Origin: a virus | Taxonomy: Duplodnaviria > Heunggongvirae > Uroviricota > Caudoviricetes | DNA: 35,803 nucleotides | Direction: 5' to 3' (one strand) | IMG/VR virus record: IMGVR_UViG_2548876858_000018 | Shown here: positions 1 through 35,803 of the stretch, piece by piece | Layout: every line of letters starts with the position of its first letter | How positions within the stretch are numbered: the stretch's first letter is position 1 | Translations under genes and position numbers: made by a program | Notes under the pieces: generated by a model | Database searches by the model: none | Told to the model about the DNA's origin: nothing | Seen by the model: only the letters and a program-made list of their open reading frames with translations

Positions 1-1032
1 TTATTTACCTTGAGAATCTATAGGTAAGATCCCCTTAAAAATCAAAAAATCTGGATCGTAAGCATAATTGGCTAAAAAATCACCGTTATTGGCAGTTGCT
101 TGGAAAATAATTGTATTTTGATCAATTAGCATGTACAGAGATATCAATATATCTCGTAATCCACGAAGCATTTCTTTTATTTCTTTTTCATCTGAAAATG
201 ATGTTTCTATTCCTAAGTTTGATATCGGATCAAAAATCTCAAATTTGTTGACTTCTCTTTCATAATTAACTCCTAGTTCTCTACACAGCCATACCACTTG
301 TGCTTCAATGTTCTCTAAATTAGATATGTTAACTTGTTTTGGGTAAAGCTGATTGTATCTTGCTATTTCATGCCCAATGCTGTTATATATATTTTCTAAT
401 TTTTCAAGGAATGATTTATCAACTTCATTATTATATCCAGTAGAGATTGAGGATTTTGTGAATATTTTTTTATATAATGAGTAGGTATGATCTACAGATA
501 GTTTAATTGTGTCTTTTTCGAAAGTTGTATTATCTCGACGAGAAAGGGTAAATGACGGTAACGTTTTAAACATATCCGAATAATTCTTGAGGTGAGCGTA
601 GTAAGCATCACTGCGGTTTTTCTCAGTCACTAGATCTATCTGTTGCTGTGTTTTCCTAATTTGATTTTCCGTTTGTATTGTTCTGTGAATGTTAGCGACT
701 ATAGCTACAAAGGGTATCGAAAGGGAAAGAAGAGCGATAGGCAACTTGCTTATTTCAATGAAGTTTGAAAATCCATCAGCATCAAATTGAGGAGAGTGTC
801 CCATCCATGAGAATATACCGAAGTATAAGGATGAGATAATAGGTATTCTGATGGATTGTTTAAATAAATTTTGTTTTGTTAGCCTTTCCTCAGTCATTTC
901 GAAATAATTATTATTTTTGTTTTTTGTGTATTCAATAAATAGATATATTAAATAAAAAATTATAAGGAAAGTAGATATTTCTGGTTTTTTTATATAGCTA
1001 ATTACGAATTCTTGAGTCATGGTGTGGTCCAT
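1..1032 (-). CDS. Hypothetical membrane-anchored protein (about 3 predicted N-terminal TM helices, about 220-aa soluble C-terminal domain); AT-rich cargo gene next to int
   Basis: 343-aa ORF with stop at 1-3; start overlaps int 3' end by 16 bp; hydrophobic stretches ISTFLIIFYLIYLFIEY, IPIISSLYFGIFSWMGH, LPIALLSLSIPFVAIVANI; strongly AT-rich versus phage backbone; family not recognised. Confidence 0.55.
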   Translation of the reverse strand: MDHTMTQEFVISYIKKPEISTFLIIFYLIYLFIEYTKNKNNNYFEMTEERLTKQNLFKQSIRIPIISSLYFGIFSWMGHSPQFDADGFSNFIEISKLPIALLSLSIPFVAIVANIHRTIQTENQIRKTQQQIDLVTEKNRSDAYYAHLKNYSDMFKTLPSFTLSRRDNTTFEKDTIKLSVDHTYSLYKKIFTKSSISTGYNNEVDKSFLEKLENIYNSIGHEIARYNQLYPKQVNISNLENIEAQVVWLCRELGVNYEREVNKFEIFDPISNLGIETSFSDEKEIKEMLRGLRDILISLYMLIDQNTIIFQATANNGDFLANYAYDPDFLIFKGILPIDSQGK

Positions 1033-2045
1033 TTTAATCTATATAAAGGGTTTTTTGATACTGCATCCTCTAAATGATCAGGTGCAAAATGTGCATAAAC
1101 CATAGTCATTTTTATATCCGAGTGACCAAGGATGTCGCGCAACACGAGTATGTTTCCGCCGTTCATCATAAAATGGCTAGCGAATGTATGGCGCAGTACG
1201 TGGGTGCATTGGCCCTCCGGTAGATCTATACCTGCCCGTTTTACTGCTCGTTCAAAGGCTTTTCTACATGGTGAGAATAACTTCCCTCTGTTCTTTGGGA
1301 GTTCGTCATACAGCTCCTGTGATATGGGTACTGTTCTGTTTTTCTTGCCTTTGGTCTTTGTATAAGTAATTCGGTATTTCGATATTTGGTGGCCCTGTAG
1401 GTTTTCTGCTTCACTCCATCGCGCACCAGTAGCCAGGCATATTTTTGCAATCATTAGTAGGCTGGTGTTTTGAGATTCGGCGCAGGCATTAAGCAGGCGT
1501 TTGATTTCGTCCGTGGAAAGAAAAGCCAATTCACCTTCAGCAATTTTGAAGGTTGGAAGCCCTGCCAGTGGGTTTGGTGCGGACCAGTGCCCTAGTTTTT
1601 TCAATGTACCGAACACCGATGACAGATTGCGTTGTTCAAGGTTTACCGTGCGGGGCTTAACCGGTGACATGAGCACGCCATCTTCGTTTTTGATCTCACC
1701 TTTTAATCTGGCTTCCCGGTACTTTGTGAAATCACCTGCTGTCAATTCAGAAGCGATGGGATCGCCAAGCCCATTACAAATGATTTTTAGCTTAGCCATT
1801 AATCGCTTAGGGTCAGCGAGTGTCTGACCGTACAGGGAATACCATTGCTCAATCACTTCTGACAGTGGTCGCCGATCTTCCTTTTCTCCCAGCCAAGGTT
1901 TCTTGTTTACCTCATCCATGGTGAAATTCTCAAACGCAATGGCTTCGCCTTTCGTCGCAAATTGTTTGCGTACGCGTTTGCCATCTCTCCCGTTTGGGTA
2001 GCATTCACATAACCACTTTCCGTTCGGCTGTTTTCTGATCGTCAT
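1017..2045 (-). CDS. int: Tyrosine-type site-specific integrase, P2/186 family
   Basis: 342 aa; N-terminal resemblance to P2 Int (R/KxxxxGxxxxxxxPxGRxGKRxRxxFxxKxEAxAFExxT) and C-terminal catalytic region HxLRHTFASHF...VYAHF. Confidence 0.9.
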   Translation of the reverse strand: MTIRKQPNGKWLCECYPNGRDGKRVRKQFATKGEAIAFENFTMDEVNKKPWLGEKEDRRPLSEVIEQWYSLYGQTLADPKRLMAKLKIICNGLGDPIASELTAGDFTKYREARLKGEIKNEDGVLMSPVKPRTVNLEQRNLSSVFGTLKKLGHWSAPNPLAGLPTFKIAEGELAFLSTDEIKRLLNACAESQNTSLLMIAKICLATGARWSEAENLQGHQISKYRITYTKTKGKKNRTVPISQELYDELPKNRGKLFSPCRKAFERAVKRAGIDLPEGQCTHVLRHTFASHFMMNGGNILVLRDILGHSDIKMTMVYAHFAPDHLEDAVSKNPLYRLKWTTP

Positions 2046-2047
2046 GA

Positions 2048-2686
2048 TTAGATGCTCTTAATCACTTTTACCACACGCCCTACAACGTCTACGTCATCAA
2101 CTGCACATTCAAAGGTTGTTTCTTCCTGATGAACAACAAGCTTATTTCCGGGAATTCGAGCTACTTTTACGATGCTTTTCACTCCATCAATATCAACAAG
2201 CCAGGAGCCATTACTGATCTGTTTTACAGATACATCAACAATAAAACTTTCTGTTGTCGTTTGTATGAATAGATAGTTTGACGAGTCGCCCTCAACCAAC
2301 CTGCTATCTAATAAAATTTCGTCATATGATTGAAGTTCACCATTTCTTAACTCTGTGTATTTGATACTGGGAGCTACGATTTTAGAAAGTGGTCTAATCG
2401 TGACGTCATTATCATTTTTGAGAATGTTTACGTCACTGTTATCTGCATACATATCACCCTGTCCGGTTGCCAACCAAAGAAGCGAGATCCCGGTTTCTAG
2501 TGCACATTGAATTACCCATTCTGCTGGAAAACTATCTCTTAAGTATCTGTTTGCCATGGTGCTTTTTGATACTTTTAAGTGTTCGCAGAGTTGTTGGCGT
2601 GAGCTGAAATTGTAGGCTTTTATCAGCCTGTTGATGGCATCACGACCCCCACTATCGTTTCCACCCTTGATTAGACTCATAATCAA
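2048..2686 (-). CDS. cI: 186-type CI immunity repressor
   Basis: 212 aa; divergent from early operon; motifs CALETG..L.WL.TG.G, LWLVDI.G..SI, PG.KL...FEC..DD..GRVV match 186 CI pattern as I recall it. Confidence 0.75.
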   Translation of the reverse strand: MIMSLIKGGNDSGGRDAINRLIKAYNFSSRQQLCEHLKVSKSTMANRYLRDSFPAEWVIQCALETGISLLWLATGQGDMYADNSDVNILKNDNDVTIRPLSKIVAPSIKYTELRNGELQSYDEILLDSRLVEGDSSNYLFIQTTTESFIVDVSVKQISNGSWLVDIDGVKSIVKVARIPGNKLVVHQEETTFECAVDDVDVVGRVVKVIKSI

Positions 2687-2691
2687 ACCCC

Positions 2692-2720
2692 TTGACGTAT
2701 ATAAAATGCGATCTTAATAT
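2692..2720 (+). promoter_or_regulatory. Sigma70-like early lytic promoter (pR-like): TTGACG - 17 bp - TAATAT
   Basis: Near-consensus -35/-10 with 17-bp spacer immediately upstream of apl/cII operon and adjacent to the divergent cI start. Confidence 0.5.
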
Positions 2721-2796
2721 CCATTCATGGTTTGAAAAGCAAAACCAAACCACATAAAACGAGATGAGACGATTACAAACTAAGAGATACTGCACT

Positions 2797-3045
2797 ATGA
2801 GCAACGACATTTCAATTCGTGTACCAAAAGTGATGGCGACACCAGCTGAGTTCGCGGAATGGGAAGGCTACTCTCGCGGTTCGGTATATCAAATGATTCA
2901 TAATGGTAAGCTCGCTAAGTTTTTAGAAAAAAAGGAAAAACCGAAAGACAGAGTATGTATACGTTACCTTGAGTACAAAAAGGAACAAGTCAGGAAAAAC
3001 ATGGGCCAATCCAATTTCAACTTTAATGTCATCGTTGGTGGTTAA
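2797..3045 (+). CDS. Apl/Cox-like excisionase-regulator (small HTH protein); start uncertain (2764 or 2797)
   Basis: First gene of rightward early operon, position equivalent to 186 apl / P2 cox; small basic protein. Confidence 0.5.
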   Translation: MSNDISIRVPKVMATPAEFAEWEGYSRGSVYQMIHNGKLAKFLEKKEKPKDRVCIRYLEYKKEQVRKNMGQSNFNFNVIVGG

Positions 3046-3077
3046 GTTCAATTATGAGAACTTTCTAAGGGGGCAGC

Positions 3078-3587
3078 ATGTTTGATTACAAGATTTCCAA
3101 ACATCCGCATTTTGATGAAGCCTGTAGAGCTTTTGCACTACGCCACAATATGGCGAAGCTGGCAGAACGTGCAGGAATGAATGTTCAGACACTGCGAAAC
3201 AAACTCAACCCAGATCAACCGCATCAGCTCACAGCGCCAGAAATCTGGTTGCTTACCGATCTGACTGAAGATTCAACGCTGGTAGATGGCTTTCTGGCAC
3301 AGATTCACTGCCTACCATGTGTACCGATTAATGAGGTGGCAAAAGAGAAACTGCCACATTACGTCATGAGTGCAACCGCAGAGATCGGGCGTGTCGCGGC
3401 AGGTGCGGTATCTGGCGATGTAAAAACCTGTGCCGGTCGTCGTGATGCTATCAGCAGCATTAACTCTGTAACACGACTGATGGCGCTGGCGGCTGTTTCA
3501 TTGCAGGGCCGTTTACAGGCTAATCCTGCGATGGCGAGTGCAGTTGATACCGTGACTGGCCTCGGTGCTTCATTCGGATTGCTGTGA
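3078..3587 (+). CDS. cII: 186-type CII lysogeny-establishment activator
   Basis: 169 aa, same length and N-terminus (MFDYKISKHPHFDEACRAFALRHNMAKLAE...) as phage 186 CII as recalled; RBS GGGGG upstream. Confidence 0.85.
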   Translation: MFDYKISKHPHFDEACRAFALRHNMAKLAERAGMNVQTLRNKLNPDQPHQLTAPEIWLLTDLTEDSTLVDGFLAQIHCLPCVPINEVAKEKLPHYVMSATAEIGRVAAGAVSGDVKTCAGRRDAISSINSVTRLMALAAVSLQGRLQANPAMASAVDTVTGLGASFGLL

Positions 3588-3594
3588 GGTGCTT

Positions 3595-3891
3595 ATGCTG
3601 ACGAAAGAACCATCATTTGCATCGCTGCTGGTAAAACAAAGTCCGGCAATGCACTACGGTCACGGCTGGATCATGGGTGAGGATGGTAAACGCTGGCATC
3701 CATGTCATTCACAAGATGAATTGCTGTCTGAATTGACCACGAGGAAACGGAGAAAGTCAAAATGTATGCAGCGGAAAGTGAAGTGGTTTATCAGTTTCGT
3801 TACAGAGGGGAGAGTTATTCAGTACCTGAAGATGATTTGCTGTGTTGTTATCCGTCGTTGTCTGGCGATGGCAGTTACTTTTTCACGCTAA
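3595..3891 (+). CDS. Hypothetical early protein (Fil-like position); 3' portion overlaps next ORF and may be non-coding
   Basis: ORF in frame from ATG 3595; C-terminal third is Cys-rich and overlaps 3762-3986 in another frame. Confidence 0.35.
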   Translation: MLTKEPSFASLLVKQSPAMHYGHGWIMGEDGKRWHPCHSQDELLSELTTRKRRKSKCMQRKVKWFISFVTEGRVIQYLKMICCVVIRRCLAMAVTFSR

Positions 3892-3986
3892 ATGATGGGA
3901 CGTTTTTACGGGGAGAGCAGGTTAAAGAGACGATACGAAAAAATGTATCACCTCTTGAACGTTACCGTAAGAACAAAGAACGATAG
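3762..3986 (+). CDS. Hypothetical early protein (74 aa)
   Basis: ORF with protein-like composition in early operon. Confidence 0.45.
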   Translation: MYAAESEVVYQFRYRGESYSVPEDDLLCCYPSLSGDGSYFFTLNDGTFLRGEQVKETIRKNVSPLERYRKNKER

Positions 3987-4008
3987 TTGCGTTTTGGGGA
4001 TATGAATT

Positions 4009-4350
4009 ATGGCAATTAATGGCGCTGCGGCGACTGTTCCATTAAGCCCCGGTGAACGCCTGAATGGACTTAATCACATTGCGGAGTTAAGGGCGAAAGT
4101 TTTTGGTCTGAATATTGAGTCAGAGCTTGAGCGGTTTATTAAAGATATGCGTGATTCACGGGATATTAATAGCGAACAAAATAAACGGGCACTGGCTGCC
4201 ATATTCTTTATAGCAAAAATTCCAGCTGAACGTCATAGCATCAGCATTAATGAGCTGACCACTGACGAAAAGCGGGAGTTGATTAAAGTAATGAATCATC
4301 TTCGTGCAGTGGTGAGCTTATTTCCCAGACGGCTAGCCATGCCGAATTAA
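4009..4350 (+). CDS. Hypothetical early protein (113 aa)
   Basis: ORF in early operon, same strand, tight spacing. Confidence 0.55.
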   Translation: MAINGAAATVPLSPGERLNGLNHIAELRAKVFGLNIESELERFIKDMRDSRDINSEQNKRALAAIFFIAKIPAERHSISINELTTDEKRELIKVMNHLRAVVSLFPRRLAMPN

Positions 4351-4411
4351 CCAATTAATGAAATTCATGGCGTAAACCCGCCGGGCATTCCTTTATCTAA
4401 ATTCAGGAGAA

Positions 4412-4651
4412 TTGATTATGCGTAATATTGAAACCCTCTCGACTAAAACCGGACCGGATGACGCAGGACTTAATATTTTACTGACAGAGGCTCGTCTGGA
4501 AGAACGTCGGGCAAGAACTGAAGCAATGGCAGCTCGCCTTGATAGCCTTGCGTGCCATATCACATCCCGCCAGCTAAACCACGTTGAAGCGGCTGAACTG
4601 CTGCGTGTGGCAGCTGAAGCAATCCAGAACGAAGCGCAGGAGATCCACTAA
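4412..4651 (+). CDS. Hypothetical early protein (79 aa)
   Basis: ORF preceded by AGGAG RBS at 4397-4401. Confidence 0.5.
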   Translation: MIMRNIETLSTKTGPDDAGLNILLTEARLEERRARTEAMAARLDSLACHITSRQLNHVEAAELLRVAAEAIQNEAQEIH

Positions 4652-4878
4652 TGGCTGATGCAATGGATCTCGTACAGCAGCGCGTTGAAGAAGAACGCCA
4701 GCGTCATATCCGTGCTGCCCGTGCCAAAACGCCGGGCGTGTCCCGCGTGCTTTGCATTGAGTGTGAAGCGCCAATTCCGCCAGCACGCCGCCGTGCCATT
4801 CCAGGTGTGCAGCTTTGCATTACCTGTCAGGAAATCGCAGAGCTGAAAGGCAAACATTACAACGGAGGTGCTGTATGA
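4651..4878 (+). CDS. TraR/DksA-family C4 zinc-finger protein
   Basis: 75 aa; CIECEAP...(17)...CITCQ zinc-finger spacing; common upstream of gene A in P2-like phages. Confidence 0.7.
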   Translation: MADAMDLVQQRVEEERQRHIRAARAKTPGVSRVLCIECEAPIPPARRRAIPGVQLCITCQEIAELKGKHYNGGAV

Positions 4879-5732
4879 GCACCATCCTGAAATGGGCGGG
4901 AAATAAAACCGCCATTATGTCCGAACTGAAAAAGCATCTTCCTGCTGGCCCGCGACTGGTTGAACCTTTCGCGGGTTCCTGTGCTGTGATGATGGAGACG
5001 GAGTACCCCAGCTATCTTGTTGCGGATATTAATCCTGATTTAATCAACCTCTATAAAAAGGTTGCTGCTGATTGTGAATCGTTTATATCTCGCGCCAGAG
5101 TTTTATTTGAGATCGCAAACAGGGAGGTGGCTTATTACAACATAAGGCAGGAGTTTAATTACTCAACTGAAATTACTGATTTCATGAAAGCGGTATATTT
5201 CCTGTATCTCAATCGTCACGGTTACCGTGGTTTATGTCGCTATAACAAGAGCGGGCATTTCAACATTCCCTACGGTAATTATAAAAATCCGTATTTCCCT
5301 GAAAAAGAAATTCGCGCATTTGCAGAAAAAGCCCAGCGAGCAATGTTTATCTGCGCCAGCTTTGATGAAACGCTGGCGATGTTGAAGGCGGGGGATGTGG
5401 TGTATTGCGATCCGCCGTATGACGGTACGTTTTCCGGCTATCACACTGATGGTTTCACTGAAGATGACCAGTATCACCTGGCATCCGTTCTTGAACATCG
5501 GTCATCAGAAGGACATCCGGTCATTGTTTCTAACAGTGACACATCCCTGATCCGTTCGCTGTATCGCAATTTTACTCACCACTATATCAAGGTAAAACGC
5601 AGCATCGGTGTGGCAGCTGGCGAGGGTAAATCAGCAACAGAAATCATTGCTGTTTCCGGGCCGCGCTGCTGGGTGGGATTTGATTATTCGCGTGGCGTGG
5701 ATAGTTCTGCCGTGTACGGAGTACGTGCATGA
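4875..5732 (+). CDS. dam: DNA adenine methyltransferase (Dam-like, GATC N6-A class)
   Basis: ATG at 4875 ([11 protein letters not shown]...); motifs [26 protein letters not shown] shared with E. coli Dam. Confidence 0.85.
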
Positions 5733-8143
5733 GCCATGCCGATATGAACAACTGCTGCGGCTTTAACGAGGCTGCCGCAGCGTTCTCATGGAACAGCCCG
5801 AAAAAGGCCATTAACCCTTATCTGGACCCGGCGGAAGTTGCGCCGGTTTCTGCGCTTTCAAACCTGATCACTCTGTACGCTGCCGATAACGAGCAGGAAC
5901 AGCTGCGCCGCGAGGCACTGAGTGATCAGGTCTGGGAGCGTTATTTCTTTAATGAATCCCGTGATCCTGTCCAACGCGAAATGGAGCAGGATAAGCTCAT
6001 TAGCCGGGCAAAGCTGGCGCATGAGCAGCAGCGTTTTAATCCAGACATGGTCATTCTGGCGGACGTTAACGCCCAGCCTTCCCATATCAGCAAGCCGCTG
6101 ATGCAACGTATTGAATACTTCAGCAGCCTGGGCAGGCCAAAGGCTTATTCCCGCTATTTGCGTGAGACGATTAAGCCATGTCTGGAACGACTGGAGCATG
6201 TACGCGACTGTCAGCTATCCACTTCTTTTCGCTTTATGGCAAGCCATGAAGGGCTGGACGGCCTGCTGATCCTGCCTGAAATGAGTCAGGATCAGGTGAA
6301 GCGCCTGTCTACCCTTGTCGCCGCGCATATGAGCATGTGCCTTGATGCAGCTTGTGGTGATTTGTATGCCACCGATGACATTAAGCCAGAAGAAATCCGC
6401 AAAACATGGGAAAAGGTGGCAGCGGAAACCCTGCGTCTGGATGTTATCCCGCCTGCGTTTGAGCAACTCCGTCGGAAAAGAAACCGCCGTAAACCCGTGC
6501 CTTATGAACTCATTCCGGGTTCGCTGGCGCGTATGTTATGCGCCGACTGGTGGTATCGGAAATTATGGAAGATGCGTTGCGAATGGCGGGAAGAGCAGTT
6601 GCGTGCTGTTTGCCTGGTCAGCAAAAAAGCATCTCCCTATGTCAGCTATGAAGCCGTGATGCATAAACGTGAGCAGCGCCGTAAGTCGCTGGAGTTTTTC
6701 CGTTCTCATGAACTGGTGAACGAAGACGGCGACACGCTGGATATGGAAGACGTGGTAAACGCCAGCAGCAGCAACCCTGCACATCGCCGCAATGAGATGA
6801 TGGCCTGTGTTAAAGGTCTGGAGCTTATCGCGGAAATGCGCGGTGACAGCGCCGTTTTCTACACCATCACCTGTCCGTCACGTTTCCATTCCACGCTAAA
6901 TAACGGCAGGCCCAACCCGACCTGGACAAATGCGACGGTAAGACAAAGCAGTGATTATCTGGTCGGTATGTTTGCTGCATTTCGTAAGGCGATGCACAAA
7001 GCCGGATTACGCTGGTATGGCGTGCGGGTGGCTGAGCCGCATCATGACGGTACAGTTCACTGGCACCTGTTGTGTTTTATGCGCAAAAAAGATCGCCGCG
7101 CCATTACTGCTTTGTTGCGTAAGTTTGCCATTCGTGAAGACCGCGAGGAGCTGGGTAATAACACGGAACCACGCTTTAAGTCTGAGCTGATAAACCCGCG
7201 CAAAGGTACGCCAACAAGCTACATCGCGAAATACATCAGTAAGAACATTGACGGGCGTGGTCTGGCTGGCGAGATCAGCAAGGAAACGGGTAAATCCCTG
7301 CGTGATAACGCTGAATACGTTAATGCCTGGGCGTCTCTGCATCGTGTTCAGCAATTCCGCTTCTTTGGCATTCCGGGGCGTCAGGCTTACCGTGAACTGC
7401 GATTGCTGGCTGGTCAGGCGGCAAGGCAACAGGGGGGCAAAAAAGCAAGTGCGCCGGTACTGGATAACCCGCGCCTTGATGCCATCCTGGCCGCTGCTGA
7501 TGCTGGTTGTTTTGCCACCTACATCATGAAGCAGGGCGGCGTACTGGTTCCCCGCAAATATCACCTCATCAGAACCGCTTATGAAATCAACGAAGAGCCG
7601 ACCGCCTATGGCGATCACGGTATTCGTATTTATGGCATCTGGTCACCCATTGCAGAGGGCAAGATCTGCACTCATGCGGTGAAGTGGAAAATGGTTCGTA
7701 AGGCCGTTGACATTCAGGAGGCGGCAGCCGACCAGGGCGCTTGCGCCCCTTGGACTCGTGGCAATAACTGTCCCCTTGCTGAAAATTTGAACCAACAAGG
7801 GAAAGACAAATCAGCTTATGGGGATACCAGAACGGACATTACCCGCATGGATGACAAGGAGTTGCACGATTACCTGCACAGTATGAGCAAAAAAGAGCGC
7901 CGGGAACTGGCTGCAAGGTTACGCCTGGTGAAACCGAAACGGCGTAAAGACTACAAACAGCGAATTACAGACCATCAGCGACAGCAGCTCGTCTATGAGC
8001 TGAAGTCCAGAGGATTTGATGGCAGCGAGAAAGAGGTCGGTTTACTCCTTCGCGGCGGCAGTATTCCGTCAGGAGCAGGCCTGCGTATCTTCTATCGGAA
8101 CCAGCGTTTGCAGGAAGATGATAAGTGGCGGGATCTGTATTAA
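5729..8143 (+). CDS. A: Replication initiation endonuclease (P2 gpA family, rolling-circle initiator)
   Basis: 804 aa; HxH-type motif GTVHWHLL; position and size as P2/186 gene A; start overlaps dam stop. Confidence 0.9.
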
Positions 8144-8235
8144 TTACGCGGGTTAACAATTCGTGCTCTTAATAATACCAAGCATATCAGGCTGATGAAC
8201 GTAAAAAAACGTTTTACATCAGTAAGATTATTATA

Positions 8236-8255
8236 TACTGTAAATATAAACAGTG
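8236..8255 (+). promoter_or_regulatory. LexA box (SOS operator) tACTGTaaatataaACAGtg overlapping a putative promoter
   Basis: Perfect CTGT-N8-ACAG with AT-rich centre, 40 bp upstream of ORF 8296; upstream TTTACA/TATACT elements. Confidence 0.6.
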
Positions 8256-8295
8256 GTTATGTATACAGTATTGCTTTGGTGTCATAGGAGGAAAG

Positions 8296-8484
8296 ATGCA
8301 GGACTATTTTTTGGAGTCTTTGAAGCTCCAGCGCATTGATTTTTTTCTTAAGCTTGTAGCGGCTAGTGAGTGTAGTGATGAAGAGAAGGGGCTGGCCCTG
8401 CAGTGGGTTTCTGAACTAACAGATGAACTCATGGCAAAAATCAGAACCCACGAATACAACCGCTCAATGGATGTCATCAGCTGA
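8296..8484 (+). CDS. Hypothetical small protein, possibly N-terminal part of a split Tum-like SOS antirepressor
   Basis: 62-aa ORF downstream of LexA box, RBS AGGAGG; immediately followed by DinI-like ORF. Confidence 0.4.
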   Translation: MQDYFLESLKLQRIDFFLKLVAASECSDEEKGLALQWVSELTDELMAKIRTHEYNRSMDVIS

Positions 8485-8494
8485 GGTGACTTTT

Positions 8495-8728
8495 ATGCGC
8501 ATTGAAATAATGATCGATAAAGAGCAGAAGATTAGCCAGTCTACCCTGGACGCTCTGGAGTCCGAGCTTTACCGCAACCTGCGCCCCCTGTATCCCAAAA
8601 CGGTAATTCGTATCCGCAAAGGTAGCTCTAACGGTGTGGAACTTACCGGACTGCAACTGGACGAAGAAAGAAAACAAGTGATGAAAATTATGCAGAAAGT
8701 GTGGGAAGACGACAGCTGGCTGCATTAA
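8495..8728 (+). CDS. DinI-like protein (Tum C-terminal-like)
   Basis: ATG 8495 (MRIEIMIDK...); resembles E. coli DinI (MRIEVTIAK..., C-terminal W-E-D-D-W motif). Confidence 0.75.
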   Translation: MRIEIMIDKEQKISQSTLDALESELYRNLRPLYPKTVIRIRKGSSNGVELTGLQLDEERKQVMKIMQKVWEDDSWLH

Positions 8729-8862
8729 GAAACGTTGCTGGCGTCTGAACTTGCTTCTGGCGTCAGCAAGGTTGAACAACGAGCCCTTGCGAGGCGTTAG
8801 CTCTGTAGTGCATGTCTATGCCGCATGAGATCGCATGATCGTTTGAGGATCGTTTTTGCTAA

Positions 8863-8888
8863 GGCCCGCCAGAACTGGCGGGCTTTTG
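8863..8888 (+). terminator. Rho-independent terminator ending early/SOS operon
   Basis: GGCCCGCCAG-aa-CTGGCGGGC stem followed by TTTTG. Confidence 0.55.
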
Positions 8889-8932
8889 CGTAGATCATGC
8901 AGGTGCATGAAAACCACTGCATAAAGCGGGCA

Positions 8933-8951
8933 GGCGTGGCGGGGATACGAG
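8933..8951. other. cos-like sequence (candidate cohesive-end site)
   Basis: GGCGTGGCGGGGA matches first 13 nt of the 186 cohesive end as I recall it (P2 is GGCGAGGCGGGGA...); remainder diverges. Confidence 0.35.
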
Positions 8952-9052
8952 CGCGCGCAACAGTGTAACAATCTGGATCTAATGTGATATAGTTACTGTA
9001 AATATTATTAACTATTCTTATATGCATTATTAAATATTTTAATGGAGCGTTT

Positions 9053-10726
9053 ATGGAAAAATATCAAGATGAGGAATATGTAGATGATTTAACTGAGCGT
9101 GTTTTTCTCATTAAGCAACAACTGGAAGCGGGAAAACTAAAAATAGCTCATCATCTTGTAGAAGGTTTTATTGAAAGTTTTAAAAGAATAAGGCTGCGAC
9201 AGGATGGTAAAGTTGACCCTTCTACTGTTGATGGCAGAATAAGGGCTATGGGAGCAGCGGTTAATCACTTTTTAGAAAGAGAAGATATAAAAAACAAATA
9301 CTCTATTCAGGACTTGCAAAGTTCTTACTTTAATATTCTTTTTAGTAATTTTGGCGAGTTGTTTTATCTGATGAAAAAAACTAATGCAACGCCACATAAA
9401 GCATCAAGTTTTTTTTCTCAACAAGAAGAATATGTTAAGCAAATAGAAGATATTTTTCCTGAGTTATATAATCAGGTAATAGAGTTTTGGCAGGTAACAT
9501 CCGATATTGGTGTAATACATTTGCAGGATGGTTCTCAGTTTAAAGCTAATTTTTCTGGTGACTTATTTCCTGCATTTGATGAGAATGCTGTCTCTATTGC
9601 AGGGTTGTATGTTGATACTATTTCACTTCCATGTCCTATATTAAGAGTCGGTCGTCTCTATGAAAAGTCAGATAAGGCTGAGTTTACAAGGATACTTCTG
9701 AAGCATGTCCTAACATGTATGACATATAAAGAAGTAGCGCTTGAAGATATAGAGCCAGCAATAGTATTAATTTTGCCGGATAGAAGAGATTTTGAAACTG
9801 AGAGCAAAAAAAATTTGATGAGTTTTTGTGAGCCTTATGCTCTGACTCATGCGCAATATCTCTATGATCGACGGTTCGAAAGCTACGATGAATTTCGAGA
9901 TTTTAGTTATTCGATGAATGATATTGATGCTGTTCTTAAAAATATTAAGAGAGCAGATAGACTTATTTTTGATACAGCATGGGGGCTAAATCCAAAAACT
10001 CAATTAGAAAAACTACTATCTGATAAAAAAAGAATATCACGTAATGTTGTTGGTGATCATGCTGGAATGGAGGTTTTCCTTTCCTGCATTGGAAGAATGC
10101 CGCAAGCCTATTCAGCAAAATGTAATGCACAAGAACTTGGTAGTACTCCATATATAAATGCAGACACATCTTGGCTCTATTATACTTGGCTTATTGAGTA
10201 CGAATCTCTTAATTTTGATGTCAATGATATTGAACTAAAAAATTTGCATATGGTTCATGCGTTATCTGCTGGTATGCAAGATGGTTTTTCATGGTTAGGA
10301 AATGTACCGGTCAATAAAATAATTGAGTTGAGACGTAACAAATTGATGGAGGATGTAAGATCCATCTTATCAAATGGTGTTGACTCTTTAATCAATTCTT
10401 CGGCAGAGAGCTTTTCGAGGACAACGCAAAAAGTAATTGATAATGTAGACCGGGCTTTTATTGAACATCAAAGGATTCTTGCAAAAGCCCAAAAAGAGAA
10501 ATTGAGAATTTACGGACTAGATGTCCTACCATGTATCGCAAATGGTGCTATAGCAATTGCTGGAGCGCTGACTGGCAATACTACTTTAACGGCGTTAAGT
10601 GCAGGCCTTGGAGTAATAGGTATTCCGAGTATTAGTGATATCAAATCTAAATTTAAGCAGAGGCAAGAGAAGCTTGATGCCTATCAACGTTCTGTTACAG
10701 GTATACTCTTTAGCCATAAATCTTAA
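9053..10726 (+). CDS. Hypothetical 557-aa protein, AT-rich cargo gene in the cos-to-portal variable slot; C-terminal glycine-rich hydrophobic segment
   Basis: Long ORF with RBS GGAG; markedly AT-rich; flanked by terminators; no Walker A or nuclease motif recognised. Confidence 0.6.
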   Translation: MEKYQDEEYVDDLTERVFLIKQQLEAGKLKIAHHLVEGFIESFKRIRLRQDGKVDPSTVDGRIRAMGAAVNHFLEREDIKNKYSIQDLQSSYFNILFSNFGELFYLMKKTNATPHKASSFFSQQEEYVKQIEDIFPELYNQVIEFWQVTSDIGVIHLQDGSQFKANFSGDLFPAFDENAVSIAGLYVDTISLPCPILRVGRLYEKSDKAEFTRILLKHVLTCMTYKEVALEDIEPAIVLILPDRRDFETESKKNLMSFCEPYALTHAQYLYDRRFESYDEFRDFSYSMNDIDAVLKNIKRADRLIFDTAWGLNPKTQLEKLLSDKKRISRNVVGDHAGMEVFLSCIGRMPQAYSAKCNAQELGSTPYINADTSWLYYTWLIEYESLNFDVNDIELKNLHMVHALSAGMQDGFSWLGNVPVNKIIELRRNKLMEDVRSILSNGVDSLINSSAESFSRTTQKVIDNVDRAFIEHQRILAKAQKEKLRIYGLDVLPCIANGAIAIAGALTGNTTLTALSAGLGVIGIPSISDIKSKFKQRQEKLDAYQRSVTGILFSHKS

Positions 10727-10731
10727 TGTAG

Positions 10732-10760
10732 AGGGCCGAGGTATTCGGCCCTTAGTTTTA
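10732..10760. terminator. Bidirectional rho-independent terminator between cargo gene and portal gene
   Basis: GGGCCGA-ggtat-TCGGCCC hairpin flanked by T-rich run on + and A-rich on other side. Confidence 0.5.
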
Positions 10761-11789
10761 TATGAAACTGTATGGCATGAATTTTATTATGTCATCTTTG
10801 AGCCATTTATTGAGTTCTTCTATTCTGTTTTGTAGCGGTATCAATTCATTACGCATAAAAACCTTACTAGCCTTCTCCACATCCCCAAATCCCCCAACAT
10901 TATTCGGCATTATCCCCATCATTTGCGGCGGCACTCGGTGTGCTGCCATCATGTCATCCCGGCTCACGTTCTTGATATTCAAAAATTCATCCTTTGCCGC
11001 GACTTCTGACAGAGGAATAATCTGAAGCCCGTCTTTTTTGCCGTTAGGCGAGTACATAAACAGGTTGCGGAAGTTGCCTGGACCTTTGGCGCTTTTCATC
11101 GCGTTACGGAGATTGTTTACATCTTCCTGGTTCTGCGCGGCGTCGGTCATGTACATGATGAAGCCTGCATGGCTGCCGTTGATGTAATACTTACGGCGGA
11201 ACAGCGTGGCGGACTCGTTGAGCAGGGCTGACGGAATGGCAGAAAGATAACCGGGCAGGCCGTAGATCTCCTGGTTGATATCTGGTTCCATCAGATGAAA
11301 AATGCTGCCTTTCGTGAACTGATACGGTTGCGTGGTCATACCGTATTGCACAAACCAGTAGGTATCCAGGTCTAACCCGCGTCGGGTATATTTTGCCAGG
11401 GCAGGCTCAAGAGCGATAATTTCACCGAACCGGTTCGTGCGTTTCTCCAGATAGGCGTTACCAAATACCAGATAGTCCTGCACAAAACGTGAAAAAGCCT
11501 GCTGGCTGAGCAGCGGGTGAGGGATGTAGGTGCTGGTCAGAATGTTGCACTTTACTGCAATCGGGGAACTATGATGAACGGCAGCGCGGAAGGTGCGCGC
11601 CAGTCCGTCAAAGCTGACGGGCGGCTCATACCAGCGGTCCATCTGTACGCATTCCACATAATCCAGCAGTTCTCGGCGGTCCAGAACAGGAACGGGATCG
11701 CCGAAGCTGAATGCTTCGGCTGTAGTTTGACTTTTAAGCTGGATCTGTTTCGTCGCCGCAGCGCGGTTCTTCTTACTCTTTCCCATCAA
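10758..11789 (-). CDS. Q: Portal protein (P2 gpQ family)
   Basis: 343 aa, size and position of P2 Q, adjacent and co-oriented with terminase P. Confidence 0.9.
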   Translation of the reverse strand: MMGKSKKNRAAATKQIQLKSQTTAEAFSFGDPVPVLDRRELLDYVECVQMDRWYEPPVSFDGLARTFRAAVHHSSPIAVKCNILTSTYIPHPLLSQQAFSRFVQDYLVFGNAYLEKRTNRFGEIIALEPALAKYTRRGLDLDTYWFVQYGMTTQPYQFTKGSIFHLMEPDINQEIYGLPGYLSAIPSALLNESATLFRRKYYINGSHAGFIMYMTDAAQNQEDVNNLRNAMKSAKGPGNFRNLFMYSPNGKKDGLQIIPLSEVAAKDEFLNIKNVSRDDMMAAHRVPPQMMGIMPNNVGGFGDVEKASKVFMRNELIPLQNRIEELNKWLKDDIIKFMPYSFI

Positions 11790-13552
11790 AAAAACTCCAC
11801 AATATTGCTGGTATTGGCGGATTCGCCCTGCAGCGGTTCGTTAAACAGTGCGTGCATCGTTGCCCAGGCCAGATCGGCGTGGCTGGCTTCTTCGCTGCGG
11901 CTGGCTTCATAGGTCGGGCGGTTGCCACTGGCGGTGGTGGCGCGACGGATTGCCATAAAGGACTGCGCTATGTCGGTGTGTCCGGCGTCAAACTCCAGAC
12001 GGCGGTGGCTGATAATGTCGTAGGCCTTGAGTACCAGGGCGTTTTTAACGTTGGGGTTGTAGACAAACTCCCGGACGGCAGGAAAAAACGCTTTCACGTT
12101 CTCGTAAACCCCGTGACCAACGCCGGTTGAGTCGATACCGATATAGGTCACGTTGTACTGTTCGGTCAGTTTTTTGATGGCGTCAGCCTGGGCGCGGAAG
12201 TCCATTCCGCGCCACTGGTGACGCTCAAGAATGCGGAACTTACCGCCCGGCACGGCTGGCGGCGCCACCACCACGCATCCGGCGCTGTCGCCGTTCTGCG
12301 TACCTTTCGCCGGGTCATATCCGATCCACACTTCGCGCCAGCCAAACGGGCGCAGGGCCAGTGCATGAAAGTCGGTCCAGACTTCCCAACTGTCCACCAT
12401 GCACGCCTGCAGCTCGCTGAGTGGGAACACAGACGCGAGATCGTCCACGAACTCACACATCAGCAGGTTCTGGTATTCGTCCGGGCTGTACTCCATGCGC
12501 AACTGGTCGAGGTCGAACAGGTTACAGCCGCCGCGCACCGCATCTTCCACAGTGACTATCTGGCGGTACTGCCCGTCTGCGCACAGCAGGCCGGGGGCCA
12601 GATTGCTGTGGGACAGGTCGATGTCCACCTTATCGGCTTTGTTGCGCCCTCGGTTGAACAGCGCACCGGACCAGAACGGATAAGCACTGTGTGTCAGGCT
12701 GGATGGCGTGGAAAAATAGGTTTGTCGCCATTTTTTGTGAATAGCCATACCGGAAGCCACTTTGCGCAGCTCCTGGAATTTCGGTATCCAGAAATATTCA
12801 TCCAGATACAGGTTGCCGTGGTAACTCTGGGCCGTGCGGGCATTGGTGCCGAGGAAGTACAGCGTGGCCCCGTTAGGAAGCACCATCGGATCGCCTTTCA
12901 GCTCCACCTCCACTTCTTTGGCGAAGTCGATGATGTACTGCTTAAAGACGTGGGCCTGAGCCTTGCTGGCGGAAAGGAAAATCTGGTTACGCCCGGTTAG
13001 CAGGGCGTCAATCAGGGCTTCACGGGCAAAATAGAAGGTCGCGCCGATCTGGCGTGACTTCAGCAGGTTGCGGATGCGGTTGGTTTTTCCGGCTTCCCAC
13101 CAGTGGCGCTGGTAGTTGAACATGGAGGAATGGAAGATTTCTTCCAGCTTCTCAATCTGTTCATCGGTGAAAACGTTCTTTTCCGGCTGACGGCGCGGGC
13201 CTTTGTTGCGGTTGGCGACGTTAGGGTTTAAGTCGGCTTCGTTGCCGCCATTGTTAAACTTGCCGATCCGCGCATGGCGCTCCGACTGGCGCGCCAGCAG
13301 GTCAATCTCTTTGAAATCTTTCCCTTCTTTGTGCTCCTTCATAATGAGCTGGCAGTAGCGTGCGGCGGTGGTGAGCTGCATCTGATCCAGCGGCCCATAG
13401 TCACCCCACTTGTCGCGTTTTTTCCAGCTGTGAACGGTTGCAACTTTCTCGCCCAGCATTTCAGCAATGCGGGCTACGCGGTATCCCTGAAAGTACAGCA
13501 GCATGGCCTGCCGACGGGGATCGAGATCTGCGGGTGTCAGTGTGGTGTTCAT
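11786..13552 (-). CDS. P: Terminase large (ATPase) subunit (P2 gpP family)
   Basis: 588 aa; size/position as P2 P; 4-bp overlap with Q. Confidence 0.9.
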   Translation of the reverse strand: MNTTLTPADLDPRRQAMLLYFQGYRVARIAEMLGEKVATVHSWKKRDKWGDYGPLDQMQLTTAARYCQLIMKEHKEGKDFKEIDLLARQSERHARIGKFNNGGNEADLNPNVANRNKGPRRQPEKNVFTDEQIEKLEEIFHSSMFNYQRHWWEAGKTNRIRNLLKSRQIGATFYFAREALIDALLTGRNQIFLSASKAQAHVFKQYIIDFAKEVEVELKGDPMVLPNGATLYFLGTNARTAQSYHGNLYLDEYFWIPKFQELRKVASGMAIHKKWRQTYFSTPSSLTHSAYPFWSGALFNRGRNKADKVDIDLSHSNLAPGLLCADGQYRQIVTVEDAVRGGCNLFDLDQLRMEYSPDEYQNLLMCEFVDDLASVFPLSELQACMVDSWEVWTDFHALALRPFGWREVWIGYDPAKGTQNGDSAGCVVVAPPAVPGGKFRILERHQWRGMDFRAQADAIKKLTEQYNVTYIGIDSTGVGHGVYENVKAFFPAVREFVYNPNVKNALVLKAYDIISHRRLEFDAGHTDIAQSFMAIRRATTASGNRPTYEASRSEEASHADLAWATMHALFNEPLQGESANTSNIVEFF

Positions 13553-13598
13553 GGCACAAACCTACAGCCTTGAATGAAGGCTTTCCCCGCCTGCGGTT

Positions 13599-13616
13599 TG
13601 TGTGGTTGTCGGTACA
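13599..13616. promoter_or_regulatory. Ogr-type late promoter activator site (TGT-N12-ACA) between divergent P and O genes
   Basis: TGTgtggttgtcggtACA in the P/O intergenic region. Confidence 0.5.
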
Positions 13617-13694
13617 AATACCGCGCATTGTTTCACTGCCCCCATCACCGCAACCATAAGGCTCCAGTAAGTTTTTTCTAACGGAGCACGGCTC

Positions 13695-14528
13695 ATGACA
13701 GTGAAAGCAAAGCGTTTTCGCATCGGGGTGGAAGGTGCCACCACCGACGGACGCGAAATCCAGCGTGAATGGCTGGAACAGATGGCAGCCAGCTACAACC
13801 CGGCGGTGTATACCGCGCTGATTAACCTTGAGCACATCAAGTCTTATCTGCCGGACAGCACCTTTAACCGCTACGGCAAGGTGACGGCGCTGTTTGCTGA
13901 AGAAATCACGGAAGGTCCGCTGGCAGGCAAGATGGCGCTGTATGCCGACGTTGAGCCAACGGAGTCCCTGGTGGAACTGGTGAAAAAAGGCCAGAAATTA
14001 TTCACCTCTATGGAAGTCAGCCCGAAGTTCGCTGATACGGGCAAAGCCTATCTGGTCGGCCTGGCTGCCACTGATGACCCTGCCAGTCTGGGTACGGAAA
14101 TGCTGACATTCAGCGCCAGTGCAGCCCATAACCCGCTGGCAAACCGCAAGCAGAATCCTGCCAATCTCTTTACCGCTGCAGAGGAAACGGTGATCGAACT
14201 GGAAGAAATCCAGGACGACAAACCGTCCCTGTTTGCCCGCGTCACGGCGCTGTTTACCAAAAAAGAGCAGTCCGATGACGCCCGGTTCTCTGATGTGCAT
14301 AAGGCCGTGGAGTTGGTCGCCACTGAGCAGCAGAACCTGAGCGCACGCACCGAAAAATCCCTGTCTGAGCAGGAAGAACGCCTGTCTGAGCTGGAGACTG
14401 CCCTGCAGGCACAGCAAACCGCCTTTAACGAACTGGTGGACAAGCTGAGTCATGAAGACAGTCGCCAGGACTACCGCCAGCGTGCAACAGGCGGTAACGC
14501 CCCCGCTGACACTCTGACCAATTGCTGA
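13695..14528 (+). CDS. O: Capsid scaffolding protein (P2 gpO family)
   Basis: 277 aa, order O-N-M-L, acidic coiled-coil C-terminal half. Confidence 0.85.
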   Translation: MTVKAKRFRIGVEGATTDGREIQREWLEQMAASYNPAVYTALINLEHIKSYLPDSTFNRYGKVTALFAEEITEGPLAGKMALYADVEPTESLVELVKKGQKLFTSMEVSPKFADTGKAYLVGLAATDDPASLGTEMLTFSASAAHNPLANRKQNPANLFTAAEETVIELEEIQDDKPSLFARVTALFTKKEQSDDARFSDVHKAVELVATEQQNLSARTEKSLSEQEERLSELETALQAQQTAFNELVDKLSHEDSRQDYRQRATGGNAPADTLTNC

Positions 14529-14544
14529 TGGAGCACAAAACCCG

Positions 14545-15603
14545 ATGAAGAAGAATACCCGCTTTGCTTTTAACGCTTACCTGCAGCAGCTGGCGCGTCT
14601 GAACGGTGTGGCAGTTGAAGAACTGTCCAGCAAGTTCACCGTGGAGCCGTCTGTGCAGCAGACGCTGGAAGACCAGATCCAGCAGTCCGCCGCATTCCTG
14701 ACGCTGATTAACGTCACGCCAGTGACTGAGCAGTCCGGTCAGCTGCTGGGGCTGGGAGTTGGCAGCACCATTGCCGGAACCACTGACACCACCGCGAAAG
14801 AGCGTGAACCTGTCGATCCGACGCTGATGGTCGATGTGGAATATAAATGCGAGCAGACCAACTTTGACACGGTGCTGACCTACGCGAAGCTGGACCTGTG
14901 GGCGAAGTTTCAGGATTTCCAGGTGCGCATCCGTGACGCCATCGTGAAACGTCAGGCTCTGGACCGCATCATGATCGGCTTTAACGGCGTGAAGCGTGCG
15001 AAAACCTCCAACCGTAGCGAAAACCCGCTGCTACAGGATGTGAACAAAGGCTGGCTGCAGAAAATCCGTGAAGATGCACCGGATCACGTCATGGGCAGCA
15101 CCACCACGGGCGGTGAAACCACACCGGGTGCGGTGAAAGTCGGGAAAGGTGGCGAATATGCCAACCTGGACGCCGTGGTGATGGATGCCGTCAATGAGCT
15201 TATCGATGTGGTCTACCAGGACGATGACGATCTGGTGGTGATTTGCGGTCGTGAACTGCTGTCTGACAAGTATTTCCCGCTGGTCAACAAAGAGCAGGAA
15301 AACAGTGAAAAACTGGCTGCCGATATGATCATCAGTCAGAAACGCATGGGTGGCCTGCAGGCCGTGCGTGCGCCGTTCTTCCCGCCGAATGCACTGCTGA
15401 TCACCCGTCTGGATAACCTGTCCATCTACTGGCAGGAAGACACCCGCCGCCGCTCAGTTATCGACAACCCGAAACGTGACCGGATTGAAAACTTTGAATC
15501 CGTTAACGAAGCCTATGTGGTTGAGGACTACCGCTGCGCCGCACTGGTGGAAAACATCCAGATTGGCGACTTCAGCGCCGCAGCAGCAGAAACCGGAGCG
15601 TAA
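14545..15603 (+). CDS. N: Major capsid protein (P2 gpN family)
   Basis: 352 aa, position after scaffold. Confidence 0.9.
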   Translation: MKKNTRFAFNAYLQQLARLNGVAVEELSSKFTVEPSVQQTLEDQIQQSAAFLTLINVTPVTEQSGQLLGLGVGSTIAGTTDTTAKEREPVDPTLMVDVEYKCEQTNFDTVLTYAKLDLWAKFQDFQVRIRDAIVKRQALDRIMIGFNGVKRAKTSNRSENPLLQDVNKGWLQKIREDAPDHVMGSTTTGGETTPGAVKVGKGGEYANLDAVVMDAVNELIDVVYQDDDDLVVICGRELLSDKYFPLVNKEQENSEKLAADMIISQKRMGGLQAVRAPFFPPNALLITRLDNLSIYWQEDTRRRSVIDNPKRDRIENFESVNEAYVVEDYRCAALVENIQIGDFSAAAAETGA

Positions 15604-15606
15604 TTC

Positions 15607-16257
15607 ATGAGCCTGAGTCCCGCACGGCAGCATCGCCTGCGCGTTCAGGCTGAACAGGCCGCCCGCGAGGGCGGCAGCGTTCGCCACGCGTCGGGCTATG
15701 ACCTGATGCTGCTGCAACTGGCGGAAGACCGCCGCCGTCTCAAGGGCGTTCAGTCCACGGTCAAAAAAGCGGAAATCAAGGTGGAGCTGCTGCCGAAGTA
15801 CGCCGCCTGGGCGGAGGGTGTCCTGGCTGCCGGAGGCGCTCAACAGGATGACGTGCTGATGTACGTGATGCTGTGGCGCATTGATGCCGGAGATTATGCC
15901 GGGGCGCTGGAGATCGGGCGTCACGCCCTGCGTCATGGCTGGGTGATGCCGTTAGGTAACCGCAACGTGCAGACCGTGCTGGCAGAGGAAATGGCAGATG
16001 CAGCCCAGAGCGCAATGCTTGCCGCCACCGGCTTTGATGCCGATCTGTTGCTGCAGACCCTGGAGCTGACAGACGGTATGGATATGCCGGACCAGTCACG
16101 GGCGCGTCTGCATAAAGCGATTGGCGCTGTCCTGAGTGAAAGCAATCCGGCGTCTGCCCTTAATCATCTCAACCATGCGTTACAGCTCGATCCCCGCTGT
16201 GGCGTGAAAAAAGACAAACAGCAGCTGGAGCGCAGACTGCGCAATGACAGCCGCTGA
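15607..16257 (+). CDS. M: Terminase small/endonuclease subunit (P2 gpM family)
   Basis: 216 aa; resembles P2 M (…RHAxxYxxMLxxLAxDxRxLK…, AQQDDxLMxVMLWRxDxGDxAGALEIxRxAL). Confidence 0.85.
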   Translation: MSLSPARQHRLRVQAEQAAREGGSVRHASGYDLMLLQLAEDRRRLKGVQSTVKKAEIKVELLPKYAAWAEGVLAAGGAQQDDVLMYVMLWRIDAGDYAGALEIGRHALRHGWVMPLGNRNVQTVLAEEMADAAQSAMLAATGFDADLLLQTLELTDGMDMPDQSRARLHKAIGAVLSESNPASALNHLNHALQLDPRCGVKKDKQQLERRLRNDSR

Positions 16258-16352
16258 CAGAACGTGCCCCCGCGCACGGGCGGCACGGGGTGGCGAAAGG
16301 CACTGCCACATCAAAACCCCGTCCACCGCCCTCTATTTCAGGAGAAAGCAGC

Positions 16353-16817
16353 ATGAAGTTTGTTGCGCCAGAACAGGCACCGGAACAGGCGGAAATCATC
16401 AGGAATACGCCGTTCTGGCCTGATGTGGACCTGTCGGAGTTTCGCAGTGTGATGCGCACTGACGGCACGGTGACGCAGCCGCGTTTAAAACAGGTTGCCC
16501 TGTCGGCAATTTCGGAGGTCAACGCAGAGCTGTATGAGTTTCGCAGACGCCAGCAGATGCTGGGGTATGCCTCGCTGGCAGAAGTCCCGGCGGAACAACT
16601 GGACGGCAAAAGCGAGCGCATTCAGCACTATTTCAACGCGGTTTACTGCTGGGCACGCGCCATGCTCAACGAACGTTACCAGGACTATGACGCCACGGCA
16701 TCCGGTGCGAAGCGAGGCGAGGAACTGGCGGAAGCAAGCGGTGATTTATGGCGTGACGCCCGCTGGGCCATCAGCCGGGTGCAGGATGCGCCGCACTGCA
16801 CAGTGGAGCTTATCTGA
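16353..16817 (+). CDS. L: Head completion/stabilisation protein (P2 gpL family)
   Basis: ATG 16353 with RBS GGAGAAAG; LRNTPFWP motif; ORF-track start at 16290 likely too far upstream. Confidence 0.8.
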   Translation: MKFVAPEQAPEQAEIIRNTPFWPDVDLSEFRSVMRTDGTVTQPRLKQVALSAISEVNAELYEFRRRQQMLGYASLAEVPAEQLDGKSERIQHYFNAVYCWARAMLNERYQDYDATASGAKRGEELAEASGDLWRDARWAISRVQDAPHCTVELI

Positions 16818-17020
16818 TGAAAGTGCGTGCGCATCAGTATGACACGGTGGACGCACTTTGCTGGCGTCATTACGGGCGCACGCAGGGTGTCACGGAGCAG
16901 GTACTGAAGGCAAATCCGGGGCTTGCCGAATACGGCCCCTTTTTACCTCACGGGCTGCAGGTGGAGCTGCCGGACATTCCGACAACCACCACCGTGCAGA
17001 CCGTCCAGCTATGGGACTGA
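16817..17020 (+). CDS. X: Tail protein X (P2 gpX family)
   Basis: 67 aa, same length as P2 X; overlaps L stop. Confidence 0.8.
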   Translation: MKVRAHQYDTVDALCWRHYGRTQGVTEQVLKANPGLAEYGPFLPHGLQVELPDIPTTTTVQTVQLWD

Positions 17021-17023
17021 ATT

Positions 17024-17239
17024 ATGACGCTTGAGCGAATCAGCGCCTTTATCACGTATTGCATCGCCGTCGTGCTGGCCTGGCTGGGCGATTTGTCCAT
17101 CAAGGATGCCTCAACGCTGGGCGGCCTGATGATCGGTGTGCTGATGCTGGCTATCAACTGGTACTACAAACACAAAGCCTACCAGCTTCTGCGCGACGGG
17201 CAGATCTCGCGGGAGGACTATGAATCCATCAATCGTTAA
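17024..17239 (+). CDS. Holin (small membrane protein)
   Basis: 71 aa, hydrophobic, immediately upstream of endolysin. Confidence 0.6.
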   Translation: MTLERISAFITYCIAVVLAWLGDLSIKDASTLGGLMIGVLMLAINWYYKHKAYQLLRDGQISREDYESINR

Positions 17240-17732
17240 ACGCTGCCTTGTCGGGGCCGTGCTGGCTATTGCTGCCACGCTGCCGGGTTTTCAGCAGCTT
17301 CACACCTCCATGGAAGGGCTGAAACTGATTGCCGATTACGAAGGTTGTCGTCTGCAGCCGTATCAGTGCAGCGCGGGTGTCTGGACCGACGGCATTGGTA
17401 ATACGTCGGGCGTCATTCCCGGCAAAACCATTACGGAGCGACAGGCAGCAGAAGGGCTGATCTCCAACGTGCTGCGTGTGGAGCGGGCGCTGGAAAGGTG
17501 TGTGAAGCAACAGCCGCCGCAGAAGGTGTATGACGCTGCGGTGTCGTTTGCCTTCAACGTGGGTACGGGCAATGCCTGCAGTTCCACGCTGGTGAAATTG
17601 CTCAATCAGCGGCGCTGGGCGGATGCGTGCCGACAGTTGCCGCGCTGGGTGTATGTAAAAGGTGTGTTTAATCAGGGGCTGGATAACCGCCGTGCGCGGG
17701 AGATGGCCTGGTGCTTACAGGGAGCAAACTGA
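17220..17732 (+). CDS. K: Endolysin (lysozyme-like; N-terminal hydrophobic segment suggests signal-anchor-release type)
   Basis: 170 aa; EGxxLxxYxC..GVWTDGIGNT lysozyme-type motif; N-terminal LVGAVLAIAATLPG. Confidence 0.8.
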   Translation: MNPSIVKRCLVGAVLAIAATLPGFQQLHTSMEGLKLIADYEGCRLQPYQCSAGVWTDGIGNTSGVIPGKTITERQAAEGLISNVLRVERALERCVKQQPPQKVYDAAVSFAFNVGTGNACSSTLVKLLNQRRWADACRQLPRWVYVKGVFNQGLDNRRAREMAWCLQGAN

Positions 17733-17733
17733 A

Positions 17734-18111
17734 ATGAAAAAGAAAGTAATCAGCGGGCTGTTTCTGATGTTATGGATAGCGCTGTTAATCGCCGCAATGG
17801 TGTATCCGCAGGGGATTTTTCCGGTACTGGCAGCATCTGGTGTCTGGGTAGCCTGTCTGCTGACATGGGCAGTAATTCCGGTATCACTGGCTGCGTTAAT
17901 TAAGAACGGCCCGCTCTGGCAGGAGTTGAGGGCATCTTTGCTGAAGACAATTACCCGAAAAGAAAACGTATTTATCAGCTGGATGATGCGATTGCTGATT
18001 GTCGTCAGTCTCGCCTGGACGGGGTGGGCTCTTACCCTGGTCTTTTATCTACTGACCGTTATTGCCTTCTGGAACACCCGTAATCAGATGGCGCAACAGG
18101 TAGCAGCATGA
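17734..18111 (+). CDS. lysA: LysA-like lysis-timing membrane protein
   Basis: ATG 17734; 4 predicted TM helices; position after endolysin as in P2. Confidence 0.55.
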   Translation: MKKKVISGLFLMLWIALLIAAMVYPQGIFPVLAASGVWVACLLTWAVIPVSLAALIKNGPLWQELRASLLKTITRKENVFISWMMRLLIVVSLAWTGWALTLVFYLLTVIAFWNTRNQMAQQVAA

Positions 18112-18536
18112 ACCGGTTGCTGCTGGTTGTGCTGGCGTTATTACTGGCGGCGCTGGGCTGGCAGACGTGGCGGCTGGCTGATGCCAGCCAGACCATCAGC
18201 ACGCAGGCAGATGAGCTGCAGAGCAAAAGCCAGGCACTGGCAAAGAGCAACAGCCAGCTTATCAGCCTGTCCATTCTGACAGAAACCAACAACCGGGAGC
18301 AGGCGCGACTCTATGCCGACGCAGAACAGACCAGCGCACTACTGAGACAACGACAACACCGGATTGAGGAACTGAAACGTGAGAACGAGGATTTACGCCG
18401 CTGGGCTGATACTCCTTTGCCTGCTGACATTATCCGGCTGCGGGAACGCCCCACACTCACCGGAGGTGCAGCTTACCGTCAGTGGTTGTCCGCGAGTGAC
18501 GCCGTGTCGGCTGGGGCAGGCAGCGCCGCGCACTAA
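18108..18536 (+). CDS. lysB: LysB i-spanin (Rz-like)
   Basis: N-terminal TM (LLLVVLALLLAALGW) followed by coiled-coil. Confidence 0.65.
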   Translation: MNRLLLVVLALLLAALGWQTWRLADASQTISTQADELQSKSQALAKSNSQLISLSILTETNNREQARLYADAEQTSALLRQRQHRIEELKRENEDLRRWADTPLPADIIRLRERPTLTGGAAYRQWLSASDAVSAGAGSAAH

Positions 18537-18669
18537 CGGTGACCTGAACGCGTTGCTGGATGAAACGGAGGCCGCCTGGGCGGTCTGTGCAGACAAAGTG
18601 GACATGATTATTGCGTGTCAGGAGCGAAACAGTGAACAAACCACAATCCCTGCGCCACGCCCTCAATAA
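18379..18669 (+). CDS. lysC: LysC o-spanin lipoprotein (Rz1-like), overlapping lysB in +1 frame
   Basis: GTG start; lipobox LSGC; Pro-rich; overlapped arrangement typical of spanin pairs. Confidence 0.6.
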   Translation: MRTRIYAAGLILLCLLTLSGCGNAPHSPEVQLTVSGCPRVTPCRLGQAAPRTNGDLNALLDETEAAWAVCADKVDMIIACQERNSEQTTIPAPRPQ

Positions 18670-19063
18670 AGCGGTGCCTTATGTCCGCAATAACCCGGAC
18701 AAACTGCATCTGTTTGTGGATAACGGTTCGCTGGTTGCCACGGGGGCCAGCTCCATGTCATGGGAGTACCGCTACACCCTGAACGTGGTGATAGAGGATT
18801 TCAGCGGCGACCAGAATCTGCTGATGGCCCCGGTTTTACTGTGGCTTCGGGATAACCAGCCCGATGCCATCAATAACCCGGCGTTACGGGAAAAGCTATT
18901 CACCTTTGATGTGGATATTTTGCGCAACGATGTCTGTGATATCAGCCTTAACCTGCAACTGACGGAACGTGTGCTGGTCAGCACTGACGGCAGTGTGTCG
19001 AGCGTTGAAGCTGTAGCAGAACCCGATGAACCTGAAGAAATGTGGACGGTGAAACGTGGCTGA
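18632..19063 (+). CDS. R: Tail completion protein R (P2 gpR family)
   Basis: Resembles P2 R (…LR.AL…N.D.L..FVDNGS…RYTLNV…F.GD..LL..PVL.WLR.NQPD…); GTG 18632 with GGAG RBS preferred over TTG 18611. Confidence 0.8.
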   Translation: MNKPQSLRHALNKAVPYVRNNPDKLHLFVDNGSLVATGASSMSWEYRYTLNVVIEDFSGDQNLLMAPVLLWLRDNQPDAINNPALREKLFTFDVDILRNDVCDISLNLQLTERVLVSTDGSVSSVEAVAEPDEPEEMWTVKRG

Positions 19064-19502
19064 ACTGCAGAAGGTGGACGACTGGCTGAGTGCCTTGCTG
19101 GCGAATCTGGAACCAGCCACGAGAAGCCGCATGATGCGCCAGCTGGCGCAGGAACTGCGCCGGACACAGCAGCAGAATATCAGGATGCAGCGCAATCCAG
19201 ATGGCAGCAGTTATGAACCGCGCAGGGTAACAGCACGCAGCAAGAAGGGGCGCATCAAACGTCAGATGTTTGCAAAGCTGCGCACCACAAAATACCTGAA
19301 AACTGCCGCCAGCGCCGACTCTGCCAGCGTACAGTTTGAAGGCAAGGTGCAGCGTATTGCCCGTGTTCACCATTACGGCCTGCGTGATCGCGTCAGTCGC
19401 AAAGGACCGGAGGTCCGTTACGCAGAGCGCCGCCTGCTGGGTGTAAATGATGATGTTGAGGCAATGACCCGCGACATGATTCTGCAATGGCTGGCGGGGT
19501 GA
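19056..19502 (+). CDS. S: Tail completion protein S (P2 gpS family)
   Basis: 148 aa, position/size as P2 S. Confidence 0.8.
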   Translation: MAELQKVDDWLSALLANLEPATRSRMMRQLAQELRRTQQQNIRMQRNPDGSSYEPRRVTARSKKGRIKRQMFAKLRTTKYLKTAASADSASVQFEGKVQRIARVHHYGLRDRVSRKGPEVRYAERRLLGVNDDVEAMTRDMILQWLAG

Positions 19503-19506
19503 TCTT

Positions 19507-19524
19507 TGTATCAGCACTGATACA
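19507..19524. promoter_or_regulatory. Ogr-type late promoter activator site (TGT-N12-ACA) upstream of V
   Basis: Palindromic TGTatcagcactgatACA. Confidence 0.55.
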
Positions 19525-19570
19525 AGTTGCAGCACTGCCGCCTTTCTTCCCCTGATGGCAACCTTTCCCT

Positions 19571-20149
19571 ATGAACGCACAATTAACCGAAATCATGCGC
19601 CTTATCACCAACCTGATCCGCACAGGGGTAGTCACCGAAGTGGACAGGGAAAACTGGCTTTGCCGGGTGAAAACGGGCGAGCTTGAAACCAACTGGATCA
19701 GCTGGCTGACGCTGCGTGCCGGGAATGCCCGCACATGGTGGCGACCATCGGAAGGTGAGCAGGTGGTGCTGCTGAGTCTGGGCGGCAATCTGGAAACCGC
19801 CTTTGCGTTACCCGCCATCTATTCGAATCAGTTCGCGCCACCGTCGACGTCGGCGGACGCCTGCGTGACAGAACATCCTGACGGTGGCTGGTTTGAATAC
19901 GAACCCGCCACCGGGCGCTGGTATGTCAGGGGCATCAAATCAATGGTCATTGAGGCCGCTGACAACATCACCATGAAAACCAGTGAGTTTGTACTGGAGG
20001 CTGACCGCACGCGCATTAACAGCGAAGTGGTGATCAATGGTGGCGTTACCCAGGGCGGCGGAGCGATGAGTTCTAACGGGATCGTGGTTGATGCGCATCA
20101 GCATACTGGCGTCCTGAAAGGCGGCGATACAACCGGAGGCCCGGTATGA
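19571..20149 (+). CDS. V: Baseplate spike protein V (P2 gpV family)
   Basis: 192 aa, order V-W-J-I-H-G. Confidence 0.85.
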   Translation: MNAQLTEIMRLITNLIRTGVVTEVDRENWLCRVKTGELETNWISWLTLRAGNARTWWRPSEGEQVVLLSLGGNLETAFALPAIYSNQFAPPSTSADACVTEHPDGGWFEYEPATGRWYVRGIKSMVIEAADNITMKTSEFVLEADRTRINSEVVINGGVTQGGGAMSSNGIVVDAHQHTGVLKGGDTTGGPV

Positions 20150-20505
20150 CGCTTTATAGCGGGATGAACAATACCAGCGGCAAAGTCATTACTGATATTG
20201 ATCATCTGCGCCAGTCGGTGCGGGACATTCTGCTGACACCGCAGGGTAGCCGTATTGCCCGCCGGGAATATGGTTCCCTGCTGTCGGCACTGATAGATCA
20301 GCCACAAAATCCGGCATTACGCCTGCAGGTCATGTCGGCAGTGTATGTGGCGCTGAGTCGCTGGGAGCCACGGTTGACGCTGGATTCCATCACCATCAAC
20401 AGCAATTTTGACGGTTCAATGGTGGTGGAGCTGACCGGGCGGCGGAATAACGGTGTGCCTGTGTCCCTTTCCGTATCAACAGGAGCAGAGAATGGCAGTG
20501 ATTGA
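20146..20505 (+). CDS. W: Baseplate protein W (P2 gpW family)
   Basis: 119 aa, overlaps V stop. Confidence 0.85.
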   Translation: MTLYSGMNNTSGKVITDIDHLRQSVRDILLTPQGSRIARREYGSLLSALIDQPQNPALRLQVMSAVYVALSRWEPRLTLDSITINSNFDGSMVVELTGRRNNGVPVSLSVSTGAENGSD

Positions 20506-21400
20506 CCTTTCGCAGTTGCCTGCACCGCAGATTGTGGATGTGCCGGACTTTGAGACGCTGCTTGCCGAACGCAAGGCAGAATTTGTGGCGCTTCATCCGA
20601 AAGATGAGCAGGAAGCAGTGATCCGCACGCTGGAACTGGAATCTGAACCCGCCACTAAATTGTTGCAGGAGAACGCTTACCGTGAGTTGCTTCTGCGCCA
20701 GCGCATTAACGAAGCCGCGCAGGCGGTGATGGTGGCTTACGCGATGGGCGGCGATCTTGACCAGCTCGCTGCCAACTACAACGTGACACGCCTGACGGTG
20801 ACGCCTGCTGATAATGATGCTGTGCCGCCCGTTGCAGCTGTGATGGAAAGCGATGAAGCGTTGCGCCTGCGTGTGCCTGCAGCCTTTGAAGGGCTTTCTG
20901 TTGCGGGGCCAACTGCAGCTTATGAATTTCATGCCCGAAGCGCCGACGGTCGGGTGGCGGATGCCAGTGCAACCAGCCCGGCACCTGCAGAGGTGGTGCT
21001 GACTGTCCTTAGCCGCGAAGGCGATGGAACTGCAGAAAAAGACCTGCTGGACGTGGTGGAAAAAGCTCTGAACAGTGAGAACGTCCGCCCGGTGGCTGAC
21101 CGTCTTACGGTTCGCAGCGCAGAAATCATCCCGTATCGCGTGGAAGCCACCATTTTTCTCTATCCGGGACCGGAAGCAGAGCCGGTAATGGCAGCGGCAA
21201 AAGCCAGTCTGCAGAAGTACATTGCCAGCCAGACGAGGCTTGGTCGGGATATTCGCCGTAGCGCCATCTTTGCTGCTCTGCATGTTGAGGGTGTTCAACG
21301 TGTGGAACTGGCTTCTCCGCTGGCGGATGTGGTCCTGAACAAAACACAGGCGGCATCATGTACGCAGTGGAGCGTAACCAACGGAGGAACGGATGAATAG
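20492..21400 (+). CDS. J: Baseplate protein J (P2 gpJ family)
   Basis: ATG 20492 with RBS AGGAG; 302 aa. Confidence 0.85.
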   Translation: MAVIDLSQLPAPQIVDVPDFETLLAERKAEFVALHPKDEQEAVIRTLELESEPATKLLQENAYRELLLRQRINEAAQAVMVAYAMGGDLDQLAANYNVTRLTVTPADNDAVPPVAAVMESDEALRLRVPAAFEGLSVAGPTAAYEFHARSADGRVADASATSPAPAEVVLTVLSREGDGTAEKDLLDVVEKALNSENVRPVADRLTVRSAEIIPYRVEATIFLYPGPEAEPVMAAAKASLQKYIASQTRLGRDIRRSAIFAALHVEGVQRVELASPLADVVLNKTQAASCTQWSVTNGGTDE

Positions 21401-21998
21401 TCTGCTGCCACCGGGTTCAACTTCACTGGAGCGCCGACTGGCGCAAACCTGTAGCGGGATTTCTGATTTGCAGGTGCCGCTGCGTGACTTGTGGAATCCG
21501 GCTACCTGTCCGGTCAGCTTCCTGCCTTATCTCGCCTGGGCGTTCTCTGTGGATCGCTGGGACGAGGGCTGGACAGAAAGCGTCAAGCGCCAGGTGGTGA
21601 AGGATGCTTTTTATATTCATCAGCATAAAGGAACCACCAGTGCCGTGCGGCGGGTGGTGGAACCGTTCGGATTCCTGATCCGCATTATTGAGTGGTGGCA
21701 GACCGGAGAAACACCGGGCACGTTTCGCCTGGATATCGGCGTGCAGGACCAGGGCATCACTGAAGATACCTATCTGGAACTTGAGCGACTGATAAGCGAT
21801 GCCAAACCATGTAGCCGCCACATGATCGGCATGTCCATCAATCTGCAGACCAGCGGCCCGCATTGGGTGAGAGCCGCCAGCTATCTTGGCGAAGAAATCA
21901 CGATCTATCCGTATATCAACGAAACGATTATTTCCGGTGGCACCGCGCATGAAGGCGGGGCGGTCCATGTTATTGACACAATGAGAGTGAATCCATGA
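21393..21998 (+). CDS. I: Tail protein I (P2 gpI family)
   Basis: 201 aa, overlaps J and H. Confidence 0.8.
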   Translation: MNSLLPPGSTSLERRLAQTCSGISDLQVPLRDLWNPATCPVSFLPYLAWAFSVDRWDEGWTESVKRQVVKDAFYIHQHKGTTSAVRRVVEPFGFLIRIIEWWQTGETPGTFRLDIGVQDQGITEDTYLELERLISDAKPCSRHMIGMSINLQTSGPHWVRAASYLGEEITIYPYINETIISGGTAHEGGAVHVIDTMRVNP

Positions 21999-23554
21999 GC
22001 ACAAAATTTTATACCCTGCTGACGGATATTGGCGCGGCGAAACTTGCCAGCGCCGCCGCGCTCGGTGTGCCGCTAAAAATTACCCATATGGCGGTGGGCG
22101 ATGGCGGTGGAGTATTGCCAACGCCGGACGCAAAGCAGACGGCACTGGTAAATGAGAAACGCCGGGCTGCGCTGAATATGCTTTATATCGACCCGCAGAA
22201 CAGCAGCCAGATTATTGCCGAACAGGTGATCCCTGAAAACGAGGGCGGTTGGTGGATACGTGAAGTGGGCTTGTTTGATGAGTCCGGGGCATTGATTGCC
22301 GTGGGCAACTGCCCGGAAAGCTATAAGCCGCAACTGGCTGAAGGTAGCGGGCGCACTCAGACCGTGCGCATGGTGCTGATTACCAGCAGCACGGACAATA
22401 TCACCCTGAAAATCGACCCTGCTGTAGTGCTGGCAACCCGCAAGTATGTGGATGACAAGGCACTGGAGCTGAAGGTGTACGCGGATGATCAGATGGCAAA
22501 ACATCTTGCCGCACCGGACCCGCATTCACAGTACGCGCCAAAAGCCAGCCCGACATTTACCGGAACCCCCAAAGCGCCAACGCCAGCGGCGGGGAATAAT
22601 ACCACGCAGGTTGCGACCACTGCGTTTGTACAGGCGGCACTGACGGCCCTTATTAATGGTGCGCCAGCCACGCTGGACACGCTGAAAGAAATAGCCGCAG
22701 CCATTAACAATGATCCGAATTTCAGTACCACCATTAACAATGCGCTGGCACTTAAAGCACCGTTGTCGAGTCCGGCACTCACCGGAACGCCAACAGCCCC
22801 CACGGCGGCGCAGTCGGTCAACAATACACAGATTGCCACTACGGCTTTTGTGAAATCGGCGATTGCAGGAATGGTGGGTTCTGCACCTGCTGCACTGGAT
22901 ACACTGAACGAACTGGCGGCGGCACTGGGGAATGATCCGAACTTTGCCACGACAATGCTTAATGCGCTGGCAGGTAAACAACCGCTGGACAATACGCTTA
23001 CCAATTTGAGTGGAAAGGATGTAGCTGGTCTTCTCACATACCTTGGTTTGGGAGAAGGTTCGGCATTACCCGTTGGTGTGCCTGTTCCGTGGCCTTCCGC
23101 CACTCCGCCAACAGGCTGGCTGAAATGCAACGGTGCAGCATTTTCTGCTGAAGAATACCCGGAACTGGCAAAGGCTTACCCGACAAATAAATTGCCTGAT
23201 TTACGTGGTGAGTTTATTCGTGGCTGGGATGACGGACGTGGTATGGATACGGGGAGGGCAATATTATCAGCTCAGGGCGATGCCATACGTAATATCTATG
23301 GTGAGTTCAGAACTGTAAACACTGAAAATTATTCAATATGGGAAACAGCAGGCTCGTTTAAGGGGGCCATAGTGCCATTGAGTCCCTCTACAAACAATAG
23401 TTATTTCTCCTTAACCAGAAGTATGGTGACAGAAAGAGCAGACGGCGCTGTTTACCCAAAAGTGATTGGCCTTGATGCTTCAAGAATTGTTCCAACTGCA
23501 AACGAAAATCGACCCCGTAACATTGCCTTTAATTATATCGTGAGGGCTGCCTGA
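21995..23554 (+). CDS. H: Tail fibre protein H (constant N-terminal part plus currently expressed variable C-terminal cassette)
   Basis: N-terminus MSTKFYTLLTDIGAAKLA...MAVGDGGG matches P2 H; C-terminal part after 23057 lies inside the invertible segment. Confidence 0.85.
   Translation: MSTKFYTLLTDIGAAKLASAAALGVPLKITHMAVGDGGGVLPTPDAKQTALVNEKRRAALNMLYIDPQNSSQIIAEQVIPENEGGWWIREVGLFDESGALIAVGNCPESYKPQLAEGSGRTQTVRMVLITSSTDNITLKIDPAVVLATRKYVDDKALELKVYADDQMAKHLAAPDPHSQYAPKASPTFTGTPKAPTPAAGNNTTQVATTAFVQAALTALINGAPATLDTLKEIAAAINNDPNFSTTINNALALKAPLSSPALTGTPTAPTAAQSVNNTQIATTAFVKSAIAGMVGSAPAALDTLNELAAALGNDPNFATTMLNALAGKQPLDNTLTNLSGKDVAGLLTYLGLGEGSALPVGVPVPWPSATPPTGWLKCNGAAFSAEEYPELAKAYPTNKLPDLRGEFIRGWDDGRGMDTGRAILSAQGDAIRNIYGEFRTVNTENYSIWETAGSFKGAIVPLSPSTNNSYFSLTRSMVTERADGAVYPKVIGLDASRIVPTANENRPRNIAFNYIVRAA
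23043..23057. repeat. Left inversion crossover site (inverted-repeat core TTGGTTTGGGAGAAG) inside H
   Basis: 15-bp exact match to reverse complement of 24936-24950. Confidence 0.55.
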
Positions 23555-24156
23555 TGGATAAAGCTATATTAAATAAGGAACTCATCGCCACAAAGGCGGG
23601 AGATATTACCGTTTATAATTATGATGGTGAAACGCGGGAATATATTTCTACATCAACTGAATATCTTGCTGTTGGCGTCGGTATCCCGGCATGTTCTTGT
23701 TTAGATGCGCCAGTTACACATAAAGCTGGTTATGCTATCTGCCGCTCAGCAGATTTTAACTCATGGGAATATGTGCCAGACCATCGCGGTGAAATTGTCT
23801 ATAACACCGAAACGGGAGATGCCAAAGAAATCACAGCACCAGGCGACTATCCCGAAAAAACAACCACTCTCGCACCGTTAACGCCATACGATAAATGGGA
23901 TGGTGAGAAATGGGTGACCGATACTGAGGCACAGCATAGCGCCGCAGTAGAAGCGGCAGAAGCACAGCGCCAGTCGCTGATTGATGCTGCAATGGCTTCT
24001 ATCAGTCTGATTCAACTGAAATTACAGGCCGGGCGGAAGCTGACGCAGACAGAAAACACCCGACTTAACGCCGTGCTGGATTACATTGACGCGGTGACGG
24101 CAACAGATACCAGCACCGCGCCGGATGTCATCTGGCCTGAACTGCCGGAGGCGTAG
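23554..24156 (+). CDS. G: Tail fibre assembly chaperone G (P2 gpG family)
   Basis: 200 aa; N-terminal region resembles tail fibre assembly proteins. Confidence 0.8.
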   Translation: MDKAILNKELIATKAGDITVYNYDGETREYISTSTEYLAVGVGIPACSCLDAPVTHKAGYAICRSADFNSWEYVPDHRGEIVYNTETGDAKEITAPGDYPEKTTTLAPLTPYDKWDGEKWVTDTEAQHSAAVEAAEAQRQSLIDAAMASISLIQLKLQAGRKLTQTENTRLNAVLDYIDAVTATDTSTAPDVIWPELPEA

Positions 24157-24601
24157 GCCATTCAATATCTGGAGCACTGGAGGTATCAACCAGTTCCAGT
24201 GCGTCCAGATAATCCAGCCACAAATTATATTGCGCCAGTTCCTCACCTTTCAGACGACCAATAGCCGCTTTACCGGGCCATTGTTTACTGTTCATGTATT
24301 CGTTGACCTGGTTAATCAATTGCTGCTTTTTCAATTCGGCTGCGGCAATCTGTTCCTCATGTGTTGGTGGTGGAATATCTGCCCATGATGGCATTCCATC
24401 TTCACCAACGCACCTGTATTTTCCTTCTGGTGCTGGTTTAAGTGCAAATTCTTCGAAAACAGAATATTTAACGGGTTTTGCATCTGCTGGAAAAGAATTA
24501 GATTTAATATATTCTTGTTTCAAATGCTCAGGGTAAAATGCATTATTTATAGAGCTGTAGTATATTATGCTCGACATTTTATAATCCTTATGGAAGCTCA
24601 A
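24128..24601 (-). CDS. Alternative tail fibre assembly chaperone (inverted cassette)
   Basis: Convergent with G; C-terminal ...DYLDA...TDTS.APD..WPE/TPP conserved with G on + strand; start uncertain. Confidence 0.7.
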   Translation of the reverse strand: MSFHKDYKMSSIIYYSSINNAFYPEHLKQEYIKSNSFPADAKPVKYSVFEEFALKPAPEGKYRCVGEDGMPSWADIPPPTHEEQIAAAELKKQQLINQVNEYMNSKQWPGKAAIGRLKGEELAQYNLWLDYLDALELVDTSSAPDIEWPTPPAVQAR

Positions 24602-24990
24602 TATCCCAGTACCAGAAAATCACCTGTTTCAGTTGCGGCTGAAGTTGATATAGTCCTTGCAGCACAAATGGCCTTTAATTCTGTTTTTGTTAGTTCGGAC
24701 ACTCCCCAGGAATTAATACCTATTGGGCCTGTGGATACTGCGGTTTTTTCAGCAATAAATGCCATAAATGCAGAATTTGGAAAAGCAATAGGATAACTTC
24801 CTGTTGCAACACCAGTTTTACTATCAGAAGGTCCGATTCTTCCCCATTGGATAATAAAAGACTTCCCCTCTATAACAGGGATTTTTATCCAGCCAGATGA
24901 TGATAAAGAGCCACTAATCGCAGGCAATTTGGCCGCTTCTCCCAAACCAACGTTTATGAAAATGCAGAGATAACGGCTAACTGGCATCAT
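24598..24990 (-). CDS. Alternative tail fibre C-terminal cassette (silent in this orientation)
   Basis: Minus-strand ORF whose 5' end contains the crossover-site repeat; lacks own N-terminal constant region. Confidence 0.6.
   Translation of the reverse strand: MMPVSRYLCIFINVGLGEAAKLPAISGSLSSSGWIKIPVIEGKSFIIQWGRIGPSDSKTGVATGSYPIAFPNSAFMAFIAEKTAVSTGPIGINSWGVSELTKTELKAICAARTISTSAATETGDFLVLGY
24936..24950. repeat. Right inversion crossover site (inverted copy of 23043-23057)
   Basis: Reverse complement equals TTGGTTTGGGAGAAG; lies just upstream of invertase gene. Confidence 0.55.
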
Positions 24991-25011
24991 CCCCGGTTTT
25001 TATTCAGGGGA

Positions 25012-25247
25012 TTGATCATGCTTATTGGCTATGTACGCGTGTCAACAAATGACCAGAACACCGATTTGCAACGTAATGCACTGAACTGCGCGGGATGTGA
25101 GCGGATTTTTGAGGACAAAATCAGTGGCACTAAGTCCGACAGACCGGGGCTGAAAAAACTACTCAGGACACTATCGGCAGGAGACACGCTGGTTGTCTGG
25201 AAGCTGGACAGGTTGGGGCGCAGTATGCGGCATCTTGTTACGCTGAT
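25012..25247 (+). pseudogene. Gin/Pin/Cin-family serine DNA invertase, N-terminal fragment (gene interrupted by IS)
   Basis: MIMLIGYVRVSTNDQNTDLQRNAL... near-identical pattern to Mu Gin N-terminus; reading frame enters IS at 25248. Confidence 0.85.
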
Positions 25248-25255
25248 TGTAGTGG

Positions 25256-26505
<1,250 letters not shown>

Positions 26506-26845
26506 GATAGAAGAGTTGCGCCAGCGTGGTGTGAATTTCAGAAGCCTGACTGACAGTATTGATACCAGTACCCCAATGGGCCGTTTCTTTTTTCATGTCA
26601 TGGGTGCCCTGGCTGAAATGGAACGCGAACTGATAGTTGAACGTACCAGGGCAGGGCTGGCTGCAGCTCGTGCCAAAGGCAGAGTAGGTGGACGCCGTCC
26701 TAAGTTGACCACCGAACAGTGGGCACAGATTGGGCGTTTACTCGAGGCCGGAGAATCAAGACAGCGTATTGCACTGATTTTTGATGTAGGCGTTTCTACC
26801 ATTTATAGAAAATTTCCGGCAAATAAGATCAATGAATCCCCCTGA
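26506..26845 (+). pseudogene. Gin/Pin/Cin-family serine DNA invertase, C-terminal fragment
   Basis: ...ELRQRGVNFRSLTDSIDTSTPMGRFFFHVMGALAEMEREL...GGRRPKLT... matches Gin C-terminal two-thirds; removing IS plus one GAT copy restores frame (…LVTLIEELRQRG…). Confidence 0.85.
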
Positions 26846-26892
26846 ATCAGCATTATGTTGATTATCCCTGCAAGCAGACAAATACCGTTATT

Positions 26893-26910
26893 TTGTGTGA
26901 ATAACGACAC
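26893..26910. promoter_or_regulatory. Ogr-type late promoter activator site (TGT-N12-ACA) upstream of FI
   Basis: TGTgtgaataacgacACA about 80 bp upstream of FI start. Confidence 0.5.
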
Positions 26911-26987
26911 AACTGCGCTTAGCTGTTTGTCAGGCACAATCACTTCAACATAGGGCGAAGCCTAATCCAATCAGGAGGTTCGCCACT

Positions 26988-28160
26988 ATGGCTCAGGATT
27001 ACCACCACGGGGTGCGCGTTGTTGAAGTCAACGAAGGCACCCGATCTATTACCACGGTGAGCACCGCCATCGTGGGTATGGTCTGCACGGGCGATGATGC
27101 CGATGCAAAAATGTTTCCTCTTAATAAACCCGTGCTGATCACTGATGTGCTGACTGCCAGCGGTAAAGCGGGTGAGTCAGGTACTCTGGCCCGTTCGCTG
27201 GATGCCATCGCTGACCAGGCAAAACCCGTGACCATTGTTGTGCGTGTGCCGCAGGGTGAAACGGAAGACGAAACCACGACCAATATCATCGGCGCAGTGA
27301 CCGCTGAAGGTAAAAAAACAGGTATGAAAGCCCTGTTATCTGCCCAGTCACAGCTCGGCGTTAAACCGCGCATTCTCGGCGTGCCAGGCCACGACACCAA
27401 GGCGGTAGCTACTGAGTTGCTGAGCGTGGCGCAAAGCCTGCGTGGATTTGCTTACCTGTCAGCGTATGGCTGCAAGACAGTGCAGGAGGCGATCACTTAC
27501 CGCGAAAACTTCAGCCAGCGCGAAGGGATGCTGATCTGGCCTGACTTTACTGGCTGGGACACGGTGCTGAATGCCGAAGCAACGGCATATGCCACCGCCC
27601 GTGCGCTTGGTCTGCGCGCCAAAATTGACGAGCAGACCGGATGGCACAAAAGCCTGTCCAACGTGGGCGTGAACGGTGTCACCGGAATTTCTGCAGATGT
27701 GTTCTGGGATCTGCAGGACCCGGCAACCGATGCAGGTCTGCTGAACCAGAACGACGTCACCACGCTTGTGCGTAAAGACGGTTTCCGCTTCTGGGGTTCC
27801 CGCTGCCTGAGTGATGACCCGCTCTTTGCCTTCGAAAACTACACCCGCACGGCGCAGGTGCTGATGGACACGATGGCAGAAGCACACATGTGGGCGGTGG
27901 ATAAACCGCTTAACCCGTCGCTGGCCCGCGACATTATCGAAGGTATCCGCGCCAAAATGCGCAGCCTGGTCAGTCAGGGCTATCTCATTGGTGGTGATTG
28001 CTGGCTGGATGAGTCGGTGAACGACAAAGACACGCTGAAAGCCGGAAAACTCACCATCGACTACGACTACACGCCAGTGCCGCCACTTGAAAACCTGATG
28101 CTGCGTCAGCGCATCACCGATCAGTACCTGGTGAATTTCGCCAGCCAGGTCAGCGCGTAA
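26988..28160 (+). CDS. FI: Tail sheath protein (P2 gpFI family)
   Basis: 390 aa; N-terminus [31 protein letters not shown] matches P2 FI. Confidence 0.9.
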
Positions 28161-28169
28161 GGGGACAAC

Positions 28170-28685
28170 ATGGCTTTACCACGCAAATTAAAACACCTGA
28201 ACCTGTTTAACGACGGGAACAACTGGCAGGGGATCGTTGAGTCGCTGACGCTGCCGAAATTTACCCGCAAATATGAGAAGTATCGCGGCGGCGGAATGCC
28301 GGGTGCGGTGGATGTGGATCTGGGGCTTGATGACAGTGCGCTGGACACAGAATTTTCCATTGGTGGTACTGAATTGCTGCTGTTTAAACAGATGGGTAAA
28401 GCCACGGTGGATGGCATCCAGCTGCGCTTTACCGGCTCTATTCAGCGTGACGATACCGGGGAAGTGCAGGCCGTGGAGCTTGTCGTGCGTGGACGTCACA
28501 AAGAAGTGGATTCCGGCGAGTGGAAGACGGGCGAAAGCAACACGACCAAAGTGACCAGTACCAACAGCTACGCGAAGCTGACCATCAATGGTGAGGTGCT
28601 CTATGAAGTGGACCTTATCAACATGGTGGAAATTGTGGACGGTGTGGACCTGATGGAAGCGCACCGCAACGCCCTCGGCCTCTGA
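28170..28685 (+). CDS. FII: Tail tube protein (P2 gpFII family)
   Basis: 171 aa; MALPRKLKHLNLF...YRGGGM...VDLGLDD matches P2 FII. Confidence 0.9.
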   Translation: MALPRKLKHLNLFNDGNNWQGIVESLTLPKFTRKYEKYRGGGMPGAVDVDLGLDDSALDTEFSIGGTELLLFKQMGKATVDGIQLRFTGSIQRDDTGEVQAVELVVRGRHKEVDSGEWKTGESNTTKVTSTNSYAKLTINGEVLYEVDLINMVEIVDGVDLMEAHRNALGL

Positions 28686-28739
28686 TATATCTGAACGGCG
28701 CGGGATACCGCGCCAGAACCCAATTGACAGGACAGTAAA

Positions 28740-29042
28740 ATGAGCGATAAGCAGACTGAAAAGACCATTCAACTGGATACCCCCATCAAGCGCGGTAAAA
28801 CAGAAATCACCGAAATTGTGCTGCGTAAACCGCAGTCTGGTGCGCTACGCGGTACACGCCTGCAGGCCATTATGGATATGGATGTGAACGCGATGATGAC
28901 CGTGATCCCCCGCATCTCCAGCCCGGCACTGACTGCACAGGAAATTGCAGAGATGGACCCGGCAGATCTCACTGCCATGTCGGTTGAGGTTGTCACTTTT
29001 TTGTTGAAGAAGTCGGTGCTTGCCGGTTTACCGACAGCCTGA
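28740..29042 (+). CDS. E: Tail assembly chaperone E (P2 gpE family)
   Basis: 100 aa; contains TTTTTTG slippery heptamer near 3' end. Confidence 0.8.
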   Translation: MSDKQTEKTIQLDTPIKRGKTEITEIVLRKPQSGALRGTRLQAIMDMDVNAMMTVIPRISSPALTAQEIAEMDPADLTAMSVEVVTFLLKKSVLAGLPTA

Positions 29043-29176
29043 CGGTTGACGATCTGGTGGCAGATATCGCCACCATTTTTCACTGGCCGCCATCCGTTAC
29101 TGACGTTATGCCGCTGACCGAAGTGCTGGAATGGCGGTATAAAGCGATTCAGAGAAGCGGGGCCAACGATGAGTGA
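28740..29176 (+). CDS. Tail assembly chaperone E+E' (predicted -1 programmed frameshift product)
   Basis: -1 shift at TTTTTTG (28997-29003) opens a frame to TGA at 29174-29176, overlapping T start. Confidence 0.6.
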
Positions 29177-32100
29177 TAACAACCTGCGTCTGCAGGTCAT
29201 TCTTAATGCGGTTGACAAACTCACCCGCCCATTCCGTGCTGCACAGGCCAGTTCGAAAGAGCTGGCTGGCGCAATTCAGAATACCAGAAACAGCCTCAAA
29301 GAACTGAATAAGCAGGCTGGCAGAATTGATGAGTTTCGCAAGACGCGCTCGCAACTAGCCATAACAGCCAACAACCTGAACGCAGCCCGCGAAGAGGCGG
29401 CAAAACTCGCCACACAATTTGCTGCCACTAACAGGCCAACCGCCGCGCAGGCAAAGTTATTCAGTCAGGCCAAAACACGAGTACAGGAACTTCAGCAGAC
29501 CTATAACGGCTTGGTGGGGGCGGTCCAGAGACAACGTCAGGCACTTAAAGAATCAGGGATTGATACCAGGCAACTCAGTAGTGCCCAGCGAGAACTTAAG
29601 AAAAATGCTGAAGAAACAAGGCAGGCACTGGAGGGCCAGCAAAAAGCACTTAAACGTCTGGGTGAACAACAGGCACGGATGAACGCTGCCAGAGAACAAT
29701 ACTCAAGACGGCTTGAAGTGCGCGATCGTATCGCAGGAGCCGGAGCCACCACCACGGCTGCAGGGCTGGCAATGGGCGCGCCAGTGATGGCGGCGGTAAA
29801 AAGCTATACCAGCATGGAAGATGCCATGAAAGGTGTGGCAAAGCAGGTCAATGGTCTGCGTGACGATAATGGCAACCGCACTGCGCGTTTTTACGAAATG
29901 CAGGATGCCATCAAGGCTGCCAGCGAACAGTTGCCGATGGAAAACGGTGCGGTGGACTTCGCTGCACTGGTTGAAGGTGGTGCGCGCATGAACGTGGCAA
30001 ACCCTGACGACAGCTGGGAAGACCAGAAACGTGACCTGCTGGCCTTCGCCAGTACGGCAGCAAAGGCGGCAACAGCCTTTGAGCTGCCAGCGGATGAACT
30101 GTCAGAAAGTCTGGGGAAAATCGCCCAGCTCTACAAAATACCTACCCGCAATATTGAACAGCTCGGCGATGCGCTGAACTATCTGGATGATAACGCCATG
30201 TCGAAAGGGGCGGACATCATTGATGTGATGCAACGTCTGGGCGGTGTGGCTGACCGTCTGGATTATCGTAAAGCGGCGGCACTGGGTTCCACCTTTCTGA
30301 CACTGGGCGCTGCGCCGGAGGTTGCAGCCAGTGCAGCAAACGCGATGGTGCGTGAATTGTCCATTGCCACCATGCAAAGCAAGAGTTTCTTTGAAGGGAT
30401 GAATCTGCTGAAACTCAATCCTGAAGTGATTGAAAAGCAGATGACGAAGGATGCGATGGGAACCATCCAGCGTGTACTGGAGAAGGTGAACGCACTGCCG
30501 CAGGACAAGCGTCTGTCTGCCATGACCATGTTGTTTGGTAAAGAGTTTGGCGATGACGCGGCGAAACTGGCAAACAACCTGCCGGAACTACAGCGCCAGC
30601 TAAAACTGACAGCGGGCAATGATGCGCTCGGTTCGATGCAGAAAGAATCCGACATCAACAAAGACTCACTTTCTGCTCAGTGGTTGCTGGTCAAAACCGG
30701 AGCGCAGAACACCTTCAGCAGCCTGGGCGAAACGCTGCGCCAGCCGCTGATGGATATTCTGTACACGGTGAAAAGCGTCACGGGGGCGTTGCGCCGCTGG
30801 GTGGAAGCTAACCCGGAACTGACAGGCACACTGATGAAAGTAGTGGCTGTTGTGGCTGCGGTTACCGTAGGCCTCGGCACCTTAGCGGTGGCGCTGGCTG
30901 CAGTGCTGGGGCCGCTGGCAGTGATCCGTCTGGGATTCTCTGTGCTGGGTATCAAAACGTTACCTTCCGTTACGGCAGCAGTAACTCGAACCAGCAGCGC
31001 GTTGTCCTGGCTGGCTGGCGCACCACTGGCACTGCTGCGACGCGGGCTTGCTTCATCGGGCAACGCAGCGGGTTTACTTACTGCTCCGTTGTCGTCTTTG
31101 CATCGCACGGTATCACTGATGGGGAATGTCCTGAAAACTGTAGCAGGTGCGCCGGTTGCACTTTTGCGGTCTGGATTATCCGGTTTACGTGCTGTTGCTG
31201 TGATGTTTATGAATCCACTGGCAGCACTACGCGGTGGGCTGGCTGCCGCAGGCGCGGTGCTGCGTGTGCTCGCATCCGGCCCGCTGGCGATGCTGCGCGT
31301 TGCCCTGTATGCCATATCTGGTCTGTTAGGTGCTCTGCTCAGTCCGATAGGTCTTGTGGTTACTGCACTGGCGGGCGTGGCGCTGGTTGTCTGGAAATAC
31401 TGGCAACCCATCACCGCATTTCTCGGTGGCGTGGTGGAAGGATTCAAAGCGGCGGCAGGTCCCATCAGTGCAGCGTTCGAACCGCTTAAGCCCGTGTTCC
31501 AGTGGATTGGCGACAAAGTGCAGGCGCTGTGGGGCTGGTTTACTGATCTGCTGACGCCCGTTAAGTCGACCTCTGCCGAACTGCAGAGCGCAGCGGCAAT
31601 GGGGCGGCGATTCGGGGAGGCACTGGCGGAAGGGCTGAATATGGTCATGCATCCGCTGGACTCCCTGAAATCCGGCGTTTCCTGGTTGCTGGAGAAGCTC
31701 GGCATTGTCAGTAAAGAGGCCGCAAAGGCAAAACTGCCGGAAAGCGTGACGCGTCAGCAACCTGCGACGGTGAATGCAGACGGTAAAGTGATGATGCCAT
31801 CGGGTGGTTTTCCATCATGGGGATATGGCTTTGCGGGGATGTATGACAGCGGCGGGTATATCCCGCGCGGGCAGTTTGGCATCGTCGGTGAAAACGGGCC
31901 GGAAATTGTTAACGGCCCGGCAAATGTGACCAGCCGGAGAAATACAGCTGCACTGGCTGCCGTTGTTGCCGGAATGATGGGCGTTGCTGCCGCGCCAGCA
32001 GAGCTTCCACCGTTGCACCCTTTGGCACTTCCCGCGAAAGGTGGAGAAGCAATTGTGAGTCGCGCAGCCACTGTGCCGCTCGTTCAACGGATTGAGGCAC

Positions 32101-32246
32101 CGACGCAGATCATCATTCAGACGCAGCCAGGACAAAGTGCGCAGGATATTGCGCGGGAGGTGGCACGCCAGCTTGATGAACGTGAACGCAGGCTGAAGGC
32201 AAAAGCCAGGAGTAACTACAGCGATCAGGGGGGATACGACGCATGA
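29169..32246 (+). CDS. T: Tail tape measure protein (P2 gpT family)
   Basis: 1025 aa, coiled-coil N-terminal half, Ala/Gly-rich hydrophobic repeats, position E-T-U-D. Confidence 0.85.
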   Translation: MSDNNLRLQVILNAVDKLTRPFRAAQASSKELAGAIQNTRNSLKELNKQAGRIDEFRKTRSQLAITANNLNAAREEAAKLATQFAATNRPTAAQAKLFSQAKTRVQELQQTYNGLVGAVQRQRQALKESGIDTRQLSSAQRELKKNAEETRQALEGQQKALKRLGEQQARMNAAREQYSRRLEVRDRIAGAGATTTAAGLAMGAPVMAAVKSYTSMEDAMKGVAKQVNGLRDDNGNRTARFYEMQDAIKAASEQLPMENGAVDFAALVEGGARMNVANPDDSWEDQKRDLLAFASTAAKAATAFELPADELSESLGKIAQLYKIPTRNIEQLGDALNYLDDNAMSKGADIIDVMQRLGGVADRLDYRKAAALGSTFLTLGAAPEVAASAANAMVRELSIATMQSKSFFEGMNLLKLNPEVIEKQMTKDAMGTIQRVLEKVNALPQDKRLSAMTMLFGKEFGDDAAKLANNLPELQRQLKLTAGNDALGSMQKESDINKDSLSAQWLLVKTGAQNTFSSLGETLRQPLMDILYTVKSVTGALRRWVEANPELTGTLMKVVAVVAAVTVGLGTLAVALAAVLGPLAVIRLGFSVLGIKTLPSVTAAVTRTSSALSWLAGAPLALLRRGLASSGNAAGLLTAPLSSLHRTVSLMGNVLKTVAGAPVALLRSGLSGLRAVAVMFMNPLAALRGGLAAAGAVLRVLASGPLAMLRVALYAISGLLGALLSPIGLVVTALAGVALVVWKYWQPITAFLGGVVEGFKAAAGPISAAFEPLKPVFQWIGDKVQALWGWFTDLLTPVKSTSAELQSAAAMGRRFGEALAEGLNMVMHPLDSLKSGVSWLLEKLGIVSKEAAKAKLPESVTRQQPATVNADGKVMMPSGGFPSWGYGFAGMYDSGGYIPRGQFGIVGENGPEIVNGPANVTSRRNTAALAAVVAGMMGVAAAPAELPPLHPLALPAKGGEAIVSRAATVPLVQRIEAPTQIIIQTQPGQSAQDIAREVARQLDERERRLKAKARSNYSDQGGYDA

Positions 32247-32728
32247 TGATGGTGCTGGGATTGTACGTGTTTATGCTGCGCACCGTTCCGTATCAGGAAC
32301 TGCAGTATCAACGCAGCTGGCGACATGCGGCAAACAGTCGGGTAAACCGACGTCCGTCCACGCAGTTTCTGGGACCGGAAAACGACATGCTGACGCTTTC
32401 CGGTGTTCTTATGCCGGAAATAACAGGCGGCAGGCTGTCGTTGCTGGCACTGGAGCAGATGGCAGAACAGGGGAAAGCATGGCCCCTGATTGAAGGCAGC
32501 GGCACGATTTACGGCATGTATGTGATTGAGGGACTGAATCAGACTAAAACGGAGTTTTTCCGCGACGGTATGCCGCGCCGGATTGAGTTCACCCTGTCGC
32601 TCAAACGAGTGGATGAATCCCTGTCCGATATGTTCGGTGATCTCAGTGCGCAACTGAATAATTTGCAGGACACGGCAACGTCTGCCTTAAGCGATATCAG
32701 TAAAACGGTGGGAGGGCTGCTGTCGTGA
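32243..32728 (+). CDS. U: Tail protein U (P2 gpU family)
   Basis: 161 aa, overlapping T and D. Confidence 0.85.
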   Translation: MMMVLGLYVFMLRTVPYQELQYQRSWRHAANSRVNRRPSTQFLGPENDMLTLSGVLMPEITGGRLSLLALEQMAEQGKAWPLIEGSGTIYGMYVIEGLNQTKTEFFRDGMPRRIEFTLSLKRVDESLSDMFGDLSAQLNNLQDTATSALSDISKTVGGLLS

Positions 32729-33825
32729 ATTTCAGCTCTGAACTGCTTAACAAAGGCAACAAAACTCCCGCATTCAGCATCAGTATTGAGGGCAGGGATA
32801 TCACCACTGTGCTGGATAACCGCCTGATGAGTTTGACGCTGACGGATAACCGGGGCTTTGAAGCGGACCAGCTTGATCTGGAGCTGGATGACGCTGACGG
32901 AAAAATCGTGCTGCCGCGCCGTGGTGCGGTTATTACGCTGGCGCTGGGCTGGAAGGGGCAGCCGCTTTTCCCGAAAGGGGCATTCACAGTGGACGAGATT
33001 GAACACACTGGCGCACCGGACCGCCTGACTATCCGGGCGCGAAGTGCTGATTTTCGGGAAACGCTGAATACCCGCCGTGAAAAATCGTGGCATAAGACCA
33101 CCGTCGGGGAAGTGGTGAAGGAAATAGCCGCGCGGCACAAGCTGAAGATGGCACTGGGTAAAGACCTGTCGGATAAGCCCGTAGAGCATATAGACCAGAC
33201 TAATGAGAGTGACGGCAGTTTTCTGATGCGGCTGGCGCGACAGTACGGTGCCATCGCGTCGGTGAAAAATGGCAATCTGTTATTCATCCGGCAGGGGCAG
33301 GGCAAAAGCGCCACTGGTAAACCTCTGCCAGTGATCACTATCACACGCAAGGACGGCGACAGTCACCGATTTACCCTGGCAGATCGCGGAGCCTACACGG
33401 GCGTAATTGCCAGCTGGTTGCATACCCGCGAACCTGCGAAGAAAGAAAGCACCACGGTGAAGCGTAAGCGCAGAACTAAGAAGCAGAAGAAAGAGCCAGA
33501 AGCGAAGCAGGGCGATTACCTGGTGGGTACGGATGAAAACGTGCTGGTACTTAATCGCACTTATGCCAACCGGAGCAACGCCGAACGAGCGGCGAAAATG
33601 CAGTGGGAACGCCTGCAACGCGGCGTTGCGTCATTTTCGCTACAACTGGCAGAAGGGCGGGCAGATCTCTACACGGAAATGCCTGTGAAGGTCAGTGGTT
33701 TTAAACAGCCGATAGATGATGCGGAATGGACCATTACGACTCTGACACATACCGTCAGCCCGGATAACGGTTTTACAACCAGTATTGAACTCGAAGTGAA
33801 GATTGATGATCTTGAAATGGAATAA
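32725..33825 (+). CDS. D: Tail protein D (P2 gpD family)
   Basis: 366 aa, last tail gene before ogr. Confidence 0.85.
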   Translation: MNFSSELLNKGNKTPAFSISIEGRDITTVLDNRLMSLTLTDNRGFEADQLDLELDDADGKIVLPRRGAVITLALGWKGQPLFPKGAFTVDEIEHTGAPDRLTIRARSADFRETLNTRREKSWHKTTVGEVVKEIAARHKLKMALGKDLSDKPVEHIDQTNESDGSFLMRLARQYGAIASVKNGNLLFIRQGQGKSATGKPLPVITITRKDGDSHRFTLADRGAYTGVIASWLHTREPAKKESTTVKRKRRTKKQKKEPEAKQGDYLVGTDENVLVLNRTYANRSNAERAAKMQWERLQRGVASFSLQLAEGRADLYTEMPVKVSGFKQPIDDAEWTITTLTHTVSPDNGFTTSIELEVKIDDLEME

Positions 33826-33893
33826 AGTGTTCTCAATATTGATATTTTGTGTATCATTACAATGATTCTGATAGCAAAGGTAGGGATCTGGAT

Positions 33894-34112
33894 ATGATGA
33901 ATTGTCCAAAGTGTGGTCATGCGGCACACACAAGGAGCAGTTTTCAAGTAACTGAAAGCACCAAAGAGCGTTACTGCCAGTGCCAAAATATTAACTGCGG
34001 GAGCACTTTTGTTACTCATGAAACAGTGGTCCGGTTTATTGTGACACCCGCACTGATTGCTACTGCTCCTCCACATCCATTGCCAGGTGGTCAGGGGCAT
34101 ATGAATTTTTGA
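33894..34112 (+). CDS. ogr: Ogr/Delta-type zinc-finger late transcription activator
   Basis: MMNCPKCGHAAHTRSS...KERYCQCQNINCGSTF... matches P2 Ogr C-x2-C...C-x4-C pattern; ORF-track start 33849 is upstream in-frame. Confidence 0.8.
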   Translation: MMNCPKCGHAAHTRSSFQVTESTKERYCQCQNINCGSTFVTHETVVRFIVTPALIATAPPHPLPGGQGHMNF

Positions 34113-34119
34113 GAAAGAG

Positions 34120-34143
34120 AACCTGCTACGGCAGGTTTTTATT
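34120..34143. terminator. Hairpin terminator after ogr (overlaps stop of convergent gene)
   Basis: AACCTGC-tacg-GCAGGTT followed by TTTTTATT. Confidence 0.5.
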
Positions 34144-34621
34144 CATCTGGGATCTCACCCGTTTCAAGAAAATGTATAAAGCCAGGCTCATCTATGATGA
34201 TTGTGCCTTTCATCCTGGCTGCCGATACTTTTGATGGGCCTGCATTGTAACCGCAACAGAGCATCTGAAGGCTTTGGGTTATAGAGGTTCTTACCGTTAA
34301 TCCTTGTTCATTCGCCTTATCAACCAATCTTTCTTTATCTGCTTTCTTAAATCCGGTGAAACACACATCGAATGTATTTTTTTTCGGACCAGACTGCTTA
34401 GTGAGATGTGAGTAGCTTTCGGGGAGGAATGACGCGCATTCCTGAATGGCTTGTTCTGGTGAATCGTACTGTTTAAGAATGCGGTCTTTTCGGAAGGTTT
34501 TTATTCGATCGGTGTTCTTACAAATGCCCTGTATATGATTTTCGCTATAACTGATGCTCTGTATAGAGTGAACAGCGATACGACCATTTGCATTGATGTA
34601 AACAAAGTGAAGTTCTTCCAT
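34139..34621 (-). CDS. Hypothetical protein with N-terminal WYL-like domain and C-terminal BRCT-like domain; cargo gene between ogr and attR
   Basis: 160 aa; N-terminal FVYINANGRIAVHSIQ...GIC...DRIKTFRKDRI fits WYL-domain pattern ending RTFRxDRI; C-terminal CFTGF...GLTV...AGPSKV.AA...G..IIDE..F..FL fits BRCT pattern as in LigA; lower GC than phage backbone. Confidence 0.6.
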   Translation of the reverse strand: MEELHFVYINANGRIAVHSIQSISYSENHIQGICKNTDRIKTFRKDRILKQYDSPEQAIQECASFLPESYSHLTKQSGPKKNTFDVCFTGFKKADKERLVDKANEQGLTVRTSITQSLQMLCCGYNAGPSKVSAARMKGTIIIDEPGFIHFLETGEIPDE

Positions 34622-34704
34622 GTGAAACCTCTTTGCATGATTTCAAGATGGCGACAGGCAAGATGGACGCAAAAGTCTGTCGCCATTTTGCCGCCACTAC
34701 CAAA

Positions 34705-34734
34705 GAAAAAGGGGCTACGCTTTCACGTAACCCC
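34705..34734 (-). terminator. Rho-independent terminator downstream of ssrA (supplied by prophage end)
   Basis: On minus strand GGGGTTACG-tgaaag-CGTAGCCCC followed by TTTTTTC. Confidence 0.5.
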
Positions 34735-34744
34735 TTGATTTATT

Positions 34745-35107
34745 TGGTGGAGCTGGCGGGAGTTGAACCCGCGTCCGAAATTCCTACATCCTCGGTACTA
34801 CATGCTTAGTCAGTCTTTACATTCGCTTGCCAGCTGCGGACGGACACGCCACTAACAAACTAGCCTGATTAAGTTTTAACGCTTCAACCCCAGGCAGGGC
34901 TTCCACGCGATCTCTTTTGGGTTTGACCTCTCTTGATCCCCGTCCTAAGAGCGGAGGCTAGGGAGAGAGGGCTCTAAGCAGGTTATTAAGCTGCTAAAGC
35001 GTAGTTTTCGTCGTTTGCGACTATTTTTTGCGGCTTTTTACGAGGCCAACCGCCCCTCGGCATGCACCTTGGGTTTCGCAAATCCCGTCGAATCCAGAAT
35101 CAGCCCC
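34745..35107 (-). ncRNA. ssrA: tmRNA (SsrA)
   Basis: Reverse complement begins GGGGCTGATTCTGGATTCGACGGG and ends ...GGTTCAACTCCCGCCAGCTCCACCA; contains tag-reading-frame region. Confidence 0.92.
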
Positions 35108-35320
35108 AATGTGTAACGGTAAGTATACCAGATTTATGAGCAGCATGACTAGCCCAAAAGGCGTTATCATCCTGGAATTAGCGCCTGCATAGTATGATTT
35201 TTTTCGATTAAGCAATGGGATGGCTACATCTGTGTCAGATTTGACAGTCGATAAGATGTTCATTCGCGCCACCGGATAGGGAGGCGCGGTGAGGATTTGA
35301 TTAGTATCGCTTATATAGGT

Positions 35321-35803
35321 TTAACGATGGGCGTTTTTCATGATACGCGCTTTATCCACCTGCCATTCGCGTTCTTTGATATCTGAACGTTTATCGTGCT
35401 GTTTTTTACCTTTGGCGACGCCGATTTTCACTTTGCACCAGGCATTTTTCCAGTACAGGGAGAGCGCCACTACGGTATAGCCTTCTCGATTGACGCGACC
35501 GTACAATGAGTCCAGTTCGCGCTGGTTGAGAAGTAACTTGCGGGTACGGGTAGGATCGCACACCACATGCGTGGAGGCCACAGCCATTGGCGTGATGTTA
35601 GCGCCAAACAGAAATGCCTCTCCGTCACGCAGAAGGACGTAGCTGTCGCTGATATTGGCTTTTCCTGCACGCAGGGATTTAACCTCCCAGCCTTGCAGGG
35701 CAAGTCCCGCTTCGAACTCTTCTTCGATAAAGTATTCGTGACGGGCGCGCTTGTTAAGCGCGATGGTCGCTGAACCAGGTTTATGTGCTTTTTTCTTCGT
35801 CAT
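35321..35803 (-). CDS. smpB: SsrA-binding protein SmpB
   Basis: 160 aa, [28 protein letters not shown]... matches E. coli SmpB as recalled; upstream of ssrA on same strand. Confidence 0.95.

What the first reader, a model, noticed from the sequence alone, without database searches (positions are those of the whole stretch)
1..1032. AT-rich membrane-anchored 343-aa protein between int and the (unseen) attL: second candidate cargo/defence gene
Seen: the ORF is co-oriented with int and its start overlaps the int stop by 16 bp, so it lies inside the prophage at the int-proximal end. GC content is far lower than in int. About three N-terminal hydrophobic helices precede a roughly 220-aa cytoplasmic domain rich in Asn/Lys/Tyr; no motif recognised. 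Inference: a horizontally acquired moron, plausibly a membrane-associated defence or superinfection-exclusion factor. The window starts at its stop codon, so partner genes further left cannot be excluded.
Basis: partly seen in the sequence, partly recalled or inferred. Interest (0 to 1): 0.6.

Follow-up and report, generated by a model that had tools for sequence, protein, structure and literature searches.

The report
Uncharacterised membrane cargo gene beside prophage integrase
The last gene of this 186-like prophage is a real but unstudied inner-membrane protein, and it occupies an exchangeable slot between the integrase gene and the attachment site where related phages carry known anti-phage genes, so it is a good but unproven candidate for a new phage-defence family.

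Summary
The ORF is real. It spans 1..1032 on the minus strand (343 aa), though the start is probably the ATG at 1020 (339 aa), which overlaps the int stop as ATGA. GC is 31%, against 46% for int and 51% for the window.

In two complete E. coli genomes with the identical prophage, attL (a 46-bp copy of the ssrA 3' end) lies 114 bp beyond the stop. The gene is therefore inside the prophage, and it has no partner gene.

It belongs to a large family with no name in any source: 1,226 clusters at 50% identity, mostly Enterobacterales and Pseudomonas, PHROG 17460. The family has no Pfam, NCBIfam or PADLOC match and no structural neighbour.

Predicted architecture:
- three transmembrane helices (the first is absent in some members);
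- a highly conserved hairpin and juxtamembrane motif (IHRTIQTxxQI…KNxxDxYYxHxK);
- a faster-evolving cytoplasmic domain of about 190 aa.

I classified 72 phages with near-identical integrases. The space between the int stop and a conserved attP arm is a cassette slot:
- this family: 19
- an unrelated ~400-aa family: 23
- empty: 14
- GapS1 (a validated defence gene): 5
- dCTP-deaminase-like, SMEK and other genes: the rest

Best reading: a single-gene anti-phage protein made in lysogens and acting at the inner membrane. The function is inferred, not shown.

The parts
1..1032 (-). Cargo gene. The longest ORF is 343 aa. The probable CDS is 1..1020 (339 aa, start ATG at 1020-1018), with the stop codon at 1-3.
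   Evidence: ORF list. RefSeq annotates WP_148119614.1 from the second ATG. Chance test. dN/dS is far below 1. Sixty-nine homologous clusters by word-indexed search and 1,226 by exhaustive search. PHROG 17460, E=1.5e-55.
925..978 (-). TM1 (residues 19-36). Poorly conserved and absent from some family members.
   Evidence: Hydropathy. AlphaFold2 helix 17-40. Alignments.
583..900 (-). Conserved core (residues 45-150). It comprises the cytoplasmic LTxQxLF motif, TM2 (59-77; 802-858), a periplasmic loop GFxNFIEISKLP (78-96; 745-801), TM3 (97-115; 688-744) and the juxtamembrane IHRTIQTxxQI...KNxxDxYYxHxK motif (116-149; 586-687).
   Evidence: Invariant residues L51, Q54, F91, P98, H116 and Q120 across 68 diverse members. 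Block conservation 0.5-0.7 here against 0.2-0.3 in the C-terminal part. dN/dS 0.02-0.05. DNA homology to the divergent E. coli alleles H4 and H5 begins at window position 685.
4..582 (-). Faster-evolving cytoplasmic alpha/beta domain (residues 151-343).
   Evidence: AlphaFold2 pLDDT mostly 70-95, with helices and two beta-hairpins. K/R bias after TM3 is +1.8 across the family. dN/dS 0.10-0.19. BLASTP to the P0025-type allele stops at residue 227. No fold match.
1017..2045 (-). Tyrosine integrase (int). Its stop codon TGA (1017-1019) overlaps the cargo start as ATGA.
   Evidence: Pfam Int_N and Phage_integrase. Sequence.
2048..2686 (-). 186-type CI repressor, first gene of the leftward cI-int-cargo gene string.
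   Evidence: Pfam Phage_CI_repr and Phage_CI_C. RefSeq annotation.
34744..34789 (+). attR core, 46 bp. It is the 3' end of the intact ssrA gene (tmRNA 34745..35107, minus strand). An identical copy forms attL 114 bp to the left of window position 1 (L001 7841-7886).
   Evidence: ARAGORN. Exact pattern matches. Alignment.

Best explanation
The gene is a single-gene cargo cassette of an ssrA-integrating, 186-like (P2-family) prophage. It is inserted exactly between the int stop codon and the conserved attP arm.

It abuts int with an ATGA overlap and has no detectable promoter of its own. It is therefore most likely made from the leftward lysogenic cI-int transcript, that is, in lysogens.

The product is an inner-membrane protein. 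The N-terminus faces the periplasm. There are three transmembrane helices, with a short conserved periplasmic loop between TM2 and TM3. About 225 residues after TM3 lie in the cytoplasm.

The proposed function is protection of the lysogen against other phages, acting at the inner membrane. In this model the faster-evolving cytoplasmic domain recognises an infection cue. The strongly conserved TM2-TM3 hairpin and juxtamembrane HRTxQT/KNxxD module is the executing part, for example by oligomerising and breaching or blocking the membrane, which would be abortive-infection-like.

Shown: gene reality, position inside the prophage, the cassette slot and its alternative occupants, family size, conservation pattern.

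Inferred: expression, topology, anti-phage function, division of labour between the domains.
For: Inside the prophage and alone:
- attL lies 114 bp beyond the stop in identical loci L001 and L002.

Exact cassette slot:
- A conserved arm starting TGGCGGCAnTTTGGCGGCAG directly follows either the int stop (empty loci) or the stop of whichever cargo is present.

Slot survey of 80 IMG/VR loci with at least 89% identical int, of which 72 could be classified:
- this family: 19
- an unrelated ~400-aa family: 23
- empty: 14
- GapS1: 5 (NCBIfam antiphage_GapS1, E=1e-133)
- dCTP-deaminase-like: 2
- SMEK_N/Aga_REase-like: 1
- a ~220-aa multi-TM protein: 2
- IS5 transposase: 1
- int reading frame unclear in my parsing: 3
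- only an 85-aa ORF called in a ~2-kb slot: 2

GapS1 also occupies the slot in a complete E. coli genome. GAPS1 is an experimentally described anti-phage system (bioRxiv 10.1101/2023.03.28.534373). The region between int and att of P2-like phages is reported as a minor defence hotspot (PMC13586616).

Family members also sit in other cargo positions:
- the P2 G/FI (Z/fun) slot in Morganella;
- the end of a lambdoid prophage in Proteus, near DUF4747 and PRTase-CE genes;
- chromosomal islands in Leclercia and Pseudomonas.

The cI-int-X-att order recurs in Klebsiella, E. fergusonii, Salmonella, Providencia, Serratia and Cronobacter, with gaps of 0-7 nt after int.

In phage 186, int lies downstream of cI on the leftward transcript and an int::lacZ fusion is used as its reporter (PMC7708051).

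Other support:
- Purifying selection, with a 3-4 times faster C-terminal domain.
- Topology from K/R bias over 68 members.
- Low GC.
Against: - There is no sequence or fold similarity to any known defence, exclusion or toxin protein.
- Guilt by location is circumstantial. The commonest slot occupant is itself uncharacterised.
- In known transmembrane-effector systems the membrane part is usually the least conserved. Here it is the most conserved, which may mean it binds a specific partner rather than forming a pore.
- dN/dS of the C-terminal domain is 0.1-0.2. That is faster evolution, but not demonstrable positive selection.
- Expression, topology and phenotype were not measured.
- The promoter scan is uninformative: 6 sites found against 9.5 expected.
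Confidence: 0.45

Rival explanations
1. Superinfection exclusion. The protein sits in the inner membrane of the lysogen and blocks DNA entry by incoming phages, without killing the cell. It could do so by occupying or altering the host inner-membrane factor, or the ejection-protein channel, that those phages use.
For: - It is membrane-anchored and belongs to the lysogeny module, probably co-expressed with the repressor.
- The most conserved parts are the TM hairpin and its short periplasmic loop. That would suit contact with a conserved membrane partner.
- From my own knowledge, known exclusion genes (P22 sieA, T4 imm, HK97 gp15, lactococcal sie2009, S. thermophilus ltp) are membrane proteins made in lysogens, and some sit next to int.
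Against: - Only about 19 residues plus a short N-tail are predicted to face the periplasm. Two thirds of the protein is cytoplasmic, which is unexplained by a simple entry block.
- The best PHROG match is a family of unknown function, and no PHROG hit carries an exclusion annotation.
- Family members also occur in chromosomal islands outside prophages.
Confidence: 0.2
2. A cargo with a function other than anti-phage. Examples are a membrane-tethered factor that changes host physiology or the envelope (lysogenic conversion), or a modulator of the prophage's own integration, excision or induction.
For: - It is tightly coupled to int in many 186-like prophages of seven or more genera.
- No defence signature is detectable.
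- From my own knowledge, O-antigen modification genes of P22 and Sf phages also lie between int and attP.
Against: - The slot is empty in 14 of 72 close relatives and holds unrelated genes in most others, so the gene is dispensable for integration and excision.
- Family members also occur away from any integrase.
- There is no glycosyltransferase, acyltransferase or DNA-binding domain.
- The recognisable alternative occupants are all defence-type genes.
Confidence: 0.2
3. A membrane toxin that stabilises the prophage (an addiction module) or acts in lysis timing, not in immunity.
For: - The conserved TM hairpin contains helix-breaking prolines and polar residues.
- GC is low and the gene is mobile.
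Against: - There is no partner or antitoxin gene: attL follows 114 bp after the stop.
- The phage has its own lysis genes elsewhere. The gene is on the lysogenic strand, not the late one.
Confidence: 0.05
4. Not a functional gene: a chance ORF or a decaying remnant.
For: AT-rich, with no annotated function anywhere.
Against: - P of about 9e-13 for an open frame of this length; the shuffle maximum was 139 codons.
- dN/dS is 0.02-0.19.
- 1,226 family clusters have a conserved architecture.
- The AlphaFold2 model is confident, mean pLDDT 83.
Confidence: 0.01

Closest known systems
GapS1 / GAPS1 (single-gene anti-phage protein first found in Vibrio GMT islands; NCBIfam NF047931)
   Same: It occupies exactly the same slot, between the int stop and the attP arm, in sister prophages with at least 89% identical integrases. 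Like this gene, it is a single-gene cargo.
   Different: There is no sequence similarity: the query has no NF047931 hit. GapS1 is about 510 aa and has no predicted transmembrane segment. Its anti-phage activity is experimentally described, whereas this gene is untested.
P2 lysogenic-conversion exclusion genes old, tin and Z/fun, and the P2/P4 defence hotspots (Rousset et al. 2022; PMC13586616)
   Same: Non-essential cargo of P2-family prophages in defined variable slots. A family member sits in the G/FI (Z/fun) slot in Morganella. The int-att region is reported as a minor P2 defence hotspot.
   Different: No homology to these genes: PADLOC gave no hit. The int-att slot is much less populated than the A-Q slot. 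That old, tin and fun are soluble or of different architecture is from my own knowledge.
Superinfection-exclusion membrane proteins (P22 SieA, T4 Imm, HK97 gp15, lactococcal Sie2009, S. thermophilus Ltp)
   Same: A small-genome prophage gene within or next to the lysogeny module. The product is membrane-anchored and presumably made in lysogens.
   Different: This protein is much larger, with two thirds predicted to be cytoplasmic. No sequence relation was detected: the only significant PHROG match is family 17460, of unknown function. The properties of the named proteins are from my own knowledge and were not tested here.
Transmembrane effectors of abortive-infection systems (RexB, CBASS/retron 2TM and SLATT effectors, Kiwa KwaA)
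   Same: Two or three transmembrane helices combined with a cytoplasmic part. The proposed mode of action is at the membrane.
   Different: Only sub-threshold, compositional hits were found: SLATT_6 E=0.53 and 2TM effector E=0.26, both on the unconserved TM1. KwaA and 2TM models hit single family members out of 68, at E of 4e-5 to 0.009. Here the membrane module is the best-conserved part, and the protein works without a partner gene.
PHROG 17460 (phage protein family of unknown function)
   Same: Clear membership: E=1.5e-55 over residues 19-304.
   Different: The PHROG carries no functional information.

Membership tests
Cargo of the int-att variable (defence) slot of P2/186-like prophages | The gene lies between the integrase gene and the attachment site, inside the element. 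| tested here: met
   The attL core is at L001 7841-7886 and the ORF stop at 8001. The conserved attP arm directly follows the stop.
Cargo of the int-att variable (defence) slot of P2/186-like prophages | The slot varies between closely related elements and includes known defence genes. | tested here: met
   Of 72 classifiable loci with at least 89% identical int: 19 this family, 23 a ~400-aa family, 14 empty, 5 GapS1, 2 dCTP-deaminase-like, 1 SMEK and others.
Anti-phage defence system (any) | Expression reduces phage infection. | not testable with these tools
   This needs plaque, efficiency-of-plating or survival assays.
Anti-phage defence system (any) | Homology to a catalogued defence protein. 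| tested here: not met
   PADLOC 2.0.0 gave nothing significant for the query and nothing consistent for 68 family members. NCBIfam 2026 gave nothing.
GapS1 | Match to NCBIfam NF047931 above the cut-off of 320 bits. | tested here: not met
   No hit for the query. The slot neighbour L033 scores 446 bits.
SLATT / 2TM effector domains | Significant profile match over the two-TM domain. | tested here: not met
   SLATT_6: E=0.53, 9.9 bits against a cut-off of 100. PADLOC 2TM: E=0.26. Both fall on the unconserved residues 7-53.
Superinfection-exclusion membrane proteins | Inner-membrane location. | tested here: inconclusive
   Three hydrophobic helices are predicted. There is no experimental localisation.
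Superinfection-exclusion membrane proteins | Blocks DNA entry without cell death. | not testable with these tools
   This needs DNA-injection and survival assays.
Superinfection-exclusion membrane proteins | Sequence relation to a known exclusion family. | tested here: not met
   The only significant PHROG hit is 17460, of unknown function. Pfam gave none.
PHROG 17460 | Significant match to the family profile over most of its length. | tested here: met
   E=1.5e-55, 190 bits. Residues 19-304 match profile positions 5-292 of 343.
O-antigen modification cargo (gtr/oac type) next to int-att | GtrA, glycosyltransferase or acyltransferase domains, in a polytopic membrane protein. | tested here: not met
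   No such Pfam domain in the query or in 68 relatives. Only three transmembrane helices.

The most novel reading that the evidence does not exclude
The gene is the founding example of a new, widespread, single-protein immunity family of Gammaproteobacteria (over 1,200 clusters at 50% identity). In this family a previously undescribed membrane module, the TM hairpin with the invariant HRTxQT/KNxxD juxtamembrane motif, is the effector. A diversifying cytoplasmic domain is the phage sensor. The family moves as a cassette between prophage hotspots.
Probability: 0.35. Interest if true: 0.65.

Novelty: new variant of a known kind. Interest (0 to 1): 0.5.

Why it matters
If the protein is anti-phage, it adds a common single-gene system that current defence catalogues miss (no PADLOC, NCBIfam or Pfam match). 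Individual 90%-identity family clusters were seen on several hundred Enterobacterales contigs, and the protein has no recognisable fold.

The work also defines, to the base pair, a cassette slot in ssrA-integrating 186-like prophages: from the int stop to the conserved attP arm. That slot could be mined for further candidates. The commonest occupant, a ~400-aa family, is also uncharacterised.

A conserved membrane module joined to a variable cytoplasmic domain is a testable design for how a single protein might couple sensing to membrane action.

Tried and rejected
Sequence and structure searches:
- Pfam, PADLOC, NCBIfam and PDB-sequence searches of the query and of family alignments found nothing. 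The only hits were compositional: DivIC E=0.15, designed coiled coils, and DctQ in 4 of 68 members.
- Sub-threshold SLATT and 2TM hits, and KwaA/2TM hits on single family members, were rejected. They fall on the unconserved TM1 or occur in single members only.

Searches for informative relatives:
- I looked for domain fusions in atypical or shorter family members. None carries a known domain.
- hhalign against the ~400-aa slot family shows it is unrelated (probability 0.2). Its RES-like look is only my recollection, and no PDB hit supports it.
- The genome-contig scan with the broad alignment failed because no conserved stretch was found. With the narrower alignment it gave only 6 loci.
- DNA-level prevalence searches in E. 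coli are insensitive for this AT-rich, divergent gene.
- Plasmids yielded only a mis-assembled record.

Literature:
- No paper mentions WP_148119614.
- Brenes & Laub 2025 is not held in the library, so I could not check whether that screen hit this family.

Promoter scan: not above chance.

Full report
**Observation**

The window opens with the stop codon of a 343-codon ORF on the minus strand (1..1032). It is co-oriented with a tyrosine integrase (1017..2045; Pfam Int_N and Phage_integrase) and a 186-type CI repressor (2048..2686).

The ORF cannot be a chance product. With this strand's composition, the probability of 343 stop-free codons is about 9e-13. The longest open frame in 2,000 shuffles was 139 codons. 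Against homologues of 70-81% identity, dN/dS is 0.02-0.05 in the N-terminal core and 0.10-0.19 in the C-terminal part.

GC is 0.309, against 0.458 for int and 0.510 for the whole window.

The longest ORF overlaps int by 16 bp. However, RefSeq starts the protein (WP_148119614.1, 'hypothetical protein', 339 aa) at the second ATG, at 1020. That methionine is nearly invariant among homologues. It makes an ATGA overlap with the int stop. I take 1..1020 as the likely CDS.

**Is it inside the prophage?**

Yes. Two complete E. coli chromosomes (13P477T and E371) carry the locus at 99.6% identity.

In both, a 46-bp exact copy of the ssrA 3' end (TTGGTGGAGC...CCTACAT) lies at L001 7841-7886. That is 114 bp beyond the ORF stop at 8001. 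Host genes (glaH onwards) follow it.

The same 46 bp form the end of the intact tmRNA gene at window 34744-34789. The prophage is thus about 34.9 kb. The ORF is its last gene before attL, and there is no space for a partner gene.

**The slot**

I fetched 80 IMG/VR loci whose integrase is 89-95% identical to this one. I then classified what follows int in each. Seventy-two loci could be classified:
- Empty: 14. The att core lies 131 bp after the int stop.
- This family: 19.
- An unrelated, soluble ~400-aa family: 23.
- GapS1: 5 (NCBIfam antiphage_GapS1, E=1e-133).
- A dCTP-deaminase-like protein with a C-terminal transmembrane segment: 2.
- A ~220-aa multi-TM protein: 2.
- A SMEK_N/Aga_REase-like protein: 1.
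- An IS5 transposase: 1.
- Int reading frame unclear in my parsing: 3.
- Only an 85-aa ORF called in a ~2-kb slot: 2.

These loci were not dereplicated, so the counts may include near-duplicates.

An alignment of five slot variants shows one conserved arm of about 114 bp, beginning TGGCGGCAnTTTGGCGGCAG. It starts directly after the stop codon of the cargo, or after the int stop when the slot is empty. The slot is therefore an exact cassette site.

GapS1 also fills it in a complete E. coli genome. GAPS1 is a described anti-phage system (bioRxiv 10.1101/2023.03.28.534373). A 2026 survey of thousands of P2-like prophages reports the region between integrase and att as a minor defence hotspot, holding 3% of P2 systems (PMC13586616).

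**The family**

A word-indexed search found 69 clusters. A second search with a broader profile found 154. All are named 'hypothetical' and none has a Pfam domain. They come from Escherichia, Salmonella, Klebsiella, Enterobacter, Citrobacter, Cronobacter, Serratia, Yersinia, Hafnia, Dickeya, Morganella, Proteus, Providencia and Pseudomonas.

An exhaustive profile search of 1.84 billion representatives found 1,226 clusters at 50% identity with E<=1e-3, and 264 with E<=1e-30. Individual 90%-identity clusters were seen on several hundred contigs.

The query matches PHROG 17460, of unknown function, at E=1.5e-55. It matches nothing in Pfam, NCBIfam (June 2026) or PADLOC. Sixty-eight diverse members give no consistent hit either, and shorter or atypical members carry no known domain.

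The order cI-int-X-att, with 0-7 nt between int and X, recurs in 186-like prophages of Klebsiella, E. fergusonii, Salmonella, Providencia, Serratia and Cronobacter. It also recurs in E. coli with a 43%-identical allele.

Members are found in other cargo positions too:
- between the tail-fibre assembly gene and the sheath gene of a P2-like prophage in Morganella, which is the Z/fun position;
- at the end of a lambdoid prophage in Proteus;
- in chromosomal islands of Leclercia and Pseudomonas.

None is on a plasmid.

**Anatomy**

AlphaFold2, run with a 34-sequence alignment, gives mean pLDDT 83 and pTM 0.60. It predicts helices at 17-40, 55-75 and 85-94, and a long helix at 96-138. A mixed alpha/beta domain follows.

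Conservation is concentrated in residues 45-150:
- an LTxQxLF motif;
- TM2;
- the loop GFxNFIEISKLP;
- TM3;
- IHRTIQTxxQI and KNxxDxYYxHxK.

L51, Q54, F91, P98, H116 and Q120 are invariant in 68 members. TM1 is weakly conserved and absent in some members.

Over the family, K+R minus D+E is +1.9 in the TM1-TM2 loop, -0.4 in the TM2-TM3 loop and +1.8 after TM3. By the positive-inside rule, the N-terminus is outside and the C-terminal domain is in the cytoplasm. This is an inference, not a measurement.

The C-terminal ~190 residues are homologous across the family but evolve 3-4 times faster. DNA homology to the divergent E. coli alleles begins at window position 685, at the end of TM3. BLASTP to those alleles fades after residue 227.

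**Mechanism**

No promoter-like site stands out: 6 were found against 9.5 expected. The gene abuts int. In phage 186, int is read from the leftward lysogenic transcript downstream of cI (PMC7708051).

I therefore infer that the protein is made in lysogens from the cI-int message, possibly by translational coupling. A host terminator hairpin (GCCCGC-TGAT-GCGGGC followed by a T-run, about L001 7716-7689, minus strand) lies about 300 nt downstream.

Four observations point the same way:
- the cassette slot is shared with defence-type genes;
- the gene moves between prophage hotspots and islands;
- GC is low;
- the product is membrane-anchored with a cytoplasmic domain.

The best-supported reading is a single-gene anti-phage protein acting at the inner membrane. 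I favour a sensor-inside, effector-in-membrane, abortive-infection-like model (confidence 0.45) over a pure DNA-entry block (0.2). Only about 20 residues face the periplasm, and the family is not confined to phages.

The unusually strong conservation of the membrane module is a caveat. It may mean the module contacts a specific partner rather than forming a pore.

A function other than defence (0.2) cannot be excluded. A role essential for integration is excluded, because the slot is empty or differently filled in close relatives.

**Novelty and verdict**

The kind of thing is known: a prophage cargo gene in a hotspot, and a candidate phage-exclusion protein. The int-att hotspot has itself been reported recently.

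The protein family, its conserved membrane module and its fold have no described relative in any library I could search. No paper found mentions the protein. One relevant screen, Brenes & Laub 2025, could not be read.

I rate it a new variant of a known kind. It is of moderate interest (0.5) and readily testable.

Noticed in passing
window 9053-10726 (+): A 557-aa ORF lies between the DinI-like gene and the portal gene, in the P2 'old' hotspot. It has no NCBIfam match and is annotated as hypothetical in RefSeq. It is another uncharacterised cargo candidate.
   Followed up: partly
window 24128-26469 (-): An IS3-family transposase, in two ORFs (26122-26469 and 25256-26002), and two small unknown ORFs (24128-24601 and 24598-24990) sit between the tail-fibre genes and the sheath gene, in the P2 Z/fun hotspot.
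   Followed up: partly
window 34139-34621 (-): A 160-aa ORF next to attR has a weak BRCT-like match, to the C-terminal parts of LigA and of a DEDDh exonuclease (E of 1e-5 to 1e-3). Its function was not examined.
   Followed up: no
L036 5789-6982 (and 22 other IMG/VR loci): The commonest occupant of the same int-att slot is an unrelated, soluble ~400-aa family. It has an invariant R..YS..G.PCLYLG.S...CW.EM motif that reminds me of RES-domain toxins. It has no Pfam, NCBIfam, PADLOC or PDB-sequence hit.
   Followed up: partly
L092 6044-6838; L075 6023-7015; L080 6035-6691: Three other alternative slot cargos: a dCTP-deaminase/dUTPase-like protein with a C-terminal transmembrane segment, a SMEK_N-domain protein (PADLOC Aga_REase-PNTD-like), and a ~220-aa multi-TM protein of unknown family.
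   Followed up: partly
NZ_CP019275.1 (L107); starts at window position 550: The record called plasmid p13P477T-2 (37.4 kb) is also listed in the phage collection. It begins inside this ORF and ends with frameshifted host genes (ssrA, smpB, ratA, bamE, recN, ppnK). It looks like a low-quality duplicate contig of the chromosomal prophage region, not a plasmid or an excised phage.
   Followed up: partly
window 3595-3750 (L001 11595-11750): RefSeq marks the Fil (filamentation) gene of this prophage as incomplete, lacking its C-terminus.
   Followed up: no
L005 7362-8555 and L106 8374-9615: In E. fergusonii, a P4-like satellite (integrase, Psu, Ogr/Delta) lies immediately beyond the family gene. 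In Cronobacter, an integrase-bearing island with a DUF3987 gene and a YagK/YfjJ-like gene does the same. These are tandem elements at one attachment site.
   Followed up: no

Follow-up and report, generated by a model that had tools for sequence, protein, structure and literature searches.

The window analysed here, a stretch of viral DNA 35,803 nucleotides long, is a Fels-2-like prophage of the P2/186 family, and the module of interest lies directly downstream of its replication gene A, a position common to 186, PSP3, Fels-2 and DuoHS, a prophage of E. coli HS. At this position two small genes, one encoding a 62-residue protein (ORF62, the tumA-like gene, whose product we refer to as TumA) and the other a 77-residue DinI-like protein, are preceded by two overlapping predicted LexA boxes and followed by an intrinsic terminator (Table 1). 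One cargo gene separates the SOS module from the portal, terminase, capsid, lysis and tail genes. What this analysis itself shows is the module's sequence anatomy, its homologies and its conservation.

Table 1. Features of the prophage and of its SOS module (positions are those of the window).
Feature	Position	Strand	Basis or remark
Integrase	1017-2045	minus	
CI immunity repressor, 186-type	2048-2686	minus	Pfam Phage_CI_repr and Phage_CI_C
CII-like regulator	3078-3587		listed after the CI repressor
DNA adenine methylase	between the CII-like regulator and gene A		
Replication gene A (rolling-circle)	5729-8143		Pfam Phage_GPA, E = 3e-127
-35-like TTTACA of the tum promoter, with an A tract 5' of it	8213-8218	+	upstream-region alignment
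-10 region, TATACTGT	8234-8241	+	near-invariant in the alignment; overlaps LexA box 1
Predicted LexA box 1 (distal)	8236-8255	+	TACTGTAAATATAAACAGTG; core CTGT-N8-ACAG at 8238-8253; top-scoring 20-mer
Predicted LexA box 2 (proximal)	8251-8270	+	CAGTGGTTATGTATACAGTA; core at 8253-8268; one base common to both cores
tumA-like gene, 62 aa	8296-8484	+	AGGAGG Shine-Dalgarno at 8286-8291
DinI-like gene (tumB-like), 77 aa	8495-8728	+	10 nt past the tumA stop; own GAGGTGA ribosome-binding site
Hairpin without U tract	8731-8773	+	just 3' of the DinI-like gene; -26.9 kcal/mol, z = -2.2
Intrinsic terminator of the SOS operon	8861-8886	+	-27.6 kcal/mol, z = -5.1

From 8144 to 8900, the DNA shares 96-98% identity with Felsduovirus phages of Escherichia, Klebsiella and Salmonella, Fels-2 included. 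The window and DuoHS are collinear, at 92-97% identity, in their genes for regulation, replication, head, tail and lysis, and three blocks differ between the two prophages: the immunity region (1-3077), the cargo that follows the operon, between terminator and portal gene (8730-10780), and the tail-fibre region (22458-26862). Judging from this collinearity with an inducible prophage, the prophage in the window looks complete. The module itself is nearly the same in DuoHS (ECHS_RS04495, tum) and in Fels-2 (STM2728), with 98% identity for ORF62 and 100% for the DinI-like protein, the same placement after gene A, an identical box 1, and a divergence in box 2 that is confined to the spacer. Both of these prophages have a further ORF after the DinI-like gene (225 aa in DuoHS, 243 aa in Fels-2), whereas the window does not.

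The core of box 1, CTGTAAATATAAACAG, is a perfect CTGT-N8-ACAG lying exactly where the first-pass annotation had put it, and the ORF62 start codon follows 42 nt past the box, close to the roughly 40 bp given there; the 62-aa ORF itself is likewise present as described. The bare eight-base pattern is by itself weak evidence, as it matches twice in the window against 0.48 matches expected, and at least two matches occur in 8 of 100 shuffles. For this reason, all 20-mers of the window were scored with a heterology-type index whose matrix was derived from 19 LexA sites of E. coli; since the resulting scores miss the published absolute values (0.58 versus 2.77 for umuDC, 3.2 versus 7.55 for the distal cna box), the rankings alone were used. 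Box 1 ranks first in the 35.8-kb window with a score of 4.2, which none of 300 mononucleotide shuffles reached, and the third-best 20-mer (12.6) falls far behind both box 1 and box 2. The other CTGT-N8-ACAG match, at 18267, was rejected as a LexA site on account of its GC-rich spacer and its score of 14.8. Also rejected was the half-site-like TACTGTAAATAT (8993-9004) upstream of the cargo gene, where the 20-mer at 8984-9003 scores 39.5, none of the neighbouring 20-mers enters the window's top ten, and a matching right half is not seen.

Conservation was assessed by scanning one genome per species, which yielded 33 loci with relatives of ORF62 at 71-100% identity. Within Enterobacterales these span more than 15 genera, among them Escherichia, Citrobacter, Enterobacter, Klebsiella, Serratia, Pantoea, Erwinia and Tatumella. 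Upstream DNA sufficed for examination in 32 of the loci, of which 30 keep a CTGT-N8-(A/C)CAG 38-95 nt upstream of the ATG; one of the two that lack it has its ORF truncated to 20 codons. The N8 spacer and the flanks vary among these loci while the half-sites of the box are kept. A chance match in AT-rich intergenic DNA, next to ORFs that are constitutive or never expressed, would account for a bare pattern that occurs twice in the window and recurs in shuffled sequence. We consider this the least credible of the alternatives, to the point of being negligible, given the top rank of the 20-mer against the shuffles, the retention of the box across genera despite a varying spacer, the induction of the Fels-2 operon by a mutagen (PMC2225428), and the dependence of DuoHS induction on lexA (PMC12055606).

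Alignment of 32 upstream regions places the box within a conserved promoter-like arrangement. An A tract and TTTACA are followed by a variable stretch with a fixed length of 15 nt, by TATACTGT, by a variable AT-rich spacer, and by a conserved ACAGT, beyond which the remaining DNA drifts; there are no indels between TTTACA and the LexA box in any of the 32 regions. This is the layout of the annotated p95 promoter of 186, whose -10 is TACTGT, the first six bases of the LexA site. Two -10 hexamers can be read in the window, TATACT with a 15-nt spacer or TACTGT with a 17-nt spacer, the latter as annotated for 186 p95. The promoter-like region that the first-pass annotation saw under the box is borne out by the conserved hexamers and the p95 layout, but not by a consensus scanner, which called no promoter in the module region; the hexamers are imperfect. 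On this alignment, the predicted LexA operator overlaps the promoter of the operon.

Overlapping box 1 is a second LexA box that was absent from the first-pass annotation. Box 2 is the second-best LexA-like site by rank in the window (score 7.65); its left half departs from CTGT at two positions. With a single scoring threshold applied to three promoter families, 20 of the 33 distinct upstream regions of the ORF62 type were found to carry two boxes 15 nt apart, 12 to carry one and 1 to carry none. In contrast, one box, near-consensus in the 186 type, was found in every promoter of the 186 type (68 of 68 distinct upstream regions) and of the PSP3 type (67 of 67), and two boxes or none in no case.

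A BLAST search of plasmids with the 51-bp operator matched the promoters of small Col-type plasmids, at E = 1e-5 to 3e-6, and of the Yersinia pestis plasmid pPCP1. One match lies some 45 nt before cna, the colicin N gene, where TACTGTAAATATAAACAGTGGTTATGTATACAGTATT of the window aligns with AACTGTATATAAAACCAGTGGTTATGTGTACAGTATT; box 2 and the proximal colicin N box differ by one base. The dual operators of colicin N cna and of pesticin on pPCP1 have, as here, two LexA boxes whose cores have one base in common, and are near-identical to the operator in the window (CAGTGGTTATGT(A/G)TACAGTATT); the published heterology indices of the two cna boxes are 7.55 and 11.61. Colicin operators of this kind are occupied by two LexA dimers, and their repression is very tight and released late (PMC2994835). 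What they drive is a bacteriocin and lysis operon, whereas the operator in the window would drive a prophage antirepressor. By comparison with these systems, LexA would be expected to occupy both predicted boxes. The likeness may reflect common descent or convergence on LexA binding. In the literature consulted, we found no description of a double LexA operator at a Fels-2-type tum promoter.

The DinI-like gene annotated in the first pass is confirmed by the Pfam DinI family (PF06183), which it matches with E = 6.6e-23 and 81.3 bits against a cut-off of 24.2, over profile positions 1-63 of 63, and its product matches the structure of E. coli DinI (1ghh, E = 2.7e-6). Alignment of both ORFs to 186 Tum, which had been proposed as a check, succeeded for the DinI-like protein, which has 41% identity with Tum across 75 positions, Tum residues 71-145 (E = 3e-24), while for ORF62 it failed by BLASTP and succeeded by profiles. 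Residue 1 of the DinI-like protein aligns with Tum residue 71, the start of the internal, GTG-initiated product of 186 tum, and because the two starts coincide, the point at which the genes are split is a natural domain boundary. From its family membership, the most probable role of the DinI-like protein is to bind RecA filaments and to adjust how strong or how long the SOS signal is.

Pairwise BLASTP with ORF62 finds nothing in 186 Tum or PSP3 TumA, and ORF62 has neither a Pfam family nor a match among solved structures. Nevertheless, residues 1-70 of 186 Tum match the PHROG family of ORF62, phrog_698, with E = 5.9e-6, over positions 6-44 of both, and phrog_8554 is matched by ORF62 (2.4e-8) as well as by the N-terminal part of 186 Tum (3.4e-12), as is phrog_1993. 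In hhalign comparisons, columns 4-43 of the ORF62 family align with columns 4-43 of the 186 Tum N-terminal family (E = 3.1e-4, probability 39%), and the latter aligns with the PSP3 TumA family at E = 1e-5; the direct comparison of the ORF62 and PSP3 TumA families, which are different PHROG families, is non-significant (E = 0.077). ORF62 and the N-terminal part of 186 Tum are about 21% identical, with a Cys and an Ala-Leu pair in common, and the strongly conserved core of ORF62 spans residues 9-45. These comparisons point to a homology between ORF62 and the N-terminal half of 186 Tum that appears remote but real, and ORF62 is a probable antirepressor of 186-type CI.

The split of Tum into two genes, which the first-pass annotation had ascribed to several 186-like prophages, is documented for Fels-2 and PSP3 in PMC3121763, which credits it to Bunny et al. 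2002 and a personal communication, and the same arrangement is seen in the GenBank annotations of both phages. In PSP3, the upstream gene is reported there as the carrier of the antirepressor activity. In Salmonella, the Fels-2 operon STM2726-STM2728 responds to the mutagen MX, with STM2727 increased 5.5- to 14.8-fold and listed among the LexA regulon (PMC2225428). According to PMC12055606, an in-frame deletion of tum (ECHS_RS04495) in DuoHS abolished lysis and viral foci after mitomycin C, as did lexA(Ind-) separately. In RefSeq, ECHS_RS04495 is a 189-bp "hypothetical protein" gene directly before the DinI-like gene. The junction primers given in that paper map to window positions 8276-8298, with one mismatch, and 8482-8504, with none, and from these positions it follows that the deletion took exactly the ORF62 homologue; induction was thus lost although the DinI-like gene was spared together with its ribosome-binding site and ATG. 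Complementation of the deletion is not mentioned in the text of PMC12055606 that was consulted. LexA and tum dependence and damage-inducible transcription are taken from these near-identical prophages, and would by analogy hold for the prophage in the window.

A reading in which the DinI-like protein brings about induction and ORF62 is an irrelevant leader ORF could be drawn from the databases, in which the DinI-like gene alone carries a label and the 62-aa ORF is listed as hypothetical, and from 186, where both parts form one protein. The DuoHS deletion, in which loss of the 62-aa ORF alone sufficed to abolish induction, argues strongly against this, as do the conservation of the ORF62 core, the reported antirepressor activity of the upstream PSP3 gene, and the absence of a DinI-like gene after tumA in 12 of the 33 related loci; we regard such a reading as very unlikely. 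Together, the deletion phenotype and the absence of the gene from these 12 loci identify the DinI-like protein as an accessory and not as the trigger. It is even harder to view the module as a lysogenic-conversion cassette that modulates the host SOS response through DinI and plays no part in the prophage switch. LexA-controlled accessory DinI homologues do occur in other prophages, such as the Gifsy phages (PMC3121763), but DuoHS induction requires tum, ORF62 appears homologous to the N-terminal half of Tum, and the synteny of the module with gene A and a 186-type CI is fixed.

The antirepressor presumably acts on the CI encoded in the window, which matches the structure of 186 CI (2fjr) with E = 3.6e-28 and in which a Pfam domain search found no Peptidase_S24 (autocleavage) domain. 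As CI lacks this domain, induction through LexA derepression, as the first-pass annotation had claimed, is supported over induction through CI autocleavage, and the tum and lexA(Ind-) results from DuoHS favour the same route. The 186 Tum protein binds CI and blocks its binding to the operator (Shearwin 1998, as cited in PMC3121763), and by analogy TumA would bind the CI of the window. Because this CI is only about 38% identical to that of DuoHS, we infer rather than observe the action of TumA upon it, and this action, extrapolated across immunity types, is the main residual uncertainty.

A reading built on this uncertainty is that the operon is SOS-induced but its TumA leaves the resident CI active, acting instead on co-resident relatives or persisting as a relic, in which case the prophage would not be induced by damage through the module. 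In comparisons of the window with DuoHS and strain S21, TumA is 98-100% identical and CI only 38-41%, and the immunity region is the main block in which the window and DuoHS differ. However, the same type of TumA stands beside many types of CI. The antirepressor is near-invariant across prophages whose CI proteins are only 31-40% identical, and locus pairs with TumA at least 95% identical have CI identities down to 37%. Across the 28 loci with both genes, the pairwise identities of TumA and CI are uncorrelated (Spearman -0.005), as expected if TumA recognised a conserved N-terminal domain of CI. Moreover, LexA box and ORF are intact in 32 of the 33 loci, the sole locus with a truncated ORF has lost its box as well, and, since CI lacks the S24 domain, there is no other candidate route of induction. 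We therefore consider it unlikely that TumA fails to act on its own CI. Of the CI columns, 27 of 66 in the N-terminal DNA-binding domain and 11 of 105 in the C-terminal domain are conserved at 90% or more. Taken together, these patterns suggest that the antirepressor is independent of immunity type, and because the N-terminal domain is the conserved part of CI, TumA may recognise that domain.

We favour the reading, at a probability of roughly 0.85, that this region is the SOS operon of a Fels-2-like prophage, in which a LexA-controlled TumA antirepressor of the 186-type CI triggers induction. In an undamaged lysogen, host LexA would sit on the two overlapping SOS boxes just downstream of gene A, covering the -10 region and the probable start site and keeping the operon silent. 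Upon DNA damage, activated RecA would promote the self-cleavage of LexA, and the operon would then be transcribed, giving the 62-aa TumA-like and the 77-aa DinI-like proteins. The TumA-like protein would sequester the 186-type CI, as 186 Tum does (PMC3121763, PMC7708051), so that the lytic promoter would open and lytic growth would be entered without cleavage of CI. The DinI-like protein would feed back on RecA filaments, like DinI and the short product of 186 tum.

Transcription of the operon would stop at the terminator that the first-pass annotation had called strong; the hairpin is real, placed at 8861-8886, and the same sequence ends the Fels-2 operon. It is missing from the list of the consensus scanner because its T run has only four T. 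A weak hairpin that the scanner did report across the tumA stop (8473-8490), and one on the minus strand, were not taken as functional. The hairpin without a U tract may terminate transcription in part or stabilise the 3' end of the transcript, and where a locus has no DinI-like gene, the sequence of this hairpin lies directly 3' of tumA.

This type of module is known already from 186, PSP3, Fels-2 and DuoHS; the original observation is confirmed and its interpretation supported. As in the window, the promoter of the 186 operon, p95, lies downstream of gene A and is LexA-repressed, its -10 being overlapped by the box, and 186 Tum is an antirepressor of a CI of the same type, without an autocleavage domain. 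Tum of 186 is a single 146-aa fusion whose DinI-like C-terminal part doubles as a separate product, whereas the window has two genes, and in place of the single box of 186 the window has two overlapping ones. Downstream, 186 has orf97, for which the window has no counterpart; the 243-aa ORF of Fels-2, although of the same length, was rejected as an orf97 homologue, showing no similarity to it. PSP3 has the split arrangement of the window, its TumA/TumB pair consisting of a gene for a protein of about 60 aa and a DinI-like gene, LexA-boxed and placed after gene A, but its promoter type is single-boxed and its TumA has no significant direct similarity to ORF62. The Gifsy antirepressors GfoA and GftA, as described in PMC3121763, are likewise small, LexA-controlled and in an operon with a dinI homologue, and their action can extend in trans to repressors of other prophages; they differ from the window in a reversed gene order, with dinI first, and in the repressor family concerned.

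What may distinguish the Fels-2 type is a rewiring of the 186 circuit in which a colicin-type double LexA operator is combined with an immunity-type-independent antirepressor that recognises the N-terminal domain of CI. We put this forward as a tentative and still doubtful proposal; no description of an immunity-independent antirepressor of the Fels-2 type was found in the literature consulted. If it is true, the double operator would tighten repression and raise the amount of damage needed for the lysis decision, and a single SOS-induced TumA could, in the manner of the Gifsy antirepressors, act in trans to induce co-resident prophages that are heteroimmune. A double colicin-like operator would bear on the way in which prophages fix their damage threshold, and a constant antirepressor facing varied repressors on the joint induction of heteroimmune relatives in one cell.

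With this result the prophage falls among those P2/186-family members that are SOS-inducible and controlled by an antirepressor, from which it can be predicted what antibiotics and stresses would mobilise it. Up to four copies of the module occur within some single E. coli genomes. In genome annotations, the antirepressor gene is still labelled "hypothetical protein", and its improved annotation is the practical gain. DNA matching the module is present in 1144 of 5426 complete E. coli genomes, in 731 of them with at least 80% query coverage.

Gene content in the stretch from the SOS-operon terminator to the portal gene differs among related prophages. In the window, this slot holds a single gene for a 557-aa cargo protein, preceded by a promoter-like site (table below), while other genes reside at the same location in DuoHS, Fels-2, and the strain S21 prophage. 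As the content varies in this way, the slot looks like a variable hotspot, possibly one for anti-phage defence. The 557-aa protein (9053-10726) yielded no Pfam match, and a PADLOC search returned a weak match to DitB (E = 7.3e-10).

Features at the prophage edge and downstream of the SOS genes
Feature	Coordinates	Strand	Remarks
343-aa ORF	1-1032	-	adjoins integrase, at prophage edge
Stable hairpin without U tract	8731-8773	+	directly 3' of DinI-like gene; -26.9 kcal/mol, z = -2.2
Promoter-like site upstream of 557-aa cargo gene	8965-8993	+	
557-aa cargo gene	9053-10726	+	single gene between SOS-operon terminator and portal gene

The 343-aa ORF (1-1032), which may be cut off by the end of the window, had no PADLOC match. 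The equivalent position in strain S21 is occupied by a KAP-family P-loop NTPase, and this comparison of gene content suggests that the position is a second variable cargo slot. Within the tail-fibre region, the block at 22458-26862 is not common to DuoHS; in the DuoHS paper (PMC12055606), this region is named the second moron region. Fels-2 STM2726 (L002, 4645-5376) and phage 186 orf97 (L001, 7605-8336) both encode 243 aa and both follow the tum/DinI genes, and a comparison of the two proteins detected no similarity between them. The window differs from both phages in carrying a counterpart of neither gene.

The block containing the integrase, CI, and the Apl-like gene (1-3077) has been swapped relative to the DuoHS and strain S21 prophages, to which the window is 92-97% identical outside this block. 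In the same comparisons, identity is only 38-41% for CI against 98-100% for the antirepressor. The start codon of CI (2048-2686, minus strand) is uncertain: the longest ORF, of 212 aa, begins with TTG, and an ATG two codons inward would give 210 aa, the length found in several relatives.

In the related loci L015, L025, and L038, which have no DinI-like gene, the sequence of the 8731-8773 hairpin is found directly 3' of tumA. Like t95a of 186, this hairpin may act as a partial terminator; alternatively, it may stabilise the 3' end.

Besides LexA box 1, the sole match to CTGT-N8-ACAG in the window lies at 18267-18282 (CTGTCCATTCTGACAG). Considered as a further LexA site, it is probably a chance match, given the GC-rich spacer and a poor LexA score of 14.8. 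The only related locus that lacks a LexA box is the one from Siccibacter turicensis (L036, around position 8001), where truncation leaves a tumA ORF of 20 codons. The box seems to have degenerated jointly with the gene, in a prophage that is itself degraded.

Follow-up and report, generated by a model that had tools for sequence, protein, structure and literature searches.

What is the function of a solitary, AT-rich gene that lies between the cos site and the portal gene of a P2-like phage? The gene encodes a 557-aa protein of the RefSeq WP_097335535 type, labelled 'hypothetical protein', and the region that holds it, from gpA to the portal gene of P2, is a documented defence hotspot (PMC9122126; also a 2026 preprint). 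We analyzed the gene within a 35,803-nt stretch of phage DNA (the window), and our preferred reading is that the product is a DitB-like, membrane-associated, single-gene defence cargo, to which we assign a probability of roughly 0.45.

The gene and its slot beside cos

The features that define the locus are listed below in the coordinates of the window.

5729–8143: gpA, left of cos; the hotspot runs from gpA to the portal gene
8495–8728, + strand: DinI-like gene, from the RefSeq annotation of near-identical prophages
8861–8886, + strand: upstream GC-rich hairpin followed by UUUUGCG, from RNA folding
8933–8951, + strand: cos core (cohesive-end site), GGCGTGGCGGGGATACGAG, by match to phage 186 cos and P2 cosL
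8965–8993, + strand: promoter-like site (GTAACA, 17 nt, TG-TATAGT with an extended −10), from a consensus scan
9044–9047, + strand: Shine-Dalgarno GGAG, 5 nt from the ATG, by inspection of the sequence
9053–10726, + strand: coding sequence, 557 aa, ATG start; DitB-like, membrane-hairpin candidate defence protein
10731–10753, both directions: downstream hairpin, from a terminator scan and folding
10758–11789, − strand: portal gene (homolog of P2 Q and 186 W), the conserved right-hand boundary of the slot

The initial annotation described a single long ORF with a GGAG ribosome-binding site and a GC content far below that of the flanking phage genes, bracketed by hairpins and situated between a cos-like sequence and the portal gene, and all of these elements were recovered at the positions above. 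The GC content of the ORF is 35.3% (GC3 24.6%), compared to 51% for the window and 50–59% (about 55%) for the flanking phage genes. Both hairpins are strong relative to shuffled sequences. The upstream hairpin (dG −23.4 kcal/mol, z = −4.7; 0 of 200 shuffles were as good) looks like a terminator, and as such would separate the 557-aa gene from the early operon, while the downstream hairpin (dG −17; z = −4.0 on the + strand and −5.0 on the − strand) is a bidirectional terminator-like element common to the convergent 557-aa and portal genes. Promoter-like sites in this region were no more frequent than expected by chance, with 5 seen and 7.0 ± 3.0 expected from shuffles, and the site at 8965–8993 is only suggestive as the promoter of the gene. 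We infer that the gene is expressed in the lysogen.

The first 13 nt of the cos core match the annotated phage 186 cos at all 13 positions and P2 cosL at 12 of 13, and the same core occurs 82–168 bp upstream of members of the protein family at 12 other loci. The order gpA, cos, 557-aa gene and portal gene places the gene inside the gpA-to-portal hotspot, of which the DinI-like gene, the last conserved gene of the early region, is the left-hand boundary. The distance from cos to the portal gene is only about 165–180 bp in P2 and 186, and we envisage that a cargo gene with its own expression signals was inserted into this normally empty gap between cosL and the portal gene. The gene had originally been assigned to the position of tin and old in P2. 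The hotspot was correct, and the exact position was imprecise, since tin and old are on the gpA side of cos and the 557-aa gene is on the portal side. The likeness to old and tin lies in being an accessory gene near cos, presumably prophage-expressed, within the same hotspot and with its own transcription signals. The differences are an opposite orientation and a lack of homology; Old is an ATPase-TOPRIM nuclease, and the PADLOC Old model had no match to the 557-aa protein. As a separate observation, beyond about 12 kb the strain represented by NZ_CM194531 has kept the prophage only as a deletion remnant.

Rare cargo and a widespread family

The gene is present in 17 of about 1,272–1,287 E. 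coli genomes with the same flanks (about 1%), where other genomes carry TIR, SieB, DUF6236 or P-loop NTPase genes in its place, and it is also kept in decayed prophages. The protein had been catalogued previously. Rousset et al. 2022 list, as system #79 of the P2 hotspot (Table S5B), a single gene with no Pfam domain and '2 TM', found in 49 of 18,150 loci of E. coli P2-like hotspots, and its representative is the 557-aa protein, with one substitution, over the ~400 residues given in that table. System #79 is absent from the tables of tested systems in that study and was listed there without an assigned homology or function; here it is found to be DitB-like. A literature search on the RefSeq accessions of the family returned no paper naming them. 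These frequencies agree with the original proposal that the gene is variable cargo of a defence hotspot, and do not show the core conservation in related prophages that was named there as a counter-argument.

Two other statements in the initial annotation need to be revised. The term 'orphan' was wrong because the family is large, comprising 757 cluster representatives in Proteobacteria with a typical length of about 556–560 aa; full-length homologs of 553–562 aa at 28–79% identity come from Enterobacterales, Aeromonas, Aquitalea, Cupriavidus and Sinorhizobium. The family, described then as not recognised, can now be called DitB-like, in addition to its earlier listing as system #79. The cos-to-portal slot of diverged P2-like phages, among them phages of E. 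coli and Serratia, also holds homologs at 42–100% identity, and other homologs reside in mobile islands beside defence genes. The neighbours there include a complete Gabija system (GajA, 1e-229; GajB, 6e-234), a type-VI retron reverse transcriptase (RT_VI, 2e-76), PDC-S31, a HEC-02A/PD-T4-4_A-like ATPase and a DUF4238 protein. Examination of about 10 diverse homolog contexts revealed no conserved partner gene, and the gene was always a lone gene, consistent with the single-gene system that had been suggested. Some members of the family are shorter, at roughly 470–490 aa, and lack the N-terminal 84-aa domain, and about a dozen relatives carry N-terminal extensions of 200–300 aa. A Pfam search of these extensions found no domain, and PADLOC on the extended relatives gave only the DitB core plus weak Avs1c/HTH matches, so that the fusions provided no functional clue.

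Residence in the hotspot is compatible with other roles, since cargo unrelated to defence, including partition systems and toxins (for example cytolethal distending toxin), is also found in the hotspot (PMC9122126). It is conceivable that the protein is not anti-phage, and that it serves instead in lysogenic conversion or membrane fitness, in addiction or maintenance, or in counter-defence; such a role would also suit a protein that lacks known domains and resembles a defence protein, itself of unexplained mechanism, only remotely. We consider this explanation unlikely. In mobile elements of unrelated kinds, family members repeatedly occur together with genuine defence systems, the homology to DitB is statistically supported, and the gene is rare and rapidly swapped, as is typical of defence cargo. 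We judge an anti-phage function of the gene to be somewhat more probable than not.

A core remotely related to DitB

The protein can be divided into three parts, which are given here with their coordinates in the window.

9053–9304, + strand: N-terminal helical domain, aa 1–84, from alignment invariants, AF2 helices and profile start points
9305–10468, + strand: DitB-like core, aa 85–472, alpha/beta, the sheet small and 4-stranded, with numerous invariant polar residues
10514–10633, + strand: Gly/Ala-rich hydrophobic helical hairpin, aa 488–527, a predicted 2-TM or re-entrant membrane hairpin

The N-terminal domain is strongly conserved in the family, with invariant T14, R16, G27, D51, G52, P56, D60, R76 and K80, and has no equivalent in DitB. 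Its boundary is marked by representatives that match the family profile only from position ~80–85, and by the hhalign match to DitB, which begins at aa 85. The C-terminal part consists of a long helix, followed by the Gly/Ala-rich two-helix hairpin and a basic amphipathic helix. An AF2 model of the protein had an overall pLDDT of 83. Searches of the protein against Pfam, NCBIfam and PHROGs yielded only noise and no family, and a sequence search of the PDB found no match (best E = 0.42). The absence of Walker and HNH signatures had been pointed out at the outset, and a pattern scan for Walker A and HNH was empty; OLD or Walker-type ATPase, TOPRIM, HNH and other nuclease families likewise had no match in Pfam, NCBIfam or PADLOC. 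Nothing placed the protein in the Rossmann-like HUP class (taken here as class I aaRS-like, nucleotidyltransferase, USP and PP-loop domains), for which both a confident fold match and a nucleotide-binding signature (HIGH/KMSKS, HxGH, SGGxDS or similar) are required. PADLOC matches to LeoBC of Eleos, which is membrane dynamin-like (aa 430–540, E = 0.0046), and to Avs1c (E about 6e-4, in 6 of 33 members) were considered too weak and were rejected.

PADLOC analysis of the locus, which the initial annotation had recommended, also matched the protein to DitB (PDLC03827; E = 7.3e-10, 36 bits, aa 195–452), as it did 21 of the 33 family members examined. Aditi is a validated two-protein defence system (DitA + DitB), for which the S. 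kuerlensis version was verified, while a second cloned system, from B. simplex, gave no protection (Millman et al. 2022). Alignment of the family to the DitB profile with hhalign extended over 331 colinear columns with a score of 29.6, which was reached by 0 of 120 shuffles, and aa 85–472 aligned colinearly with nearly all of DitB (aa 10–358) at 15% overall identity. Identity was found at 13 of the 21 positions conserved in DitB, and the overlap of conserved columns had P = 0.002. Shared positions include Q89/Y92/L96 (DitB Q14/Y17/L21), F145/W146 (F43/W44), P195 (P95), P242 (P142), Q351 (Q242) and P366 (P257). The profile-profile HH probability with DitB was only 4.7% (P = 0.0086), the family HMM gave single DitB sequences 5.5 and 12.9 bits, and hhalign of one DitB sequence against the family profile gave no significant match. 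Judged by these sequence comparisons, aa 85–472 is a remote homolog of DitB, a relationship that is new here; because of the low HH probability and the low scores of single DitB sequences, we place the family as a sister of DitB and not as bona fide DitB, even though the remote homology is supported.

The two families resemble each other in occurring in defence-island or mobile contexts and in lacking a recognised domain. However, the 557-aa protein has an 84-aa N-terminal domain and a C-terminal hairpin region of ~85 aa, both missing from DitB. Polar residues that are invariant in its own family include H156, D159, K164, D188, K217/H218, R348 and T372/S373, and DitB does not conserve many of the residues of this kind. 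The family is proteobacterial, whereas the 38 DitB relatives that we retrieved were mainly from Firmicutes. In genuine Aditi systems, DitA (483 aa, PF18928, DUF5677) overlaps the start of DitB. We found no adjacent DitA (DUF5677) in the window or in about 10 diverse homolog contexts, and because the gene is closed in by the DinI-like gene and cos to its left and by the portal gene to its right, there is no room for a partner gene. The idea that the extra N- and C-terminal parts are a fused DitA was rejected, as the family profile had no similarity to partial or full-length DitA. A literature search revealed no mechanistic paper on Aditi or DUF5677, and Aditi is among the few validated defence systems for which the papers retrieved describe neither a mechanism nor a recognisable domain.

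The hairpin and possible modes of action

The glycine-rich hydrophobic C-terminus that was noticed initially comprises two adjacent helices of about 18–20 residues, flanked on both sides by Lys/Arg-rich segments. Kyte-Doolittle hydrophobicity in a 19-residue window peaks at 1.62 (aa 488–506) and 1.46 (aa 512–530), and the hairpin contains one GxxxG plus several small-xxx-small motifs. Residues G488, G498, L512 and G523 are invariant in the family alignment, and the hairpin is kept in 106 of 119 representatives, with a median hydrophobicity peak of 1.61. The '2 TM' assignment for the same protein by Rousset et al. 2022 (Table S5B) came from an independent pipeline. DitA and DitB have no such hairpin, and the DitB relatives have no membrane segment. 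For a TM segment, the hairpin is only marginally hydrophobic (KD about 1.5–1.6), and the AF2 pLDDT is only 61–68 there. A role as a plain anchor in the membrane is equally possible for the hairpin, which may even be a buried element.

In the mechanism that we envisage, the lysogen would produce the protein, and the hairpin would tether it to the inner membrane or hold it poised there. A phage-derived cue would be recognised by the DitB-like core, in which many polar residues are invariant, and activation would drive oligomerisation or insertion of the small-xxx-small hairpin, which would then damage the membrane and abort infection. The hairpin would stand in for the DitA (DUF5677) partner needed by canonical Aditi. 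The membrane-disruption step is a possibility that we hold tentatively and with some doubt, and no fold or motif in the protein points to effector or sensor chemistry. Similarly speculative is the view of the family as a single-polypeptide Aditi, with a DitB-like core for sensing and, in the same chain, a two-helix membrane effector in place of DitA. Defence proteins, single-gene or fused, with TM effectors at the C-terminus, including those of CBASS, Pycsar, the retron Ec48 2TM effector, and the RT-nitrilase + TM and TIR + TM proteins of P2/P4 hotspots, similarly combine a soluble sensing or enzymatic part with a short TM module. The 557-aa protein has no sequence or fold kinship to any of these and lacks a signalling-nucleotide domain. 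Its TM part, a Gly/Ala-rich hairpin of marginal hydrophobicity, is joined to the C-terminal end of a DitB-like core, and we infer its effector role.

If the protein is a defence protein but the hairpin a mere anchor, the conserved alpha/beta core may itself be the effector, possibly a nucleotide-dependent enzyme that works at the membrane, the site of phage DNA entry, on molecules of the phage or the host. We regard this arrangement as rather unlikely. Superinfection exclusion, in which DNA injection or an early membrane step would be blocked without killing the cell, is suggested by the presence of a membrane-hairpin protein encoded by a prophage, by a SieB-family gene in the same flanks of another E. 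coli prophage, and by the weak LeoBC match, which hints at a membrane-interacting region. However, known Sie proteins are small, while the soluble region here is about 470 aa and is conserved across Proteobacteria; the family also occurs in chromosomal defence islands unrelated to prophages, and the DitB relatives are devoid of any membrane segment, making exclusion an improbable explanation. A chance ORF or decaying pseudogene in AT-rich filler DNA, as might be supposed from the AT-richness, the lack of domain matches and the 'hypothetical' annotation, is already refuted by the family conservation data, namely the full-length homologs in many taxa, the 757 cluster representatives, and 77 invariant columns in a 33-sequence alignment, together with the confident AF2 model.

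With this analysis, the anonymous catalogue entry #79 becomes a defined family that has hundreds of members, clear domain boundaries and a set of residues suited to mutation. The analysis also shows that in P2-like phages cargo can be placed to either side of cos. Should the gene prove to be non-defensive, it would serve as a caution on inferring guilt from residence in a hotspot. If the family is indeed a single-polypeptide Aditi, it would represent a new and widespread proteobacterial defence family, and the cosL-to-portal gap would be a distinct cargo sub-slot of P2-like phages. It would also offer the first mechanistic handle on Aditi, with DitB as the sensor and DitA or a TM hairpin as interchangeable effectors. 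With a distant single-gene relative in E. coli prophages that has a hairpin instead of DitA, the way in which the Aditi proteins share their tasks could be tested in a host with convenient genetics.

A variable cargo gene beside the cos site

The gene at 9053-10726 lies in a complete P2/186-type prophage with integrase, CI, CII, Fil, Dam, gpA, a DinI-like gene, portal, terminase, scaffold, capsid and other genes. In a six-frame ORF list it is the one long frame, and the ORFs that overlap it are short and attributable to noise. The local features are as follows.

5729-8143, gpA gene
8861-8886, upstream hairpin, then UUUUGCG (dG -23.4 kcal/mol, z = -4.7 against shuffles)
8933-8951, cos, GGCGTGGCGGGGATACGAG, first 13 nt identical to the annotated phage 186 cos
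9044-9047, + strand, Shine-Dalgarno GGAG, 5 nt before the ATG
9053-10726, + strand, 557-aa ORF
10731-10753, downstream hairpin (z = -4.0 on the + strand and -5.0 on the - strand, against shuffles)
10758-11789, - strand, portal gene

The initial annotation had described a single ORF with its own ribosome-binding site, an AT-rich leader, bracketing hairpins and a GC content far below that of its flanks, close to a cos-like sequence, and each of these observations held. The leader ahead of the GGAG is about 90 nt long and very AT-rich, GC in the ORF is 35.3% (GC3 24.6%) compared with 51% in the window and 50–59% in the flanking phage genes, both hairpins fold far better than shuffles, and the cos is genuine, its first 13 nt being identical to that of phage 186. 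The downstream hairpin is strong on both strands and can therefore terminate both convergent genes.

The position had been equated with that of tin and old in P2, which is only partly correct. The gene does belong to the P2 hotspot, delimited by Rousset et al. (PMC9122126) as gpA to gpQ, but tin and old precede cosR (the P2 order being A, orf91, tin, old, cosR, then cosL, tQ, Q), whereas this 1.67-kb gene occupies the cosL-to-portal gap; in both P2 and 186, only about 165–180 bp separate cos from the portal stop codon. Family members at 12 other loci (E. coli, Serratia, Enterobacter and an islet containing Ogr/Delta) are likewise preceded by the cos core, at a distance of 82–168 bp. In a sister prophage, DUF6236 is the alternative cargo and is found instead on the side of cos that faces gpA. 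The hotspot thus has two sub-slots flanking cos, of which the family uses the portal-side one. Prophages L013–L016, whose 557-aa gene is 100% identical to that of the window, carry in addition a two-gene module (71 and 280 aa; L013:3706-4763) in the position that truly corresponds to tin/old, after the DinI-like gene and before cos. The module had no Pfam or PADLOC match, and its 280-aa protein has hydrophobic N-terminal segments. The presence of an identical gene with an extra module across cos indicates that modules move independently and that the two sub-slots are filled independently. In another sister prophage, of E. coli UID2404240044, a 614-aa "P-loop NTPase fold protein" (L036:617-2461) has an annotated start that precedes the cos core (725-737). 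Either the wrong start codon was called, or linearisation in the virion splits the gene, which would then be whole only as circular DNA or as prophage.

The proposal that the gene is variable cargo was borne out. Among 5,426 complete E. coli genomes it occurs in 17, as compared with about 1,272–1,287 for its flanks; in other prophages, the same DinI-like and portal flanks enclose different cargo, namely a SieB-family gene, a TIR-containing cluster, DUF6236 or a P-loop NTPase. A family member is encoded on 17 IMG/VR viral contigs, in most cases directly adjoining the portal gene of P2-like phages, and the P2-like contigs share 65–100% identity with the window in portal, 32–98% in gpA and 42–100% in the gene itself. 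Gene and cos are intact in decayed prophages of E. coli isolate 44 (NZ_CM194531.1), with a truncated terminase and most late genes deleted, and of Enterobacter kobei, with only portal fragments left, which is consistent with host-level selection for the gene.

Rousset et al. 2022 (PMC9122126) list the protein in their supplementary Table S5B as system #79 of the P2 hotspot, with no Pfam, 49 occurrences in 18,150 loci and "2 TM" in the transmembrane column. Their tables of systems that were validated, or tested in addition, do not contain its sequence, so the study recorded the protein without testing it. A literature search found no mention of its RefSeq accessions.

Two other low-GC ORFs were observed in the window. 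The first (1-1032, - strand; GC 0.31; at least 343 aa, running off the window start) is flanked by the chromosome on the rcdA side (att) and by the prophage integrase (1017-2045, - strand), and had no Pfam or PADLOC match. Its counterpart in E. coli isolate 44 is annotated as a 241-aa "hypothetical protein", and the prophage of strain SCU-204, similar in other respects, lacks it. Since a minor P2 defence hotspot has been reported between att and the integrase, this ORF is another candidate cargo gene. The second (34139-34621, - strand; GC 0.41; 160 aa), just past the ogr-like end of the prophage, matched BRCT weakly (E = 0.002, short of the Pfam threshold), and PADLOC gave a match to the C-terminal end of its candidate PDC-S48 (E = 4e-7).

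A widespread family with probable remote homology to Aditi DitB

The gene is not the orphan it had been taken for. A search of 5.8 billion proteins returned 212 relatives, nearly all full length (553–562 aa), from Citrobacter, Klebsiella, Yersinia, Enterobacter, Pantoea, Cronobacter, Serratia, Aeromonas, Aquitalea and others, with plasmid-borne copies in Cupriavidus, Sinorhizobium and Photobacterium. An exhaustive profile search gave 757 cluster representatives at E ≤ 1e-3, 261 of them at E ≤ 1e-30. This conservation, including 77 invariant columns in a 33-sequence alignment, rules out a chance ORF. About a dozen representatives (among them P0159, P0217, P0224, P0232, P0239, P0240, P0245, P0247, P0249 and P0261) have an extra N-terminal extension of 200–300 aa, with no Pfam match and a marginal PADLOC match (HTH_VI) in one only; they represent a variant architecture of the family.

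Sequence searches of Pfam, NCBIfam, PHROGs and the PDB returned nothing, and a motif scan agreed with the earlier statement that Walker A and HNH patterns are absent. The PADLOC model of DitB matched aa 195–452 (profile positions 95–344 of 361; E = 7.3e-10), and matched 21 of 33 family members. The two-gene Aditi system consists of DitA and DitB and was validated by Millman et al. 2022, from whose supplement we took the sequences. Comparison of single DitB sequences with the family profile was not convincing: hhalign gave no match, and hmmsearch scored the B. simplex and S. kuerlensis proteins at 12.9 and 5.5 bits, the best shuffle reaching 7.3 (n=200). We therefore aligned 38 bona fide DitB relatives and compared profile with profile. 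Family aa 85–472 aligned with DitB aa 10–358 in one colinear match of 331 columns (score 29.6, P = 0.0086), a score attained by none of 60 column-shuffled profiles (16.5 ± 2.4, max 23), none of 60 block-shuffled profiles (18.5 ± 2.4, max 26), nor the reversed profile (16.0). Residues were identical at 13 of the 21 aligned DitB positions that are ≥90% conserved, against 15% identity overall, and nine of these (Q89, Y92, L96, F145, W146, P195, P242, Q351, P366) are also ≥90% conserved in the family; conserved columns overlapped 12 times, with 5.5 expected (P = 0.002). From these profiles we conclude that the core appears to be a genuine but remote DitB homolog, best termed a sister family, at an HH-suite probability of only 4.7%.

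The family differs from genuine Aditi in several respects. There, DitA (483 aa, Pfam DUF5677; L033:2557-4008) overlaps the DitB start; here, there is no room for such a partner, no adjacent DUF5677 gene was found across about ten diverse homolog contexts, in keeping with the single-gene system first proposed, and the family profile has no similarity to DitA. On metagenomic contig L010, a family member is followed, 4.2 kb downstream, by a weak DUF5677 protein (12869-13699; 276 aa). A type-VI retron separates the two, and the DUF5677 protein is probably an independent system. The family also adds an 84-aa N-terminal helical domain, without counterpart in DitB and in family variants of ~470–490 aa. 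A weak PADLOC "Avs1c" match (86 positions) to this domain (window 9053-9304), seen in six of 33 members (best E about 6e-4; P0217 aa 309–374 included) and not in the window protein itself, may reflect a small domain common to defence proteins, or noise.

A further addition is a C-terminal region of ~85 aa, in which the end of a 54-residue helix is followed by two hydrophobic Gly/Ala-rich helices (the hairpin, aa ~488–527), then by an amphipathic helix of basic character and the conserved tail SPTG(L)LF; neither DitA nor DitB has a segment comparable to the hairpin. The hydrophobic stretch noted earlier was confirmed, with 19-residue Kyte-Doolittle peaks of 1.62 (aa 488–506) and 1.46 (aa 512–530), one GxxxG and several small-xxx-small motifs, and invariant G488, G498, L512 and G523. 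It is kept in 106 of 119 full-length representatives (median peak 1.61), and its flanks, K/R-rich on both sides, suggest a hairpin whose two ends are cytoplasmic. An AF2 model built on the family alignment was confident (pLDDT 83, pTM 0.75), falling to 61–68 in the hairpin, with an N-terminal helical part, an alpha/beta core containing a small four-stranded sheet, and C-terminal helices. Foldseek of the full model against the PDB found nothing. HUP-class hits (cyclodipeptide synthases, pantothenate synthetase, TyrRS/TrpRS, ATP sulfurylase, PPAT/NMNAT, USP, QueC) are a lead only, since the protein has no HUP signature motif.

Probable defence function and possible mode of action

Circumstantial but convergent evidence favors an anti-phage function (probability about 0.6): the place in a documented defence hotspot, the rapid swapping, and the homology to a validated defence protein. 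Homologs also have defence-related neighbors. The Aquitalea homolog, within a Tn7-like element, has a complete Gabija immediately downstream (GajA 1e-229, GajB 6e-234) and a UvrD-like helicase upstream; that on L010 lies 1.9 kb from the type-VI retron RT (2e-76); another (L009) neighbors a PDC-S31/DUF2971 candidate, adjoining an integrase and Ogr/Delta; a DUF4238 protein is near the Photobacterium plasmid copy; and the Serratia P2 hotspot slot also holds a HEC-02A/PD-T4-4_A-like ATPase pair.

The earlier interpretation is partly supported, its underlying observation being confirmed. Our best guess, a tentative one, is a single-chain sensor-effector acting by abortive infection. The DitB-like core would recognise a phage cue, and the small-xxx-small hairpin, anchored or sequestered at rest, would upon activation oligomerise or insert and compromise the membrane, thereby substituting for DitA. 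It is somewhat less probable that the hairpin is a mere anchor and the conserved polar core an enzyme effector, possibly nucleotide-dependent. A non-defence function is about as probable as this anchor-and-enzyme reading; the P2 hotspot carries non-defence cargo too (PMC9122126), and one of the two Aditi systems cloned by Millman et al. gave no protection, both of which count against the defence reading set out here. Non-lethal superinfection exclusion at the membrane is unlikely.

By its predicted features, the gene, already catalogued in the P2 hotspot, can be classed as a relative of Aditi DitB that lacks a DitA partner and bears a membrane hairpin. Though not a surprise, it makes a solid and clearly bounded candidate for experiments, and its main added value is a tractable way into the mechanism of Aditi.

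What the first reader, a model, noticed from the sequence alone, without database searches (positions are those of the whole stretch)
34139..34621. WYL-like plus BRCT-like two-domain protein inserted between ogr and attR
Seen: in P2-type genomes ogr is normally the last gene before att, but here a convergent 160-aa gene with lower GC sits between ogr and the ssrA junction, sharing a bidirectional hairpin with ogr. The N-terminal about 70 aa fits the WYL-domain pattern (…G.I.V.S…Y…G.C…DRIKTFRKDRI, the characteristic RTFRxDRI ending) with the W-Y-L triad replaced. The C-terminal about 80 aa fits a BRCT fold pattern (CFTGF…GLTV…SKV.AA…IIDE..F..FL), comparable to the LigA BRCT. Established: WYL domains are ligand/nucleic-acid sensing modules frequent in defence-island regulators, and BRCT domains bind DNA ends or phosphoproteins. 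Inference: a sensor or regulator (or standalone defence/anti-defence factor) carried as prophage cargo; no HTH or effector domain is visible, which is an unusual architecture.
Basis: partly seen in the sequence, partly recalled or inferred. Interest (0 to 1): 0.7.

Follow-up and report, generated by a model that had tools for sequence, protein, structure and literature searches.

The report
Phage WYL–BRCT DNA-sensing protein
A small, uncharacterised protein of a P2/186-like prophage really does consist of a WYL (single-stranded-DNA-sensing) domain joined to a ligase-type BRCT (DNA-phosphate-binding) domain. It is a fixed gene of this phage lineage rather than inserted cargo, and it probably binds DNA gaps or ends in lysogens, though its role is untested.

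Summary
The ORF is real: 34139-34621, minus strand, 160 aa, convergent with ogr across a shared hairpin, 41% GC. Both domain calls hold.

- **No HTH, WCX or enzyme domain.** The database labels "DNA ligase" and "exonuclease" are artefacts of the BRCT match.

The "inserted cargo" reading fails. X-ogr-D synteny holds in 80/80 viral contigs. No E. coli genome keeps this ogr without X.

In other temperate phages the gene lies just downstream of the immunity repressor, the position of rexAB and bstA. Here attP separates it from cI-int, so in the prophage it follows ssrA and a terminator.

Relatives carry the same module with membrane anchors or an unknown 220-aa domain.

Best guess (0.35): a lysogen-expressed binder of ssDNA/5'-phosphate junctions that excludes other phages. 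Function is untested. It is a new variant of a known kind, of moderate interest.

The parts
34139..34621 (-). Gene X: 160-aa WYL-BRCT protein (RefSeq WP_000391793.1, named 'BRCT domain-containing protein' or 'hypothetical protein')
   Evidence: ORF list. RefSeq annotation. PHROG phrog_2561 matches over the full length at 2.4e-76. AlphaFold2 mean pLDDT 91.2. Purifying selection.
34466..34615 (-). WYL-type Sm-like beta-barrel, residues 3-52 (five strands). The WYL triad reads N28-H29-I30. The motif K41-T-F-R44-K-D-R47-I is kept.
34400..34459 (-). Two short helices (residues 55-74), followed by a low-confidence linker to residue 83. There is no WCX domain.
   Evidence: Secondary structure and pLDDT profile of the models.
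34142..34372 (-). BRCT domain of the LigA/Rfc1 subclass, residues 84-160. The phosphate pocket is T89, G90, K96, K131. The C-terminal ETGE(I/V)P tail is conserved.
34628..34633 (-). Ribosome-binding site AAGAGG, 6 nt upstream of the ATG
   Evidence: Read directly from the sequence.
34120..34137 (.). Hairpin AACCTGC-TACG-GCAGGTT between the convergent stop codons of ogr and X; a likely bidirectional terminator
   Evidence: Terminator scan, minus strand. Sequence.
33894..34112 (+). ogr, the late-gene activator and convergent neighbour of X
   Evidence: Pfam Ogr_Delta 1.5e-20. RefSeq annotation. Convergent with X in 80/80 viral loci.
34680..34698 (-). GTGGCGGCAAAATGGCGAC. The motifs TGGCGGCA and TGGCGAC also occur on the other side of the core in attP, so these are probably integrase arm-type sites of the P' arm.
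   Evidence: attP alignment of the window with phages Cartapus and MLG42. The assignment as integrase sites is inference.
34709..34736 (-). Phage-supplied intrinsic terminator immediately after the ssrA 3' end, lying between ssrA and X
   Evidence: Terminator scan: 12 pairs followed by a T-run. Present in attP of free phages; in MLG42 a stem base change (G to A) keeps the pair.
34745..34789 (-). att core: the last ~45 nt of ssrA, shared by the host junction and phage attP
   Evidence: Alignment. attP-form viral contigs carry only 45-48 nt of ssrA between int and X (L025 and L066).

Best explanation
X is a stand-alone nucleic-acid-structure binder made of two recognition modules and no catalytic or effector domain.

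**Proposed molecular function.**

- The WYL barrel provides a single-stranded-DNA groove. It keeps the arginine pair that is essential in PafBC.
- The LigA/Rfc1-type BRCT provides a pocket for a DNA 5'-phosphate or backbone phosphate.
- The two domains sit on a flexible ~30-residue linker. Together they should recognise ssDNA next to a phosphorylated duplex end. Such structures include gaps, nicks with flaps, resected or cohesive ends, and replication intermediates.

**Proposed biological role.**

- X belongs to the lysogeny side of temperate phages, downstream of and co-oriented with the immunity repressor.
- It most likely acts in the lysogen on the DNA of superinfecting or competing phages, blocking end-joining or ligation, or replication. 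This would be a single-protein exclusion function at the same genomic position as rexAB and bstA.

**What is shown and what is inferred.**

- Shown: the architecture, the conservation of ligand-contact residues, the synteny, and the modular relatives.
- Inferred: DNA binding itself, the preferred substrate, expression in the lysogen, and the exclusion phenotype.
For: **Domains**

- BRCT fold. WYL fold. Profile links to solved WYL and BRCT proteins.

**Ligand-contact residues**

- The yeast Rfc1 5'-phosphate site is T166/G167/R174/K209 (PMC9359705). It aligns with X T89/G90/K96/K131. These columns are invariant or nearly invariant in 42 family members.
- The PafB arginines R211/R214 are essential for ssDNA binding (PMC11804915). 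They align with X R44/R47, and R208 aligns with K41.

**Precedent for WYL as an ssDNA sensor**

- CapW, DriD and PafBC all bind ssDNA through the WYL domain (PMC11662680).

**Genomic position**

- X lies directly after the repressor on the same strand in Mannheimia PHL101, Vibrio PV94 and metagenomic contig L009, where the order is cI-X-int.
- It also lies in the repressor-side operon in L010, Burkholderia phages and a Pseudomonas lambdoid phage.
- Genes at this position (rexAB, bstA) are repressor-co-transcribed defence genes (bioRxiv 10.1101/2020.07.13.199331).

**Modularity**

- The WYL-BRCT pair is kept as a unit.
- It recurs with N- or C-terminal membrane anchors, or with an unknown ~220-aa domain. 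That pattern is typical of sensor modules of defence genes.
- More distant members lie next to integrases or in islands with Mrr and a DNA methylase.
Against: - No experiment exists, and no paper on the family was found.
- X has no effector domain and no hit to any defence model beyond shared domains (PADLOC).
- In this lineage attP and a strong terminator separate X from cI-int, and also from ssrA in the prophage. No sigma-70-like promoter was found in the 88 bp upstream. Expression in the lysogen is therefore unproven.
- Several contact residues differ from solved WYL proteins. PafB R181 corresponds to H18, the WYL tyrosine to H29, and the flanking arginines of CapW's RWHVR motif are absent. 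The WCX domain that closes the ssDNA tunnel in CapW and PafBC is also missing.
- The protein is nearly neutral (pI 6.95) and its BRCT is acidic (pI 5.3). That argues against strong non-specific DNA binding.
- X is fixed in its lineage rather than swapped like hotspot defence cargo.
Confidence: 0.35

Rival explanations
1. X is a DNA-damage (ssDNA-gap) sensor or modulator serving the phage's own lysis-lysogeny switch. It would bind gaps at the 5' junction and either signal to the repressor circuit or shield gaps from RecFOR/RecA, so tuning SOS-dependent induction.
For: - Every characterised WYL regulator that aligns with X (PafBC, DriD, CapW) senses ssDNA produced by damage.
- X is tightly linked to the immunity repressor. 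Its start lies 3 nt after the cI stop in L009, and inside the cI operon in PHL101.
- One relative (P0185) carries a weak N-terminal HTH/CII-like region in front of WYL-BRCT.
Against: - X has no HTH and no known protein-interaction surface.
- This phage already has the 186-type induction device: a consensus LexA box at 8238-8253 in front of Tum/DinI-like ORFs.
- Membrane-anchored, island-borne and solitary chromosomal relatives do not fit a switch-specific role.
- The HTH fusion is a single weak case (E 0.002, below Pfam's cut-off).
Confidence: 0.2
2. X helps the phage's own DNA transactions at its ends or at att. Examples are protecting or aligning cohesive ends for ligation by host LigA, or acting as an accessory factor for integration or excision next to attP.
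For: - The BRCT is of the LigA type.
- X lies immediately beside attP and the probable integrase arm sites in this lineage, or between cI and int in others.
- It is lineage-fixed like a core gene.
Against: - Only 28 of 50,697 phage records match. None of the organism names in that search's tally is P2 or 186, so X is not part of the shared P2-like core.
- X cannot be present before injected DNA circularises unless it is packaged in the virion.
- It occurs in non-phage islands, as a solitary chromosomal gene and in membrane-anchored form.
- X diverges faster than its neighbours Ogr and D: 70% identity against 90% and 88%.
Confidence: 0.15
3. X binds a small phosphorylated ligand rather than DNA, and acts as a sponge or reader. 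Candidate ligands are a nucleotide second messenger, ADP-ribose or ADP-ribosylated DNA, or a phosphoprotein. X might then work as an anti-defence factor.
For: - WYL was first proposed as a sensor of nucleotides or nucleic-acid fragments (PMC4012209).
- The BRCT TG...K pocket is the same pocket that binds phosphopeptides in tandem BRCTs (PMC9359705).
- X is small, has no effector and is near-neutral.
Against: - All solved WYL ligands in the aligned proteins are ssDNA.
- X keeps the Ser/Thr-rich strand-loop that aligns with Rfc1's DNA-backbone contacts: R111-T112-S113-x-T115-Q116 against T189-K190-S191-x-S193-S194.
- A position in the lysogeny operon is unusual for an anti-defence gene, which is needed early in infection.
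Confidence: 0.1
4. X is what the databases call it: a DNA ligase (PHROG, RefSeq phage records) or an exonuclease (Cartapus annotation), or a decayed fragment of one.
For: The names appear. There are weak matches to LigA and to a DEDDh exonuclease model.
Against: - Those matches cover only the BRCT and are far below the cut-offs: TIGR00575 scores 17.6 bits against 444, and PRK06063 scores 24.9 against 389.
- The remainder of the protein is a WYL barrel, not an adenylation, OB or exonuclease domain.
- The 160-aa length is conserved across genera under purifying selection.
Confidence: 0.01

Closest known systems
wHTH-WYL-WCX transcription factors (PafBC, DriD, CapW, BrxR)
   Same: - Same WYL Sm-like barrel: these are the best structural matches, with a profile-level sequence link.
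- The arginine pair essential for ssDNA binding is conserved.
- These proteins are linked to DNA damage or phage infection, and many sit beside defence systems.
   Different: - X has no HTH, so it cannot be a sequence-specific regulator of this type.
- X has no WCX domain to close the ssDNA tunnel.
- The W-Y-L triad is N-H-I in X.
- A BRCT follows the barrel instead.
Single DNA-binding BRCT domains of bacterial NAD-dependent ligase LigA, eukaryotic Rfc1 and PARP1
   Same: - Best sequence-profile matches.
- The TG...K/R...K phosphate pocket and the Ser/Thr-rich DNA-contact strand are conserved.
- It occurs as a single BRCT, not a tandem pair.
   Different: - In X the domain is not attached to any enzyme or clamp loader.
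- X's BRCT is acidic overall.
- It carries a conserved ETGE(I/V)P tail of unknown role.
Repressor-linked prophage defence genes: lambda rexAB and BstA of BTP1
   Same: Same genomic logic in the relatives of X: a gene immediately downstream of the immunity repressor on the same strand. BstA likewise has a putative DNA-binding domain and no recognisable enzyme domain.
   Different: - There is no sequence or fold relationship.
- No phenotype is known for X.
- In the window's lineage the gene has moved across attP, so it is no longer behind cI in the prophage.
PADLOC candidate system PDC-S48
   Same: It shares a C-terminal BRCT (4e-7, profile positions 334-406 of 411).
   Different: Only the BRCT aligns. 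Neither X nor its 400-aa relatives match the first ~320 positions, so X is not a member.
WYL+BRCT domain combination listed by Makarova et al. 2014
   Same: The same pairing of domains is mentioned in a list of WYL fusions (PMC4012209).
   Different: It is listed only in passing. That passage gives no family description, context, structure or function.

Membership tests
WYL domain (Pfam PF13280) | Sm-like five-stranded SH3-type beta-barrel fold | tested here: met
WYL domain (Pfam PF13280) | Significant match to a WYL sequence profile | tested here: inconclusive
   X alone gives no Pfam WYL hit at E<=10 and scores 0.041 on the PADLOC WYL model. 5 of 42 family members hit Pfam WYL, best 0.0018. 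The link holds at family level: a broadened N-domain profile hits PafBC 7.7e-7 and PafC 7e-5 in the PDB. Relatives P0119 and P0185, matched by the X N-domain profile at 7.8e-19 and 3.6e-11, pass Pfam's WYL cut-off with 28.5 bits.
WYL domain (Pfam PF13280) | Trp-Tyr-Leu motif on the third strand | tested here: not met
   The alignment to PafB (R-W195-Y196-L197-V) puts N28-H29-I30 of X at W-Y-L. The wider family consensus keeps Tyr at the central position.
WYL domain (Pfam PF13280) | Conserved arginines of the R-x-F-R-x-x-R-I motif that contact ssDNA | tested here: met
   K41-T-F-R44-K-D-R47-I aligns with PafB R208-T-F-R211-L-S-R214-I. R211/R214 are essential for ssDNA binding (PMC11804915). F43 is invariant, and T42 and R44 are invariant or nearly so.
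wHTH-WYL-WCX regulators (CapW/BrxR/PafBC/DriD) | N-terminal winged-helix DNA-binding domain | tested here: not met
   The WYL barrel starts at residue 3. There is no HTH hit in Pfam or NCBIfam.
wHTH-WYL-WCX regulators (CapW/BrxR/PafBC/DriD) | C-terminal WCX domain that forms the ssDNA tunnel together with WYL | tested here: not met
   Only two short helices (residues 55-74) and a linker lie between the barrel and the BRCT. In CapW the WCX spans about 100 residues (PMC11662680).
BRCT domain (Pfam PF00533) | BRCT fold (beta-alpha-beta-beta-alpha-beta-alpha) | tested here: met
BRCT domain (Pfam PF00533) | Score above Pfam's gathering threshold | tested here: inconclusive
   X scores 18.6 bits against a cut-off of 21.3. 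35 of 42 family members match, best 2.1e-6. Many homologues carry a precomputed PF00533 hit. The family profile hits the LigA BRCT at 4e-5.
DNA-binding single-BRCT subclass (LigA/Rfc1/PARP1) | TG motif plus basic residues forming the 5'-phosphate pocket (yeast Rfc1 T166, G167, R174, K209) | tested here: met
   The alignment pairs these with X T89, G90, K96, K131. T89, G90 and K131 are invariant and K96 is conserved in at least 90% of members. The residue roles come from PMC9359705.
DNA-binding single-BRCT subclass (LigA/Rfc1/PARP1) | Actual binding of 5'-phosphorylated or nicked DNA | not testable with these tools
   This needs a gel-shift or anisotropy assay with purified protein.
NAD-dependent DNA ligase LigA | Adenylation, OB, zinc-finger and HhH domains | tested here: not met
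   TIGR00575 scores 17.6 bits against a cut-off of 444, and the match covers only the C-terminal end of the model. X is 160 aa.
PADLOC PDC-S48 | Match over the whole ~411-position model | tested here: not met
   Only profile positions 334-406 match, in X and in nine of the ten relatives tested (the tenth had no hit).
Variable cargo of a P2-like prophage hotspot | The slot is occupied by different genes in closely related phages | tested here: not met
   80/80 IMG/VR loci keep X-ogr, and 79/80 also keep D. In E. coli genomes no match retains ogr without X. By contrast the attL-int slot of the same phage is variable.

The most novel reading that the evidence does not exclude
The WYL-BRCT pair is the sensor of a previously unrecognised, widespread single-gene system carried by mobile elements. 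It would recognise a defined DNA structure: ssDNA next to a 5'-phosphorylated duplex end, such as annealed or free cohesive ends, replication gaps or resected ends.

- The stand-alone 160-aa form would act by occlusion, for example by blocking LigA or recombination proteins on invading phage DNA.
- The membrane-anchored forms, and the forms fused to the unknown 220-aa domain, would couple the same sensor to an effector.

X would then be the minimal founding member of a new family of exclusion or defence proteins encoded at the rexAB/bstA position.
Probability: 0.2. Interest if true: 0.7.

Novelty: new variant of a known kind. Interest (0 to 1): 0.45.

Why it matters
WYL domains are currently understood as ssDNA sensors wired to an HTH, which turns DNA damage or infection into transcription. 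This family has the same sensor with no HTH. It is wired instead to a ligase-type BRCT, and in relatives to membrane anchors or an unknown domain.

If X binds ssDNA/5'-phosphate junctions, it would show that the WYL sensor is also used in non-transcriptional roles. It could also give a compact, easily testable example of how a prophage protein without enzymatic activity interferes with foreign DNA.

On the practical side, the "DNA ligase" and "exonuclease" labels on this family in PHROGs and GenBank are wrong. Gene X is present in about 3% of complete E. coli genomes.

Tried and rejected
- **Direct Pfam or NCBIfam assignment of X alone.** BRCT scores just under the cut-off and WYL gives no hit. 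A family alignment and structure models were needed.
- **Narrow N-domain profile (A2) against the PDB.** Only chance hits such as TubZ and streptokinase. A profile broadened with distant relatives (A3) was required.
- **PDC-S48 membership.** Rejected, because only the BRCT is shared.
- **Identity of the ~220-aa domain fused to WYL-BRCT in relatives.** No Pfam family. The PDB profile search gave only spurious gp120 hits, and phmmer gave nothing.
- **Promoter for X.** No sigma-70-like site lies between the ssrA terminator and the start codon. The region is not conserved in MLG42.
- **Literature.** No paper on a WYL-BRCT phage protein was found, only the one-line mention from 2014.
- **Recent capture from host ligA.** Rejected, because E. 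coli LigA is only a weak match (E 0.06).
- **DNA-damage sensor for induction.** Weakened by finding the LexA box and Tum-like genes.

Full report
**1. The observation**

The window ends with a P2/186-like prophage integrated into ssrA. The relevant features are D (32725-33825, +), ogr (33894-34112, +; Pfam Ogr_Delta 1.5e-20), the target ORF X (34139-34621, -; 160 aa), ssrA (34745-35107, -) and smpB.

- X has an AAGAGG ribosome-binding site 6 nt before its ATG.
- X is convergent with ogr. Between the two stop codons lies the 7-bp-stem hairpin at 34120-34137, which the scan flags as terminator-like.
- X is 41.4% GC against 51.1% for the prophage. cI (39.7%), ogr (44.7%) and int (45.8%) are similarly low.
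- X is a real gene under purifying selection. Against Cartapus, dN is 0.013 and dS 0.074. Against Yersinia phage MLG42, pN is 0.19 with synonymous sites saturated.

**2. The BRCT domain**

- On its own, X scores just below Pfam's BRCT cut-off (18.6 against 21.3 bits).
- A search of 5.8 billion proteins returned 112 homologues, mostly ~160 aa, from many Enterobacterales and beyond.
- In a 42-member alignment, 35 members hit Pfam BRCT, best 2.1e-6.
- The family profile hits the solved BRCT domains of Thermus LigA (4e-5) and yeast and human Rfc1 (6e-5 to 1e-4).
- An AlphaFold2 model built with this alignment has mean pLDDT 91.2 and pTM 0.51.

**3. The WYL domain**

- A separate model of residues 1-76 has pLDDT 91 and pTM 0.77. 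It shows a five-stranded barrel followed by two short helices.
- At sequence level, a profile of the N-domain found 610 cluster representatives among 1.84 billion.
- Longer relatives such as P0119 and P0185 pass Pfam's WYL cut-off (28.5 bits) and also carry a BRCT.
- A profile broadened with such relatives hits solved PafBC (7.7e-7), PafC (7e-5) and PafB (2.6e-3).

X has no HTH, no WCX and no enzymatic domain.

**4. Ligand-contact residues**

*BRCT.* The alignment to yeast Rfc1 pairs X T89, G90, K96 and K131 with Rfc1 T166, G167, R174 and K209. Those four residues form Rfc1's binding site for a DNA 5'-phosphate (PMC9359705).

- T89, G90 and K131 are invariant, and K96 is nearly invariant, in the family.
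- X R111-T112-S113-x-T115-Q116 aligns with Rfc1's DNA-backbone contacts T189-K190-S191-x-S193-S194.

*WYL.* The alignment to M. smegmatis PafB was read against mutagenesis data (PMC11804915).

- The arginine pair essential for ssDNA binding, R211/R214, aligns with X R44/R47.
- R208 aligns with K41. R181 aligns with H18, where the family consensus is R.
- The WYL tyrosine Y196 aligns with H29, where the family consensus is Y. W and L correspond to N28 and I30.
- The arginines flanking the motif in CapW (RWHVR; PMC11662680) are absent.

The phosphate pocket is thus fully conserved, while the ssDNA groove is only partly conserved. One caveat is that X is nearly neutral (pI 6.95) and its BRCT half is acidic (pI 5.3).

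**5. Not an insertion**

- X occurs in free phage genomes next to ogr: Escherichia phages Cartapus and 500465-1 and Yersinia phage MLG42, of the genus Elveevirus.
- Aligning the window's junction with their attP shows that identity begins at the last ~45 nt of ssrA. It then continues through a strong terminator (34709-34736), a probable integrase arm-type repeat (34680-34698) and X itself.
- X is therefore phage DNA on the P' side of attP. The circular order is cI-int-(variable gene)-attP-X, followed by convergent ogr and D.
- In E. coli complete genomes, coverage of the ogr-X-junction query falls straight from at least 84% (170 of 5,426 genomes) to 9%. No genome keeps this ogr without X.
- In IMG/VR, 80 of 80 loci have X convergent with ogr, and 79 of 80 also have D. 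This holds down to 55% identity of X.
- X diverges faster than its neighbours: 70% identity against 90% for Ogr and 88% for D.
- By contrast the slot between attL and int is truly variable. It holds a 343-aa orphan here, a RES-domain protein in Cartapus and a dCTP deaminase in strain G5.

**6. Position in other temperate phages**

- In Mannheimia phage PHL101, X follows the CI-like repressor in the same operon, and its annotated ribosome-binding site lies inside cI.
- In Vibrio PV94 the order is repressor-X-orf-int.
- In metagenomic contig L009 the order is cI-X-int, with only 3 nt between cI and X.
- In L010 the order is HTH-Flk_N-X-YebY-int.
- In Burkholderia phages the order is XRE-orf-X, with D convergent.
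- In a Pseudomonas lambdoid phage an S24-type CI repressor is followed by a 99-aa ORF and then X, on the strand opposite to cro, cII and the replication genes.
- More distant members lie in an island with Mrr, a DNA methylase and an integrase, next to a P4-type integrase, beside transposase genes, or alone in a chromosome.

No conserved partner gene was seen. The position behind the repressor is that of lambda rexAB and of bstA. Both are defence genes thought to share the repressor's promoter (bioRxiv 10.1101/2020.07.13.199331).

**7. Modular relatives**

Local domain mapping covered 249 proteins carrying the N-domain.

- Of the 156 proteins that are 140-200 aa long, 145 are the plain stand-alone WYL-BRCT form.
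- About 30 add one to three predicted transmembrane helices at the N- or C-terminus.
- About 10 add an unknown ~220-aa domain on either side. It corresponds to the extra region of phrog_36782 and has no Pfam or PDB match.
- Some duplicate the WYL or the BRCT.
- The WYL-BRCT pair is almost never separated.

Makarova et al. (2014) listed a WYL+BRCT fusion in passing (PMC4012209). No functional study was found.

**8. How it most likely works**

The best-supported reading is a two-handed DNA-structure binder. The WYL domain would hold ssDNA and the BRCT would hold an adjacent 5'-phosphate or duplex backbone. X would thus recognise gaps, nicks with flaps, cohesive or resected ends, or replication intermediates.

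Three facts bear on its role: its place on the lysogeny side of temperate phages, its spread on mobile elements, and its sensor-like modularity. Together they favour a lysogen-expressed exclusion function acting on other phages' DNA (confidence 0.35).

The rivals are:

- a damage sensor or modulator of the phage's own switch (0.20). This is weakened by the LexA box at 8238-8253 in front of Tum/DinI-like ORFs;
- a helper of the phage's own end-joining or integration (0.15);
- a binder of a small phosphorylated ligand (0.10);
- the database labels "DNA ligase" or "exonuclease" (0.01). The only matches to those models are far below cut-off and confined to their BRCT-bearing ends, so both labels are artefacts of BRCT similarity.

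**9. Open problem**

In this lineage the terminator and attP lie between X and any upstream promoter, both in the prophage (ssrA) and in the circular form (int). No sigma-70-like promoter was found in the 88 bp before the gene. When and how X is expressed is therefore unknown.

**10. Verdict**

- The "inserted cargo" framing is not supported.
- X is an uncharacterised, lineage-fixed member of a sizeable WYL-BRCT family. This is a new variant of the known WYL-sensor kind, of moderate interest, and can be tested with simple biochemistry and phage genetics.

Noticed in passing
window 1-1032 (- strand): A 343-aa ORF with 31% GC and no Pfam or PADLOC hit lies between the prophage's left end and int. 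The same slot holds a RES-domain protein in phage Cartapus and a (frameshifted) anti-phage dCTP deaminase in E. coli G5. This slot, not the ogr-attR gap, is the variable cargo spot of the phage.
   Followed up: partly
window 9053-10726 (+ strand): A 557-aa ORF with 35% GC and no Pfam hit lies between the replication gene A/Tum region and the portal gene, which is the old/tin position of P2 (position recalled from the P2 map, not tested here). It has a weak PADLOC match to DitB (7.3e-10, residues 195-452) and may be a defence gene.
   Followed up: partly
window 8238-8728: A consensus LexA box, CTGTAAATATAAACAG (8238-8253), lies just upstream of ORFs 8296-8484 and 8423-8728. By eye (recalled similarity, not tested with a tool) the latter looks DinI/Tum-like. 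This suggests 186-type SOS induction through an antirepressor.
   Followed up: partly
window 34683-34759; loci L017 and L018 at 3501-3576: About 820 E. coli genomes without this prophage carry only this 77-bp stretch (ssrA end, terminator and first arm repeat). In the two genomes inspected it lies next to a fragment of a recombinase gene near ypjA. This looks like a relic att site from an older element.
   Followed up: partly
hit H1/H44, NZ_CP020835.1 1261412-1263149: In strain CFSAN051542 an IS1 element lies inside the ogr-X-ssrA stretch. Two 'hypothetical protein' features are annotated there, so X may be disrupted in that strain.
   Followed up: no
proteins P0164, P0168, P0215, P0234 (C-terminal) and P0117, P0129, P0248 (N-terminal); alignment A5: An unknown ~220-aa domain is fused on either side of WYL-BRCT. 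Its recurring motifs are GW.FAVP..F, WTQGH.F.F and TQV.FV.LLQ.G. It matches only phrog_36782 (function unknown) and nothing in Pfam or the PDB.
   Followed up: partly
proteins P0097, P0105, P0119, P0123, P0127, P0186, P0210, P0229 and others: Many relatives anchor the WYL-BRCT module to the membrane with one to three predicted N-terminal helices, or with C-terminal ones (P0156, P0205). The prediction is a simple hydropathy scan only.
   Followed up: partly
window 34643-34677 (- strand): An 8-bp inverted repeat, GGCGACAG...CTGTCGCC, with a 19-nt loop lies between the arm-type repeat and the X ribosome-binding site. It is identical in Cartapus but not conserved in MLG42. Its role is unknown.
   Followed up: no
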